Shown one piece after another: positions 1 to 45,146 of a stretch of DNA of 45,146 bases. Position 1 is the stretch's first letter. Every line of letters begins with the position of its first letter. The stretch comes from Microcoleus vaginatus WJT46-NPBG5 (GTDB taxonomy: Bacteria; Cyanobacteriota; Cyanobacteriia; Cyanobacteriales; Oscillatoriaceae). The notes beneath the pieces were generated by a model. That model had not been told where the DNA came from. It was given only the letters and a program-made list of their open reading frames with translations, and did not search any database. The translations under genes were made by a program, and so were the position numbers. The DNA is taken from positions 1 through 45,146 of the forward strand of contig JAHHHM010000015.1 of assembly GCA_019359355.1 (NCBI GenBank). Direction: 5' to 3'.

Positions 1-218
1 AGATTCATGCTCAGGGATTTTTTGAGCTGTCAAAATCGGGGATAGAAGATAGTCTAGGCGATAAAGTGGCCGGATTAATTTTCTCTCCTTACAATGAATT
101 AGCCCTGCCAATGCTGGGGGCTTTGAGTTAGATTCTAGTTGCCCCCTTGTGTTGCTATCGTGTATGAACATCCGTTGATCAGAATCGAACGGCTAAATTT
201 TGCCGCACTCACCTACCA

Positions 219-344
219 ATTTTGGTAGAAAGCAAGCCTTTCAAAGTCCCCCAGCATTGGGGGATTTAGGGGGCATCTTAACTCCCATTTTGGTAGAAAG
301 CAAGCCTTTCAAAGTCCCCCAGCATTGGGGGATTTAGGGGGCAT
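219..344. repeat. Two identical 58-bp direct repeats (219-276 and 287-344) separated by a 10-bp spacer. Each copy contains a hairpin, TCCCCCA-GCAT-TGGGGGA. The spacer TTAACTCC (278-285) is the reverse complement of GGAGTTAA (346-353), which brackets copy 2.
   Basis: Exact repetition read directly from the sequence. The inverted complementarity of the 7-bp stem and of the flanking 8-mers was verified by eye. Confidence 0.8.
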
Positions 345-566
345 GAGGAGTTAAACCATAGCTGCAAAAACTTGTGTACATAGTAGTTTGCGTTGGCGAC
401 TATCTGCGCGACTTGGAAATCATTTCAAACCCTGGCACTCCTGAAGATTTTGCCAATTGTGTTCAATATTTGCCTTTATAGCGGTTCAAGCAAAACTGAG
501 TGGCAATGAAAGAAATCCTATCTCTAAAATTGGTAGGATAATCATTAGATTTTCCTAGCCTGTCAG

Positions 567-2120
567 ATGTTAAATAATATTTGGGATTGCCTTGTGAGAG
601 AGTTTCTAGCAATATTTGGTAGAAACGAGCCATCCCCTCCACCGCCGCCTCCGCCACCGCGTCAAACTCTGAGTGATGAAGAACTTGAGGCGATGTTCAT
701 GCAGTTACTGGATGGAGTGAAGGAAGGGTGGAGTCGCGGATCAGTGAAGGGGTTTCTGATAACTAAACAGGTGACAGATGCGGAGTGGATCGCGTGGTTG
801 CGCCGGCTTGAAGAATCGTTGCAAAGTGTGCCGGCGCAGCATGAGGAATTGGCGCGGCGGTTGGTGCAGTTTGGGGAAATTCGCGGGGAGAAATTGGGGG
901 AAGTGGCGGCAGAAATAGGCCGGCTCTTACTGGCACAAGTACCGCAGCGTCAAGAAACAGAAAAGCCAGAGGAAGAGATTCAAGACGCTGATGCGTGGTT
1001 TAATCGAGGCAATGAACAATATAGGAAAGAAGATTTTCTGGGTTCGCTTATTTCCTACAACTGCGCTATTGAAATTAAATCCGACTTTTACTTAGCGTGG
1101 AATAGCCAGGGAAATTCGCTATCTGAATTAGGCCGGCATGAAGAGGCGATCGCTTCCTACAACCGTGCCCTTGAAATAAAACCTAACTTTTACCAAGCTT
1201 TATATAACTGCGGACTATCACTCGCAGAATTAGGCCGGCATAAAGAAGCGCTTACTTTTTATAACCGCGTTGTTGAAATTAAACCCAACTTTCACGAAGC
1301 TTGGAATAGCCAAGGGAATGCGCTAGCTAATTTAGGCCGACATGAAGAAGCGCTCATTTCCTTTGAACGCGCTCTTGAAATTAAACCCAGTTTTTACCAA
1401 GCTTGGTATAACCACGGAAATTTGCTAAATTATTTAGGCCGGCATGAAGAGGCGCTCACTTCCTACAATCATGCCGTTGAAAATAACTCATACTATCTAA
1501 AAGCTTGGTTTCATCGAGGGCTAGCGCTAGCCCAATTAGGCCGGCATGAAGAGGCGTTTACCTCCTACAGCCGTGCTTTTAGCATTAAACCCAATAATCA
1601 CAAATCTTGGTATAAACTGGCGTTATCGCTAGCAGATTTAGGACACCATGAAGAGGCGCTTACTTTTTATAACCGCGCCGTTGAAATTAAACCTGACTTT
1701 TACGAAGCTTGGAATAGCCAAGGGAATTCGCTATCTGAATTAGGCCGGCATGAAGAAGCACTGACTTCCTACAACCGCGCCATTGAAGTTAAACCTGATT
1801 TTTACGAAGCTTGGTATAACCGGGGAATATCGCTAGCTCAATTAAACCGGCATGAAGAGGCAACTGATTCCTACAACCGCGCCATTGAAATCAAATCCGA
1901 CGATCACGAAGCTTGGACGAACCGGGGAAATTCGTTAACACAAATAAGCCGGCATGAAGAGGCAATCGCTTCCTACAACCGTGCCTTGGAAATTAAACCC
2001 GACGATCATGAAGTTTGCTATAACAAGGGGCTATGTCTAGATTATTTAGGCAAGTATGAAGAAGCGCTCACTGCCTACAACCGCGCTCTAGAAATTAAAC
2101 CCGATTTGTACAACGCTTAG
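567..2120 (+). CDS. TPR-repeat protein with a poly-proline N-terminal segment (PPPPPPPP) and about 12 tandem 34-aa TPR units. Each unit has the signature A/EWxNxGxxLxxLGRHEEAxxSYNRAxEIKPD.
   Basis: 517-aa ORF. Repeated W-LG-Y-A-F-A-P TPR spacing is visible in the translation. Start ATG at 567. Confidence 0.8.
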   Translation: MLNNIWDCLVREFLAIFGRNEPSPPPPPPPPRQTLSDEELEAMFMQLLDGVKEGWSRGSVKGFLITKQVTDAEWIAWLRRLEESLQSVPAQHEELARRLVQFGEIRGEKLGEVAAEIGRLLLAQVPQRQETEKPEEEIQDADAWFNRGNEQYRKEDFLGSLISYNCAIEIKSDFYLAWNSQGNSLSELGRHEEAIASYNRALEIKPNFYQALYNCGLSLAELGRHKEALTFYNRVVEIKPNFHEAWNSQGNALANLGRHEEALISFERALEIKPSFYQAWYNHGNLLNYLGRHEEALTSYNHAVENNSYYLKAWFHRGLALAQLGRHEEAFTSYSRAFSIKPNNHKSWYKLALSLADLGHHEEALTFYNRAVEIKPDFYEAWNSQGNSLSELGRHEEALTSYNRAIEVKPDFYEAWYNRGISLAQLNRHEEATDSYNRAIEIKSDDHEAWTNRGNSLTQISRHEEAIASYNRALEIKPDDHEVCYNKGLCLDYLGKYEEALTAYNRALEIKPDLYNA

Positions 2121-2355
2121 TCTAACCGGCACAATTCGCAAACTCAACAGTATGCCTCATCCTCCCACAACCTATAACCTCAGACAGATACCCAGCACAC
2201 CGGCAAGGGAGAGAATCTAAAATTTAGCGGTTTCGGTGCAGTCGAGTCTGATAAGTTAATAGATTGATCGCAAATACAAATTTTCTGGCATCCCTGACAG
2301 CTTAAACGCCGCAGCCGGCCAGGTATTCACAAGCAGCGTGGGTGGGAGAAGAGTT

Positions 2356-4185
2356 ATGGCACTAATCGTTCAAAAATATGGTGGTAGTTCCGTTGGGTCA
2401 GTCGAACGCATTCAAGCAGTGGCTCAACGTGTATTAAACTCGGTGAAAGCCGGCAATTCGGTGGTAGTGGTGGTTTCTGCAATGGGGAAAACCACCGATG
2501 GGTTGGTGAAATTAGCCAATGAAATCTCCTCAAACCCCAGCCGGCGCGAAATGGATATGCTGCTATCCACCGGCGAACAAGTGACGATTGCCCTTCTCAG
2601 TATGGCATTGCAGGAACTTGGACAGCCGGCGATTTCCCTCACCGGCGCACAAGTGGGTATTGTCACGGAAGCCGAACACACCCGCGCCCGAATTTTACGC
2701 ATTGAAACCGAACGGATGCAACGCCAGCTAGATGCAGGTAAAGTAGTCGTCGTTGCCGGCTTCCAAGGCATCACCAGTACCGCAGACTTAGAAATCACCA
2801 CCTTGGGGCGCGGCGGTTCCGACACCTCAGCCGTTGCCCTCGCTGCTGCACTCCGGGCAGACTTCTGCGAGATTTATACCGATGTCCCCGGTATTTTAAC
2901 CACCGACCCCCGCCTCGTGCCAGACGCCCAGTTGATGGCAGAAATTACCTGTGATGAAATGCTCGAACTTGCCAGTTTGGGCGCAAAGGTATTGCATCCC
3001 CGCGCCGTGGAAATTGCTCGCAATTACGGCGTTCCCTTGGTGGTACGATCCAGTTGGACAGATGACCCCGGCACAAAAGTCATCTCACCGGCACGCGTTC
3101 CCCGCCCCTTGAAAGGCTTAGAAATTGTGCATCCCGTGGATGCGGTGGAATTTGACACGGATCAAGCTAAGGTTTCCCTGCTGCGAGTGCCTGATCGTCC
3201 CGGTGTAGCGGCGCGTTTATTTGGCGAAATTGGCCGGCAAAATCTGGATGTAGACTTAATTATCCAGTCGATTCACGAAGGCAATAGCAACGATATCGCC
3301 TTTACCGTGACCAAACATTCCCTGAATCAAGCCGAAGCCGTAGCCTCTGCGATCGCCCCCACGCTTCGCACTCACCTCGATGCTGCACCCGATGAAGCCG
3401 AAGTTTTAGTAGAACGGAAAATCGCCAAAGTCAGTATTGCCGGTGCCGGCATGATTGGGCGTCCCGGCGTTGCGGCGCAAATGTTCCAAACCCTCGCAGA
3501 TGCCGGTGTCAATATTCAAATGATTTCCACCTCTGAAGTGAAAGTCAGTTGCGTGATAGACGCCGAAGATGGGGATCGGGCGCTTGCTGCCCTCTGCGAA
3601 ACCTTTGAAGTCAATAGTTCGCCGGTACGCGAACAATCTTCTGTTCCCCTCACCGCCTCACCCTCTCTCCCCCTCCCGCCCCCGGTACGCGGCGTGGCGC
3701 TGGATATGAAACAAGCCCGTCTTGCCCTGCGCCACATTCCCGATCGCCCCGGCATGGCAGCGCAGTTATTCGGAGTGTTGGCAAAGCGCAATATCAGTGT
3801 TGACACAATCATCCAATCCCAGCGCTGTCGCATTATTAATGGCGTGGCAACGCGGGATATTGCCTTCACCGTAGCCAGGGCTGATGCGGAGGATGCCCGG
3901 ATGGCTTTGGCAGCTTTGGCGGGTGAGTGGGGAAGCACTGAGGTGGTGCTGGATACAGCAATTGCTAAAGTTAGCGTGGTGGGTTCTGGCATGGTTAACC
4001 ATCCCGGTATTGCGGCGCGGATGTTTGATGCGCTAGCGCAACAGCAAATCAATATTCAAATGATTGCCACTTCTGAAATTAAAATTAGCTGTGTCGTGGA
4101 TGAAGCCAGCGGTGTGCAGGCTTTGCAAGCGATCCACACAGCCTTTGAATTAGCCGGCACTCAAAAAATCGAGGTGCCGGCTTGA
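2356..4185 (+). CDS. lysC: Aspartate kinase of the cyanobacterial long form, with a duplicated C-terminal ACT regulatory region.
   Basis: The N-terminus [13 protein letters not shown] is the canonical aspartokinase start, and the KFGG-like motif is present. C-terminal ACT-like segments recur twice ([11 protein letters not shown]..., [13 protein letters not shown]...). GGAG sits 8 nt upstream of the ATG at 2356. The ORF-track start at 2338 is likely too long. Confidence 0.9.
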
Positions 4186-4215
4186 AGTCGCAGTTGCTTT
4201 GAAAATAGTTGGGAA

Positions 4216-4250
4216 GCGGGGGTGTTTTAGCTGCCCCGCCCCCTTTTCTA
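4216..4250 (+). terminator. Putative intrinsic terminator after lysC: a GC-rich imperfect stem (GCGGGGG...CCCCGC) followed by a TTTTCT tract.
   Basis: GC stem plus T-tract immediately 3' of the lysC stop. The stem is imperfect. Confidence 0.35.
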
Positions 4251-4362
4251 TCGAGTGAATGAATAATTAAGCAGCCAAGGACTTCTAAACTAGAAATAGG
4301 ATTGTTCTGTTAAAAGAACAAGACAACTTCGCGACGATCTAGAAACAGAATTTATCCAGTTA

Positions 4363-4752
4363 ATGACTATGAATCAAATTTTTGAAGACCTTGCTGCGAT
4401 TGATGAAGAACTGTCTAAGCGTCACCTCGTTCTCGATTCGGGCGGTTACTTTATTATTTACCTTGATCGCGAATCGGGGTTAATTTGCGCGAAGCACTTC
4501 ACCAATGCCATTGATGATCGCGGCTTGGCTGTCGATCCGGAAACCGGCGAAGTTATCCCCGCCAGGGGTAAGGTGGAACGCACACACGCCACTGAGTTTG
4601 CCGGCAGAACTGCTAAAGAACTCTGCGTTAAAATTTTTGAAGAAACTCAGCCCAGTCCCGTGACACTGCTGGATCATGCAGCTTATCTCGGTCGTGAATT
4701 TGTCCGGGCTGAGATGGCTTTAGCCAATGGCCAAGATTACGTTCAAGATTAA
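4363..4752 (+). CDS. Conserved hypothetical protein of 129 aa.
   Basis: Clean ATG ORF with no overlap. No family recognised with confidence. Confidence 0.5.
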   Translation: MTMNQIFEDLAAIDEELSKRHLVLDSGGYFIIYLDRESGLICAKHFTNAIDDRGLAVDPETGEVIPARGKVERTHATEFAGRTAKELCVKIFEETQPSPVTLLDHAAYLGREFVRAEMALANGQDYVQD

Positions 4753-4834
4753 GCTAAAAGCATTTAATTTGCATAATTTACAGCTTTCTTATCAAGAAAA
4801 AATTGTAATTTTATGCAGATTAAATGTGTAAATC

Positions 4835-5560
4835 TTAGGAAAAACCTTGATAGAAAAAGTAAGTGACCATTGGGATAACCGTAGCAGCAATTAAAAGCAC
4901 AACCACGACAATGGTTGCATTGCCGGTGTTGGTGTCTTCTGCTTTTTTAAATGTGCTTTCAACGTTGGTGGTATCTGCCACAACCGGCGCACCCGGATCA
5001 GGCTGACCCGATAATACAGCGACAAGGCGATTACTGGCATCTAAAAATGCTTGATTGTATTTATTGCCTTGCTGCAAAGGCACAAGCAGGGTTTCCGAAG
5101 CCACACTTTCGGCAATCTCATCGGAGAGAATCGACTTTACTTTATCTCCCGTGCGAATTGCTGAGGTATTGGTGACAGTATCCAATACCAACAAGGCTTG
5201 GTTGGCTTGCGCTTCTGGAGTAGGAAACCATTTTTCAAAAAGCTTATTGGTAAAGCTTTCGATGGTTTCGCCGTAGTCAAGCCGGTGGATGGTGACAAAT
5301 CTGACTTCCTTGCCGGTTTGATCGGCTAGCTTCTCCAAAGAGGTGCTGATCCGCCCTTCATTCAGTCGGCTGATGGCATCATCTTCATCCAGTACCCAAG
5401 TGCGCTCACCGGCTGATAAACTCGGCATTTGATAGACGCCGGTGGCGTGTGCCGGTGCCATCATAAATTGCGTCGCTAAAACGAGCGCTGATATTGACAG
5501 AAAAAGACGAATGTGATAGTGAAAAGTGCTGTTTATTTGTTTGAGGAGCTGTTTAATCAT
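4835..5560 (-). CDS. TPM-domain protein (Psb32-like thylakoid-lumen/secreted protein) with an N-terminal signal peptide and a C-terminal TM helix.
   Basis: N-terminal hydrophobic signal (LFLSISALVLATQFMMAPAHA). The TPM-like core is LVLD...IRTGDKV... followed by a hydrophobic tail (IVVVVLLIAATVIPMV). The first ATG is at 5560, since the ORF-track start at 5587 is TTG. AGGA lies upstream. Confidence 0.7.
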   Translation of the reverse strand: MIKQLLKQINSTFHYHIRLFLSISALVLATQFMMAPAHATGVYQMPSLSAGERTWVLDEDDAISRLNEGRISTSLEKLADQTGKEVRFVTIHRLDYGETIESFTNKLFEKWFPTPEAQANQALLVLDTVTNTSAIRTGDKVKSILSDEIAESVASETLLVPLQQGNKYNQAFLDASNRLVAVLSGQPDPGAPVVADTTNVESTFKKAEDTNTGNATIVVVVLLIAATVIPMVTYFFYQGFS

Positions 5561-5680
5561 AAGAATCCTAAAACAGATCGTTTTCAAAAAATACTATATA
5601 AATTGCCGGTAAAACTGACGGCTTAAGGATTGAAGGTTAGATTTTTTGCCGGCATTCAGGAATTCGGGGATTTTTGATAG

Positions 5681-6766
5681 ATGTCTGACACTGCTGCTTT
5701 TTCTCCAGATTACTTGACTGCACGACAGCGCTTTCATTGTGCGGCAAGTGCTTTAGGCTGTTCGGTTGAGAGTCACCCAATTGACGAATTCGGGCAAAAT
5801 GGGGAAGAATTGACGATTGATGTGGCAATTTTAGGATCACTCAACCCCAAACGGATACTGATTGTTTCGAGTGGATTGCATGGAGTCGAAGGTTTTTTCG
5901 GTTCGGCTGTGCAAGTTGCCCTTCTGGAAGGGTATCTTCAGAATTACAGTTTTCCTCCGGATACTGCTTTAGTTTTACTCCACGCTTTGAATCCCTATGG
6001 CTTTGCGTGGCGACGCCGGTGTAATGAAGAGAATGCCGATCTCAATCGTAATTTTCTCTTAGCCGGCGAAGAGTATCGCGGCAGTCCAGAAAATTACCCT
6101 AAACTCGATGCTTTTTTCAACCCAACTTCCCCGCCATCGCAGTTTGAATTTTTTTTAATCAAAGCAATCGCGCTGATTCTTCGCTACGGGATGCCGGCTT
6201 TAAAAAATACTTTACCCGTGGGACAATATGACTTTCCCAAAGGGCTATTTTTTGGCGGTCATTCTCCCTCAAAAACTCAACAAATTTTAGCAGAAAATCT
6301 TCCCCGCTGGGTGGGAAATGCGACAAACGTTGTCCATCTTGATTTTCATACCGGCCTGGGTCGCAAATTTACTTATAAACTCTTAATTGATCTGCCGGCG
6401 AACTCAGAACAAGCTCAACAATTAATTCAAAATTTTGGTTCAGATGTCGTTTCACCCTTAACAACCGAAGGCATAGTTTACCCCACACGCGGCGGTTTAG
6501 GAACCTGGTGTCAAGCAAAATTTCCCCACATCCACTATGACTTTCTCACTGCAGAATTTGGCACTTATCCGATTATCCAAGTTGTTGAAGCCTTACGGGC
6601 AGAAAACCGCGCCCATTGGTGGGGAAAGCCAGATGATGCTGCTTGGGAACGCGCAAAGCAGAGATTGGTAGAAATTTTTGCGCCGGCAGATCCCCGATGG
6701 AGAGAAATCGCAGTTTCTCAAGGGATTAATTTGGTTAAACAAGCCTTTAAAATAATATCCCAGTGA
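5681..6766 (+). CDS. M14-family zinc carboxypeptidase-like protein (DUF2817, succinylglutamate desuccinylase/aspartoacylase superfamily).
   Basis: HGVEG...LHALNPYGF...NEENADLNRNF is the typical zinc-ligand and active-site pattern of M14/AstE-AspA-like proteins. Confidence 0.65.
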   Translation: MSDTAAFSPDYLTARQRFHCAASALGCSVESHPIDEFGQNGEELTIDVAILGSLNPKRILIVSSGLHGVEGFFGSAVQVALLEGYLQNYSFPPDTALVLLHALNPYGFAWRRRCNEENADLNRNFLLAGEEYRGSPENYPKLDAFFNPTSPPSQFEFFLIKAIALILRYGMPALKNTLPVGQYDFPKGLFFGGHSPSKTQQILAENLPRWVGNATNVVHLDFHTGLGRKFTYKLLIDLPANSEQAQQLIQNFGSDVVSPLTTEGIVYPTRGGLGTWCQAKFPHIHYDFLTAEFGTYPIIQVVEALRAENRAHWWGKPDDAAWERAKQRLVEIFAPADPRWREIAVSQGINLVKQAFKIISQ

Positions 6767-6831
6767 CCAAACATAAACCTGTACACTTTATTCTAATACG
6801 TCATTAAAGCAGCATTTGAGAGGATAAAATC

Positions 6832-7653
6832 ATGAAGATTGCCATTATCGGCTGTGGCTACGTCGGCAGTGCAATTGCCCGTCGGTGGCGTGAATTTGGC
6901 CATGTGGTGACAGCTACAACAACCACCCAAACTCGCGTGGCGGAACTTGAGGAGATCGCGCAGCAGGTGGTGGTGGTGAAAGGAAATGATGCCGGCGCAA
7001 TGCTTTCTGTGATTCAAGATCAAGATGCAGTGCTTTTGAGTGTGGGTGCTTCCAGGGGCGATGCTTACCGGGAAAGCTACCTAGATACAGCAAAAACACT
7101 GGTAGAACAGTTAAAGCAGACTTCGAGTGTGAAGCAGCTGATCTACACCGGCAGCTATAGTGTTTATGGGGATAAAAATGGGGAATGGGTGGATGAAGAA
7201 ACCCCCGTTGCACCGGCTAATGAAAATGGTGAAATTTTATCGGAGACAGAACAAGTGTTGTTAGGCGCTGCCGGTGAAAACTTGAAAGTTTGTATCCTAC
7301 GTTTAGGTGGAATTTACGGCCCAGGCCGGGAACTTGTCAAGATTTTCAGTCGGGCTGCCGGCACAACGCGTCCGGGTGACGGTGAAGATAGGACGAATTG
7401 GATTCACTTAGAAGACATTGTGGGGGCAATTGATTTTGCGCTAACAAAGCAATTACAAGGTATTTACAATCTTGTGCATGATGTTCCTCTTACATCCCGC
7501 GAGGTGATTGATCGGGTGTGCGAACGTCATAATTTAGAAAAGGTTTCTTGGGATGCTTCAGTCCCCTCAACTCGCCCTTATAACGCACAAGTCTCTAATC
7601 AAAAAATTAAGGCAGCCGGTTATACGCTAATTTATCCTGAGATGCTGCTTTAA
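6832..7653 (+). CDS. NAD(P)-binding SDR-family protein of the NAD-dependent epimerase/dehydratase-like type.
   Basis: N-terminal Rossmann motif MKIAIIGCGYVGSAIARRW. Length is about 270 aa. A GAGG RBS precedes the ATG. Confidence 0.75.
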   Translation: MKIAIIGCGYVGSAIARRWREFGHVVTATTTTQTRVAELEEIAQQVVVVKGNDAGAMLSVIQDQDAVLLSVGASRGDAYRESYLDTAKTLVEQLKQTSSVKQLIYTGSYSVYGDKNGEWVDEETPVAPANENGEILSETEQVLLGAAGENLKVCILRLGGIYGPGRELVKIFSRAAGTTRPGDGEDRTNWIHLEDIVGAIDFALTKQLQGIYNLVHDVPLTSREVIDRVCERHNLEKVSWDASVPSTRPYNAQVSNQKIKAAGYTLIYPEMLL

Positions 7654-7796
7654 AGTATCGGATTTGGCTTTGGGCACGCGCTGAAGAGGAAGGGCACCGA
7701 AACTCATGCGATGTAAATCTCTCTTGCCTTAATAATTAGCCTTTATTCCTAACCATTAGCCACTCAAAATAGGCGCGTTCACGTTAATAAGCCAGT

Positions 7797-8027
7797 ATGA
7801 AACCCGCAGAAACTTACAAACGTTGGATTATCCAGACCCAGCAAGTCTTTTATGTCGAAGTTTGGGACTCGGATGGTCATCATTATATTGCAGTTCGCAA
7901 CGCCAAGTCTGAGGATGAAGCAATTGAAATGGCTAAACGCTGGATTGATAAGTATGAAGTACAAGCCGACCAATTAAATTGTATTGATGGGTTTGGTGAT
8001 TTGCTAGATAATGAGTATGAATTTTAA
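7797..8027 (+). CDS. Small hypothetical protein of 76 aa.
   Basis: ATG ORF lying between two genes. No recognisable family. Confidence 0.4.
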   Translation: MKPAETYKRWIIQTQQVFYVEVWDSDGHHYIAVRNAKSEDEAIEMAKRWIDKYEVQADQLNCIDGFGDLLDNEYEF

Positions 8028-8039
8028 TCCAAGATGTAT

Positions 8040-8546
8040 TTAGATTCCTAACCGGGTTCTGATATTTTCTACAAGTGCTGCCGGCGGTTCAGTTACGTCT
8101 GCATAAAGCCCCTCTTTTGGCTCCTCAAGGCTATCAAATTGACTTCGCAATAAATCACTTTTCATAAAGTGATCCGCACGTAACCGCAGCCGTTGCTCGA
8201 TTGCCTCAAATGAACCTTTGAGGTACACAACTTTCATGCGTTCTCTATCCCGCAGAAGTAACTGACGGTAGCTCTCTTTAAGGGCTGAACACGCTAGCAC
8301 CACATTTTTGTCTTCCTGCAACCACCCATCAATAGCCCGTTGCAACGCTTCGATCCAAGGCTGCCGATCTGCATCATCTAGGGGAATGCCACGGCTCATT
8401 TTCTCAACATTTGCCAGCGGATGAAAAGCATCGGCATCACTGAAATGCCAGTTTAAAGATTGCGCTAGCAACAGACCAATTGTAGATTTGCCGGAGCCTG
8501 AAACTCCCATTACCAGAACGATCATCTCAATATTATCTGTTAACAA
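8040..8546 (-). CDS. gntK: Gluconokinase (GntK / thermoresistant glucokinase family P-loop kinase).
   Basis: Walker A motif VLVMGVSGSGKSTIG with E. coli GntK-like spacing from the start. The DADxFHP motif is present. Length is about 165 aa. Confidence 0.75.
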   Translation of the reverse strand: MLTDNIEMIVLVMGVSGSGKSTIGLLLAQSLNWHFSDADAFHPLANVEKMSRGIPLDDADRQPWIEALQRAIDGWLQEDKNVVLACSALKESYRQLLLRDRERMKVVYLKGSFEAIEQRLRLRADHFMKSDLLRSQFDSLEEPKEGLYADVTEPPAALVENIRTRLGI

Positions 8547-8603
8547 TAAGGGCGATCCAACGGATCGCCCCTATATCATCATAATTTGAGAATCTTGCTA
8601 AAT

Positions 8604-9281
8604 TTAGCGTATCCCATTATCGGGCGTTGTGGTGGTGCCATTAGTGGGGACGCCGATGTTGCCATTAGGCGCGACTGTTGTGCCGCCATTGGGGTTCGTG
8701 TTTTGAACCGGCGCTGTTCCGTTAGGCAGAACAATGCCGCCTGGGCCACTGGTTGTGCCGCTAGGAATGTTTAAACTGCCGGGAGTGGTGGGTGTCGTGC
8801 CGGTGTTGGAACCGGGGGAAGTTGGCGAACCGCTAGGGGTGCTGATCGTTCCTGGCGCACCATTAATATCTCTAGATTCCGTACCACCGGAAGGACTGGG
8901 TATGGCACTCGGTGTCGTACTTGTACCGGGCGTTACACTGGTGCCGGCAGGCAGGTTGTTGGTGTTGTTGGTTGTGCCGGTGTTGCCAGTGTTGCCAGTG
9001 TTGCCGGTGTTGCCGGTGGGGTTAACTGTACCACCAGGGACTGTGATTGTGCTGCCCCCAGGGGTTGTAATCGTCGTTGTGGAATTATTGCCGGTATTAC
9101 CGGGGAGGGTAATTGTACTGCCTGGGGTTCCTGTGCCCGTGGGAGTTGTAGAAGTTCCATCTTGATTGATTGTAGTCTGGGACATCGCCGGCAGTCCCAT
9201 TAAAGAACTCAAACCGGCAACCCCTACTATGCCGGTAAGCAGTTTCAACATCTTGCTGGGATTAATTCGCTTGCTAAACAT
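8604..9281 (-). CDS. Secreted low-complexity Thr/Gly/Asn/Pro-rich protein with a signal peptide.
   Basis: N-terminus MFSKRINPSKMLKLLTGIVGVAGLSSLMGLPAMSQ followed by T/P/G/N repeats (GNTGNTGNTGNTG). 12-nt tandem DNA repeats lie at about 8985-9020. A GAGGG RBS is upstream. Confidence 0.55.
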   Translation of the reverse strand: MFSKRINPSKMLKLLTGIVGVAGLSSLMGLPAMSQTTINQDGTSTTPTGTGTPGSTITLPGNTGNNSTTTITTPGGSTITVPGGTVNPTGNTGNTGNTGNTGTTNNTNNLPAGTSVTPGTSTTPSAIPSPSGGTESRDINGAPGTISTPSGSPTSPGSNTGTTPTTPGSLNIPSGTTSGPGGIVLPNGTAPVQNTNPNGGTTVAPNGNIGVPTNGTTTTPDNGIR

Positions 9282-9555
9282 GATCTCGCCCTCTGATAAA
9301 CTTTTGAATCGGTTACATTTCTGACCTCTTCATAGTAGAACTGCTGCGAATTCTCTTCACCTATCTATAGTAAGAACCCTTAAAATCAATAGGTTAATAA
9401 TTGCCTATCAATAGGTGTAGAAGCAAGCCGATCTTTTTTCACTAAAACTCATTACTGACGAGTAACCGATGCCCTCCCAATCATTATTCCTAATCTTCTT
9501 GCCGGCACTAGGGGCATAAAAGAGGATTTGCCTAAAAACTAGGGAAATTAGCTGA

Positions 9556-9969
9556 TTACGAAGGAAGATTGGGCATATAAACCAATTCCAGTTTAATTCC
9601 ATCGGGATCGGCAAAGAAGACTGCCTAGTAACCGGCAGCGTAATGGTTGTATTCGGCTGGCGGATCGAGAACTGTAGCGCCTATCTCGACAATCAACTTG
9701 TATAAATTATCAACTTGTTCACGGCTGCCGGCGTTAAAAGCAAGATGGTGCAGTCCCGGTGAGTAGCGATCATGAGTTTTGTTTGGGGAATTTAGGTTGC
9801 CGGTATAAATTAAGATGGCTCCAGCATCCTTTAACCACCACATGATGAACTCATCGGTTTTTTCCACCTGCTGATAGCCCATAAATCCTAAAATCGCGTT
9901 ATAAAACTGTTCTGATTTCGACCTATCGCTAACCGTCAAGCTTAGGTGATTCATGCTACCAAAAGTCAT
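9556..9969 (-). pseudogene. VOC/glyoxalase-family gene interrupted by a single in-frame TAG at 9625-9627. The conserved C-terminal strand AVFFADPDGIKLELVY continues in frame for 22 codons downstream of the stop.
   Basis: The 114-aa ORF ends ...EYNHYAAGY*. The same frame then reads AVFFADPDGIKLELVYMPNLPS* (9624-9559). The stop sits where a Tyr codon (TAY) is expected in the GYYAVFF..DPDG motif. Confidence 0.5.
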
Positions 9970-10200
9970 AAAAAGCCCTTCTCTTCCGGAAGAATAAATC
10001 TATTATAAACTTTGAGTTCGTTCAAGCCACTCTGCTATTGCTTTTCCTTGCTTATAATAAATCTAATAGAGTGGAAAATAGAAGCGGTTAACAAAATTTT
10101 TAATATTTAAAAATAGAGGCTGAAGAAATAATAGATGATGAAGACTTCTCTCTCAAAAAGGCTTTGTTCCTCAATCCTCAATCCTCAGCCCTTAATCATC

Positions 10201-10893
10201 TCAATTGTTGTCAGAGCTAATGATGTTGTACACCAAAACTCCTAAAATTCCCCCAACAATTGGCGCTAAAATAAACAACCACAGTTGTTGTAAAGCCCAT
10301 CCTCCTTGAAAAATCGCCACCCCAATACTTCTGGCTGGATTCACGGAAGTATTGGTTACCGGAATTCCGACTAAATGAATGAGAACCAAGACTAAACCGA
10401 TAGGAATACTGGCAAAACCCGATGGAATGTATTTAGGATGGGTGGTTGCCATGACGGCGATGATCAGAAAGAAGGTTAAGACAATTTCTGTTAATGCTGC
10501 TGCAAACAGTCCGTACCCTTCAGGAGAATGTGCTCCATACCCATTTGTCGCAAAACCGGCACTGATATCAAAGCCGGGTTTTCCTGATGCGATTGCATAT
10601 AAAATGCCGGCACCCAGTATTGCCCCAACCACTTGTGCGCCAATATAAATTGGCACCAAAGATTGCTTTAACTTTTTAGCAAATGCTAAACTCACAGTAA
10701 CTGCGGGATTAATGTGACATCCGGAGATACCGCCAATGGTGTAACACATCACCAACAAGGATAAACCAAAGGCCAGGGAAACCCCTAAATAGCCAATTTG
10801 TTTGCCGGCTAAAACTGCACTGCCACATCCGCCTAAAACTAAAACCATTGTGCCGATCATTTCGGCAATGAAAATTCTTGCTTTGCTATTCAT
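10201..10893 (-). CDS. aqpZ: Aquaporin Z (MIP-family water channel).
   Basis: Both NPA boxes are present (HINPAVT and VNPARS), with six TM segments. The first ATG is at 10893, since the ORF-track start at 10920 is TTG. Confidence 0.9.
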   Translation of the reverse strand: MNSKARIFIAEMIGTMVLVLGGCGSAVLAGKQIGYLGVSLAFGLSLLVMCYTIGGISGCHINPAVTVSLAFAKKLKQSLVPIYIGAQVVGAILGAGILYAIASGKPGFDISAGFATNGYGAHSPEGYGLFAAALTEIVLTFFLIIAVMATTHPKYIPSGFASIPIGLVLVLIHLVGIPVTNTSVNPARSIGVAIFQGGWALQQLWLFILAPIVGGILGVLVYNIISSDNN

Positions 10894-11330
10894 AATTCTG
10901 TTTATTTCGCCTTTCAACAAGTTTTCTTGCTACGTGTTTTACTTGTTGCCGGCAAAGCGGATTAACGCTTATATCAAAAGTCATACCTTTCTTAATTTTT
11001 GCACTACAAATTTAAGGTTGGTCGCTCATACTAAATTCACTCATGAGCAACAACCAATTTGGAGGACTTAACAGAAATGGTATCGAAATTTAATAAGCCA
11101 GCAACCAGAAAAAGAGGGACACTGAAAAACGCAAAAGAAGAAATTATAATTTCTTCCTTTTCTCGTCCCGTCTGACTTCTGAATATTGACTTTTAAATTA
11201 TTCCCAATAAATTTGTTTGAATAACGCACAAGTGGATGGCTGATGTAACAGATAAGTTATTCGTCACAAGTAGAATAAACTCATCTGTTACATTTATGCG
11301 TCTCGCGAGGAGCCGGTGCCACCTTTGGAT

Positions 11331-12653
11331 TTAGCAGAGGAATTCGCGGGGATCGGTCACGTAGCCGGTGAGTGCGGAAGCTGCGGCGGTGTAAGGTGAG
11401 GCAAGATAAATACCGGCCTCTTTATTCCCCATACGACCAGGGAAATTGCGGTTAGTGGTAGACACGCAGATTTCTGGTTCATTCACCCGGCCAAAGGTAT
11501 CTTTCGGGCCACCTAGACAAGCGGCGCAGGAAGGCGCAGCCGGCTCAATGCAACCAGCAGCCAGGAAAATCTCCGACAGTGTTTGTCCCTCGTATTTCTG
11601 GCTAAACAAGTCTTCATAAACCTTTTGAGTCGCCGGCACCAAATAAGTCGGCACCTTCACCTGCTTGCCTTTGAGAATCCGCGCCGCGTTCATAAAATCA
11701 GAAGTTTTGCCGCCAGTGCAGGAACCGATATAGACGCGATTAATCTTGACATCACTGCATTCTCGTGCCAAAGCGCGATTATCGGGGGAGTGCGGTTGGG
11801 CAACCACCGGCTCTAATTTAGAGACATCACCCCGCCAAGTGCTATAGAACTTCGCATCAGCGTCGGTATAAACCGGCTCAAACGGCTTATCAGTGCGGGC
11901 GCGGACATAGTCAAACGTCGTCTGATCTGGCGCAATCGTGCCATTTTTACCGCCGGCTTCAATCACCATATTGCACAGCGTCATCCGCTCTTCCATCGTC
12001 ATCCGCTCAACCGCCTCACCGGCAAATTCCATTGTCCGGTAAGTGGCACCAGAGACGCTGATATCCCCAATAATTTGCAAAATCAAATCTTTTGCCAGCA
12101 AATAATCCGGCATTTCCCCATCAAGGATAAACCGCATCGTCGCCGGCACCTTAATCAGCAACTTGCCGGTGCCCATAATAAAACCGGCATCCGTATTGCC
12201 AATGCCGGTGGCAAACTGACCAAACGCGCCGGCGTTGCAAGTGTGAGAGTCCGTGCCAAACAGCACTTCTCCCGGACGGGTATGACCTTCCTGAGCTAGG
12301 GCAATGTGGCAAACACCCTTATAATCTGGGTTTGCCTTAAAGTCCGAGCGATCGGTGATGTCGTAGAAATATTTAATCCCTTGCTCACGCGCAAAATCCC
12401 GCAAGATATCCACATTGCGGTTAGCCCGCTCATCTGCCGTGAAAATGTAATGGTCTGGAATCAGAACAATCTTGTCAGAATCCCACACCTTGGCATCTGC
12501 ACCGAATTCGCGCTTAAACACGCCAATCGTTCCAGGGCCACAAACATCATGGGTCATTAACAAATCAACATCAACCCAGATATTTTCCCCTGGCTCCACA
12601 GCCTCACGACCGGCAGCTCGTGCCAATATTTTTTCAGTGAGGGTCATCCCCAT
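11331..12653 (-). CDS. leuC: 3-isopropylmalate/homoaconitate dehydratase large subunit (aconitase family, LeuC type-2-like).
   Basis: N-terminus MGMTLTEKILARAAG. Aconitase-family Cys ligands are present (…GSCTGG…, …CLGGP…). GGAGA lies 8 nt upstream of the ATG at 12653, and the ORF-track start is TTG. Confidence 0.75.
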   Translation of the reverse strand: MGMTLTEKILARAAGREAVEPGENIWVDVDLLMTHDVCGPGTIGVFKREFGADAKVWDSDKIVLIPDHYIFTADERANRNVDILRDFAREQGIKYFYDITDRSDFKANPDYKGVCHIALAQEGHTRPGEVLFGTDSHTCNAGAFGQFATGIGNTDAGFIMGTGKLLIKVPATMRFILDGEMPDYLLAKDLILQIIGDISVSGATYRTMEFAGEAVERMTMEERMTLCNMVIEAGGKNGTIAPDQTTFDYVRARTDKPFEPVYTDADAKFYSTWRGDVSKLEPVVAQPHSPDNRALARECSDVKINRVYIGSCTGGKTSDFMNAARILKGKQVKVPTYLVPATQKVYEDLFSQKYEGQTLSEIFLAAGCIEPAAPSCAACLGGPKDTFGRVNEPEICVSTTNRNFPGRMGNKEAGIYLASPYTAAASALTGYVTDPREFLC

Positions 12654-12800
12654 AACAATTCTCCTGCGGAGACGCTCCGCGCATTCTTTCAAATCAACAG
12701 GCTACACACTCTATAGTAATGAGCGCTTCTGCTGTTTGCTTCATAAATATTTTCAACCGAGCCGGTCGTTTAGCTCGTCATTGCCGCAAGCGCAGACAAC

Positions 12801-14462
12801 TTAAGGAGAAATTGTCACCTCGCCGGCAGTCGGAGTATTACTTACAGCGCGTAACATCGTAGCCAGCGCTCGATTGTAGCCGAGAATTGCCCGCACTCGG
12901 TTGCCCTCAGAACGAGTTAACTCACTTTCAGCATCAATCACTTCACTCTGGGTGCCAACGCCGGCTTGGAAGCGCAACCGTGCCAGACGCAAAGCTTCCC
13001 GCGAACGCTCTACCTCAACAGAAGACGTTTGAATATTTTCAAAATTAGCCCTCAAGTCGTAGTAAGCTTGCTCCACCTGCAAGCGAACTTGGTTCCGTTG
13101 ATCGGCAAACTGAGTTTCCGCGATCTGCGTATCCACTTGCTCCTGATTGGCCCTAGCCCGAGTCGCGCCCCCATTATACAAATTCCATCTCAACCGCGCT
13201 CCGACAGCGTAACCGTCGGTAATGTCAAAATCATCGGCAAACACATCTAAAACGTTGTAGTTGCCAAATACACTAACTTGAGGACGCCCCCCAGCTAGTG
13301 CTACCTGCCGCTGCTGTTCGTTAATTTCCCGCTGTACTAACTGCTGTTCCAATTCAGCGCGGTTTCTAAACGCCTGCACGATGCTCTCTTCAAGCGTGAG
13401 ATTCCAAAAACCGGCCACCTCTACGGGATCTGCGGCTGAAATATTGGTTGGCAGAGACAAACTCAGCAACTGAGCCAACTGGCGTTGAGAAACCTGCTGA
13501 TCGCGCAGCGCTTGGGTGAGATTTTGTGTCTCATTGGCTAACTGTACCTGCGCCCGCAACACGTCAAACCGCGTTCCCACGCCGGCTCGTTCCAATGCCT
13601 CGGCATCTCGCAAACTTTGCTGGGCGTTTCTTACGGCAGATTGGGCGATCCGCACTTGCTCATCGGCTTGCTGTACATCGTAATAAGCATTTGCCACATC
13701 AAGCTGCAATTGCTCATCAATGCGCTCGACCTCTAGCTGATTCAGCTTGACTTGCCGGTCTGCGGCCTTGATAGTAGCAGAGCGACGTCCCGATGTGATC
13801 ACGTCGTAACTTAACTCTAACTGGCCACTCAAGCTGCGCGAAATCGTACTTCCGCCCTCCTGACCCGGTTGTTGTTGCTCCAGCCGCTCATTTTGCAGCT
13901 GCCCCTGTGCCGAATCTGAGCGGGTGACATCGGCATTTAAATCGAGTGAAGGCAGTTCTGCCGCCAGCGCTTCTTGCAGGGAATAGCGAGAACGTTGCAA
14001 TTGTTGATCAGCCACCTGTAAATCTTGATTGTTGCGCCGTGCCAGCTCAATAGCCTGCTGCAAGGTGATCGGCTGAGTTCCCTGCACTCTCACTTCTTCC
14101 GGTTTGGTGGGAAATTGCAGGGGGTTAGGGTCGGGGTTGAGATAGGCAGGAGCCGGTCTTGATGCCCCTCTTAAGGCATTGTCTCGCGGTTCTAAGGGCA
14201 CTTGTTCAGCTTCTGCGGTATCTCTTTTGTCGCTGATAGGCTGCTGGTTACTCCCGTCGGCTGTCCCTTCTGTAGTGGGCGAGGATTGGCTGGAGACGGG
14301 GGGTGTACCCCACGTTACATCTTTCCGCAATAAGTATGAATCTCCTGCAAATGGATCGGCGGGAGTAGGGGAGGGTGTTGTTTGGGAGGAACTGGGTTTG
14401 ATGTTGCTGAGGGCGACTGTAACACCCAGTCCAGCAGCTATCAGATGACGCAAGGTTGACAT
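12801..14462 (-). CDS. TolC-like outer-membrane efflux protein (OEP family) with a long Ser/Pro/Thr/Gln-rich N-terminal extension.
   Basis: Signal peptide MSTLRHLIAAGLGVTVALS. Two tandem OEP coiled-coil repeats are present (LTLQQAIELARRNNQDLQ... and LTLEESIVQAFRNRAELEQ...). First ATG is at 14462. Confidence 0.8.
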   Translation of the reverse strand: MSTLRHLIAAGLGVTVALSNIKPSSSQTTPSPTPADPFAGDSYLLRKDVTWGTPPVSSQSSPTTEGTADGSNQQPISDKRDTAEAEQVPLEPRDNALRGASRPAPAYLNPDPNPLQFPTKPEEVRVQGTQPITLQQAIELARRNNQDLQVADQQLQRSRYSLQEALAAELPSLDLNADVTRSDSAQGQLQNERLEQQQPGQEGGSTISRSLSGQLELSYDVITSGRRSATIKAADRQVKLNQLEVERIDEQLQLDVANAYYDVQQADEQVRIAQSAVRNAQQSLRDAEALERAGVGTRFDVLRAQVQLANETQNLTQALRDQQVSQRQLAQLLSLSLPTNISAADPVEVAGFWNLTLEESIVQAFRNRAELEQQLVQREINEQQRQVALAGGRPQVSVFGNYNVLDVFADDFDITDGYAVGARLRWNLYNGGATRARANQEQVDTQIAETQFADQRNQVRLQVEQAYYDLRANFENIQTSSVEVERSREALRLARLRFQAGVGTQSEVIDAESELTRSEGNRVRAILGYNRALATMLRAVSNTPTAGEVTISP

Positions 14463-14638
14463 ACGTTTTTTTTGCTCTGCTGTGTTGGAAACAACTTCAG
14501 ATTTGTCAAGCAACCTTAAGCAGAATAGCAGTTCGCTTTAACAGTTCGCTCTTGACCAAGGATTTAAGACGTTTGGGAATGGGGAATTTTCTGTATTTTC
14601 ATCCCCTCACCCCCTCTCTTTCCCTTAGCCCTTAGCCC

Positions 14639-15985
14639 CTACCGGAAGGGCAATAAAATTGTAAAGCTGCTGCCTTTGTTTAAGATGCTCGAAACCTGGA
14701 TGCTACCCTGGTGAGCTTGGGCAATGGCTTGAGCGATCGGCAAGCCGAGTCCAGAACCGCCTGTGTGCCGGGAGCGATCGCTGTTGACTCGATAGAAACG
14801 GTCAAAAATTCGCGTTTGCTCTGCCGGCACGATGCCAATGCCGGTGTCCTGGACGTGAATCATAGCATGGTGGTTGCCGCGCTCTAAAATAACCGTGATT
14901 TGACCACCGGCAGGGGTGTATTGAATGGCGTTGACGACTAAGTTTAAAACTAAACGATAAAGTTGTTCTTCGTCACCTACCACAGCCACGGGTTTGTGAG
15001 TTCGGATGTCTGTGGTGAGCTTAACACCGGCTGCGATTGCCAGATCTGCTAATTCTTCCGCGACGTCACTGATGAGATCGTTGAGACAGCAGAGAATTTG
15101 GGATTGGGAATTTGGCGGTTGCGTTTCTCTGTCCATGCGCGAGAGGAGTAACAGATCCTGAACCAGCTGGGACAGCCGGTGATTTTGGCGCTCAATGACT
15201 CGCAGGGTGTCTCGTGCTTCACCGTCGCTGAGGTGAGTCATTCTAAGAACGGATTCAACGGTTGCTCTAATGGCCGCTAAAGGGGTTCGCAATTCGTGGG
15301 CGGCATCAGAGGTGAATTGTTGGATCTGTTGGTAGGATCGGTAAATCGGTTGCATTGCCAGTCCCGCCAGCCACCAGCCGGCACCGGCAACGGCAATCAT
15401 GGCAATGGGCAATCCCAATAACAGAATCCATCCAATTGCGGCGAGATAGTCATCAAAGTCTTTGAGGGATCGTCCGACTTGAAGATATCCCCAGTTCCGG
15501 TTGTTTCGGGTGTGGAGTGGCAGGGAAATTTGACGGTAACGGTTGCCGCCGGCATCTTTGAGGGTGTGCCACGATTTTTCTGTGGAGGTGGCGGGTAATC
15601 CTGTGGGTTGGCTGCCGGCGAGGGCAATTAAGCGTCCTGAAAGATCCCCTAAGCGCACATAATACGCGCCTTGATGCAGTGCGCCGGCAGTATGACGGCG
15701 GGAGTCGGTTAGGGAGTTAGGGCAATCTTGGCCGGCTAAACAGATGTCTGGCAAGAGTTTTTGGGCGGCCGGTTCTAAGCGTCCGGGCTGTTTCAGTAGC
15801 GGTTCAATGCTATCGTGCAAGGTGCCGGCAACAGATTCTAATTCGCGATCAATGGTTACCCAGTGGGCGTGAGTAATGGCTTCGTAGACACCTATCCCAC
15901 ACAGGCTTAAAATTAGACCCATGACGCCGGCATACCAGCAGGCCAATCGCCACCGAGTTAGCTGAAAAAGTTTATTTTGGTTCAC
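14639..15985 (-). CDS. Sensor histidine kinase (2 TM, periplasmic sensor, HAMP, HisKA, HATPase_c).
   Basis: H-box AAHELRTPL and the N/G1/G2 boxes (NLVVNAIQYTP, DTGIGI, GGSGLGL) are present. There are two hydrophobic segments. The apparent start codon is GTG. Confidence 0.85.
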   Translation of the reverse strand: MNQNKLFQLTRWRLACWYAGVMGLILSLCGIGVYEAITHAHWVTIDRELESVAGTLHDSIEPLLKQPGRLEPAAQKLLPDICLAGQDCPNSLTDSRRHTAGALHQGAYYVRLGDLSGRLIALAGSQPTGLPATSTEKSWHTLKDAGGNRYRQISLPLHTRNNRNWGYLQVGRSLKDFDDYLAAIGWILLLGLPIAMIAVAGAGWWLAGLAMQPIYRSYQQIQQFTSDAAHELRTPLAAIRATVESVLRMTHLSDGEARDTLRVIERQNHRLSQLVQDLLLLSRMDRETQPPNSQSQILCCLNDLISDVAEELADLAIAAGVKLTTDIRTHKPVAVVGDEEQLYRLVLNLVVNAIQYTPAGGQITVILERGNHHAMIHVQDTGIGIVPAEQTRIFDRFYRVNSDRSRHTGGSGLGLPIAQAIAQAHQGSIQVSSILNKGSSFTILLPFR

Positions 15986-16211
15986 CGCTCGTTTCTCATT
16001 TCTGGTTGCCGGTTATGTTTGGCGTTGTCGAATTATCTAATGTTTGGTTATTCTGTTTTAAGATAAGAATTATTAGTGCTTTGGGTGAGTTTGGGTATTT
16101 ATAAAGTCGCTTGTGTTAAATAATTAATATGGATTTTTTTAACCGCAGATAAACGCAGATAAGTGCGGATATCCTTTGTAATTGTTAACTTAACTTCACA
16201 GGAGTCTGAAA

Positions 16212-16811
16212 ATGGCCGGCAAAAAAATTTTAATGCTCGTTGGTGATTTTGTAGAAGATTACGAGGTGATGGTACCTTTCCAAGCTTTACTGATGGTGGG
16301 TCACACGGTTCATGCTGTTTGCCCGGATAAGAAAGCCGGTGAGATTATTCGCACTGCTGTTCATGATTTTGAGGGTGACCAAACTTACAGCGAGAAACCC
16401 GGTCATAATTTTACTTTAAACGCTACGTTCGATGAAGTGAATGCCGCAGACTACGATGCACTTGTTGTCCCTGGTGGGAGAGCACCGGAATATATCCGCT
16501 TGAACGATAAAGTATTGGAAATTACGCGCCACTTTGCCCAAGCGAAAAAGCCAATAGCGGCAATTTGTCACGGCTTGTTGGTTTTATCGGCTGCCGGTGT
16601 TTTGGAAGGCAGACGCTGTACAGCTTACCCAGCCTGTAGCTTTGATGTGCTAAGAGCCGGCGGAAAATATAGCGAGATTCCAGCCTCGGAAGCGCTGGTA
16701 GATGGCAATTTGGTAACAGCACCGGCATGGCCGGCTCATCCCCGGTGGCTAGCTGAATTCCTCAAGCTGTTGGGCACCCGGATTGAACATTCTGAGAAGG
16801 TTGCTGTGTGA
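16212..16811 (+). CDS. DJ-1/PfpI-family protein (class I glutamine amidotransferase-like).
   Basis: [16 protein letters not shown]... and the AICHG nucleophile-elbow motif are present. A GGAG RBS is upstream. Confidence 0.85.
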
Positions 16812-16934
16812 GGAGACTGGGGTAAATACTCAGATTACATATCATACCTTGGTGCAAAATAGTGATTTACATCACAAAAATTTTAAAAAGATTCGTTAGA
16901 TTAGAACTAACCGCTCTAATCTGGGGAGGCTCCT

Positions 16935-17375
16935 ATGAGTCTAATCAAGCAGGTAGAAATCCGGACTTTAACATCCGCCAAGTCTGGAATGGTTGAGTTT
17001 TACACCCCTCAGTCTAGCCACGAAACCATGTTAGTGCAGGTTGCGGCTGGGGTTGTTGACGATATATTTGTGCATCATTTCCAAACAGATCAATTGCTGG
17101 TGGTACGTGGCAGTTTTGTGTTAGTCATCTTACAAAACCGGCAATATCGCTATATTCCTTTAAGTGAACACTTGCCGGCTGTTGCCACGATTCCTGCCGG
17201 CGTGCCTCACGGGGCGATAAACTTTAGCGATGAACCGTGTGTGATGGTGAATGCTGTGTTAAGACATGGCATCGCTAACGAACGAGATTACCGTCCCATG
17301 AAGCCACGAATTCCTTATAATCTGGCAGCAGCTAAAGCAGCTTTAGAACAGCTTCTCCATCCTGCTACAGCTTAA
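16935..17375 (+). CDS. Hypothetical protein, possibly a cupin-fold protein.
   Basis: 146-aa ORF with a beta-rich pattern and conserved His/Gly positions (VPHGAINFSDEP). The family assignment is tentative. Confidence 0.4.
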   Translation: MSLIKQVEIRTLTSAKSGMVEFYTPQSSHETMLVQVAAGVVDDIFVHHFQTDQLLVVRGSFVLVILQNRQYRYIPLSEHLPAVATIPAGVPHGAINFSDEPCVMVNAVLRHGIANERDYRPMKPRIPYNLAAAKAALEQLLHPATA

Positions 17376-17424
17376 TATGTAAAGCCGGCAACTTTCACTT
17401 CCTCTGTTTCAAAAACTTATTTGA

Positions 17425-17646
17425 ATGGAAGTTATTAAAGTCAAAGTTAAACCCAATTCCAAACAACAAACCATACAGGAAGAACCGGATGGAAGTTTTA
17501 CGGTACATTTGAAATCACCGCCGGTGGATGGCAAAGCGAATGAGGAATTAATTAAACTTCTGGCTAAAAAGTTTAATTTTCCAAAATCTCAAATTACAAT
17601 TAAATCAGGGTTATCTTCCAGAAATAAGTTGGTTGAATTGGGATAG
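17425..17646 (+). CDS. DUF167 (YggU/UPF0235) family protein.
   Basis: 73 aa. The segment [10 protein letters not shown]...[33 protein letters not shown] matches the YggU-family pattern. Confidence 0.7.
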
Positions 17647-17701
17647 AAGGGAAATTTTTTGATTAAAAAGTGCCCCAGTCGTTGGTAGGCGGGACTGGAA
17701 A

Positions 17702-20140
17702 CTATGGCTTCAGAGGCACAAAGTCATAACCGGCACTACTGCCGGCAACTGGTTGAACTTGAACTAAAATTCCAATTCCAGGGATACGCTTACGATCACC
17801 GGAAGGCAAAAACTGCACTTTTCCAGTTGCACCTTCTGCTGCAAAACCGGCACCTGAAAGCACTTTTTGCAATCCGTGGCGGGTGCTACTTTGCTTCAAG
17901 CCGGCGACAATTGCTTGAGTCGTATCATAAGCCATTGCAGAGCGCCAATTCACAGGTGCCCCCCACAATGTCTTTGCTTTTTCAAGAAAGGGATTTTTTT
18001 GAGCGCTTCCAGGATGCCAAACCACAGCTAACACCATGCCATTAACATCAACTTGACCTAATTTAAGAGTATCAAAACTGTACATAGTAGAACTGCCAAA
18101 TAACGTGAGTTGCCCCTTATTGGCTTTGGCTAAATCAATTGCTTGATTGATTCTTTCCACTGATGGAGTCAGGAGCAAAGCATCAGCTCCATCTGCAATT
18201 GCGCTTGAGATCAAAATATTGGGATTGAAATTCGGGTTAGAAAAATCGCAGAGGATTGGGCTAACTTGCCCTCCTTCCTCCAGCACAGTATTTCGGAACT
18301 CTATTTTGATGGATTCACTATAAGGCGATTTTAGATCTGAACAGATAATAAATTTATTTTTGTGAGCTGTCTGGATGGCATAGTGTGAGAGGTTTTTCGC
18401 ATCCCGCCGGCTAGAAGTAACAGTCCGAAATATGTAGCTGCTAGTATAGGCAGTTTCCAAAGCACCACTGGTGGGAGAAATCATCACTAACCCGCCCTCC
18501 TGGTAAATTGGAGCGGCAGCGATAGAAACTTCACTGGCGTTATGACCAACAACTGCTAAAATCTGCTGATTATTGACGAATTCAGTGGCAATCTTTCGGG
18601 CGATTTCTGGCTTGTTATCATCATTGGCAATTGCAACTTGCAACAGCGCCCCGTTGATGCCAGTGCCGGCATTCACTTCATCCTGAACCTGAGCGACACC
18701 TCGCAGAATTTCTTTAGCGATATTAAGGTTGCCACCAATCGGAACGCTAACGGCAATTCTAATGGGATTTTTTGTGCCGGCAGCTTTGGCATTGTTGAGA
18801 TAAATCAGTGCCTCTGGATCGTTCGGATTAACTTGCAGAGAGGATTGCAATTTCTCCTGAGCCATAGCAAAGTCGCTGGTTGCAAACGCTTTGACTCCAG
18901 CCAACTTTTGAGGAGTGGTTCCATGCGTAATGAGAATTCTCTCTCCTAAACTGAATCGACTTAATTGCGGCAGAGATTTTAATGTTAATGAGGTGATTGC
19001 GACAACCACAATGCCCGCAGTAGCTAGCCCTAAAAATCGACCAAATTTTAACAATAAATTGTGGCTTTTAGGCCATTTCAGCGTTTGTTCAACTGGATTT
19101 TGGCAAATCACAGGCAACCAGGTGGCGCAAGGAAAATCTCCTTCCATTCCTTGCAGCTTTTCACGAGCTTTTCGTACTGCTAAATAAAAGCACTCGCCGG
19201 CTGCAAAAGTTTCTAAGAAATACTTCAAAAATGCTTCAGCTACGGGATCGGGTACGGGTTCCCGCATGACAATTAGCTGAGGGATATGAAATTGTGCTAA
19301 AGTTTGCGCTAATCCCAAGCCATCACAAGAGTTGAAAATTGCTAGTTTTAAGCTATGTTTAGTTGCGGCTTTCAGGGCATATTTTAATTCGTCAATGGTG
19401 AGACTTTCGGTTGGATTTATGTGAATTTTTCCGGCTTCATCTCCTGGCTCACTACAACTGTGGCCGGCAAAAAAGAGGATATCCCATCCCTGCTCATCCC
19501 AAAGCTGTTTATCTAGTTCTCTGCGAGTTGGCTCAACCAGCAAAGCTGTTTTTGCCTGGGGTAAGTTTTCTAGCAATTTTTGGTCCGCTTGAACGTCAAT
19601 TCCATCACTGCAACCCAAGATCGCTAGAATTCTCACTCGACCTTTAAGCGGCTTTGATTGTTGCTTTACCCAATCGTAGGAACTTAAAGCAATTTCAGTT
19701 TTGGAGTTATGTTCAAATAAATCCCATAGATGCCAGGGAAGTCGTCGCAGCCGATAATCTTCTGTTTGAATAATGATGCGAACTTCTTCAGAAGAGGTTA
19801 ATTGCTTGAGCAAACTTTCACGAATTCGCAGAAATGACTCGGCCCTCAGCCATGTGTTTAGGTTATAAACTAACTGTTGGGATAATCTGTGGCAGTTCTC
19901 CTTCAATTCGAGGCTAGAAACATTGGTGATTTGTCCGGGTTTCGCTTTGATTCGCACAGGGTTTCCCAGCCGGCGATAGGTTAACTGCCAAGATTCATGC
20001 TGTGCTGCTAACTCAGGTGCCGGCGGCAACTCACCTCGGACGCCCATTGATGCGGCTAACCCTTCTTCTCCAATTTCCAGCTTGACGCGAAAACCCCGAT
20101 CAAAGTCACCATCTAGCTTTAGGACAACTAATTTTCCCAT
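17702..20140 (-). CDS. Multidomain protein of 812 aa. From N to C it has an uncharacterised N-terminal domain of about 150 aa, a CHAT (caspase-HetF-like) protease domain, one TM helix, and a periplasmic type-I solute-binding domain (LivK/Peripla_BP_6-like).
   Basis: CHAT His/Cys dyad context: ILFFAGHS... and LAIFNSCDGLGLAQ. Hydrophobic helix FGRFLGLATAGIVVVAITSL. The C-terminal 400 aa has the PBP pattern (RIAVSVPIGGNLNIAKE...GINGALLQVAIANDDNKPE...ILAVVGHNASEVSIAAAPIYQEGGLVMISPTSG). Confidence 0.8.
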   Translation of the reverse strand: MGKLVVLKLDGDFDRGFRVKLEIGEEGLAASMGVRGELPPAPELAAQHESWQLTYRRLGNPVRIKAKPGQITNVSSLELKENCHRLSQQLVYNLNTWLRAESFLRIRESLLKQLTSSEEVRIIIQTEDYRLRRLPWHLWDLFEHNSKTEIALSSYDWVKQQSKPLKGRVRILAILGCSDGIDVQADQKLLENLPQAKTALLVEPTRRELDKQLWDEQGWDILFFAGHSCSEPGDEAGKIHINPTESLTIDELKYALKAATKHSLKLAIFNSCDGLGLAQTLAQFHIPQLIVMREPVPDPVAEAFLKYFLETFAAGECFYLAVRKAREKLQGMEGDFPCATWLPVICQNPVEQTLKWPKSHNLLLKFGRFLGLATAGIVVVAITSLTLKSLPQLSRFSLGERILITHGTTPQKLAGVKAFATSDFAMAQEKLQSSLQVNPNDPEALIYLNNAKAAGTKNPIRIAVSVPIGGNLNIAKEILRGVAQVQDEVNAGTGINGALLQVAIANDDNKPEIARKIATEFVNNQQILAVVGHNASEVSIAAAPIYQEGGLVMISPTSGALETAYTSSYIFRTVTSSRRDAKNLSHYAIQTAHKNKFIICSDLKSPYSESIKIEFRNTVLEEGGQVSPILCDFSNPNFNPNILISSAIADGADALLLTPSVERINQAIDLAKANKGQLTLFGSSTMYSFDTLKLGQVDVNGMVLAVVWHPGSAQKNPFLEKAKTLWGAPVNWRSAMAYDTTQAIVAGLKQSSTRHGLQKVLSGAGFAAEGATGKVQFLPSGDRKRIPGIGILVQVQPVAGSSAGYDFVPLKP

Positions 20141-20170
20141 TGTTGCTAAAAGTGTGAGTGCTAATTTAAG

Positions 20171-21130
20171 TCAAATAGCAAAACTTTGTATAATATTTTC
20201 CTCACCAAAAGCAACTTTAACGCTAAAAGTTTCTCCTGGCAAGCCACTAAACTGTAATTGAATATAATTATCTGCATTTCTTGCTTGGGCTTCTAAAACT
20301 GTAGTTCCTTCATGATCGAGGACAAGCAGTTGCAGTTGCGCCGGCAGGTAACTATTTTCACCTGTGGGATGGACTTGTACGAGAATGTCTGTTTCTTGTT
20401 TGGATGCCGGCATTAAAGCAACCACCAAGGCTACAGGATTTCCTAATAATTGAATTCCTAAGTCGATGAGTTTACCTCGCTTAATCTCGGCTGCTTGATT
20501 TACAGTTTCCCTGATTGGATCGATACTTCTAAAGCTAAAAGCTAAACTCGCTTTCTCTGAACCTAGAAGTGCTTCTACAGTCTGCCAGCCGGTTTCAAAA
20601 ATGTTCTCAAACCACTGGCTCAAATTCACCGTTGTCTCTCTAGCATTTTTTAGCCGGCAGATATGATCAATTAAGTTATCAATCGGTTTAAAATCGGCAA
20701 TTTGCAGATGCTCTGGTGGCAGGAGTGGATCTACACTGGGGGCAAATCCTAGAAGTTCTACTTCTTCTAGATTCTCGTTAAATTGCACCCCTATATAACC
20801 GATACGATTTTCCGTCACTTCTGGGGGTAAATAACAAGCTGTTTCCCCAGGTAAAATTGGACGACATTCCAAATAACCAATCTCTGGTATGGCTAGATCG
20901 GCAATATTAAATACAGCCTGCATTCCCCTATGCCAACTATCACTTGTACTAAGATCCGTTTCTATTTTCAGCCATTTCAGATAGCTGTGAACCGCATAGA
21001 CAGCGAGGGTATTTAAATAGACTCGTTTTCCTTTTTGAGCAGTAGCTTGTTGTGTGGCAAACTGACACGCGATTGCGTGAGCGTCTCTTCCCAGCGGAAC
21101 GGTTAATTTTGGTCTTTTTGTGTTGTTCAT
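20171..21130 (-). CDS. DUF1822-like cyanobacterial protein of 319 aa, co-transcribed with the sigma-like gene upstream and the CHAT gene downstream.
   Basis: Clean ATG ORF. Its ATG overlaps the upstream gene's stop (ATGA at 21127-21130). The family call is from memory of recurrent sigma-like/DUF1822 pairing in cyanobacteria. Confidence 0.5.
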   Translation of the reverse strand: MNNTKRPKLTVPLGRDAHAIACQFATQQATAQKGKRVYLNTLAVYAVHSYLKWLKIETDLSTSDSWHRGMQAVFNIADLAIPEIGYLECRPILPGETACYLPPEVTENRIGYIGVQFNENLEEVELLGFAPSVDPLLPPEHLQIADFKPIDNLIDHICRLKNARETTVNLSQWFENIFETGWQTVEALLGSEKASLAFSFRSIDPIRETVNQAAEIKRGKLIDLGIQLLGNPVALVVALMPASKQETDILVQVHPTGENSYLPAQLQLLVLDHEGTTVLEAQARNADNYIQLQFSGLPGETFSVKVAFGEENIIQSFAI

Positions 21131-21828
21131 GGCTCTAAACTAGGCTGATACCCCTGATTTCTGGCAATTTCTTGTAAAAGCGGTAAGCATTTTCTCTTCC
21201 AGTGAGAAACAAGCGCTTGGTAGTTGATTTTTAACTCTCTGGCAATTTCAGATAATTTGTCTGGCGGTTCGTTTAAATAAAGCCGTTTGCTAAGAAGCCG
21301 GCAGTTACATTCAAAGTTGGCTTTCGGATGACATTTCTCTAGTTTTCCTTCTGGATCTTGCTGAATGTATTTTTCTATTTCTAACCCGATGCGTTGTTTT
21401 TCCTCTCTTTGAAGTTGTTCAATATATCCCTCAATTCCGCTGAGAGAGGGAGTACCAAAACCTGTTTCTGATAATTTCTCTAAAGGGTTAAAGTCAGCTT
21501 CATTATTCTCGCTTATTTCATTCAAACTACGCGAAAATCGTTCATCAGGTATATATAAATCTTGAATTCGCCAGTAAAGGTATCCATTAATCCACTTTAC
21601 TAAGCTAATCTGCACCGAAGGCGGACGCGGTTTAAAGGTATGAATATTTTGGCTTACCCACTCCCAGGTTCGATTCAAGGCTTCTAAATAGTCTGGGTGG
21701 GAAGATTTTGACAATCCTGGTAGCTGTTGGATGTGAGCAATCAGCCGATTGAGAGCTTTTTGTTTCTCCGGACTTGGCTCCGGGTATTTACAAACTTCTG
21801 CAATGAGTTTTTTTAGTTGTTCATCCAT
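21127..21828 (-). CDS. ECF/sigma-70-family-like protein of 233 aa, with a region-2-like and a region-4-like HTH segment.
   Basis: Region-2-like aromatic block ALNRTWEWVSQNIHTFKPRP...SLVKWINGYLYWRIQDLY. C-terminal region-4-like segment LSKRLYLNEPPDKLSEIARELKINYQALVSHWKRKCLPLL. Confidence 0.55.
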   Translation of the reverse strand: MDEQLKKLIAEVCKYPEPSPEKQKALNRLIAHIQQLPGLSKSSHPDYLEALNRTWEWVSQNIHTFKPRPPSVQISLVKWINGYLYWRIQDLYIPDERFSRSLNEISENNEADFNPLEKLSETGFGTPSLSGIEGYIEQLQREEKQRIGLEIEKYIQQDPEGKLEKCHPKANFECNCRLLSKRLYLNEPPDKLSEIARELKINYQALVSHWKRKCLPLLQEIARNQGYQPSLEP

Positions 21829-22106
21829 TGTGCTTAATTTCGTTGTCTAATGCCTCCTGTTCCTTTCAAGTTAACATAAAATCACCCTAATCGCTCATGA
21901 AAGATGCGCTCTTTTGAGATGCAAACTTTCTGTAATTAACTTTAGGAACGATTAGGGGGAAGGGGGTTCAGTTTTATTCAACTATTTGATTTATTTCATG
22001 AAATGATTCTTTTGTTGTTTGCTTTTGTTCTTCTTTGTTGCCGGCTACCCTACAATCTCAGATTATCTTTCATCCGCTTATAGCCTCCCTTACTAAAATT
22101 GCTGTA

Positions 22107-22604
22107 CTAATAACTACCGCCGTCGTAACTACTGCTACCACAGTCACTACTACTATAGCTGCTGCTGTCGGAACTGCTGCTGTCATAACTACTGCTATAG
22201 CTGCTGCTGTCATAACTGCTGCTTTCACAGTTTTCATAGCTGCCGGCATCATAGCTACTGCTGTCATGACTATTGCTGTCACAGTCATAGCTGCCAGCCT
22301 CATAGCTATTGCTGTTATTATTGCTTTCACAGTTTTCATAGCTGTCGGCATCATAAGTTCTGCCATAGCTGCTGATGTCAAAGGCACTACTGTCATAGCT
22401 GACATCATCGCAATAGCTGCCGGCATCAAAATCCGTGTTATGGGAGACGCGCTTGTACTTAGAGCCTTTTTTGAAAGGGTTAGATCCTGTAAAGTCTTTC
22501 CGCTTTTTGAGTTGTTTCCGGCTTTTTTTGCTAAGAAATCGGGCGATTGACCAAACAATTAATGCAGTCAGGATACTAATCAATACTAACGCCATAGAAT
22601 CCAT
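22107..22604 (-). CDS. Membrane-anchored protein with an N-terminal TM helix, a basic cluster, and then a Ser/Tyr/Asp/Cys-rich low-complexity tail with repeats of about 13 aa (SYDAGSYENCESS).
   Basis: The ATG start is followed by MALVLISILTALIVWSIARFL and then KKSRKQLKKRK, a positive-inside signal-anchor pattern. The tail repeats are visible at both DNA and protein level. Antisense and alternate-frame ORFs over the same DNA lack good starts. Confidence 0.45.
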   Translation of the reverse strand: MDSMALVLISILTALIVWSIARFLSKKSRKQLKKRKDFTGSNPFKKGSKYKRVSHNTDFDAGSYCDDVSYDSSAFDISSYGRTYDADSYENCESNNNSNSYEAGSYDCDSNSHDSSSYDAGSYENCESSSYDSSSYSSSYDSSSSDSSSYSSSDCGSSSYDGGSY

Positions 22605-22745
22605 CCTTTTGAGGAGTATCTAAATTTGACTGGACTTTTAAAAAAAGTCGAAAATGGCTGGTTCTAGAACTTTGATTCTTCGTGGGTATAGCTGGTTGCG
22701 CCACTTTTAAACATATCGAAATGGCACAACCAGTTCTTCATGAAT

Positions 22746-24755
22746 CTAGCTGTAGACGAAGTAGCTTTCTGTCAGATTTAAACCTGTTAGCCCGGCAACC
22801 TTGGCAATGAGTTCATCTTTAGAACTTAAGCCAGATGTGCCATCATTATCGAGGTAGATATTAGTACAGGTCCCGACTGAGGATAAAATGTAGTCAGTTG
22901 CAGAACCCGCTAGTTGAATAAAATCTTCGCTGAGTTTAAAGCTTCTTAAGAGAGCAAAATCAGCACTCCCGCTATTACTGGAATTGCCATCATTGTAGTA
23001 GGCTCCTTTACCGGCATCTCCCAAGATAAACCGATCTGAACCGCTGCCTCCGGTGAGGGTATCTAGTTCGCCAACCCCTGGAGAAGTGGCTAAAGAGTCA
23101 CAGCCAATCAGAACATCTTTGCCGGAACCACCATTGAGCCAATCATCGCCGGCCCCACCATCAAGCGTATCTTTGCCGGCTCCCCCATTGAGGGTATCAT
23201 GACCCGTTCCCCCATTGAGGGTATCATGACCAGCACCGCCATCAAGCAAGTCATGGTCAGAACCGCCATCCAGTAAATCATGGCCCTCTAAGCCATCCAG
23301 CGTGTCCATCCCCATGCCGCCGTAAAGGCTATCATGCCCTGCCGTGCCAACCAGTAAATCATGGCCGGCGTTTCCTGTGAGAGTGTCATTGCCATCTGGT
23401 GGTTCACCGCCACCTGGAGGATTTAGGCTGAGTTGAGCCACCCAAACATCAGGCATCTCAGAATCATCAAAGATATTTCCGGCAGTATAAATATTGCCAG
23501 CACCATTTACGGCTACCCCTGACGAGGTATCCCGCCCAGGAGTGTTCAATGCTTTAACCCATTGTTGGTTGCCCTCAGCGTCATACTTGATAACCCAAGG
23601 ATCGGCATTGGGGCTGTCAAAAATTGCCGGCTCTCCAGTGCCTCCCGAAACGTAGACATTGCCGGCGTCATCTAATGCAATGCCATTGGCGTAATCATAA
23701 TCCGCAGTCCCCCACTGGTGAGACCACACTTGGTTGCCCTCAGAGTCATACTTGGCAGCCCAGGCATCAGTGCCAGAGGCTCTTCCCGAAATATAAAGGT
23801 TGCCAGCGCTATCGGTTTTAAAATCCTCTCTGCGGTAATCACTGGCAGCTCCCAACTGCTTCACCCAAAGCTGGTTGCCGGTGCTGTCGTATTTCGCAAT
23901 ATAGGTGTTATATTGACCCCCCAGATCCCCCTGCGTGTCTCCGCAAATGTAAACATTACCAGCACCATCAACGCCTACGTTCTGAGCACTGTCTGCACCG
24001 GCAGTTCCCCATTGCTTCACCCAAAGCTGGTTGCCGGTGCTGTCATACTTAGCAACCCAAGCATCAACAAACCCAGCACTGCTACCGCCTAAATCGCCAT
24101 AGGTTTCTCCCGAAACGTACAGGTTGCCCGTGCTATCGGTGGCTACGTCCTGTGAGTATTGAGGAAGTGCATTGCCAAACTGCTGCACCCAAATTTGGTT
24201 GCCTTGGGAGTCATACTTGGCAACGAAGGCGTCTTCATCGAAGATATAGCTTCCGGCTTTAGGGCTACCCCAAGCGCCTCTGGTATATCCTGTCAGGTAA
24301 ACATTGCCGGTGCTATCTGAAGTAAAGCCAAAACATTGCTCGGTAGTCTCTGTACCGAATTGCTTGAGCCAAAGCTGGTTGCCTTCGGCGCTATATTTAG
24401 CAACCCACACGTCATTTTCCCCAGCACTGCTACTCCCCAAAGTGCCATTGGTGTCTCCCGAAATGTAAACATTCCCCGCGTTATCCGTAGCGATGTCAGT
24501 AGTGGAGTCCCAACTGGAAGTCCCAAACTGCTTAATCCATGCGGTATTGGAGCCAGTGCCGGCATCATTACTGTTAAAATCCGTCTGAGTCACCGGCTCA
24601 CTTGTGCTGCCGGCAAGGCTAAATGTTTCGCTTTCGCCAGCATCACTCAAGCTGCCTTTATCGAGTTCGGTGTTGTTCAAATCAGAAGTAACCGAGTCTT
24701 TTTCAGAAACGTGGGACTGCATTATGTCTTCAATCGGTAGCTGATTACTATTCAT
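22746..24755 (-). CDS. Large secreted protein with N-terminal SBBP-type beta-propeller repeats and C-terminal RTX (haemolysin-type Ca-binding GGxGxD) repeats. It is a probable type I secretion substrate.
   Basis: About 8 repeats of GNVY(V/I)SG.T.G.LGG...G..DA(W/F)VAKYDS.GNQLWVKQ.GT. A nonapeptide run follows (GGAGHDTLNGGTGHDTLNGGAGKDTLDGGAGDDWLNGGSGKD). There is no N-terminal signal peptide, which is consistent with C-terminal T1SS secretion. Confidence 0.8.
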   Translation of the reverse strand: MNSNQLPIEDIMQSHVSEKDSVTSDLNNTELDKGSLSDAGESETFSLAGSTSEPVTQTDFNSNDAGTGSNTAWIKQFGTSSWDSTTDIATDNAGNVYISGDTNGTLGSSSAGENDVWVAKYSAEGNQLWLKQFGTETTEQCFGFTSDSTGNVYLTGYTRGAWGSPKAGSYIFDEDAFVAKYDSQGNQIWVQQFGNALPQYSQDVATDSTGNLYVSGETYGDLGGSSAGFVDAWVAKYDSTGNQLWVKQWGTAGADSAQNVGVDGAGNVYICGDTQGDLGGQYNTYIAKYDSTGNQLWVKQLGAASDYRREDFKTDSAGNLYISGRASGTDAWAAKYDSEGNQVWSHQWGTADYDYANGIALDDAGNVYVSGGTGEPAIFDSPNADPWVIKYDAEGNQQWVKALNTPGRDTSSGVAVNGAGNIYTAGNIFDDSEMPDVWVAQLSLNPPGGGEPPDGNDTLTGNAGHDLLVGTAGHDSLYGGMGMDTLDGLEGHDLLDGGSDHDLLDGGAGHDTLNGGTGHDTLNGGAGKDTLDGGAGDDWLNGGSGKDVLIGCDSLATSPGVGELDTLTGGSGSDRFILGDAGKGAYYNDGNSSNSGSADFALLRSFKLSEDFIQLAGSATDYILSSVGTCTNIYLDNDGTSGLSSKDELIAKVAGLTGLNLTESYFVYS

Positions 24756-25208
24756 GGTTAACCTTTGCTAGAGATTGCTAAAATTGCACGCAAGATGAAA
24801 CCATGCGATTGGCTAAGTAAATTTAGGCCGAAGCGCACATTGGAAATATCTGGCTCAAAGCTCGAAACTTTAGCGTTTCGATTTTTGAGTAACCGCGTAG
24901 AAATTCTTTAAACGTTTTAGTGGCAGGAGTCGTCAGAGAAGGAATTTAAAGGCAGTGAACTTTTTAGCCTGGATTTGGGTTCTCTCCTAATTGGAACTTC
25001 TATATAGTTCTCAGCTCAACTGCAAAAGTTTATGCAAATCCGATTTGCAAGGAGTTCACACCGGCACTCAAAAAAATCACTCAAATCCCTGACAGTTCAA
25101 GCCTTTCGAGGATTTAGCTGCCCAGCAAAAATATCAGCAGCCGTTACATTCACAATCCCCTCATCCCCACGCTGCCGGCCTTTTCTCAAAAATTTACAGG
25201 ACTTATTA

Positions 25209-28200
25209 TTAAAAATGACAGGGACGTGGTCTAGCAATTCCATAGCCTTGGGCGTAATCGACTCCCAGCGTCCGCAGCTTCATGAGGATTGCATCATTTT
25301 CCACAAACTCAGCAATCGTTTGTAACCCCATGACATGAGCGATGCGGTTAATCGCTTCTATCATTGCAAAATCAAGTGGGTTATCCACAACATTCTTGAC
25401 AAAACTGCCATCAATTTTAAGATAATCCACCGGCAGATTTTTTAAATAAGCAAAAGAAGACGTGCCGCTGCCAAAATCATCTAAAGCAAAATAACAGCCC
25501 AATTTCTTGAAAGTGTGGATGAACTGAGCAACTTTTGTTAAATTAGCCAGGGCGACTGTTTCTGGAATTTCAAAACAAAGAACGTGAGGCGGAACTTGAT
25601 GCAAAGCGAATTGCTCTTGCAGAAAGTCATGGAACTGGTCATCGTTAAGGGTGGCACCAGAAAGATTAATACCATAAAGCCTTTGCAAACGACCGGCAGG
25701 CTGTTGAGAGGTGCCGGCATCCAACTGATTGTGATGCGCTGACAGGTGAGTGAATAGCGTGCGAATCACCCAGCGATCAATCGTGTGCATAATGTTGTAG
25801 CGTTCCGCTGCGGGAATAAACGCCATTGGCGAAACCAGAGCGCCGGCTTCATCTTCAAGGCGCAGCAGCACTTCATAATGCTCTCTGTTGAATGAGCTAT
25901 CTGTAATTGGAACAATCGGTTGGAAAAAAAGGCGAAATCGATTCTCTTCAAACCCTTGCGTAATTCGAGAAACCCATTGCATTTGGCTGTGCTGTTGCGC
26001 CAATTCGGTTTCATCACTCTGATGAACGTGCACTCGATTTCGCCCCTGTTCTTTTGCAGCATAACAAGCCCCATCTGCTGCATTTAATACATGGGTCAAA
26101 CTACAACTTTCGGCTGTAATTGCAACCAAACCAATACTGGCACCAATGCTAAAGGTTTTATCCTCCCAAACAAAACGAAATGCCTGGATACTTTCACGCA
26201 GCGAATTTGCAATTCGCCGTGCCTGTTCTAAAGGACATTGGTGAAGCAGCACGGCAAATTCATCGCCGCCAAGACGAGCGAGACTATCCGTTTTACGCAC
26301 ACCGGCTTGTAAAAGGGTGCTAATTTGACGCAGCAATTCATCTCCTGCCACATGACCGCAAGTATCATTAACAATCTTGAACCGATCAAGATCCAGATAA
26401 CAAAGTGCGTGCTGTTGATTTTGCGTCTGAGCAATCAGCAAAGCCCGTTTCAAGTGTTGTTCAAATTCGCGCCGGTTGATTAAGCCGGTTAAGGCATCAT
26501 GACTGGCTTGCCAGGATAGCTGACGGGCAAGGGCGCGTTCTTCTGTAACATCGTGAAACACTAGCACCGCACCGATGATTTGACCGGCACTGGCGAGAAT
26601 GGGTGCAACCGATTCATCAATGGCAAACTCTGTACCGTCCTTGGCAATGAGTAGGGTTGGGTTAGCCAGTTCTCCAATGCGGTTGCCACGCAGGGCGGCT
26701 TCTACCGGGTTTTCCACCGGCTCACGGGTGATTTCGTGTACAAGCCGAAACACTTCGCTTACTGGCTTGCCAATCGCGTCTTGAGCCGGCCAGCCGGTCA
26801 ATCTTTGGGCTGCGGGATTGACAGAGGTAATATAGCCTAAAGCATTCGTGGTAATGACCGCATCGCAAATTGAGTGCAACGTGATCTGAGCTAGTTCTTT
26901 CTCTTGCAACAGCGCTTGTTCAACGCATTGGCGTTCGATGATTTCCTGGCGCAGTTTTGCATTCGCTGTTTCGAGTTCAGCAGTGCGCTCTTTCACCAGT
27001 TCTTGCAGGTGTTCCTTATGCTCACGCAGCTGTTTTTCCGCCCGTTTGCGCTCTACAATTTCCACAACTAGCTGGTCGTTAGATTCTTTTAAGGCGGCAG
27101 TGCGTTCCTCAACTCGAATTTCGAGCTGTTCCTTTGCCTCTGTCAGTGCAGCTTGTGCCCGCTGGCGCTCGGTGATATCGATGCCGGTGGCGATGATATA
27201 TTTGGTTGAGCCGTCTGGGTCGCAAAGCACGGTATTTGTCCAAGCGATGAGCCGGCAATTTCCAGTTTTTGTCACCCAGTAATTTTCATATTGGTGCGGA
27301 CACTGGCTTGTTTGCAGTTCTTTAAAAACCGCAACCGCCGGCTCAACCTCTTCAGGAAGCAGCAACAAATCCCAGAACACCCGGCCTTCCGCTTCCTGCG
27401 CTGAGTATCCGGTGGTTTGCTCGCAGCACCGATTAAAGCGGATAATTCGCCCTTTTGGGTCAAGAACCACGACTAAAGCACCGGCCGTATCCAACACGGT
27501 TGTAACAAAGTTACGTTCCTCTCGTAAGGCTTCTTCAGCGGCTTTACGTTCTGTAATGTCTCTTGCTACCCAAATCACCTTGTCTACCTGCATTGGCGAA
27601 ATGCTAGCGGCAAACCATCGAGTGGGCATCTGTCCCTGCGCCCCTGCCGACTCTCGCATAAGCAGGCTGTACTCAACATTAATCATCTGCCCCGTTTCTA
27701 AGGCCCGATGGATATAGCTGAGAAACAGTTCAGCTTGGGATGGCTCAAAAACCTCATGGAGTTCGCGGCCAATTAGCTCAGTTGCCGGTTTGTACAAAAG
27801 TGTGGGATTTGTGGGCGCAATTTTAAGATAGCGTCCTTGCGCGTTGAAAACGACGATGACATCGGGTATTGCCGCTAATATGACGCGAAGTTCAGCTTCT
27901 GAAGTCCGCAGTGCTTTTGCCGTCCATTCCCGTTCAGCAATCTCAAGTTGCAGTTGCTCATTCGCCTTCTTGAGTTTCCTGTCTTCTGGGGGTAATAGGG
28001 GGGTGGCAAGCTCCTCTACGGTAGGTTTTAGCTCCTTATTGGCCTTCTTCATAGCTGCTTCTGTCTGATCGCACTCAGTAATGTATGTGATGGTGTCCGA
28101 GAAATGGCGAGTTTGGCCTGCCGGTGTCAGCAAGGGCTTTTCTATTGTGTGAAACCTATTCAGGTTAGGCAGAAAGTGCTTGACTTCTGCTGGGGTTTGA

Positions 28201-29042
28201 TCGAAGTCGGTATCGCTACCACCGTACTCGATTTGGGCACCTGTTTGGTTGGGCCAGATACACGTTTCCGGCCAGACATTGATGCCGGCACCAGCATGAT
28301 CCACCAACTGACCTTTCGCACTCAGCCAGATGACACCGGCATCTAAAAACAAACAATTATCCTCATGCCGGCAATCTTTCCTTCTAAAAATTTTGTGAGT
28401 TTGAAAGGCTGGCCAGTAATTTTCTAAGCAGTTCTGTAAATCCCCAACATCCATGTCTGGCCGGCAGCTCTTGCCCAGTTGTTTTTGAAGGATTCTGTCT
28501 GTAAATTGTAACCAAAGTTGATCAAAAAAGATATCAAGCTTATCTGGCCCAGAAACCCCTACTTTCATCGGCACTTGATTGGCAATATATTGGCAACCTT
28601 TTTCAGGCGCTTCCCATGAGTTTAACCAAGCCGGCCCAGAAAACTCAAAGATCCCCAGATAGTTTTTATTTTTTCCCTTCCCTATTCTTTGTCCTTGAAT
28701 TTCGCAATTTGTGGGCGCACAGATGAAAAATCTTGCCGGTTCCCCACTTTCTTCCACCTTCTCAATCACAAAGCGACTACAAGAAATCCTGTTATTGCTC
28801 AAGCAGAGTGGCAATCGGTTAAGAGCGACTTTTAACAAAACTTGATGAAGATGGCTATCTGCAACTGCAATAGGTTCCAGAGCGATACTCCTTTCGTAGC
28901 GAGGGGGATAATTTGGATGGTGAGTTACAGCAGCAGCGAGTACCCCGACAAAGTTGCTTTGAATTGGTTGTACACTCCAGCCGTCGATTAATAGCGCTGC
29001 GGTGTTCCACAATAGAATGCGCCCATTACGATTGCCGGTCAT
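25209..29042 (-). CDS. Multidomain c-di-GMP signalling protein: an N-terminal sensory region of about 330 aa (possibly DICT-like), a coiled coil, three or four PAS/PAC domains, a GGDEF domain and an EAL domain.
   Basis: The GGDEF motif RLGGDEFAVLL is intact. EAL-domain motifs are present (QPIV..., DDFGSGTSSFAYL, KIDGSFV). PAS hallmarks are flanked by coiled-coil repeats. The first ATG is at 29042, since the ORF-track start at 29057 is TTG. Confidence 0.9.
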   Translation of the reverse strand: MTGNRNGRILLWNTAALLIDGWSVQPIQSNFVGVLAAAVTHHPNYPPRYERSIALEPIAVADSHLHQVLLKVALNRLPLCLSNNRISCSRFVIEKVEESGEPARFFICAPTNCEIQGQRIGKGKNKNYLGIFEFSGPAWLNSWEAPEKGCQYIANQVPMKVGVSGPDKLDIFFDQLWLQFTDRILQKQLGKSCRPDMDVGDLQNCLENYWPAFQTHKIFRRKDCRHEDNCLFLDAGVIWLSAKGQLVDHAGAGINVWPETCIWPNQTGAQIEYGGSDTDFDQTPAEVKHFLPNLNRFHTIEKPLLTPAGQTRHFSDTITYITECDQTEAAMKKANKELKPTVEELATPLLPPEDRKLKKANEQLQLEIAEREWTAKALRTSEAELRVILAAIPDVIVVFNAQGRYLKIAPTNPTLLYKPATELIGRELHEVFEPSQAELFLSYIHRALETGQMINVEYSLLMRESAGAQGQMPTRWFAASISPMQVDKVIWVARDITERKAAEEALREERNFVTTVLDTAGALVVVLDPKGRIIRFNRCCEQTTGYSAQEAEGRVFWDLLLLPEEVEPAVAVFKELQTSQCPHQYENYWVTKTGNCRLIAWTNTVLCDPDGSTKYIIATGIDITERQRAQAALTEAKEQLEIRVEERTAALKESNDQLVVEIVERKRAEKQLREHKEHLQELVKERTAELETANAKLRQEIIERQCVEQALLQEKELAQITLHSICDAVITTNALGYITSVNPAAQRLTGWPAQDAIGKPVSEVFRLVHEITREPVENPVEAALRGNRIGELANPTLLIAKDGTEFAIDESVAPILASAGQIIGAVLVFHDVTEERALARQLSWQASHDALTGLINRREFEQHLKRALLIAQTQNQQHALCYLDLDRFKIVNDTCGHVAGDELLRQISTLLQAGVRKTDSLARLGGDEFAVLLHQCPLEQARRIANSLRESIQAFRFVWEDKTFSIGASIGLVAITAESCSLTHVLNAADGACYAAKEQGRNRVHVHQSDETELAQQHSQMQWVSRITQGFEENRFRLFFQPIVPITDSSFNREHYEVLLRLEDEAGALVSPMAFIPAAERYNIMHTIDRWVIRTLFTHLSAHHNQLDAGTSQQPAGRLQRLYGINLSGATLNDDQFHDFLQEQFALHQVPPHVLCFEIPETVALANLTKVAQFIHTFKKLGCYFALDDFGSGTSSFAYLKNLPVDYLKIDGSFVKNVVDNPLDFAMIEAINRIAHVMGLQTIAEFVENDAILMKLRTLGVDYAQGYGIARPRPCHF

Positions 29043-29626
29043 GACAAAATTATTCAAATTCTGCCTACTCTCGGCGGGGTTAGGTTACTGTTGAGAGTGC
29101 CCGGACAGATGCTTATCTTCATGGGCCGGCAGGAGAGACAGCCATATTTATTCTCTCAAATTTACCAGCGGCTGCGGCTGTTGGGAGAAAAACTGTTTCG
29201 ACATTTGCTCAATATTGAAAACTTAAATATCTCAGTGATTTATTTAGCAATCTTGGGAATTTTCTCCTTGTTTATTAAAATATAAACACTCATTAATTGT
29301 TTCGTTTTCTACTTCCTCGACGCAAATTTCCCCGTTCCACCCCAATTTAGAGTTGTTATAAAATTCTTTCTCCTAAACAACCAAATTTGTCAAATTTCTA
29401 ATTCTATGTGACAGAAAAGATTGATATCGGCTTTCAATCAGTTGCGATTTGAGCGTTCCAGCTCGCTCAGAACTTTAATAATTGCAGAGTCAGGCCCAAC
29501 CGGAATATTTTCAAAATTTAACTTTCCTACGGTAATCTTACTAAAATACAGTCTCTCACTTGCAGAGGAATTAAGTTACAGAAAAACTTAAAATTTTGAA
29601 TAAGATTTCACTCTGGTAAATTAATT

Positions 29627-30244
29627 ATGCAAGTAGAAAAAAGCCATCAGGCGCTGAGTGCGATGGTGCTGGCGGGTGGCCAAAGTTCCCGCATGGGTCG
29701 GGATAAGGCTTTGATCGCACCCCAAGGCATTCCACTGCTCAAGCAGGTTTATGAGATTGCTGTGAAGTGCGCGTCCCCGGTGTATGTCGTGACACCTTGG
29801 CCCGAACGATATCAAGATATCTTGCCTAATAGCTGCCGGTTTATCCGAGAGATGCCTTTGCCTGACGAGACGGAACCCCACGGGCCACTGGTGGGATTGG
29901 CCCAAGGATTGGCACAGGTGCAAACAGAATGGGTACTGGTGCTCGCTTGCGATCTACCTCGGTTGCAAGTTGAGGTTTTGCAGAGTTGGATAGGGCTGTT
30001 GGGTAATGTCAAGGAGGATGCTATTGCCCTACTGCCGCGAGATGCCAAGGGCTGGCAACCGTTGTGCGGCTTTTACCGGCACAGTTGTCTGCCGGCACTC
30101 ACAGGCTTTATCAACCAGGGGGGCCGGTCATTTCAGCGCTGGTTATCCCAACATCCGGTACAAGAGGTGCCGGTGAGCGATAGGCAGATGCTGTTTAATT
30201 GCAACACCCCCACCGATCTCGAACAAGTAAAAGGCGAAACGTAG
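29627..30244 (+). CDS. mobA: Molybdenum cofactor guanylyltransferase.
   Basis: N-terminus LAGGQSSRMGRDKALI.. and LACDLP match the MobA nucleotidyltransferase signature. Length is about 200 aa. Confidence 0.8.
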   Translation: MQVEKSHQALSAMVLAGGQSSRMGRDKALIAPQGIPLLKQVYEIAVKCASPVYVVTPWPERYQDILPNSCRFIREMPLPDETEPHGPLVGLAQGLAQVQTEWVLVLACDLPRLQVEVLQSWIGLLGNVKEDAIALLPRDAKGWQPLCGFYRHSCLPALTGFINQGGRSFQRWLSQHPVQEVPVSDRQMLFNCNTPTDLEQVKGET

Positions 30245-30426
30245 ACAGTTGTTTCAATTATCACATTTTCTCCTACCCTTCATTGTTGCTCGATTGCGTC
30301 TTCTATCTTTCGGTAGATAGTGTAAAAAAAGTCTAACTGTAGAGAGAGGCTGCTTATTCTTTCAATCCCTTAAGATGAGTGCATGACAAAGCCTCTTAGT
30401 CAAAACTCAATAAAACGGAGAACAAT

Positions 30427-30615
30427 ATGAGCATTGAAGATAGAGCAGCGGCTACCGCCAAAAACATAGAAGGTAAAATTCAAGAAGCTGTGAGTGAAGT
30501 CACAGGTGACCCGAAGGACAAAATTGAAGGTCAAGTCAAGCAAGAACAAGCGGCGAATATGCACGCAAAAGAAGACGTTAAAGATGGCGTAAAAAACTTC
30601 ATCGATAAAGCTTAA
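30427..30615 (+). CDS. CsbD-family stress protein.
   Basis: 62 aa with the pattern K.EGK.KEAVG..TGD...K.EG...Q, which is typical of CsbD. Confidence 0.75.
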   Translation: MSIEDRAAATAKNIEGKIQEAVSEVTGDPKDKIEGQVKQEQAANMHAKEDVKDGVKNFIDKA

Positions 30616-30645
30616 GGTTTTTGCTTTGATCTTTTAATAAAAAAA

Positions 30646-30680
30646 ATCCAGCAAAATTGATTTTGCTGGATTTTTTATTT
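30646..30680 (+). terminator. Intrinsic terminator made of a perfect 11-bp stem (ATCCAGCAAAA/TTTTGCTGGAT), a 4-nt loop and a T-tract. An A-tract on the 5' side makes it potentially bidirectional.
   Basis: Read directly from the sequence 25 nt after the csbD-like stop. Confidence 0.75.
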
Positions 30681-31524
30681 GATAAAAATAAACTTAAATT
30701 CATAGCTGGACGCAATTGTAGGAATAATTGCTGCTAAAAACTACCCAGGTTTCGATTAAGCTTGATTCCGAATTTGAGTTAGCTTCAGTGCTTTTCTGAG
30801 AAGCGTTCGTTGTGCGCTTGAAGCCAAAATATCGCTGGATAACAGTATTTTTATCAGCTTGTAGTGGAGCTTCCCACGTAAAATAGCGCCGCTGGAGTCA
30901 CTGAATAGTCTGGTGTTTGGACGAGGTGGGCTGAGGAAAAGTTCCAACAACCAACGACTTCATCTGTTTTGCTTTTCGCTAGCGGTGGCCAAATTGTCTG
31001 CTTGACGCTGGGCGTTCATTTGCGAGCGGTAAAGCTTATAATTGCACACTATTTGATTGTCTTAATATTTTCTTAAGAATTCTAATGAAACAAGGGTGTT
31101 TGCAACTTCTTCTAAAAGATAAGTTCAGCAATCACCAATAAGGGTGATAATAGCCTAGAGATTTAAGTAAGCACCTCTCAAACTAAAACAGTCCCGCGAG
31201 TAGACGTTGTTTGTTCGCTCTCACAGCGCATTTATTCGCTATCCCAAACCGTCATAACTTTCCAAATTTAGACAGTTTGTTAACTGCAACAAGGAAAGTG
31301 CCCGGAGGCGATGCCGGCAAACAATCTAAAAAGAACCTGAAAAGGATGCCGGTGAAGCCTTCCCCCCTTTAAAAGGACGTGAGTTGCGGCTCTGAACCTA
31401 CTAGACAGTTGAGGAACCATAACGTATGTTCTTAACAGTTGAAAGCACTTCAGAAATAATCGACATATAGAGGAACTGACCTTGACCCCCACCCCAACCA
31501 ACCGCTTAATTTAACCCAGACACC

Positions 31525-32721
31525 ATGAAAACATCTTTTCCCGTTAAATTCGCTGCCTTTGCCGTAGCAGCCGTCTCAACAATCACCGCTTTAAGCCCAC
31601 TTCTGGCTGCAACTTTTGGCAAAACAGAAGTTGACCAAACTAAATTCGTCGCGGTGGCTCAACCTCTTGCCAATAATACTTATAAACTGTTGGTGATCGA
31701 ACAGCTATCGAGCGCACGTCCCTGCTGGAGTGAAAGCGGGTCGAGTCCTGTGCAAGTGCAACCGCTGCTGCTGAACTTTGACTTCACCGGCATCTGTTCA
31801 CGCAGCTTGGACAGCAACGGCTACTCTATCCGTATGGCAGATCAAGATTTAGGGTTGCAGTACAGCCTACGGGTGGTTAACCGAGATGGAGATGTCCGGC
31901 TTGTCGGAACGAGCACGACTCGAAATTCACCTGTGATTGAAATCGGAAGAACCAATGGCATTTCCAATGATTTTTCTAAAATCGTTCTGAATCCCGGCTG
32001 GCGGATGACGAAAAGAAGTTATGATGGCAAGACTTTAGGGCACGTTTACTTTACCAGCGATCAAGCATTAGGTGCTACCCCAACAGATGGGGGTAACACC
32101 GGCGGAACCAAATTCGCAGACATCCGCACGGATGTTTACGGCAAGGAAATTGATCAAGCTGTGGAACTAGGATTTGTTGCCGGTTTTTCTGACAATACCT
32201 TCCGCCCGCAAGAAACCTTAACCCGTGAGCAATTGGTGTCTTTGGTGGTGGAATCTCTGAAGAACATCCCCAATGCCAATATCACCCTCCCCACCCAAGC
32301 GACATCCAGCCCCTATCCAGATGTGGAGACCTCACGCTGGAGTGCGGCTAAGATTCAATGGGCACGGGATAACAACTTGATCAGTGGTTATCAAGATGGC
32401 ACCTTCCGACCGGCACAGTCGGTGACACGCGCTGAAATGATGGCAGTGTTGCGACGGGCAGCAGAAAAGGGCAAATCGCTGCGCGGACTGCCTACAACTC
32501 TAGGTGCAAAACAAACGCCTAAGGTGTTCTCAGACACGGCAACTCACTGGGCAGCGCCACTGATTACTCAGATGTCTGGCTATTGTAATGTTGCTTCCCC
32601 ACTGAATGAAACCGGCAACGCTTTCTACCCAGATCAAGCGGCACGCCGTAACTACGCGGCTGCGGCGACTCTGCGGACGTTGAATTGCGTTAAGTCGGAA
32701 TCAGCAACCCCAACACCGTAA
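31525..32721 (+). CDS. Secreted cell-envelope protein with a signal peptide, an N-terminal cyanobacterial domain (DUF3747-like) and C-terminal S-layer-homology (SLH) repeats.
   Basis: Signal peptide MKTSFPVKFAAFAVAAVSTITALSPLLAA. SLH-like motifs are FADIRTDVYGKEIDQAVELGFVAGFSDNTFRPQETLTREQ and W...NNLISGYQDGTFRPAQSVTRAEM. Confidence 0.7.
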   Translation: MKTSFPVKFAAFAVAAVSTITALSPLLAATFGKTEVDQTKFVAVAQPLANNTYKLLVIEQLSSARPCWSESGSSPVQVQPLLLNFDFTGICSRSLDSNGYSIRMADQDLGLQYSLRVVNRDGDVRLVGTSTTRNSPVIEIGRTNGISNDFSKIVLNPGWRMTKRSYDGKTLGHVYFTSDQALGATPTDGGNTGGTKFADIRTDVYGKEIDQAVELGFVAGFSDNTFRPQETLTREQLVSLVVESLKNIPNANITLPTQATSSPYPDVETSRWSAAKIQWARDNNLISGYQDGTFRPAQSVTRAEMMAVLRRAAEKGKSLRGLPTTLGAKQTPKVFSDTATHWAAPLITQMSGYCNVASPLNETGNAFYPDQAARRNYAAAATLRTLNCVKSESATPTP

Positions 32722-32741
32722 TTGCAAGGGCGCTAACGCTT

Positions 32742-33545
32742 CTACGGTTGATTTAAATAATCACCAACCGCGATAGGGCCACCGGCAATCACGGTGGCTA
32801 AAACGCCGGTTTGGGCGTGGCCAAATTTTTGGGGAAGTAAGGAAAAGAGGGGAATATCGCGTTCGCCGGTTTCGGGATTCACGTCTATGTTCGCACACCG
32901 GCCAATGCGGGCGGAGATGGCAATTCGAGTTTCTCCGATTTGCAATTCTTTGCCGATCCAGTTGAATTCTTCCCAAGCTGGGACGCCGTCGATGACGATG
33001 TTCGGGCGGAACCGGCGGGCATCAACCGGCTGACGGGCTTCTGTTGTGATCGCATCAAGAGTTGCCTGACTGACGAGGGAAATATGCACCGGCTGCCGGT
33101 CGGGATAGCGGGTGGTGCCGGTGCCATTGCCGACGAGGCGCAGGGGGGCTTTCTCTGGGTGCCTTGCGGTTGCGGTGGGGTGGAGGGAAGCCAGGTAGCC
33201 GGTGAAAAATGCCCCAATTAGGTCGCGTCCTGCCGGTGTGCCGGTGTTTGCGACGAATAGGGGAACCTCCTGCCGGTGAACACTTAAATTGCCTGTTTGC
33301 GGGTCGTAGTGGCACTGTAGGCCGGCTAAACCAGGCCAATCGTTCTGCATGGCAAAATTGCCTTTCGGCAGCCAGGGAACGCTTTCTTGTGGGTCAGAAA
33401 TCTTGCCGGCTTCAACGTACATTAAGGCAAAGGCGCGATCTCCAGGGATGCCATGTCCTGCTTCCAGGGTGACGCGATCGCACTCATGGGGCGTTAGACC
33501 TTTAATCGGATAAGTAAATAACTGCTTGATGGCTGCCGGTGTCAT
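32742..33545 (-). CDS. MOSC-domain protein (YcbX-like, N-terminal beta-barrel plus MOSC).
   Basis: N-terminus LFTYPIKGLTPHECDRVTLEAGHGIPGDRAFAL matches the MOSC_N pattern. A conserved Cys lies near the C-terminus (IGRCANIDVNPETG). Confidence 0.75.
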   Translation of the reverse strand: MTPAAIKQLFTYPIKGLTPHECDRVTLEAGHGIPGDRAFALMYVEAGKISDPQESVPWLPKGNFAMQNDWPGLAGLQCHYDPQTGNLSVHRQEVPLFVANTGTPAGRDLIGAFFTGYLASLHPTATARHPEKAPLRLVGNGTGTTRYPDRQPVHISLVSQATLDAITTEARQPVDARRFRPNIVIDGVPAWEEFNWIGKELQIGETRIAISARIGRCANIDVNPETGERDIPLFSLLPQKFGHAQTGVLATVIAGGPIAVGDYLNQP

Positions 33546-33639
33546 GGGATTTGATTGATGAAAATAATTGCAATTATGCCTTAATAATTTAAGCTAATTG
33601 CGTGATTAACTGTCAACTAAATCCCTGGATAAAAACACT

Positions 33640-34251
33640 TTATCCAAGTTTTGTTTTATCTTTATAGATGCGGTGCAGCCAAATTGTTTCTGCTTCTTTT
33701 TCTGCTTGAGAATTGCTCATCGAAGAATAGCGAATTTCTGCCTCACCCATACTCCAACTATCGCAGCAGGATGTAATTAATCTTTTGGAATACTCAAGAC
33801 CTTCTCCCTTATTATTGTTACCTCCTGCCTCATTCGTGTCATAAGTCCAGGGAGACCATTCTCCATAGGGATCGTTAACGATAAATCCATTGTCGGTGTA
33901 TCCCTTGATCACGAGAATATGACCGGGTAGAGTAAAAAAACCATGTACGATACAAATTTTTCCCTGATCAATTGCTTCTCGGATATCTTTGAGACTCCCT
34001 TGTTCAGTGAGATCATCTTTGATGCCGGCATAACTTTCAGCTAGACTTTTTAATCCCTCCGCAGTAAAACGATTCCAGCCTTTATCAACAGCACGTGTGT
34101 AGAGTTCATCCTCTAATTGATGGTGGTTACCGTTACCTCGAACACCCAAGTACCAAAGGCAAATTGCAAGCGATGTCACATTACAAGCTGTGTAGGGTTC
34201 AAACTCATTGTCTAGTTGAGAAAAATAGGGAACACCCTGAATAACTTTCAT
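33640..34251 (-). CDS. C39-like/papain-fold cysteine peptidase family protein (Peptidase_C39_2-like). It has no signal peptide.
   Basis: VPYFSQ near the start. The C..TSLA motif (YTACNVTSLAI) with a downstream His (GHILVIKGY) matches the C39-like arrangement. Confidence 0.5.
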   Translation of the reverse strand: MKVIQGVPYFSQLDNEFEPYTACNVTSLAICLWYLGVRGNGNHHQLEDELYTRAVDKGWNRFTAEGLKSLAESYAGIKDDLTEQGSLKDIREAIDQGKICIVHGFFTLPGHILVIKGYTDNGFIVNDPYGEWSPWTYDTNEAGGNNNKGEGLEYSKRLITSCCDSWSMGEAEIRYSSMSNSQAEKEAETIWLHRIYKDKTKLG

Positions 34252-34355
34252 GATTTGACCTCACAAATTTTGGATGGAATGAAAGAATTGCTGCTGAGAA
34301 AAATTTAGGCCGGCATAAAGCGAGTCTGCTTAATCTTACTTAAGATAATTTAATC

Positions 34356-35150
34356 CTAAAAGCAGCAATTTGAATCGCCGGCACTGGGAGAAATATCATC
34401 GGCATTTCTAGTGGCAGCGGTGAAAGCAGCAAAAGGTGCATGCTCGTTTGAAGATAAAACTAAATCTTTAAATTTATCCCAAGGAAAGTTAACACCTGGA
34501 TCGCTACGACGCGTTGGATCGAGCTTTGCATGGGAGACAATATGGCGAAGATTAGGATATTTAGCCCAACAGTAACGAACAATTTTTGCAGTGATTGCAA
34601 CTTGCCAATCGGAAAAAGTATCGGCTTTTGCTTGGGTATTCACAACTTCAATTCCCAAAGACCAATGATTGACTCTCGTTTTGCCGGCATTGACATCTGG
34701 GTGAGACACTTGATTGCGAACGTGCCATGCTGCGAGAGTTTCAGGCGCACAAGCCCAAATAAGTTGACCATGTTGCGGTTCATTCTCATCTGGAACCAAC
34801 CAATGAAAACTCGCTGTGCCGGCACGCATAACTGAAATTGCGCCTTCGGAACTCGCGCCGGCGGTTGCGTGAATGACAACTGCTTTAATCCCGTCAATGG
34901 GATGAACATCACGTTGCGTTGTACATTCTGACCAATAATTACGAATGCCGGGATACCAAGTTTCGGGAATTGAAACGTCAGTTGGCCGGTTTGTGGTAGG
35001 CAGATCAAATTGATAGGTTTTTGGATCGCTTGCCATAACTTGATTTTTTGTTTCAGGGTTAGTGATAACGAAATTATTTCTCACAGGAAAGGGAATATCA
35101 GGAGAAAAAGTGACTAATTTATGTAAATTTGTGTAAATTCTCGGATACAT
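34356..35150 (-). CDS. N-acetylmuramoyl-L-alanine amidase (Amidase_2 / AmpD-PGRP fold). It has no signal peptide.
   Basis: AVVIHATAG...FHWLV..., the zinc-ligand context HPDVN..., and SHAKLDPTRRSDPG (the AmpD-like C-terminal motif). An alternative start M39 lies at 35036. Confidence 0.75.
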   Translation of the reverse strand: MYPRIYTNLHKLVTFSPDIPFPVRNNFVITNPETKNQVMASDPKTYQFDLPTTNRPTDVSIPETWYPGIRNYWSECTTQRDVHPIDGIKAVVIHATAGASSEGAISVMRAGTASFHWLVPDENEPQHGQLIWACAPETLAAWHVRNQVSHPDVNAGKTRVNHWSLGIEVVNTQAKADTFSDWQVAITAKIVRYCWAKYPNLRHIVSHAKLDPTRRSDPGVNFPWDKFKDLVLSSNEHAPFAAFTAATRNADDISPSAGDSNCCF

Positions 35151-35402
35151 TTTTTAACCAACGCAAAGCCGGCATCTTCAGCCCCAAATCAATGATGCTT
35201 CGCTTCATAGCGCAGGACTTTTTGAAACCCGCGAATCAAGCTTAACGCTACAACTCGTCGCTATAGAATATGTGACTCAATGCTTTATCAGAACGATTGA
35301 GAGGAGATGATCACCCCAAACTTCAACTGTTTTAGAACTGGTGCTTTAATTGCCGGTGAAATCAAACGCTAAAAAAGGGTACAAGGGTAAAAGAGAAGAG
35401 GG

Positions 35403-38147
35403 TTAAATAGTCCTCGCGGGAACGAGTGCCACCCGAAAACCGATGTTGTAGTGCCTGTTATCCGGCCCGTACGAGTCACGAGTCGCACTGCGGCAGTAGC
35501 TGGGGAAGTAGTTCCAAGAACCTCCACGCTGCAACCGGCGATTACTATCTCCGCCACTTTCCCAAGCACTGCCATCAGAAGTAGCACCGTTGTAGTTTTC
35601 ATGCCAGATATCTTGACACCACTCGCAAACATTGCCGTGCATATCGTACAGCCCAAAGGCATTGGGCGGGAAACTCCCGACATCAGTTGTCTGTTTTCGA
35701 TATTGACCCTTTGGCTCAGAAGCGTAGGTATAATTCCCATAATAGTTGGCTAAATCTGGGGTGATTGTCTCGCCAAAGTGAAAGGGTGTAGTGGTGCCGG
35801 CGCGACAGGCATATTCCCACTCTGCCTCACTGGGTAAGCGGTAGTTGCGCCCTGTTATTTGCGAGAGTTTCTGGCAAAATTTAACGGCATCATTCCAAGA
35901 TACATTTTCCACCGGCCTGTTATTTTCTTTAAATTCAGCGGGGTTATTCCCCATAAATTCAGCGGGGTTCTTCCCCATCAGCGTTTGCCACAGGGCATTG
36001 TTCCAAGATAGATTTTCCACCGGCCTGTTATTTCCTTTAAATTCAGCGGGGTTATTCCCCATCACCGCTTGCCACTGTGCCTGGGTGATGGGATATTTGC
36101 CCAGGAAAAATGGCTGTACTGTTACCCGATGCTGGGGACTTTCACCGCTATCTCGTTCTTTTTCCGTGTCTGGGGAACCCATGAGAAATGTGCCGCCCTT
36201 AATTGACACCATTTCCAAACTGACATTGTTGCCGAGTTTTTCTGCAAAAACGTCCGCTTGTCCTTGCTGTCGGCTAACAATTTCACCTCTAGCATCGACG
36301 GTAACAGTTGTGAATTGAAAAGAGGAAGTTGGAAGAACCGGCGCTGCGACTACTGTACTCGGTTGAGATAGCACGGAAGGAGTGGGAAGAACCGGCGCTG
36401 AGATCGCTGCGGGAACGAGTGCCACCCGAAAACCGATGTAGACGTCCCTGCGGCCCGGCACGTCGAAGTTACGACTCGCACTGCGGCAGCTCCTGGAGTT
36501 GAAGTACCAACAACCTCCACGCAGCATCCGGCGATTGCTATCTCCTCCACTTTCCCAAGCACTGCTATTAGAAGGCGCACCGTTGTAATTCTCATGGTAG
36601 ACATCTTGACACCACTCGTAAACATTGCCATGCATATCGTACAGTCCGAAGGCGTTGGGGGGGAAACTCCCGACATCGGTTGTTTGTTGTCGCCAAACAC
36701 CTTTTGATGCTGAGGCATAGGTGTAGTTGCCATCATAGTTAACTAAATCAGGCGTGATTGTCTCGCCAAAGTAAAACGGGGTGGTGGTGCCGGCGCGACA
36801 GGCATATTCCCACTCTGGCTCGCTGGGTAAGCGGTAGCAGCGTCCCATTTTTAGTGAGAGTTTCTGACAAAATGCAACGGCATCATCCCAAGATACCTTT
36901 TCCACCGGCCTGTTATTTCCTTTAAAATTAGCCGGGTTATTGCCCATCACGGCTTGCCACTGTGCTTGAGTAATGGGATATTTGCATAGGAAAAACGGCT
37001 GTACCTTTACCCAATGCTGCGGGCTTTCATGGCTATATCGCTTTTCTTCCATGTCTGGGGAACCCATGAGAAATGTGCCGCCCTTAATTGCCACCATTTC
37101 CAAACTGACATTGTTGCCGAGTTTTTCTGTAAAAACGTCTGCTTGTCCTTGCTGACTGCTAACAATTTTTCCTCTGATATCAACGGTAACAGTTGTGAAT
37201 TGAAAGGGATAAGTTGGAAGAACCGGCGCTGCGATTACTGTAGTCTGTTGAGATGGCACGGAAGGAGTGGGAAGAACCGGCGCTGCGATCACTGTACTTG
37301 TTTGAGATGGAGCTATTGGCAACGTAGATGCTGGCAGGGAATTCAGTGCTTGCAAAGCTTCTGTCGCATTCGCATAGCGCCCAGTGAAGTGATCTCGCAC
37401 CATTTTGCTTAAAATCTCTGCTAACCCATCGCTCACAGAAGCGTGATTTTTCCAAATCACTTCACCGTCATTATCTTCTTCGAGTAAATCAGGCTCGATG
37501 CCAGTCAAAGCAAAAATTACTGTCCTCCCCAGTGCATAAATGTCACTGCTTGGTTTTGGCTTGCCCATTGCCTGTTCGCTGGGCATAAAACCAAGCGTTC
37601 CAATAGAAACCGTGCAGCTAGTTTTTCCTGATAAAATTGTCTTCTGGATGCCAATCTCCTTAACTGCCCCAAAATCAATGAGCATCAACTTGCCATCTTT
37701 TCGTCGCATGATATTATGGGGCTTAATATCTCGATGGATGATATTGTTCTGGTGAACATAGGCCAGAATTTCTAAAACATCCTGCAACAATTTAATCGCA
37801 TAAGTTTCACTTAACTTTTTGCCCGGACTCAATTCTTTGCTTAAGTCATGCCCTTCGATAAATTCCTGAATGAGATAAAATTCTTGATTTTCTTCAAAAT
37901 AAGCAAACAACTTGGGAATGCGATCATGGTTTTGCGCCAGTTTATATAAAATTTCTGCTTCTTTTTGAAATAAACGCTGGATATCAGGTTCGATAGTTTG
38001 GGGGTGAAGCCGCTTTACAACACATTTAGGCTTCGGGGTGGCGGGAATATCTAAATCATTTGCCAAATAGGTTTCCCCAAACCCGCCGCTTCCCAGCAGT
38101 TTGACGATTTCGTAGCGATTCCGTAGTATGGTGCCGGCAACGAGCAT
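35403..38147 (-). CDS. Ser/Thr protein kinase fused to two tandem FGE-sulfatase (formylglycine-generating-enzyme / SUMF1-like) domains.
   Basis: Kinase motifs GSGGFGETY, VKRL, HRDIKPHNIM and DFG are present. There are two copies of the FGE pattern (MV.IKGGTFLMGSP...RVTVQPFFLGKYPITQAQWQAVMG...WEYACRAGTTTPF..G...NV.EW). A GGAG RBS precedes the ATG at 38147, and an alternative ATG lies at 38198. Confidence 0.85.
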   Translation of the reverse strand: MLVAGTILRNRYEIVKLLGSGGFGETYLANDLDIPATPKPKCVVKRLHPQTIEPDIQRLFQKEAEILYKLAQNHDRIPKLFAYFEENQEFYLIQEFIEGHDLSKELSPGKKLSETYAIKLLQDVLEILAYVHQNNIIHRDIKPHNIMRRKDGKLMLIDFGAVKEIGIQKTILSGKTSCTVSIGTLGFMPSEQAMGKPKPSSDIYALGRTVIFALTGIEPDLLEEDNDGEVIWKNHASVSDGLAEILSKMVRDHFTGRYANATEALQALNSLPASTLPIAPSQTSTVIAAPVLPTPSVPSQQTTVIAAPVLPTYPFQFTTVTVDIRGKIVSSQQGQADVFTEKLGNNVSLEMVAIKGGTFLMGSPDMEEKRYSHESPQHWVKVQPFFLCKYPITQAQWQAVMGNNPANFKGNNRPVEKVSWDDAVAFCQKLSLKMGRCYRLPSEPEWEYACRAGTTTPFYFGETITPDLVNYDGNYTYASASKGVWRQQTTDVGSFPPNAFGLYDMHGNVYEWCQDVYHENYNGAPSNSSAWESGGDSNRRMLRGGCWYFNSRSCRSASRNFDVPGRRDVYIGFRVALVPAAISAPVLPTPSVLSQPSTVVAAPVLPTSSFQFTTVTVDARGEIVSRQQGQADVFAEKLGNNVSLEMVSIKGGTFLMGSPDTEKERDSGESPQHRVTVQPFFLGKYPITQAQWQAVMGNNPAEFKGNNRPVENLSWNNALWQTLMGKNPAEFMGNNPAEFKENNRPVENVSWNDAVKFCQKLSQITGRNYRLPSEAEWEYACRAGTTTPFHFGETITPDLANYYGNYTYASEPKGQYRKQTTDVGSFPPNAFGLYDMHGNVCEWCQDIWHENYNGATSDGSAWESGGDSNRRLQRGGSWNYFPSYCRSATRDSYGPDNRHYNIGFRVALVPARTI

Positions 38148-38275
38148 AGTCTGGACTCCGGGCAGTGGCAATTTAATTGATTTTCGCATAATTGCCATTG
38201 CTCCAGCACCGTACTCGTATCAGCTATCTTGCTACTCTTAACAAATCTTATTAAAAAATAAGACCCTGTTTAAAA

Positions 38276-39913
38276 TTACTTCAACCGGCCCGATCTCAAA
38301 ATGCTGACAATTAACCACAATCCCAGAAAACTCGCTGCATAAAACAGGGCGCTGCTAACAACACTTTGGCCGTTAGAAAAGACAATGGCTGCCCCGATAA
38401 TCAGCGATCCAACCACAATGCTAAACGAGAGCCGGTTGGCTGAATCATCCATCGTGCGGCGAACCCCGTCGAGTTCTTTTACCGTTAAATTCCACCGCAA
38501 CGTTTCAGAAGTAACTCGCTCTAGCAATAACTCAACTTGACGCGGAGATTGCAAAGAAAGACTTTTTATGTCGAGTGCAGTTCTCAAGACGGCTTGCAGT
38601 GGATCGTCGCCAAAAAGCTGCCGGCGAAACAAGTCTGTAATTAAGGGTTTAACTTCATCGAGTAAATTAACGTCTGGGTCAAATTGACGGGCAACTCCCT
38701 CCAAATTTGCCAGTGCTTTCGCATACAATCCCAAGCTACCAGGTAAGCGAACTTTATTTTCACGAGAGACTTGCAGCACTTCGTAAAATACTTGAGAAAA
38801 GTTTATTTGCGAGAGGCTGATATTGTAATATTTCCGCAGCATTCGCGCAAAGTCGTTTTCCAAGTTTGACAGCTTATCCGGAACGGCAGAATCCGACAAT
38901 TGCATCGTTAACTGAGCGCATCGGGCTGCATCTAAGTCAACAATTGCTAACAGCATCTCTGTCAAAACTTGCTGAGTGCGCGGGTCAAGCCGGCCCATCA
39001 TCCCAAAATCTAACAAAGCGAGCCGGCCATCTCTGAGATAAAACAAATTGCCGGGATGGGGGTCGGCGTGAAAGAATCCATCAATATATATTTGCTGAAA
39101 GAAAGCCCGGAATAATAGGGTGGTCACAGCTTTACGCTTAGCCCTAACATCCCCATTATTAGAAGAGGCGTTTAAATCAGCTAATAGTAACGGCACCCCA
39201 TCTAGCCACTCTAAAACCAGTAACTTTTCACTGGTTAATTCCCAAATAATTTCAGGAATCATCAAGTGCGTCGGGTCAAACCAACGACTGGTTGACAAAT
39301 TGCGCCGCAACTGATTTGTGTAGCTGGCTTCTTGGGTAAAATCGAGTTCTGCCTGAAGCGCGGTGGCAAATTCGTCGGCTAAGGCAACAACATCGTAATC
39401 TTTGCCAAACTCTGTGAGGGCAACTATGTCTGCCAACGCCCGGATCAGAGAGATATCTTGGGCAACAACAACATCAATGCCGGGACGCTGCACTTTTAAA
39501 GCAATTTGCCGGCCATCTCTTAAGGTGGCTTTATGAGTTTGGGCAATTGAGCCGGCAGCCACTGCACGCGGTTCTAGGGTGGCAAAAACTTCTTCTAACG
39601 GCTGTTGCAATTGTTGCCGGATCACCACTTCCACTTCTGACCAAGGAACCGGCGGCACATTGGCTTGCAGATCAGTGAGGGCTTCAATGTATTGTGCCGG
39701 CAACAGATCCGGGCGCGTGCTCAGAAGTTGCCCCAGCTTGACATAAACCGGACCCAACTCCACTAAGATTTTACGCAGGACAGCCGGTGTGGGCAGTTTG
39801 GGTTCATCGGATTTGCCGCCGGTGAGCAGCACTCGCATATAGTCCCAGCCGTTGCGTAGAACTACTTCGATGATTTCTCCCTGGCGGCCACTGGTTCTGG
39901 TTAAAGAAAACAT
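38276..39913 (-). CDS. ABC1/UbiB-family atypical kinase (AarF domain).
   Basis: [22 protein letters not shown], an A-rich loop, and [11 protein letters not shown] (catalytic) are present. There is a C-terminal TM. The conservative start is the ATG at 39913. The ORF stays open in frame upstream through the heptamer repeat to 39982. Confidence 0.85.
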
Positions 39914-39916
39914 GGT

Positions 39917-39986
39917 GATTGGGAATTGGGAATTGGGAATTGGGCATCGGGCATGGGGCATTGGGCATTGGGGATTGGGCATGGGG
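39917..39986. repeat. Ten tandem heptanucleotide units on the plus strand (GATTGGG, AATTGGG x3, CATCGGG, CATGGGG, CATTGGG x2, GATTGGG, CATGGGG). On the coding minus strand they read CCCAATN. This is an STRR1-like short tandemly repeated sequence.
   Basis: Counted unit by unit from the sequence. The repeat abuts the ABC1 kinase start and is in frame with an upstream ATG at 39982. Confidence 0.85.
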
Positions 39987-40071
39987 GAAGCGGTGTTTTA
40001 TTTCTGTGGAGGAATACCACAAGCTATCCCCAAACCGTAAGCCCGATGACCCAATGACTCCAGACTTATTC

Positions 40072-41133
40072 TTACAGTAGATTCTCGAATTTGGCGTCTG
40101 CCTGTAGGCGTTTGATTACTTGCTTGATTTCTTGGGTGCGGTCTTTTTTGACGATTAAAGTAACGTTGCCATCGCGCACAACGACGACATCCTCTAAACC
40201 GATGGTGACAATTACCTCTTCTGAGTCTGCGGCGTAGAGAATCGCGCCGGTGGTATCTAGCCCAACATGGGTGGCTAATTCAACATTAACCGCGTCTCCT
40301 TTGAGCAGGCGTTCAATGGCATTCCAGTCGCCGAGATCGTCCCAGCCAAAAGAGGCCGGCAGCACGTAGGCAAGCTGGGTTTTTTCCATCAAGGCGTAGT
40401 CAATACTTATCTTTTCTAGTTGGGGATAAGCTTGACTGCCTTGTGCTTCTAACTGCTGCATGAGGTGGGGCGCGTGGGTGCGGAGTTCCGCCAGGACAAC
40501 ACCGGCACGGAAAATAAACATTCCGCTATTCCAGCTAAAATGCCCCGTTGACAAAAACTTTTCCGCAGTCTGCCGGTCAGGTTTTTCGGTAAACCGGCTC
40601 ACCCGATAAACCGGCAATTCTTCAAAGGTGCCGGCACTTTCGCCTTGCTCAATGTAGCCGTAGCCGATAGACGGCTGGTCGGGTTTGATGCCGAGGGTGA
40701 CGATCGATGCTTCAGTAGCCGCTAGTTGGCTAGCAGCGCTAATCGTTTGCCCAAATGCCACTTCATCCCCGATCCAGTGATCTGCTGGGAAAAAGCCAAT
40801 AACGGTTTCATCCCCGTAGCGGCGCTGAATTTCTAAGGTGGCCCACGCGACTGCCGGCGCGGTGTCCCGTCCTTCTGGCTCGATCAGTAAGTTTTCTTCC
40901 GGCAACTGGGGAAGCTGTTCACGCAAGCCTTGCGCCAGCTGAGCCGAGGTGACAATCCACAACCCATCCCAACCGCCGGCCAGTGGCAGCAGGCGGTCTG
41001 CGGTTGCTTGCAGGAGACTTTTGCCACTGCCGTCGAGACTTAAAAATTGTTTAGGCCGGTGCCGCCGGCTCAGTGGCCAGAAGCGTTCACCTTTGCCGCC
41101 GGCAAGGATAACAGGGATTAAGGAGCGATTCAT
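40072..41133 (-). CDS. Mannose-1-phosphate guanylyltransferase (nucleotidyltransferase only, no PMI domain).
   Basis: N-terminus MNRSLIPVILAGGKGERFWPLSR..PKQF. Length and left-handed beta-helix tail are consistent with the call. First ATG is at 41133, since the ORF-track start is TTG. Confidence 0.8.
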   Translation of the reverse strand: MNRSLIPVILAGGKGERFWPLSRRHRPKQFLSLDGSGKSLLQATADRLLPLAGGWDGLWIVTSAQLAQGLREQLPQLPEENLLIEPEGRDTAPAVAWATLEIQRRYGDETVIGFFPADHWIGDEVAFGQTISAASQLAATEASIVTLGIKPDQPSIGYGYIEQGESAGTFEELPVYRVSRFTEKPDRQTAEKFLSTGHFSWNSGMFIFRAGVVLAELRTHAPHLMQQLEAQGSQAYPQLEKISIDYALMEKTQLAYVLPASFGWDDLGDWNAIERLLKGDAVNVELATHVGLDTTGAILYAADSEEVIVTIGLEDVVVVRDGNVTLIVKKDRTQEIKQVIKRLQADAKFENLL

Positions 41134-41594
41134 GGTTGGCTTTAGGTCGTTGCGAAGCTCAATCTTTCTTCGCCTTATACTACAAGGTTTTTCCGGTTTC
41201 TGCGTCTGTGGAGTCAAGATCAACCGATGATTGTAGAGCTGCCGGTGATAAATCTCTCATTGGGAGGATACGACCCAGAGGTTCTGCCCCGTAAATGTAG
41301 ATTGGGTAATGGGTCAGCAACGCGCTCTTATCCGCTTGATTCGGGTTAAATTTTCACGGTATGCCTAAAGCTCGAAAACAGTCTGGGTGCGGATTTTATC
41401 GGGTTTAAGTCTAGCCTGTCAACGAGAAAATATTCAGTAAAGACTGTTTTAACGGTGGCCGGCGAAACCACACTCTAAAATTTAAAATCTACAATCGCTA
41501 CGGCGCTGTGTATTAAAAAACCCAGGCTATAATCAGTCGCGTTGATTTTAATTTAACCGTACGCGCAGGCTGTGGTTTTGCGAGTGAGGTCAAG

Positions 41595-43043
41595 GTGGTA
41601 GAAGGAGTGGAGCCGTTTAAAGAGGGTGCAGACTCTCAACAATCGGAGGTTGTGGAAAAACCACAGAAGTCTGCAAGCGCCGGCAAACGAATGCCGGTGT
41701 TGAAATTCACGGGGATCGCAAGCCGGTCTATGTTGTGGGGTTTCGGATTAATTCTGACGGCAACGATGTCGGCCACGCTAGGGGCAACACTAGCACTGAT
41801 GACGCCTCTATCGCTCCCGTTTGGCCCTAAAGAGCCACCAGGGCGATCGCTTCAGGATGTGTGGCAAGAAACCTTTAATTACCGGCTGACACGACCCGTC
41901 AATATTTTAATTTTGGGGATCGACCGCGTTCCCAAGGCACGGGAAAACTCTCCAGAAATTTTTGCCGGTCGCAGTGATACGATGCTGCTCCTGCGGGTCA
42001 ATCCGAAGGAAAACACAGTGAATATGCTGTCAATTCCTAGGGATACTCAGGTGGAAATTCCGGGATTTGGCACGCAGAAAATTAATGAGGCAAATGTAAA
42101 GGGAGGCGCAGCTTTAGCCGCCCGAATGGTGAATCGCAACCTCAACGGCGTGCCCATTGATCGCTATGTGCGCGTCAGCACCGGCGCTTTTCGAGAGTTA
42201 GTCGATCTTCTCGGTGGCGTTGAGGTGTTTGTGCCGCAACCGATGTCTTATGTCGATGAAACCCAAAAACTCAAGATTGATTTAGCCGAAGGTTGGCAAA
42301 CCCTTGATGGAGAACAGGCAGAACAGTTTGCCCGGTTCCGCAATGAAAATAAAGGTGATATCGGTCGGGTACAGCGGCAGCAGGGTTTACTGAAAGCATT
42401 GCGAAACCGGCTTTCCAGTTCAACAGTTCTGCCTCGGTTGCCTCAAATTATCCGGGTGATGCAAAAGTATATTGATACAAATCTCAGCCTAGAAGAAATG
42501 CTAGCGCTGATGAATTTTAGTCTTCAAATGCAACCCGATGATTTAAAAATGGTGATGTTACCCGGTCGTTTTAGCGATCCACAAGAGTATGAGGCTAGTT
42601 ATTGGATTCTGGATACTGAAGGGCGGGATCGGGTCATGCGCGATTATTTTGCGATCGCATCTAAGCCGAAGGTGCCGGGAGAAGGTGAGGCAGATTTGCC
42701 TAAAACCGATAACTTTGCGGAACGCCAATCACGTAGTCCTCTAAAAATTGCGATTCAAAATGCCTCTGATTCGCCTGAAATTGCAATGTTTGCGGTTAAC
42801 TATCTCCAAGACCACGGCTTTGATAATGTGTATCTTGTACAAGATTGGCCCGACCGGCTGATCAAGACGCAGATTATTGTTCAAAAAGGTGATTTACAAG
42901 GAGCAGTACAGCTTCAAAAAGTGTTAGGGTTTGGCAATATTGAATCGGATTCCACAGGCGAGCTAGAATCTGATTTAACGATTCGGGTGGGTCAAGATTG
43001 GGTTAAGTTTTACCTCAAATCTGCTGCTTCTCCTCCCCGTTAA
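41595..43043 (+). CDS. LCP-family (LytR-CpsA-Psr) cell-envelope glycopolymer transferase with an N-terminal TM and a C-terminal LytR_C-like region.
   Basis: ILILGIDR...RSDTMLLLRVNPKENTVNMLSIPRDT...IN.A is the LCP catalytic-region signature. GTG start with a GAGGT RBS. Confidence 0.8.
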   Translation: MVEGVEPFKEGADSQQSEVVEKPQKSASAGKRMPVLKFTGIASRSMLWGFGLILTATMSATLGATLALMTPLSLPFGPKEPPGRSLQDVWQETFNYRLTRPVNILILGIDRVPKARENSPEIFAGRSDTMLLLRVNPKENTVNMLSIPRDTQVEIPGFGTQKINEANVKGGAALAARMVNRNLNGVPIDRYVRVSTGAFRELVDLLGGVEVFVPQPMSYVDETQKLKIDLAEGWQTLDGEQAEQFARFRNENKGDIGRVQRQQGLLKALRNRLSSSTVLPRLPQIIRVMQKYIDTNLSLEEMLALMNFSLQMQPDDLKMVMLPGRFSDPQEYEASYWILDTEGRDRVMRDYFAIASKPKVPGEGEADLPKTDNFAERQSRSPLKIAIQNASDSPEIAMFAVNYLQDHGFDNVYLVQDWPDRLIKTQIIVQKGDLQGAVQLQKVLGFGNIESDSTGELESDLTIRVGQDWVKFYLKSAASPPR

Positions 43044-43048
43044 TTAGA

Positions 43049-44341
43049 CTAGCTTTTGCTTCTGGTTCTCGGTTCTATAACCTGTGGATCTACACCGTAA
43101 CGCTTAGCGGCTTGAGACATATTGAGTTGGAGTAACTTTTCTTCTCCCATCTGCCAAATTTCTGCCGGCTTCTCTAGCGATACACCTAAAACACGGATAA
43201 TCTCTAATGCTACAGCTTTTGCTAATAAAGGTGGCACCGAGTTGCCCACTTGCCGGCATCCGTGCCACTTTGTCACATGGAATCTAAACCAATCGGGGTA
43301 TGAGTGCAACCGCGCTGCCTCCCGTACCGTAATACATCGCGGCGTGAATGGATGAATCGGACGAGGAGAAGTGAAAGCACCGCGATTGCTTGCTGTGCCG
43401 GCTCTCAGCGTGTTGCAAATGCCTTGCGGATCAAGCTTATGGAAGCGACTGATCGGCTCTATTTTACCGGCAACGGTGCCGGCGAATCTTTTGATGGATT
43501 CCAGACTATGTTGTGTACCCAAACTAGAAGTCAAGAGTTGCGAATTGAATTGCCGCCGGTATGAATAATCATCCTCAACAGGATAAAGATTACGAAGTTG
43601 ACCGCTATATTGACTCGGCTTTCCATACTCTGCGATTACCCAATCTTTACTTAGCAATTCTGGGTAATTTTCAACTTCCGGTAAGTCTCCTATCGCATCC
43701 CATACCGTCGGTGTAGATGGACACATAGATAATTTGCTAGAATTCTTCCCGCTTAATGTTAGGGGATAAGTAATTGCTTCAGGATATTTCGGTAAGGTCA
43801 AACCTTTTCTGCATCCCAGGAGAAACAATCTTTCTCGATTTTGTGGTACGCCATAATGAGCGGCATTAAGAACTTTATAATCTTCTTCTACTTCATAGCC
43901 ATTTAATCGAAATTCCCCAATAATTTCCTCCAAGAATTTCTGATGCTTTCCCAGAGTTAGACCTCGGACGTTTTCCATCACAAAATATTTCGGTTTAAGC
44001 TCTAAAACCAGCCGCAAAAAGTGAAAAACAAGAGAATTGCGAGGATCATCAAGTGCCCTTTTGCCAATTAGAGAAAATCCTTGACAGGGAGAACCACCAA
44101 ATACCACATCTATTTCACGCTCTCCAATTGCAGATAAATTTCTGATTGCGTCTGCAGTTATATGGGCAATACTTTGGCACAAAACTGAGCAAAACGGGAA
44201 GTTGAATTCCTGAGTCGCGCAATGAATGGGATCAAGTTCCACCGCAGCTAGTACATCAAATCCTGCTTGTTCAAATCCCAAGGTCATGCCGCCCGCGCCG
44301 GCAAACAAATCAACACCAATTGGACGGGGTGTTCCGTTCAT
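43049..44341 (-). CDS. dcm: DNA (cytosine-5)-methyltransferase.
   Basis: Motif I FAGAGG, motif IV GGSPCQGFS, motif VI ENV, motif VIII QNRER and motif X GNSVPPLLAKAV are present, with a variable TRD between them. Confidence 0.85.
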   Translation of the reverse strand: MNGTPRPIGVDLFAGAGGMTLGFEQAGFDVLAAVELDPIHCATQEFNFPFCSVLCQSIAHITADAIRNLSAIGEREIDVVFGGSPCQGFSLIGKRALDDPRNSLVFHFLRLVLELKPKYFVMENVRGLTLGKHQKFLEEIIGEFRLNGYEVEEDYKVLNAAHYGVPQNRERLFLLGCRKGLTLPKYPEAITYPLTLSGKNSSKLSMCPSTPTVWDAIGDLPEVENYPELLSKDWVIAEYGKPSQYSGQLRNLYPVEDDYSYRRQFNSQLLTSSLGTQHSLESIKRFAGTVAGKIEPISRFHKLDPQGICNTLRAGTASNRGAFTSPRPIHPFTPRCITVREAARLHSYPDWFRFHVTKWHGCRQVGNSVPPLLAKAVALEIIRVLGVSLEKPAEIWQMGEEKLLQLNMSQAAKRYGVDPQVIEPRTRSKS

Positions 44342-44522
44342 AACAAGCTTTTTAAATTATTGCAATTAGCTAAGATAAAAAATGAATGACTTTATCAAAT
44401 GTCTTACATTAGTTTATTTTAGCGGAATAGATATCCAAAAAATTTTAGATTTTTGAACAATTTTTTTACTACTTGCCTGTCTAAACCTACCTATTTAATG
44501 ATTTTAACAGAGTCATCTCTAC

Positions 44523-45146
44523 TCATTTTTGAGGTTGAGCTGCCGGCTCAAAGGGGGTATATTTTCCTCCCAGAGATTCTACAATTGTGCAAGTATTCGC
44601 AACCATCATTTTGATATAAGAATCTCCCGCGCCGCCGGCAGCCCCAATTGAATCAGAATAAAGTTCATTCGGTGCTAATTTTACGCCCGATTCTTCCGCA
44701 ACTGTTGTAATCAGCGCCGGATTAATCGTTGTTTCTGCAAAAATTGCCGGCACACCCGCTGCTTTGACTGCATCCACTAATTTTCGCACAGTCTGGGCGC
44801 TCGGTTGCTCCTCGGTACTGATGCCAATCAATGTGCCGATAATTTTTATTTGATAAGCCTTTCCATAATATTGAAAAGCATCGTGGGTGGTAACGAGCCG
44901 GCGCTTCTCAGCGGGAATTGTCGCGATTTGTTTGCCAATCCAATTATCCAACTGTTTTAATTCCCCTGTCAGCCGCGTTGCATTTTGGGTGAATTTCTCT
45001 CGCTCTTCAGGTAAAAGCGAAATTAACTCATCTCGAATCACATTCACCATCTGAATCACATTTTTAACATCCCCCCAAACGTGCGGATCGGGGACTTTTT
45101 CTCCAGCTTTATCTAATTGCAAAGACTTGATAACTTCTCCCACCGG
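44523..45146 (-). CDS. Metal ABC-transporter substrate-binding protein (ZnuA/MntC/TroA family). Only the C-terminal part is in the window, and the gene continues past the window end.
   Basis: HDAFQYYG...IIG...EPSA..V..L...K..GV.AIF.E is the cluster A-I SBP pattern. The ORF is open to the end of the sequence. Confidence 0.65.
   Translation of the reverse strand, partial: PVGEVIKSLQLDKAGEKVPDPHVWGDVKNVIQMVNVIRDELISLLPEEREKFTQNATRLTGELKQLDNWIGKQIATIPAEKRRLVTTHDAFQYYGKAYQIKIIGTLIGISTEEQPSAQTVRKLVDAVKAAGVPAIFAETTINPALITTVAEESGVKLAPNELYSDSIGAAGGAGDSYIKMMVANTCTIVESLGGKYTPFEPAAQPQK

What the first reader, a model, noticed from the sequence alone, without database searches (positions are those of the whole stretch)
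17702..21828. Candidate protease-gated sigma switch: sigma-70/ECF-like protein, DUF1822-like protein and a membrane CHAT protease with a periplasmic ligand-binding domain, in one operon
Three co-directional minus-strand genes are tightly packed. The sigma-like gene's stop overlaps the DUF1822-like start by 4 bp (ATGA), and a 30-bp gap separates that gene from the CHAT gene. The first encodes region-2-like and region-4-like sigma segments, the second a cyanobacteria-type protein of unknown function, and the third a caspase-like CHAT protease tethered to the membrane and a periplasmic LivK-type binding domain. Established knowledge supports the analogy. In type III-E CRISPR (Craspase), the TPR-CHAT protease Csx29 cleaves Csx30, which together with Csx31 sequesters the ECF sigma factor RpoE. 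In classical anti-sigma systems, regulated proteolysis frees the sigma factor. By inference, periplasmic ligand binding could activate the cytoplasmic CHAT protease, which would cleave the DUF1822-like protein and release the sigma-like factor. That would be a CRISPR-independent, ligand-gated version of the Csx29/Csx30/RpoE logic, and I am not aware of it having been characterised.
Basis: partly seen in the sequence, partly recalled or inferred. Interest (0 to 1): 0.85.

Follow-up and report, generated by a model that had tools for sequence, protein, structure and literature searches.

The report
Sensor protease, DUF1822, sigma-like gene cassette
This is a real three-gene cassette, common in cyanobacteria, that pairs a membrane sensor carrying a caspase-like protease with a DUF1822 protein and a very divergent sigma-like factor; it was catalogued by computer in 2021 but never tested, so it is a good experimental lead, not a new kind of system.

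Summary
Three co-directional minus-strand genes sit at 17702-21828, with an ATGA stop/start overlap and a 30-nt spacer.

- **Domain calls.** The 319-aa protein is DUF1822 (Pfam E 2e-77). The 812-aa protein is a conserved N-terminal module plus CHAT, one transmembrane helix, and Peripla_BP_6. The His227/Cys272 dyad is invariant in 76 homologues.
- **Synteny.** Of 100 DUF1822 genes, 96 are followed by this CHAT module and 41 are directly preceded by the sigma-like gene. The sensor domain varies: Peripla_BP_6, PBP_like_2, CHASE2, nSTAND1-WD40 or TPR.
- **Prior description.** Kaur et al. (eLife 2021) described this cassette in one paragraph as EACC2-caspase plus ECF sigma plus DUF1822. I found no experiments.
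- **New here.** The DUF1822 model is not TPR and not a known anti-sigma fold. It has a restriction-endonuclease-like N domain, a variable linker and an Ig-like C domain.

Verdict: new member of a known, uncharacterised kind; moderate interest.

The parts
21127..21828 (-). Gene for the 233-aa divergent sigma-70-family-like (ECF-like) protein
21556..21828 (-). Sigma-2-like helical domain (aa 1-91)
21157..21423 (-). Sigma-4-like helix-turn-helix domain (aa 136-224); aa 94-135 form a disordered linker
21127..21130 (-). ATGA stop/start overlap between the sigma-like gene and DUF1822 (translational coupling)
   Evidence: Sequence. The sigma-like and DUF1822 ORFs also overlap in L083/L084, L085, L086, L087 and L088; the overlap is 4 nt in L085-L088.
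20171..21130 (-). Gene for the 319-aa DUF1822 protein
   Evidence: Pfam PF08852, E 2.4e-77. 1168 homologous clusters. AF2 model pLDDT 87.6.
20543..21130 (-). DUF1822 N domain (aa 1-196), alpha/beta with a restriction-endonuclease (PD-(D/E)xK)-like fold; conserved D78 ... E88-C89-R90
20486..20542 (-). DUF1822 inter-domain linker (aa 197-215), low confidence and hypervariable in length; candidate protease site after R201
   Evidence: pLDDT below 50 at aa 201-212. R201 is invariant in the close family and is followed by a variable-length segment. An insert of up to about 80 aa sits here in L081, L083 and L085, and R201 is not conserved there. The cleavage site is inference only.
20174..20485 (-). 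DUF1822 C domain (aa 216-319), Ig-like beta sandwich
20141..20170 (-). 30-nt spacer between DUF1822 and the CHAT gene
17702..20140 (-). Gene for the 812-aa membrane sensor-protease
   Evidence: ORF. Pfam CHAT plus Peripla_BP_6/ANF_receptor. More than 100 clusters share the CHAT plus periplasmic-binding-protein architecture.
19646..20140 (-). Constant N-terminal domain (aa 1 to about 165), presumed EACC2 of Kaur et al. 2021
   Evidence: No Pfam model hits it. Residues 1-356 are 51-59% identical in proteins with quite different C-termini. Identity with EACC2 is inferred from the published description.
19139..19561 (-). CHAT caspase-like protease domain (Pfam match aa 194-334); catalytic His227 (19460-19462) and Cys272 (19325-19327)
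   Evidence: Pfam 48.4 bits against a cut-off of 24. There is a weak HetF hit in NCBIfam. LFFAGHS and NSCDGLGLA are invariant blocks in 76 sequences. The 45-residue His-Cys spacing equals that of DdvA H862/C907.
18971..19057 (-). Single predicted transmembrane helix (aa about 362-390)
   Evidence: This is the only Kyte-Doolittle peak of 1.6 or more, and there is no N-terminal signal sequence.
17801..18766 (-). Periplasmic class-I solute-binding domain (Peripla_BP_6 / ANF_receptor, aa 459-780), LivK/amino-acid type; ligand unknown
   Evidence: Pfam E 1.7e-30. NCBIfam gives a partial hit to PRK15404, the branched-chain amino-acid binding protein.

Best explanation
The three genes form one signalling cassette of the type that Kaur et al. 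(2021) catalogued as EACC2-caspase plus ECF sigma plus DUF1822.

**Components**
- The 812-aa protein is a single-pass membrane sensor. A periplasmic LivK-type solute-binding domain reads a small molecule, probably an amino acid or amide. The cytoplasmic side carries a constant N-terminal domain and an intact CHAT cysteine protease.
- DUF1822 is the protease's constant partner. It is a two-domain protein with a flexible linker.
- The 233-aa protein is a very divergent two-domain sigma-70-family-like factor. It is made in fixed ratio with DUF1822 through the ATGA overlap.

**Most likely mechanism**
1. Ligand binding outside the cell switches on the CHAT protease inside.
2. The protease cuts DUF1822, plausibly in or near the variable linker.
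3. DUF1822 in its intact form holds the sigma-like factor through its N domain, so cleavage frees or changes that factor.
4. A transcriptional response follows.

**Shown versus inferred**
- Shown here: the gene structure, the domains, the intact dyad, the topology logic, conserved three-gene synteny with swappable sensors, and a sigma-like fold.
- Inferred: ligand gating, DUF1822 as the substrate and sigma-binding partner, RNA polymerase binding by the sigma-like protein, and the regulon.

**Confidence by step**
- That this is a functionally linked sensor-protease/DUF1822/transcription-factor module: about 0.85.
- That DUF1822 is the cleaved inhibitor of the sigma-like factor: about 0.4.
For: **Anatomy.** ORFs, the ATGA overlap and the 30-nt gap are confirmed. 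DUF1822, CHAT and Peripla_BP_6 are all above Pfam cut-offs. There is one transmembrane helix and no signal peptide. H227 and C272 are invariant in 76 homologues.

**Sigma-like identity.** The AF2 model has two helical domains and a disordered linker. [quoted passage not shown] Family member L085 (204 aa) scores above the Sigma70_r2 gathering cut-off.

**Synteny.**
- Of 100 DUF1822 ORFs in 88 loci plus the window, 96 have this CHAT module downstream on the same strand, 41 have the sigma-like gene directly upstream, and 38 have both.
- The same triad appears in Anabaena cylindrica, Nostocaceae, Leptothermofonsia, Nostoc sp. C117 and a Tolypothrix plasmid.
- The sensor in these is Peripla_BP_6, double Peripla_BP_6, PBP_like_2 or TPR. 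It is CHASE2 or nSTAND1-WD40 in others.

**Co-divergence.** The sigma-like protein tracks DUF1822, mainly its N domain. CHAT also tracks DUF1822. Sigma-like and CHAT do not track each other once DUF1822 is accounted for: partial r is 0.73, 0.83 and -0.29.

**Fusions.** Predicted proteins join sigma-like to DUF1822 and sigma-like to CHAT.

**Published precedents for protease, inhibitor, ECF sigma logic.**
- Csx29 cleaves the two-domain Csx30, whose N domain binds CASP-sigma (PMC10028731).
- CalpL/CalpT/CalpS form a tripartite protease, anti-sigma, ECF-like sigma system.
- DdvA/DdvS couple a CHAT-bearing anti-sigma to an ECF sigma.
- Kaur et al. proposed a stimulus, caspase, sigma model for exactly this neighbourhood.
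Against: - The DUF1822 model looks nothing like known anti-sigma domains. Its N domain resembles PD-(D/E)xK nucleases with a conserved D...E-C-R motif. It could therefore be an effector or a DNA-binding protein and not an inhibitor.
- About half of the DUF1822-CHAT pairs sampled, mostly the Nostoc CHASE2 type, have no sigma-like gene within 6 kb. The DUF1822-CHAT pair can therefore work without an adjacent sigma.
- The co-divergence pattern is confounded by gene order, because DUF1822 lies physically in the middle, and by non-independent pairs.
- R201 is not conserved outside the close family.
- No conserved promoter motif was found upstream of the sigma-like genes.
- No complex prediction could be run.
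Confidence: 0.55

Rival explanations
1. Autoproteolysis model, which is the original proposal of Kaur et al. The stimulus makes the CHAT domain cut its own polypeptide, for example between the protease and the membrane anchor. The released EACC2-CHAT fragment then acts on or with DUF1822 and the sigma-like factor. DUF1822 is an adaptor, not the primary substrate.
For: - Proposed for this neighbourhood in PMC8195603.
- DdvA is likewise thought to self-cleave.
- The constant N-terminal module (aa 1-356) is far more conserved than the rest of the protein, as expected for a releasable signalling unit.
Against: - No conserved cleavage motif was identified between the CHAT domain and the transmembrane helix.
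- Nothing here separates this model from trans-cleavage of DUF1822, and the two could operate together.
Confidence: 0.2
2. Conflict or defence-system model. DUF1822 is a protease-activated PD-(D/E)xK nuclease, or another DNA-targeting effector, held in check by its C-terminal sandwich domain. The sigma-like protein only tunes expression.
For: - Conserved D78 ... E88-x-R90 in the hairpin where the PD...ExK motif sits.
- Many DUF1822-CHAT pairs lack a nearby sigma gene.
- Copies occur on plasmids next to phage-like genes.
- Kaur et al. place these systems among counter-invader systems.
Against: - The lysine of the motif is replaced by Arg, and by Leu or His in two divergent members.
- No acidic residue is conserved on the first helix.
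- Foldseek does not recover nuclease hits.
- PADLOC has no hit for any of the three proteins.
- The window is ordinary chromosome with no defence island, cas genes or CRISPR array.
- Sensors of the LivK, phosphate-binding and CHASE2 types suggest environmental small-molecule sensing, not phage sensing.
Confidence: 0.15
3. The 233-aa protein is not a sigma factor. It is a helix-turn-helix DNA-binding regulator that merely shares helical-bundle and HTH geometry with sigma-2 and sigma-4, and it acts as a repressor or activator, or together with the nuclease-fold DUF1822.
For: - No sigma HMM hit for this protein.
- Family members weakly hit many generic HTH families, including HTH_28, HTH_7 and TetR_N.
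- Some database names call them 'helix-turn-helix domain-containing'.
Against: - One member passes the Sigma70_r2 cut-off, and five members weakly hit Sigma70_r4_2.
- The two-domain layout with a disordered linker is the ECF layout.
Confidence: 0.1

Closest known systems
EACC2-caspase systems with ECF sigma and DUF1822 (Kaur, Iyer, Burroughs and Aravind, eLife 2021, PMC8195603); computational description only
   Same: - A constant N-terminal alpha+beta domain plus a caspase/CHAT domain.
- A highly variable C-terminal sensor, extracellular with transmembrane helices or intracellular.
- Neighbouring genes for an ECF-like sigma factor and DUF1822.
- A proposed path from stimulus to peptidase activation to sigma-driven transcription.
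- All of these features are seen here.
   Different: - The paper gives one paragraph, names no periplasmic-binding-protein sensor explicitly, and calls DUF1822 a 'TPR protein'.
- The AF2 model here shows a nuclease-like alpha/beta domain plus an Ig-like sandwich.
- No EACC2 model exists in the libraries searched, so identity of aa 1-165 with EACC2 is inferred.
Type III-E CRISPR Craspase: Cas7-11/Csx29 (TPR-CHAT), Csx30, Csx31, CASP-sigma (PMC10028731)
   Same: - A CHAT protease, a two-domain substrate with a flexible linker whose N domain binds an ECF-like sigma, and a transcriptional output.
- DUF1822 is also two-domain with a linker, and the sigma-like protein co-diverges mainly with its N domain.
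   Different: - Activation there is by crRNA-guided target RNA binding. Here there is no Cas7-11, CRISPR array or Csx31 in the window.
- The protease here is membrane-anchored with a periplasmic solute-binding domain and has no TPR.
- DUF1822 shows no detected similarity to Csx30.
- The sigma here is far more divergent; CASP-sigma scored HHpred E 3e-31 to ECF sigmas.
CalpL / CalpT / CalpS (type III CRISPR SAVED-Lon protease, anti-sigma, ECF-like sigma)
   Same: The same tripartite logic: a ligand-activated protease, a cleavable sigma inhibitor and an ECF-like sigma.
   Different: - The protease is Lon-type, not CHAT.
- The ligand is intracellular cA4 from Cas10, not a periplasmic solute.
- No homology to any of its components was detected.
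DdvA / DdvS of Myxococcus xanthus (PMC11506125)
   Same: - A CRISPR-independent, membrane-embedded CHAT-domain protein coupled to an ECF sigma.
- A conserved His-Cys dyad with the same 45-residue spacing.
- Proteolysis proposed to release the sigma.
   Different: - Topology is inverted. DdvA has a cytoplasmic zinc anti-sigma domain and a periplasmic TPR-CHAT.
- Here CHAT is cytoplasmic, the sensor is periplasmic, and any sigma-binding function would sit on a separate protein, DUF1822.
HetF / PatU3 of Anabaena PCC 7120 (PMC9457339)
   Same: A cyanobacterial CHAT protease with a demonstrated specific protein substrate. There is a weak NCBIfam HetF hit over the CHAT core.
   Different: HetF governs cell division and heterocyst development. 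It has no DUF1822 or sigma partner, and the score is far below the equivalog cut-off (20 against 1200 bits).
Classical regulated proteolysis of anti-sigma factors (RseA/DegS/RseP with sigma-E; RsiW with SigW); from established knowledge and as summarised
   Same: An extracytoplasmic signal, then proteolysis, then release of an ECF sigma.
   Different: There the anti-sigma itself spans the membrane and is cut by site-1 and site-2 proteases. Here the protease is the membrane sensor, and the putative inhibitor is soluble with an unrelated fold.

Membership tests
EACC2-caspase / ECF sigma / DUF1822 system (Kaur et al. 2021) | [quoted passage not shown] | tested here: met
   Pfam CHAT at 48.4 bits. 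Residues 1-356 are 51-59% identical across proteins with different C-termini. That aa 1-165 is the published EACC2 is inferred from the description, because no model is available.
EACC2-caspase / ECF sigma / DUF1822 system (Kaur et al. 2021) | Highly variable C-terminal sensor region | tested here: met
   Peripla_BP_6 here. Homologous cassettes carry CHASE2, nSTAND1-WD40, PBP_like_2, TPR or double Peripla_BP_6.
EACC2-caspase / ECF sigma / DUF1822 system (Kaur et al. 2021) | Adjacent DUF1822 gene and adjacent ECF-like sigma gene | tested here: met
   DUF1822 at E 2.4e-77. 96 of 100 DUF1822 genes have the CHAT module downstream, and 41 of 100 have the sigma-like gene directly upstream.
Sigma-70 family / ECF sigma factor | Sequence match to Sigma70_r2 and Sigma70_r4 models | tested here: not met
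   No Pfam or NCBIfam hit for the window protein. Profiles A1 and A3 find no solved sigma factor. hhalign against RpoE is not significant. A family member does pass Sigma70_r2 (27.5 bits against 24), and five of 42 weakly hit r4_2.
Sigma-70 family / ECF sigma factor | Two-domain sigma-2 / sigma-4 fold joined by a flexible linker | tested here: met
Sigma-70 family / ECF sigma factor | Binds RNA polymerase core and directs promoter-specific initiation | not testable with these tools
   Needs biochemistry. No conserved upstream motif was found.
CHAT / clan CD caspase-like cysteine protease | CHAT domain with a conserved His-Cys catalytic dyad | tested here: met
   Pfam match above cut-off. H227 (LFFAGHS) and C272 (NSCDGLGLA) are invariant in 76 sequences.
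CHAT / clan CD caspase-like cysteine protease | Proteolytic activity on a defined substrate | not testable with these tools
   Requires an in vitro or in vivo cleavage assay.
Anti-sigma factor (ASD / zinc-ASD helical bundle classes) | Helical anti-sigma domain fold in DUF1822 | tested here: not met
Anti-sigma factor (functional definition) | Binds and inhibits its cognate sigma | not testable with these tools
   Only indirect support: translational coupling, co-divergence and a predicted sigma-like plus DUF1822 fusion, P0427.
PD-(D/E)xK restriction-endonuclease-like superfamily (DUF1822 N domain) | Core alpha-beta-beta-beta-alpha-beta fold | tested here: inconclusive
PD-(D/E)xK restriction-endonuclease-like superfamily (DUF1822 N domain) | Catalytic D ... 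(D/E)-x-K motif | tested here: inconclusive
   D78 ... E88-C89-R90 is conserved in a beta hairpin. The Lys position is Arg, or Leu/His in two members. Residue-level superposition was not available.
Type III-E CRISPR Craspase | Association with Cas7-11, a CRISPR array, and TPR-CHAT Csx29 architecture | tested here: not met
   No CRISPR-like array in the window. Neighbouring genes are housekeeping or signalling genes. No TPR hit in the 812-aa protein. No PADLOC hit.
DdvA-type transmembrane anti-sigma with periplasmic TPR-CHAT | N-terminal cytoplasmic zinc anti-sigma domain, transmembrane helix, periplasmic TPR-CHAT | tested here: not met
   Domain order is reversed here: CHAT is N-terminal with no signal peptide, and the solute-binding domain follows the single transmembrane helix, unlike the architecture.
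Class I periplasmic solute-binding protein (Peripla_BP_6 / LivK-like) | Full-length match to the family model | tested here: met
   Peripla_BP_6 model positions 1-325 of 343, E 1.7e-30. ANF_receptor E 2.5e-9. Ligand specificity was not determined.

The most novel reading that the evidence does not exclude
DUF1822 is a new structural class of sigma-factor inhibitor. A degenerate restriction-endonuclease-fold domain sequesters a highly divergent ECF-like sigma. An Ig-like domain and a variable linker serve as the handle and cut site for a membrane-anchored CHAT protease, which is switched on by a periplasmic small molecule. That would make this a widespread cyanobacterial one-step transmembrane signalling route, from ligand to caspase-like cleavage to sigma release. 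The route would have interchangeable sensors and would be evolutionarily independent of both CRISPR Craspase and RseA-type proteolytic cascades.
Probability: 0.3. Interest if true: 0.7.

Novelty: new member of a known kind. Interest (0 to 1): 0.45.

Why it matters
If the model is right, cyanobacteria carry a large, modular and untested family of signalling systems. In these, a caspase-like protease reads an extracellular or intracellular cue and controls transcription through a dedicated sigma-like factor.

- **Scale.** The sigma-like family has 769 representatives at 50% identity, DUF1822 has more than 1100 clusters, and more than 100 clusters show the CHAT plus periplasmic-binding-protein architecture.
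- **Relation to known biology.** This would extend the protease, inhibitor, ECF sigma logic recently found in type III CRISPR systems (Craspase, CalpLTS) to ordinary environmental sensing.
- **What it would assign.** It would give a function to DUF1822 and to an unannotated sigma-like family.
- **Possible use.** It could yield ligand-gated protease switches for synthetic biology.
- **Tractability.** The triad also occurs in culturable strains such as Anabaena cylindrica PCC 7122 and Nostoc sp. C117. The record name and the 6.41-Mb contig of P0248 suggest an orthologous cassette in other Nostocaceae, so the hypothesis can be tested directly.

Tried and rejected
1. **Sequence route to a sigma assignment.** Pfam, NCBIfam, phmmer, and two family profiles (A1, A3) against all PDB chains found nothing, and hhalign against E. 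coli RpoE gave nothing significant. Only fold comparison and one divergent family member gave support.
2. **PADLOC defence models.** No meaningful hit for any of the three proteins.
3. **DUF1822 sequence search.** The DUF1822 profile against PDB and a permissive Pfam scan of 44 members found only DUF1822 itself.
5. **Autoregulated promoter search.** Upstream regions of six sigma-like genes were aligned and showed no conserved motif. The sigma-70 promoter and terminator scan was at background level.
6. **CHAT N-terminal 400 aa against PDB sequences.** No relative found.
7. **Chance adjacency.** Considered and rejected on synteny.
8. **Defence island or CRISPR association.** Considered and rejected. 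The neighbours are an aconitase-family protein, an outer-membrane efflux protein, a histidine kinase, DJ-1/PfpI, an RTX/SBBP protein, PAS-GGDEF-EAL, aspartate kinase and similar, and there is no CRISPR-like repeat array.
9. **Co-divergence (mirror-tree) analysis.** It gave a pattern consistent with DUF1822 as the bridging partner. I treat it as weak, because DUF1822 is also the physically central gene and the sequence pairs are not independent.

Full report
**1. Observation**

The window is 100% identical at protein level to a Microcoleus vaginatus WJT46-NPBG5 metagenome-assembled genome. It carries three minus-strand ORFs at exactly the stated coordinates:
- 21127..21828, 233 aa
- 20171..21130, 319 aa
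- 17702..20140, 812 aa

The first stop codon overlaps the second start codon (ATGA at 21127-21130). Thirty nucleotides (20141-20170) separate the second and third genes. The genes on either side are on the opposite strand or are unrelated, so this is a self-contained three-gene unit.

**2. Domain calls**

- The 319-aa protein is a full-length DUF1822 (E 2.4e-77).
- The 812-aa protein has a CHAT domain at residues 194-334 (48.4 bits against a cut-off of 24). It also has a full-length Peripla_BP_6/ANF_receptor domain at residues 459-780, with a partial match to the branched-chain amino-acid binding-protein subfamily.
- It has one hydrophobic segment, at about residues 362-390, and no signal peptide. 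CHAT should therefore be cytoplasmic and the binding domain periplasmic.
- In an alignment of 76 non-identical homologues, the blocks LFFAGH(227)S and NSC(272)DGLGLA are invariant. The dyad is intact. Its 45-residue spacing equals that of DdvA H862/C907.

**3. The sigma-like gene**

- The 233-aa protein hits no Pfam or NCBIfam sigma model.
- Neither the protein nor two family profiles find any solved sigma factor by sequence.
- hhalign against E. coli RpoE is not significant, although it does place the C-terminal helix-turn-helix on region 4.2.

The fold evidence is clearer.
- An AF2 model built on 42 homologues (pLDDT 74) has a four-helix N domain (1-91), a disordered linker (94-135) and a helical HTH C domain (136-224).
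- A more distant member of the same family, L085:973-1587, matches the family HMM at E 6e-26. It scores 27.5 bits on Pfam Sigma70_r2 against a cut-off of 24.
- Five of 42 close members weakly hit Sigma70_r4_2.

I conclude that it is a very divergent sigma-70-family or ECF-like protein. RNA polymerase binding is untested. The family has 769 representatives at 50% identity.

**4. Synteny**

- A scan of one genome per species found 248 DUF1822 relatives. The best 80 loci are all cyanobacterial.
- Adding eight loci retrieved through CHAT or sigma-like homologues gives 100 DUF1822 ORFs. Of these, 96 are followed on the same strand by a gene whose first ~356 residues are homologous to the window protein's. 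41 are directly preceded by a sigma-like gene, and 38 have both.
- The sensor region after the constant module differs between loci:
  - CHASE2 in 73 of 75 of the closest DUF1822 loci
  - nSTAND1 plus WD40 in L002 and L088
  - Peripla_BP_6 in Anabaena cylindrica and Leptothermofonsia
  - a double Peripla_BP_6 of 1246 aa in Nostocaceae
  - PBP_like_2 in Nostoc sp. C117
  - TPR on a Tolypothrix plasmid

- The CHAT plus periplasmic-binding-protein architecture alone fills more than 100 protein clusters.
- The sigma-like and DUF1822 ORFs overlap in L083/L084, L085, L086, L087 and L088, by 4 nt in the last four. This includes L085, where a kinase gene and a 170-aa ORF separate DUF1822 from the CHAT gene, and L088, where the CHAT gene is divergent.
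- About half of the DUF1822-CHAT pairs, mostly the Nostoc CHASE2 type, have no sigma-like gene within 6 kb.

**5. DUF1822 structure**

- The AF2 model (44 homologues, pLDDT 87.6) has three parts: an alpha/beta N domain (1-196), a low-confidence linker (201-212) and an all-beta C domain (216-318).
- D78, E88 and C89 are invariant and R90 is nearly so. They lie on consecutive strands of a hairpin, where the PD...ExK motif normally sits. In divergent members D, E and C persist, but R90 can be Leu or His.
- The inter-domain linker varies from almost nothing to about 80 residues. R201 at its start is invariant only in the close family.
- This does not match the 'TPR protein' label given to DUF1822 in Kaur et al. 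It also matches no known anti-sigma domain.

**6. Indirect tests of who interacts with whom**

- Pairwise identity matrices were compared across 38 complete triads. Partial correlations are 0.73 for sigma-like with DUF1822, 0.83 for DUF1822 with CHAT, and -0.29 for sigma-like with CHAT.
- At domain level, the sigma-like protein tracks the DUF1822 N domain (0.74) more than the C domain (0.35). CHAT tracks both (0.57 and 0.65).
- This fits DUF1822 as the bridging partner, but it is weak evidence. DUF1822 is also the physically central gene, and the pairs are not independent.
- Among the family representatives there are predicted fusions:
  - sigma-like plus DUF1822 (P0427)
  - sigma-like plus CHAT (P0377, P0379)
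  - the sigma-like N half plus CHAT plus PBP_like_2 (P0437)

  These may be true fusions or gene-calling artefacts.

**7. Literature**

- A full-text search for DUF1822 finds only two papers.
- Kaur, Iyer, Burroughs and Aravind (eLife 2021, PMC8195603) describe proteins with a constant EACC2 domain and a caspase domain. These have highly variable C-termini, including extracellular sensors with transmembrane helices and small-molecule-binding domains.
[quoted passage not shown] They propose stimulus-induced autopeptidase activation and a final sigma-mediated transcriptional step.
- EACC2 appears in no later relevant paper, and I found no experimental work.
- Characterised analogues are:
  - Craspase, where Csx29 cleaves Csx30 and so releases CASP-sigma
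  - CalpL/CalpT/CalpS
  - DdvA/DdvS, a transmembrane anti-sigma with a periplasmic TPR-CHAT
  - HetF/PatU3, a cyanobacterial CHAT protease with a defined substrate

**8. Interpretation**

The best-supported reading is a ligand-gated sensor-protease cassette.
1. The periplasmic solute-binding domain controls the cytoplasmic CHAT protease.
2. The protease acts on its constant partner DUF1822.
3. DUF1822 in turn controls the co-translated sigma-like factor.

I give it about 0.4.

The rivals are:
- self-cleavage of the sensor, the original published proposal
- DUF1822 as a protease-activated nuclease-fold effector
- the 233-aa protein being a plain HTH regulator

Nothing in the window suggests a defence island or a CRISPR association.

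**9. Verdict**

The finding is real and well conserved. It belongs to a system that has already been catalogued computationally and whose logic has experimentally proven analogues.

What is new here is limited to four points:
- the fold of DUF1822
- fold-level confirmation of the sigma-like protein
- the quantified synteny
- the periplasmic-binding-protein sensor variants

Novelty: new member of a known but uncharacterised kind. Interest: 0.45.

Noticed in passing
window 22107-22604 (-), overlapping ORFs 22035-22558 on both strands: A 165-aa ORF with an N-terminal hydrophobic helix followed by a Ser/Tyr/Asp-rich low-complexity tail (SSYD-type repeats). It is built on imperfect 15, 42 and 51-nt tandem repeats, has no Pfam hit, and lies directly upstream of the cassette.
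   Followed up: partly
L077:9541-10350 and equivalent positions in other Nostoc loci: A DUF928 gene sits immediately downstream of the CHAT-CHASE2 gene in Nostoc-type DUF1822-CHAT cassettes that lack an adjacent sigma-like gene. It may be a fourth component of that variant.
   Followed up: no
P0427, P0437, P0377, P0379 (representatives of the sigma-like family): Predicted fusion proteins: sigma-like plus DUF1822 (692 aa), sigma-like N half plus CHAT plus PBP_like_2 (696 aa), sigma-like plus CHAT (891 aa), and CHAT plus sigma-like (422 aa). They could be Rosetta-stone fusions or gene-calling artefacts.
   Followed up: partly
L082:2998-3664 versus L081:2999-3664 (Anabaena cylindrica records CP003659 and CP186034): The sigma-like gene is called as two pieces (67 and 172 aa) in the PCC 7122 record but as one intact 221-aa gene in the other assembly. 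This may be a frameshift, a sequencing error or a pseudogene.
   Followed up: no
L087 (Tolypothrix tenuis PCC 7101 plasmid AP018250), 5627-12349: A plasmid-borne copy of the cassette lies next to HNH and Sipho_Gp157 phage-like genes. Its DUF1822 is only 252 aa and lacks the C-terminal beta sandwich, and its CHAT protein is a 1615-aa TPR form.
   Followed up: partly
DUF1822 family as a whole (model of window 20171-21130): The published description of DUF1822 as a 'TPR protein' (PMC8195603) disagrees with the high-confidence AF2 model, which shows a restriction-endonuclease-like N domain and an Ig-like C domain with a conserved D...E-C-R motif.
   Followed up: yes
L085:2696-4845 (Leptothermofonsia): In this genome a Ser/Thr protein kinase gene and a 170-aa ORF with no Pfam hit are inserted between DUF1822 and the CHAT-periplasmic-binding-protein gene. 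A group-2 sigma-70 gene lies just downstream on the other strand.
   Followed up: no
window 35403-38198 (-): A 931-aa protein combines an N-terminal Ser/Thr kinase domain with a C-terminal FGE-sulfatase domain. It is unrelated to the cassette.
   Followed up: no
window 1045-2129 (+): A long 102-nt tandem repeat (10.6 copies) is simply the coding sequence of consecutive TPR repeats in a 517-aa TPR protein.
   Followed up: yes

Follow-up and report, generated by a model that had tools for sequence, protein, structure and literature searches.

A predicted transmembrane receptor-protease encoded beside an ECF-sigma-like protein and a DUF1822 protein in the cyanobacterium Microcoleus vaginatus

The question raised by this locus is whether a protein that the databases name as a transport component is instead a receptor coupling a periplasmic sensor to an intracellular protease and, if so, on what that protease would act. 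The gene lies in a 45,146-nucleotide stretch of Microcoleus vaginatus DNA (hereafter the window; Table 1). A protein of identical sequence is deposited in GenBank as MBW4681567.1, from a Microcoleus vaginatus MAG, under the name 'ABC transporter substrate-binding protein'. Pfam searches place a CHAT domain (PF12770) at residues 194–334 (E 1.1e-12; 48.4 bits, cut-off 24) and a Peripla_BP_6 domain (PF13458) at residues 459–780 (E 1.7e-30; 107.3 bits, cut-off 31.7), the same stretch being covered by ANF_receptor (E 2.5e-9), with one hydrophobic segment between the two. The original prediction, which had read the chain as CHAT protease, single transmembrane helix and type-I solute-binding domain, is borne out in this order, and the solute-binding fold that it gave to the C-terminal part is confirmed by a profile match above threshold and by relatives with solved structures. 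Chance is excluded as the source of this architecture by the strong profile matches, the long reading frame and the many full-length homologs. We propose, as a reading that has about an even chance of being correct, that the gene is the last of three in a signalling operon and encodes a receptor-protease spanning the inner membrane once; in it, ligand binding would switch on the CHAT domain, which would then cut the DUF1822 protein or the receptor itself and so act on a sigma factor.

Table 1. Features of the operon, with positions counted from the first letter of the window
Feature	Position	Strand	Basis or remark
Gene 1, 233-aa ECF-sigma-like protein with sigma2-like and sigma4-like regions	21127..21828	minus	GenBank MBW4681569.1, 'hypothetical protein'
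Gene 2, DUF1822 protein, 319 aa, short form without TRADD-N or HEAT insert	20171..21130	minus	Pfam DUF1822, E 2.4e-77; candidate substrate or partner of the gene 3 product
Gene 3, 812-aa transmembrane receptor-protease (predicted)	17702..20140, including stop	minus	ORF fills the span exactly; ATG start, TAG stop
N-terminal alpha+beta domain (EACC2, as read here), residues 1–165	19646..20140	minus	Read as pseudo-protease half
Active CHAT (caspase-like) protease domain (predicted), residues 166–355	19076..19645	minus	Pfam CHAT
Catalytic dyad, His227 and Cys272	His227 codon 19460–19462; Cys272 codon 19325–19327	minus
Single transmembrane helix, residues 369–387, FLGLATAGIVVVAITSLTL	18980..19036	minus	Kyte-Doolittle
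Juxtamembrane strand motif (R-x-S-x-G-x-x-I-L) and one TPR-like helical hairpin (…NDPE-x-LIYLNNA), residues 394–455, predicted periplasmic	18776..18961	minus	Conservation
Type-I periplasmic solute-binding domain (Peripla_BP_6 / ANF_receptor type), residues 456–812	17705..18775	minus	Pfam
Possible terminator hairpin (CCAGTC…GACTGG, then GGCAC TTTTT)	17665..17698	minus	By eye, just past the stop codon; weak

The protease half of the chain appears intact. His227 (in FFAGHS) and Cys272 (in FNSCDG) are invariant in an alignment of 26 homologs (A1) and at least 90% conserved among 62 homologs that carry other C-terminal domains, and a CHAT domain with this dyad in place is a predicted caspase-like cysteine protease. 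Residues 1–165, which had been set apart as a separate domain of unknown identity and possibly of adaptor or effector-associated type, are indeed a domain of their own, modelled as alpha+beta (pLDDT 88) with CFAP46, separase and Craspase TPR-CHAT as best structural matches. Its profile matches 2,057 cluster representatives (about 2,000 protein clusters), and in every listed match longer than about 250 aa CHAT follows directly, a constancy which, with the structural matches, lends no support to an adaptor role and replaces the supposed lack of identity with that of a regular CHAT partner. From the model we read this domain as the putative pseudo-protease part of a CHAT module in two halves and, because its domain architectures match those given in PMC8195603, as the likely equivalent of EACC2 as described by Kaur et al. 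2021. A division of this kind is found in Csx29, with a pseudo-protease domain (424–551) and an active protease (552–751; bioRxiv 10.1101/2022.08.17.504292). HetF of heterocyst-forming cyanobacteria is likewise a cyanobacterial CHAT protein; orthology to it was rejected, the NCBIfam HetF equivalog model scoring 20.2 bits where 1,200 is required.

That the solute-binding domain lies outside the cytoplasm is strongly indicated by several features of the sequence. Averaged over its 19 residues, the segment 369–387 reaches a Kyte-Doolittle value of 2.17, no other stretch of the chain scoring above 1.4, and a single hydrophobic segment occupies the same place in 26 of 26 homologs (25 score 1.7–2.7, one 1.43), the sequence of the segment itself not being conserved. 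Across these homologs lysine and arginine number 86 on the N-terminal flank versus 53 on the C-terminal flank. Homologs of the C-terminal module that occur as proteins on their own (49–59% identity) start with a basic stretch and a hydrophobic signal-anchor, the Cys600/Cys631 pair is invariant in all contexts, and the CHASE2-type relatives show the same membrane layout. The N-in/C-out arrangement with a membrane-spanning segment thus stood up well to each of these comparisons, and it would follow that an inverted or soluble protein, in which the hydrophobic segment does not cross the membrane and the binding domain stays in the cytoplasm, is highly improbable: the single segment with its charge bias, the signal-anchored modules, the cysteine pair and the shared layout of the relatives all speak against it. 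The module outside the membrane is re-used as a unit, being found alone or on Ser/Thr kinases (e.g., at locus L027). Its 44 invariant periplasmic residues, the two cysteines included, are all kept in 51 homologs that stand alone or are linked to a kinase, and Ser397, Gly399, Leu403, Lys412, Asp441–Glu443, Tyr447 and Asn450, invariant in A1, are equally invariant across those 51.

Nearly all of the family's named database entries that were examined here read 'ABC transporter substrate-binding protein' or 'branched-chain amino acid transport system substrate-binding protein', names under which the gene product would be the membrane-anchored binding component of an ABC transporter for branched-chain amino acids. 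The NCBI and JGI names agree on this, and the closest solved structures are indeed branched-chain-amino-acid-type binding proteins (3hut, 4mlc, 3td9 and LivJ; E 7e-17 to 1e-8). The NCBIfam LIV-binding subfamily model NF011933, however, scores the protein at 65.7 bits where its cut-off is 477; the gene's neighbourhood within the window contains no genes for an ABC permease or ATPase; the gene neighbours of the stand-alone paralogs of the periplasmic module include no consistent partner and no conserved LIV-type ABC genes; and the chain also has 355 residues on the predicted cytoplasmic side, where the protease dyad is intact. We compared the binding site with that of LivJ, using an alignment that is uncertain in the C-lobe: the equivalent of Ser79, Ser536, is invariant and is the only one conserved among the LivJ polar contacts, the equivalents of Thr102 (G/F/S), Tyr202 (S/H) and Glu226 (S/P) not being conserved. 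An amino-acid ligand, the guess first made from the fold, is therefore not supported, since the LivJ contact set is kept only in part. LivJ/LivK-type proteins share the fold, the Pfam family and the Ser79 equivalent with the receptor-protease, which differs from them in having no transporter partner, in its membrane tether and in an extra TPR-like element. Together these observations effectively refute the transporter reading, to which we give almost no credence, and the naming of the family as transport proteins, which skews inventories of transport capacity, is very probably wrong.

The architecture had been called unusual, and it proved to be common in cyanobacteria. CHAT and the solute-binding domain are shared by nearly all of the best 120 database matches, and 587 relatives were found in a scan of species-representative genomes, from which 79 loci were kept, all cyanobacterial or from sister lineages. 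Nor is the receptor-protease a one-component system as first described: sensor and enzyme do share one chain, but the gene is not one-component because a DUF1822 gene almost always, and a sigma-like gene usually, accompanies it. In every locus with upstream DNA a DUF1822 gene precedes the gene for the N-terminal domain and CHAT, and in most such loci an ECF-sigma-like gene of about 205–235 aa precedes the DUF1822 gene in turn. This sigma/DUF1822/CHAT triad is seen in Anabaena, Planktothrix, Nostocaceae and Leptothermofonsia, and also in most of those of the 79 loci carrying the module that have enough upstream DNA. What varies is the sensor. On the constant core of N-terminal domain and CHAT, CHASE2 is found in 23 of 62 homologs, and others bear Pkinase, PBP_like_2, PsbP_2, WD40, COP23 with Trypsin_2, N-terminal pentapeptide repeats or STAND NTPases (NB-ARC, NACHT, nSTAND1), some of the last with WD40, TPR or HEAT arrays; sensor domains are thus exchanged on a constant sigma/DUF1822/EACC2-CHAT core.

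In the window the three genes follow one another on the same strand in the order ECF-sigma-like, DUF1822 and CHAT receptor, the stop codon of the first overlapping the start codon of the second (ATGA) and a 30-nt gap separating the second from the third; further copies of the system within the window were considered and rejected. The first product has no direct Pfam or NCBIfam match, and PDB searches by sequence and by profile returned nothing significant (the sole sigma-factor match, R. sphaeroides RpoE, is at E 1.8), so that its assignment rests on homolog matches and on hhalign. In other loci homologs of this protein are found at the corresponding place in the operon (phmmer E 1e-9 to 1e-104); among 20 such positional homologs Sigma70_r2 (Pfam) is found in three (best 2.6e-6) and TIGR02937 sigma70-ECF in five (best 1.6e-5), with matches to other ECF models too, and an hhalign alignment with E. 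coli RpoE runs colinearly through sigma2 and sigma4 (148 columns, E 0.03). One homolog weakly matches the model for the 'type III-E CRISPR-associated RpoE-like sigma factor' (E 0.007). By this indirect route the neighbouring gene is probably that of an ECF-type sigma factor.

The DUF1822 protein, in which Pfam finds no anti-sigma domain, does not resemble the classical anti-sigma (ASD/ZAS) partner, usually membrane-spanning, from which an ECF sigma factor is released by regulated intramembrane proteolysis (RIP), and a TRADD-N domain was rejected for it, there being no Pfam match. It is modelled as a nuclease-type PD-(D/E)xK-fold N-domain followed by a beta-sandwich, with no evident transmembrane helix; between the two domains lies a predicted disordered linker, a candidate cleavage site, with conserved Phe200-Arg201 before it. 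At locus L084 the gene upstream of the CHAT gene encodes a fusion of a sigma4/GerE-type HTH, a TRADD-like_N domain and DUF1822, and HTH+TRADD-N+TPR fusions are listed by Kaur et al. (PMC8195603). A nuclease fold would also fit an effector, which counts against the signalling mechanism proposed here and leads to an immune reading, in which a molecule from an invader or from damage is sensed in the periplasm, the caspase-like domain activates itself and sets free or activates DUF1822 as a nuclease-type effector of dormancy or death in an 'apoptosis-like' conflict response, with the sigma factor as a secondary, transcriptional arm. Asp78 and Glu88 are conserved where the catalytic motif of the fold would lie, the fusions of the N-terminal domain and CHAT to NACHT, NB-ARC and nSTAND1 with WD40, TPR or HEAT repeats are typical of such systems, and PMC8195603 places the family among counter-invader systems. 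The position of the catalytic lysine, however, is taken by Arg90, and two of 20 homologs have Leu or Cys there, which makes an active nuclease less likely; PADLOC gives no significant match for any of the three proteins, the only match being that of the sigma-like protein at E 0.005; the commonest sensors, CHASE2 and the solute-binding domain, are classical sensors of environmental small molecules; and the surroundings of the operon are ordinary chromosome, no mobile-element or defence genes lying next to it. We therefore hold the immune reading to be unlikely.

The signalling reading finds its closest precedents in systems already described. An EACC2-caspase/ECF sigma/DUF1822 system was predicted from sequence by Kaur et al. 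2021 (PMC8195603), and by its predicted domains and neighbours the receptor-protease is of this computationally described kind. The constant N-terminal alpha+beta domain, the caspase/CHAT domain and a variable C-terminal sensor, possibly extracellular behind a transmembrane segment, are common to both, as are the ECF sigma and DUF1822 neighbour genes, and three of the published architectures (EACC2+caspase+CHASE2, pentapeptide+EACC2+caspase and EACC2+caspase+nSTAND1+beta-propeller) were recovered among the homologs of the N-terminal domain. The type-I solute-binding variant is named nowhere in the text or the searchable supplements of that paper, the text speaking of 'several small-molecule-binding domains'. 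Two further points differ: EACC2 was presented there as a novel domain, whereas the model obtained here best matches separase, CFAP46 and TPR-CHAT, and DUF1822 proteins were described with TRADD-N and TPR, whereas the short form in this operon has neither, with a predicted nuclease-fold domain and beta-sandwich instead. These resemblances of EACC2 to a separase-type pseudo-protease domain and of the DUF1822 core to a PD-(D/E)xK-fold domain plus beta-sandwich, both drawn from models, may help others working on these families.

Mechanistically the nearest parallel is Craspase, whose TPR-CHAT protease cleaves Csx30, itself bound to the sigma factor RpoE, CHAT substrates being commonly encoded beside the protease (PMC9729208). 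Craspase (Csx29) has a separase-type CHAT split into pseudo-protease and active parts, is inactive until signalled and cuts an adjacent-encoded, sigma-bound protein (PMC9729208; bioRxiv 10.1101/2022.08.17.504292), all of which resembles what we propose here. The receptor-protease differs in starting directly with its N-terminal domain, with no N-terminal TPR domain, and none of the large window ORFs scanned has a Cas domain, whereas type III-E Craspase goes with gRAMP/Cas7-11 and a CRISPR array. Eukaryotic separase differs more widely, the receptor-protease being bacterial and membrane-anchored, with no helical/TPR scaffold and no known securin-type inhibitor. In the DdvA–DdvS pair of Myxococcus xanthus a single-pass protein likewise joins TPR-CHAT to the regulation of an ECF sigma factor; its CHAT domain is at rest and is proposed to be activated by a signal (PMC11506125). 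The orientation is opposite: DdvA has its CHAT domain in the periplasm and a zinc-binding anti-sigma domain in the cytoplasm, whereas the receptor-protease has a predicted cytoplasmic CHAT domain, a solute-binding sensor and no detected anti-sigma domain.

From these comparisons we infer a direction of signalling, a mode of activation, a substrate and an output. Outside, the tethered strand, the TPR-like hairpin and the type-I solute-binding domain would take up a periplasmic ligand; inside, the pseudo-protease (residues 1–165) and the active caspase-like domain (residues 166–355) would lie directly beneath the membrane. Closure or re-packing of the binding domains, induced by the ligand, would alter how the receptor is arranged on either side of its one helix, as happens in natriuretic-peptide-type receptors, whose ectodomain has this fold, and the CHAT active site would pass from a resting to an active state. 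The active protease would then cut a protein encoded next to it, most probably DUF1822 at the disordered inter-domain linker and otherwise itself, and the ECF-like sigma factor encoded in the operon would thereby change in activity, and transcription with it. In its most specific form, a ligand-gated transmembrane caspase-like protease that cuts the DUF1822 linker and thereby frees or activates the ECF-type sigma factor, independently of RIP, widespread in cyanobacteria and with interchangeable sensors, the proposal is a tentative one that we put forward as possible and rather doubt. A self-cleaving receptor that frees a soluble fragment of N-terminal domain and CHAT to act elsewhere, with DUF1822 and the sigma factor only regulating expression, appears improbable to us. 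Kaur et al. propose 'autopeptidase activation' (PMC8195603), autoproteolysis in trans is the proposed model for the CHAT-containing anti-sigma factor DdvA (PMC11506125), and a low-confidence loop of the N-terminal domain (residues 60–75) carries a conserved Q-x-T-N-x-S motif; yet autocleavage is on record for no member, and self-cleavage leaves unexplained the near-constant adjacency of DUF1822, its usually tight coupling to the sigma-like gene and the HTH–DUF1822 fusions.

Should the cascade through DUF1822 and the sigma factor operate as outlined, a large cyanobacterial receptor family would turn an extracellular chemical signal into irreversible intracellular proteolysis that drives a dedicated sigma factor, a route unlike two-component, Ser/Thr-kinase or classical anti-sigma/RIP signalling. 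It would be a new, RIP-independent coupling of an extracellular signal to a sigma factor, mechanistically parallel to Craspase–Csx30–RpoE. The system is also experimentally tractable, with three genes, a mutable dyad, a soluble periplasmic domain and a candidate substrate.

As regards control of the operon itself, an ECF-type promoter match (TGAAC-N15-CGTTC) lies 141 nt upstream of the sigma-like gene, with nothing comparable conserved in 22 related loci, and we therefore claim no autoregulation. Consensus promoter and terminator scans of the operon performed no better than on shuffled sequence; the hairpin of Table 1 was missed by the terminator scan because its T-run begins 5 nt after the stem. 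The layout of the receptor-protease and the fold of its ectodomain (ANF_receptor) are shared with natriuretic-peptide receptor guanylyl cyclases and with cyanobacterial Ser/Thr kinase-TM-PBP proteins. Natriuretic-peptide receptors signal through a ligand-induced re-orientation of the dimer; the cytoplasmic enzyme of the receptor-protease, unlike theirs, is a predicted protease, and its output would therefore be irreversible.

The open reading frame of the receptor is real and has exactly the coordinates of the original prediction; MBW4681567.1, from a Microcoleus vaginatus MAG, is identical to it and is annotated there as 'ABC transporter substrate-binding protein', and among the named entries covered the family nearly always bears a name that is very probably wrong. 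Pfam assigns receptor residues 194–334 to CHAT (E 1.1e-12, exceeding the curated cut-off) and residues 459–780 to a type-I binding domain (Peripla_BP_6/ANF_receptor, E 1.7e-30), with residues 369–387 as the sole strongly hydrophobic stretch (Kyte-Doolittle 2.17), which confirms the predicted order of CHAT, one hydrophobic segment and binding domain. The catalytic residues His227 (FFAGHS) and Cys272 (FNSCDG) are invariant across 26 homologs. The N-in/C-out topology, also predicted, is well supported by four lines of sequence evidence: a single hydrophobic segment, not conserved in sequence, lies at the same position in 26 of 26 aligned family members; the 15-residue flanks of the helix hold 86 Lys and Arg N-terminally versus 53 C-terminally; numerous stand-alone proteins of 450–520 aa, 49–59% identical to receptor residues 394–812 (the periplasmic module), in most cases begin with a short basic stretch, a hydrophobic signal-anchor and a Ser/Thr/Pro-rich linker, followed by the R-x-S-x-G-x-x-I-L motif that the receptor also has, so that the module appears to be an exported, membrane-tethered unit by itself; and 51 stand-alone or kinase-linked homologs conserve just as strictly all 44 positions that are invariant among the fused receptors, including Cys600 and Cys631, a possible disulfide.

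Features of the window and of related loci (L-numbers, loci from the genome scan).
Feature	Location	Strand	Description
Sigma-like gene (operon gene 1)	21127..21828	-	233 aa, no Pfam match
DUF1822 gene (operon gene 2)	20171..21130	-	Pfam E 2.4e-77
CHAT receptor gene (operon gene 3)	17702..20140	-	812 aa, ATG at start, TAG at end
Loop of the N-terminal domain	19913..19963	-	receptor residues 60-76, pLDDT about 59-75
ECF-promoter-like match	about 21950..21975	-	TGAAC-N15-CGTTC, 141 nt ahead of the sigma-like gene
Overlapping ORF	22107..22604	-	within 22035..22604
Overlapping ORF	22070..22558	-	within 22035..22604
Overlapping ORF	22035..22550	+	within 22035..22604
SBBP beta-propeller and RTX protein	22746..24755	-	669 aa; SBBP repeats (E 1e-41), then RTX calcium-binding repeats
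Multi-PAS/GGDEF/EAL protein	25209..29057	-	1,282 aa, cyclic-di-GMP signalling
Ser/Thr protein kinase with FGE-sulfatase-type domain	35403..38198	-	931 aa, two matched stretches, E 1e-121
Free signal-anchored module copy	L003:1391-2809		about 470 aa, 49-59% identical
Free signal-anchored module copy	L059:2441-3862		about 470 aa, 49-59% identical
Free signal-anchored module copy	L008:1295-2695		about 470 aa, 49-59% identical
Free signal-anchored module copy	L019:285-1706		about 470 aa, 49-59% identical
HTH/TRADD-N/DUF1822 fusion gene	L084:4088-5971	+	sigma4/GerE-type HTH, TRADD-like_N (PF20694, E 4e-12), DUF1822
Two-protease gene	L084:6001-8463		N-terminal domain, CHAT, COP23, trypsin-like domain
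Kinase-linked periplasmic module	L027:213-2582	+	Ser/Thr protein kinase, TM segment, module
Tandem-module receptor	L004:5001-8741		about 1,240-aa class

Of 1.84 billion cluster representatives, 2,057 matched the profile of the 165-residue N-terminal domain at E<=1e-3 and 665 did so at E<=1e-30; CHAT follows directly in every match longer than about 250 aa among the matches listed. What lies beyond CHAT varies: the type-I binding module in about 19 of the best 150 matches; CHASE2 in 23 of 62 representatives without it; NB-ARC, NACHT or nSTAND1 NTPases with WD40, TPR or HEAT arrays; Ser/Thr kinases; a type-II binding domain (PBP_like_2) or PsbP-like domains; and, in some homologs, COP23 with a trypsin-like domain. 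Others carry N-terminal pentapeptide repeats. Kaur et al. (eLife 2021; PMC8195603) described a module, 'EACC2 + caspase', that stays constant as the C-terminus varies, and three architectures listed in that work recur among our homologs. From this recurrence, and from the constant N-terminal domain and CHAT followed by a variable C-terminus, the receptor is, as judged by sequence, a member of their computationally defined EACC2-caspase system, which is widespread and known from sequence alone. It is the type-I binding-domain variant of a system already described; a search of the article's text and searchable supplements (PMC8195603) turned up no mention of that variant. The original interpretation as a whole is right in part.

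The AlphaFold model of the N-terminal domain (40-sequence alignment) is confident (pLDDT 88, pTM 0.79), with the element order b1-b2-b3-a1-a2-a3-b4-a-b5. Since it was built without the catalytic domain, the element matched would be one common to separase and CHAT proteins and absent from plain caspases. The split of Csx29, the Craspase TPR-CHAT protein, into pseudo-protease (424–551) and active (552–751) parts matches receptor residues 1–165 and 166–355 in size (bioRxiv 10.1101/2022.08.17.504292). The only low-confidence loop of the domain bears a conserved R63 … Q70-x-T72-N-x-S75 motif and differs in length among homologs; it might act as an autoinhibitory segment or as one that is cleaved.

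The start codon of the DUF1822 gene overlaps the sigma-like stop codon (ATGA), 30 nt separate the DUF1822 gene from the receptor gene, and Anabaena cylindrica, Planktothrix, Nostocaceae and Leptothermofonsia have the identical gene order. Scanning a single genome for each species gave at least 587 relatives, 79 loci being kept; a phmmer search of the ORFs in these loci places a DUF1822 gene upstream in nearly all that have the N-terminal domain and CHAT module and upstream DNA, and a sigma-like gene upstream of that in most. The core of sigma-like protein, DUF1822 and EACC2-CHAT is constant and the sensors are interchangeable. Sensor exchange on this core has been recent, the window sigma-like and DUF1822 proteins being equally close to the CHASE2-type locus L080 (66% and 60% identity) and the PBP-type locus L019 (59% and 61%).

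The window sigma-like copy, which has an additional insertion of about 20 residues between regions 2 and 4, is too diverged for direct family recognition in Pfam, NCBIfam and PDB sequence and profile searches. Among 20 positional homologs, three match Sigma70_r2 (Pfam, best 2.6e-6), five match TIGR02937 sigma70-ECF (best 1.6e-5) plus many further ECF models, and one weakly matches the type III-E CRISPR RpoE-like model; regions 2 and 4 of E. coli RpoE align colinearly with the family profile (148 columns, E 0.03). Homolog matches and alignment together identify the product as an ECF-sigma-like protein. The ECF-promoter-like match upstream of its gene is probably due to chance, as it is not conserved among 22 related loci.

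DUF1822 was modelled from 45 homologs (pLDDT 85.6) as an N-domain (9–196), a disordered linker (197–215), exactly where longer homologs carry a HEAT-like insert, and a C-terminal beta-sandwich. Lacking TRADD-N and TPR, it belongs to the version that Kaur et al. describe as 'TRADD-N-independent'. In locus L084 a Rosetta-stone-type fusion gene, directly upstream of a gene that encodes two proteases on one chain, physically links an HTH to DUF1822. The main rival reading takes the operon for a conflict system with DUF1822 as a nuclease-type effector, and it draws support from the relatives fused to STAND NTPases and from the nuclease fold of DUF1822. Conserved Asp78 and Glu88, with Arg90, lie on the two strands (78–81 and 85–92) where a D…(D/E)xK motif would be expected; Arg90 stands at the Lys position, where 2 of 20 homologs have Leu or Cys, and this non-canonical, variable residue makes nuclease activity doubtful. 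Also against the rival, PADLOC gave no significant match, the genomic context is ordinary chromosome, and the commonest sensor domains are environmental in character.

We favor a signaling route in which ligand binding outside would rearrange the receptor and activate the CHAT site, the activated protease would cut DUF1822, probably in the linker and by prediction after the conserved Phe200-Arg201, or the receptor itself, and cleavage would alter sigma-factor activity. One precedent is Craspase: signal-activated TPR-CHAT cleaves Csx30, which is complexed with the sigma factor RpoE, and CHAT substrates tend to be encoded by protease-adjacent genes (PMC9729208). A second is DdvA of Myxococcus, which connects a CHAT domain through the membrane with an ECF sigma factor, in a topology opposite to that of the receptor (PMC11506125). 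The receptor system is of moderate interest, being tractable as a model of such a signal-to-protease-to-sigma pathway.

The solved structures closest to the binding domain are distant LIV-type binding proteins (best E 7e-17). In an alignment with LivJ that is uncertain in the C-lobe, the family has an invariant Ser536 at the place of Ser79 and an invariant Thr557 at that of Ala100, while equivalents of Thr102, Tyr202 and Glu226, which in LivJ bind amino-acid backbone groups, are not conserved. ABC transporter genes are found neither near the receptor gene in the window nor as conserved neighbors of the stand-alone paralogs. An amino acid, the ligand originally guessed, has no specific support. 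Fused and free modules are conserved almost identically, which suggests one ligand class for all. In Planktothrix, Pseudanabaena and Limnofasciculus a free copy is found a short distance upstream of the sigma-like gene, and in Microcoleus and related loci (L046-L050, L055) free copies form tandem pairs; they could be co-receptors or decoys. One locus (L027) joins the same module to a kinase, which means that in cyanobacteria one sensor serves kinase as well as protease outputs.

The architecture had been called unusual, which holds against textbook signaling; it is not rare, given the relatives found and the presence of CHAT together with Peripla_BP_6 in nearly all of the best 120 matches from 5.8 billion proteins. 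These matches form two classes, of 800–870 aa, like the window receptor, and of about 1,240 aa. Members of the longer class (L004 and about 40 database proteins, for example P0002-P0023) carry two type-I modules in tandem after the TM helix, some with extra TPR matches. The kept loci are cyanobacterial (Nostoc, Anabaena, Fischerella, Planktothrix, Pseudanabaena, Coleofasciculus, Rivularia, Moorena, Leptolyngbya and others) except for one Candidatus Sericytochromatia MAG (L016), from a non-photosynthetic sister lineage of cyanobacteria, with a full-length CHAT-TM-PBP homolog and a DUF1822 fragment upstream; the system may thus be older than oxygenic cyanobacteria, or have spread by transfer.

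Around the operon, three overlapping ORFs lie just upstream, one of them a putative 165-aa protein with a hydrophobic N-terminus, a repetitive Ser/Tyr/Asp-rich tail and no Pfam match. The SBBP/RTX gene follows further upstream on the same strand, its product probably secreted. The PAS/GGDEF/EAL protein is ordinary among filamentous cyanobacteria, and the Ser/Thr kinase is another with an unusual, presumably sensory, C-terminal domain.

Follow-up and report, generated by a model that had tools for sequence, protein, structure and literature searches.

The window analyzed here is a 45,146-nucleotide stretch of DNA whose encoded proteins match those of the MAG Microcoleus vaginatus WJT46-NPBG5, a genome from a terrestrial cyanobacterial culture metagenome set (PMC8354539). 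Across 13.7 kb it is also 100% identical to a Logan contig (SRR35147778), which represents an independent assembly. Between an SBBP/RTX gene and a run of sigma-like, DUF1822 and CHAT genes lies a short ORF with a Ser/Tyr-rich (S/Y) reading frame. It is on the same strand as these downstream genes and is separated from the sigma-like gene by 278 nt, within which a stem-loop is found:

17702-20140, minus strand: CHAT/Peripla_BP_6 gene, encoding MBW4681567.1
20171-21130, minus strand: DUF1822 gene, encoding MBW4681568.1
21127-21828, minus strand: sigma-like gene, encoding MBW4681569.1 (KME19_15835)
21882-21960, minus strand: long-range stem CCCUAAUCGUUC...GAGCGAUUAGGG, then GAUUUUAUGUU, in the gap that separates the sigma-like gene from the ORF and outside the latter
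22107-22604, minus strand: S/Y-frame ORF of 165 aa, from the first ATG to TAG (22107-22109), scoring higher for codon usage than the other five frames in its repeat half as well as in its non-repeat half
22746-24755, minus strand: SBBP/RTX gene, encoding the 669-aa protein MBW4681571.1

Caspase (CHAT), ECF-like sigma and DUF1822 (TPR) proteins together make up conflict and signaling systems that have been proposed to work via peptidase activation (Kaur, Iyer, Burroughs, Aravind 2021, PMC8195603). The three genes that directly follow the ORF match this neighborhood, including the variable ligand-binding C-terminal domain on the caspase protein. MBW4681567.1 is labelled 'ABC transporter substrate-binding protein' in GenBank; its domains follow the order CHAT (caspase-like), hydrophobic segment, Peripla_BP_6, and this layout points to a transmembrane protease with ligand sensing, such as the same study describes. 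The counterpart of this gene at a related locus (L012) has nSTAND/AAA_16 and WD40 domains instead. RTX (HemolysinCabind) proteins recur directly upstream of sigma/DUF1822/CHAT genes in several relatives and may be a recurring neighbor of these systems. They comprise proteins combining RTX with an SBBP beta-propeller (window 22746-24755, minus strand) or with FG-GAP (L012:684-3545), and short RTX-like proteins (L005, ~5036-5542, minus strand; L006, ~3726-4277, minus strand).

A minus-strand ORF with an ATG start had been described at 22107-22604 in the first-pass annotation, and such an ORF of 165 aa indeed exists; the wider range reported at the time, 22035-22623, covers all the overlapping ORFs of the locus taken together. 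Its N-terminus reads MDSMALVLISILTALIVWSIARFLSKKSRKQLKKRK, and the ORF divides into the following parts:

22604-22608, minus strand: Shine-Dalgarno-like AAGGA, 8 nt upstream of the second ATG (Met4, 22593-22595)
22533-22595, minus strand: hydrophobic helix, residues 4-24 (MALVLISILTALIVWSIARFL), predicted membrane anchor (Kyte-Doolittle 19-residue mean 2.36; AlphaFold2)
22497-22532, minus strand: polybasic juxtamembrane cluster, residues 25-36 (SKKSRKQLKKRK), read from the sequence, with topology by the positive-inside rule
22434-22496, minus strand: non-repetitive basic linker, residues 37-57 (DFTGSNPFKKGSKYKRVSHNT), defined by residue composition
22110-22433, minus strand: polyanionic Ser/Tyr/Asp tail, residues 58-165, predicted disordered, with 15 Tyr-ending units, a net charge of -21 and five Cys
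22108-22439, no strand assigned: degenerate tandem repeat with a 15-nt base and 42- and 51-nt higher-order units, found by TRF, repeat search and pattern search

Met4 is the probable real start, giving a 162-aa product. Shine-Dalgarno-like motifs precede 25% of the reference genes (the window's genes) and 7.5% of all ATGs, a likelihood ratio of about 3, and the Logan gene call uses the S/Y frame and begins at Met4. Upstream of the ORF, between 22640 and 22745 (minus strand), two hairpins were noted by eye only: a 12-bp hairpin CTGGTTGTGCCA...TGGCGCAACCAG with an 18-nt loop directly after the SBBP/RTX stop, and an AT-rich hairpin, GACTTTT TTT AAAAGTC, before the S/Y start. Both may belong to a terminator or a promoter region. 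Scans of the minus strand for promoter and terminator consensus sequences returned nothing beyond chance.

The earlier description of a signal-anchor helix followed by a polybasic cluster holds. Residues 1-57 contain 14 K/R and two D/E, and K/R account for eight of the 16 residues directly after the best 19-residue hydrophobic stretch. When all six frames of the window are translated, this pairing of helix and polybasic segment is matched by only one of 24,408 stop-free 35-aa windows, although the criterion was set post hoc and its significance is overstated. A single-sequence AlphaFold2 model places a helix at residues 2-29 (pLDDT ~91) and gives the remainder values below 50, consistent with an anchor and a disordered tail. 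The basic residues follow the hydrophobic segment rather than precede it, and the ORF thus has no signal-peptide layout. According to the positive-inside rule of von Heijne, the basic flank of a membrane helix lies on the cytoplasmic side. Because the polybasic cluster is C-terminal to the helix, an N-out/C-in topology is predicted, which agrees with the cytoplasmic placement of the tail proposed before.

The tail is as extreme in composition as had been claimed, with S, Y, D, N, C, G and E making up 89% of its residues (S40 D17 Y15 G7 N7 A5 C5 E5), but it is 108 residues long rather than about 120 and contains five Cys rather than about six. Ser precedes 14 of the 15 Tyr, and D or E follows 10 of 14. 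The base unit is a pentapeptide, [D/E]-x-x-S-Y, in place of the 13-aa repeat originally suggested; the '13-mer' is a recently duplicated higher-order block, D-A-[D/G]-SYENCES, present in two copies. The underlying DNA is a degenerate tandem repeat, as first thought. TRF detects periods of 15, 42 and 51 nt at 22131-22355, with 73-90% matches, and the 15-mer GACAGCAGCAGCTAT occurs 12 times at up to three mismatches against 1.0 expected, seven of these occurrences lying inside 22155-22379. A repeat search yielded three families in which all 19 copy-to-copy spacings are multiples of 3, an observation that counts for coding, although AGC-type trinucleotide slippage alone would also yield it.

The repeat is local. 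No dispersed copies of the 15-mer or of the whole intergenic region were found elsewhere in the window, and no inverted repeats suggesting insertion were seen to flank the repeat region; a dispersed-repeat or mobile-element origin was rejected on these grounds. Derivation from the adjacent RTX/SBBP gene was likewise rejected, there being no nucleotide or protein similarity. A search of 21500-23000 against Rfam (E <= 1) returned no match.

Whether the S/Y frame is a gene has to be judged against the frames that overlap it. There are three overlapping ORFs of 162-171 aa at the locus, and the repeat is stop-free in several frames, so that length alone does not mark an ORF as a gene. The other two are:

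22035-22550, plus strand: antisense ORF of 171 aa, A/T/V/I-rich, with a TTG start and a codon score per codon of -0.05 in the repeat and -0.39 outside it
22070-22558, minus strand: ORF of 162 aa in the other minus-strand frame, A/M/T/V-rich, with a TTG start and a codon score below that of the S/Y frame

Both are judged to be by-products of the stop-free repeat. Shifted frames of the repeat read as hydrophobic A/V/T/I-rich sequence; in the repeat of dentin phosphoprotein (DPP), -1 frameshifts likewise yield hydrophobic sequence. It is very improbable that either of them is the real gene, which would then encode a very hydrophobic small membrane protein. Both are long, and the A/M/T/V frame was the one chosen by the gene caller for the fragment at the contig edge of the closest related loci (L010 and L011), both of which are short contigs; L010 also preserves this frame together with the position of its stop. 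However, both ORFs begin with TTG only, their codon scores are negative or below that of the S/Y frame, and a protein search with the A/M/T/V-rich product recovered no homologues. Moreover, third-position C in the A/M/T/V frame and third-position G in the antisense frame each occur in one of 108 codons, GCC being the commonest Ala codon in the genes of this genome.

Codon usage gives mixed evidence and does not decide among the three overlapping frames. The S/Y frame has the best score of all six in the repeat part and the sole positive score in the non-repeat part, where it reaches 0.108 per codon, compared with 0.254 +/- 0.104 for coding windows and -0.025 +/- 0.126 for stop-free off-frame windows. 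The codon usage of the 58 non-repeat codons has a density ratio of 0.74, which is uninformative on coding, and a dN/dS-like test of mismatches between repeat copies, equally uninformative, finds no third-position excess. In the tail, 102 of the 108 codons are of NNY type, with C in 53, T in 49 and purines in six at the third position. A purine at this position would create a stop, Lys or Arg, and the near-absence of purines counts for coding.

These observations also bear on the main rival, a non-coding reading of the locus, which we regard as a real, if doubtful, possibility. It holds that the region is a degenerate minisatellite whose AGC/AGT/GAC/TAT-rich 15-nt unit expanded between the RTX/SBBP and sigma-like genes, with the 165-aa ORF and the two others as by-products. 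The existence of three overlapping ORFs fits this reading, as do the indecisive codon usage of the non-repeat part and the missing third-position excess among repeat-copy mismatches. A minisatellite leaves unexplained, however, the in-frame ATG with its Shine-Dalgarno-like site, the pairing, unique in the window, of a 21-residue hydrophobic helix with a polybasic cluster right behind it, and the paucity of third-position purines while C and T are equally frequent.

Annotation records at the locus are inconsistent. GenBank numbering leaves one accession, MBW4681570.1, free between those of the sigma-like protein (MBW4681569.1) and the SBBP/RTX protein (MBW4681571.1), which implies one PGAP-annotated CDS in the gap between these genes and counts for coding. 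Of 20 candidate products for this accession, spanning three frames with several start codons each, none was found on look-up. The 173-kb NCBI contig has no record of either product, 165-aa or 162-aa, and gene calls are unstable, with a different frame chosen at L010; both points favor a minisatellite. The two look-up tables contradict each other both ways: the gene-position index alone contains the 162-aa Logan product, and the protein collection alone contains the 669-aa MBW4681571.1. Negative look-ups at this locus are therefore no evidence of absence.

The ORF looks like an orphan. The full 165-aa sequence found no homologue among 5.8 billion clustered proteins, nor did HMMER among 1.84 billion representatives; Pfam, NCBIfam, PADLOC (E <= 0.1) and the PDB gave no match, and tblastn against plasmids and viral contigs found nothing. 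A lack of protein homologues is what a minisatellite would predict. Even the Logan 162-aa product is absent from the protein collection; low-complexity proteins may thus be poorly covered by it, and the result is weaker than it appears. Comparison of loci at the DNA level is independent of that collection. Among related loci, the repeat is kept only in L010 and L011, where the sigma-like gene has an identity to that of the window of 88% as protein, 86% as DNA and 70% over third positions alone. For the intergenic DNA the figure is 68%, in an alignment with 27 gap columns. In the S/Y frame their repeat reads ...SSSSYDSSSSYSDSY*, with the same AGT TAT TAG end and an in-frame indel relative to the window; both begin inside the repeat, leaving ~47 nt of it visible. 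Over this visible part, the repeat and the end of the S/Y frame have outlasted ~30% neutral divergence. A conserved stop and an in-frame indel at this distance are not explained by a minisatellite. The indel between the window and L010 also shows that the repeat arrangement differs in a close relative, in line with the earlier suggestion that copy number could vary.

More distant loci lack the ORF. Nine of them (L003-L007, L012-L014), with sigma-like proteins 52-69% identical to that of the window, contain no S/Y-rich ORF, either upstream of the operon or elsewhere. At L012 only ~200 nt separate the sigma-like gene from an FG-GAP/RTX gene upstream, and the shortness of this gap, with no ORF in it, again suits a minisatellite. 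The gene upstream of the sigma-like gene encodes a GUN4 protein at L014 and a small caspase-like protein at L007.

Taken together, the evidence for coding is moderate and mixed. On balance, and without great confidence, we lean toward a young, lineage-restricted single-pass membrane protein whose cytoplasmic, polyanionic and disordered tail grew by in-frame repeat expansion. Such a product would insert N-out/C-in into the plasma or thylakoid membrane, placing the polybasic stretch at the cytoplasmic lipid face. The tail would form a flexible cytoplasmic polyanion (net -21) bearing ~15 S-Y-[D/E] motifs and five Cys. It would have grown, and would still vary in length, through slippage or unequal exchange of the 15-, 42- and 51-nt units; all three are multiples of 3, and such events would thus change the length of the tail rather than switch the gene off. 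Judging from composition alone, the tail would most likely act at the membrane by binding divalent cations or basic partners through multivalent electrostatic contacts, and Ser/Tyr phosphorylation might modulate this. The roles suggested earlier, in metal binding, as a phospho-acceptor or as a protease substrate, are likewise guesses from composition.

The stem-loop between the ORF and the sigma-like gene bears on the transcriptional relationship of the two. Its stem is 12 bp long and closes a stretch of ~45-55 nt; GAUUUUAUGUUAA comes next, shortly before the sigma-like gene. L010 (~179-252) keeps the stem with compensatory changes, CCCUAAUCGUUC/GAGCGAUUAGGG in the window corresponding to CACCCUAGCUGC/AGCUAGGGUG, and the z-scores in this comparison of window and L010 are -3.0 and -2.3. 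In addition, the 19-nt sequence TAGGGTGATTTTATGTTAA is identical in the two, in an intergenic region that is otherwise as diverged as described above. The stem and its U-run could serve as a terminator of the upstream unit, a leader element or an operator. They could split the ORF and the sigma-like gene into separate transcription units, and do not suggest simple co-transcription of the two.

The position of the ORF had been taken to raise the possibility of a functional link to the sigma/DUF1822/CHAT operon. This link is unsupported, given the absence of the ORF from the nine related loci, and a stem-loop with a U-run intervenes. From these comparisons, the ORF is most likely not a conserved part of the system. 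It shows no homology to the ECF-like HTH, DUF1822/TPR or EACC2-caspase components (Pfam, NCBIfam, PADLOC; E <= 0.1). The usual partners of ECF sigma factors are single-pass membrane proteins cut by regulated proteolysis. This general pattern, together with the shared strand and the position 278 nt upstream of the operon, would suit a lineage-specific accessory: a membrane-tethered partner, such as an anti-sigma-like tether, or a decoy or substrate with an acidic tail that the membrane-bound, caspase-like CHAT sensor-protease would bind or cleave. In this way, recognition of a ligand by the periplasmic-binding-protein domain would be coupled to the freeing of the ECF-like sigma factor. The pairing of CHAT and Peripla_BP_6 domains in one protein and the proposed signaling through peptidase activation (Kaur et al. 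2021, PMC8195603) would also be in keeping with it. We nevertheless consider such an accessory unlikely. None of the nine related operons has the ORF, no anti-sigma domain (zf-HC2/RskA-type) was detected with Pfam or NCBIfam, and the predicted N-out/C-in topology, which leaves almost nothing outside the cytoplasm, is opposite to that of classical anti-sigma factors. Furthermore, the ORF lies upstream rather than downstream of the sigma gene, the stem-loop and U-run between them are conserved, and the published description of these systems includes no S/Y-rich component (PMC8195603). More speculative still is the idea that an in-frame 15-nt repeat expanded behind a chance helix-plus-polybasic start to give a newly born gene, which this Microcoleus lineage then recruited as a membrane-tethered, polyanionic decoy, tether or cleavable substrate for the adjacent membrane-bound caspase-like sensor and its ECF-like sigma factor; we consider this highly improbable.

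The wider meaning of the locus depends on whether the ORF is translated. If so, it would be a clear-cut case of a bacterial gene that is taxonomically restricted and made up mostly of an in-frame tandem repeat, and its product would be a membrane-tethered polyanion in a desiccation-tolerant soil-crust cyanobacterium, of some interest for the study of gene birth and of bacterial disordered proteins. No long-standing question is touched by it. In practical terms the outcome is negative, in that the ORF supplies no conserved part to caspase/sigma/DUF1822 systems and its length says nothing about its being a gene. Annotation pipelines are expected to disagree on its frame.

Several known kinds of protein were compared with the ORF and rejected. 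In single-pass anti-sigma factors of ECF type, a cytoplasmic N-terminus precedes the membrane helix (N-in/C-out) and the gene lies directly downstream of the sigma gene, with which it is co-transcribed; the N-terminus of the ORF is the helix itself, with 0-3 residues before it and no zf-HC2/RskA-type domain, and its topology, upstream position and intervening stem-loop differ as set out above. The C-terminal tyrosine cluster of a BY-kinase was rejected for want of a domain match and of room in 165 aa for the kinase domain (Walker A/A'/B) that would precede such a cluster. A RiPP precursor was dismissed on the basis of its neighbors (SBBP/RTX, sigma-like, DUF1822 and CHAT-PBP), the lack of a maturase Pfam family (radical SAM, cyclodehydratase, lanthionine synthetase or similar) in the downstream genes and an N-terminal membrane anchor that would be atypical.

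Closer likenesses are found in two other kinds. At L013, whose sigma-like protein has 68% identity, the gene directly upstream of the sigma and DUF1822 genes (132-1616) encodes a UCP032817-like membrane protein of 494 aa with a low-complexity Gly/Cys tail at its end, ...GGGCSGGSDGGGGGDCGGGGCGGGGCGGCGGCGGG*. Proteins of this UCP032817/TIGR04222 type resemble the ORF in having a membrane segment and a Cys-containing low-complexity C-terminal tail, and the one at L013 occupies the same position in the locus. However, the L013 protein is larger and differs in its globular N-terminal domain (PF27765), its several TM segments and its Gly/Cys-rich tail, and the ORF has no Pfam or NCBIfam match to PF27765 or TIGR04222. 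Dentin phosphoprotein (phosphophoryn) shares with the tail a long, acidic, Ser/Asp-dominated low-complexity sequence encoded by GAC/AGC/AGT tandem repeats (PMC2798077, PMC4707025). Unlike the ORF product, however, it is a secreted eukaryotic protein with neither periodic Tyr and Cys nor a membrane anchor. No homology to the ORF was found, the likeness being one of composition only. DSS peptides bind calcium phosphate (PMC2798077, PMC4707025), a parallel that suggests cation binding as a possible activity of the tail; DSS(S) runs are present there, broken by Tyr every 4-12 residues.

The broadest comparison is with orphan genes that are born or extended by tandem-repeat expansion. These form a general category rather than a family, and for this ORF no ancestral repeat-free state of the exact intergenic region was recovered. 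The original observation is correct, and its object is of an ordinary kind, an orphan low-complexity ORF. As in other members of the category, no homologues were found, traces of the ORF are seen in a single close relative, codon adaptation is marginal, and the sequence consists mostly of a degenerate in-frame repeat.
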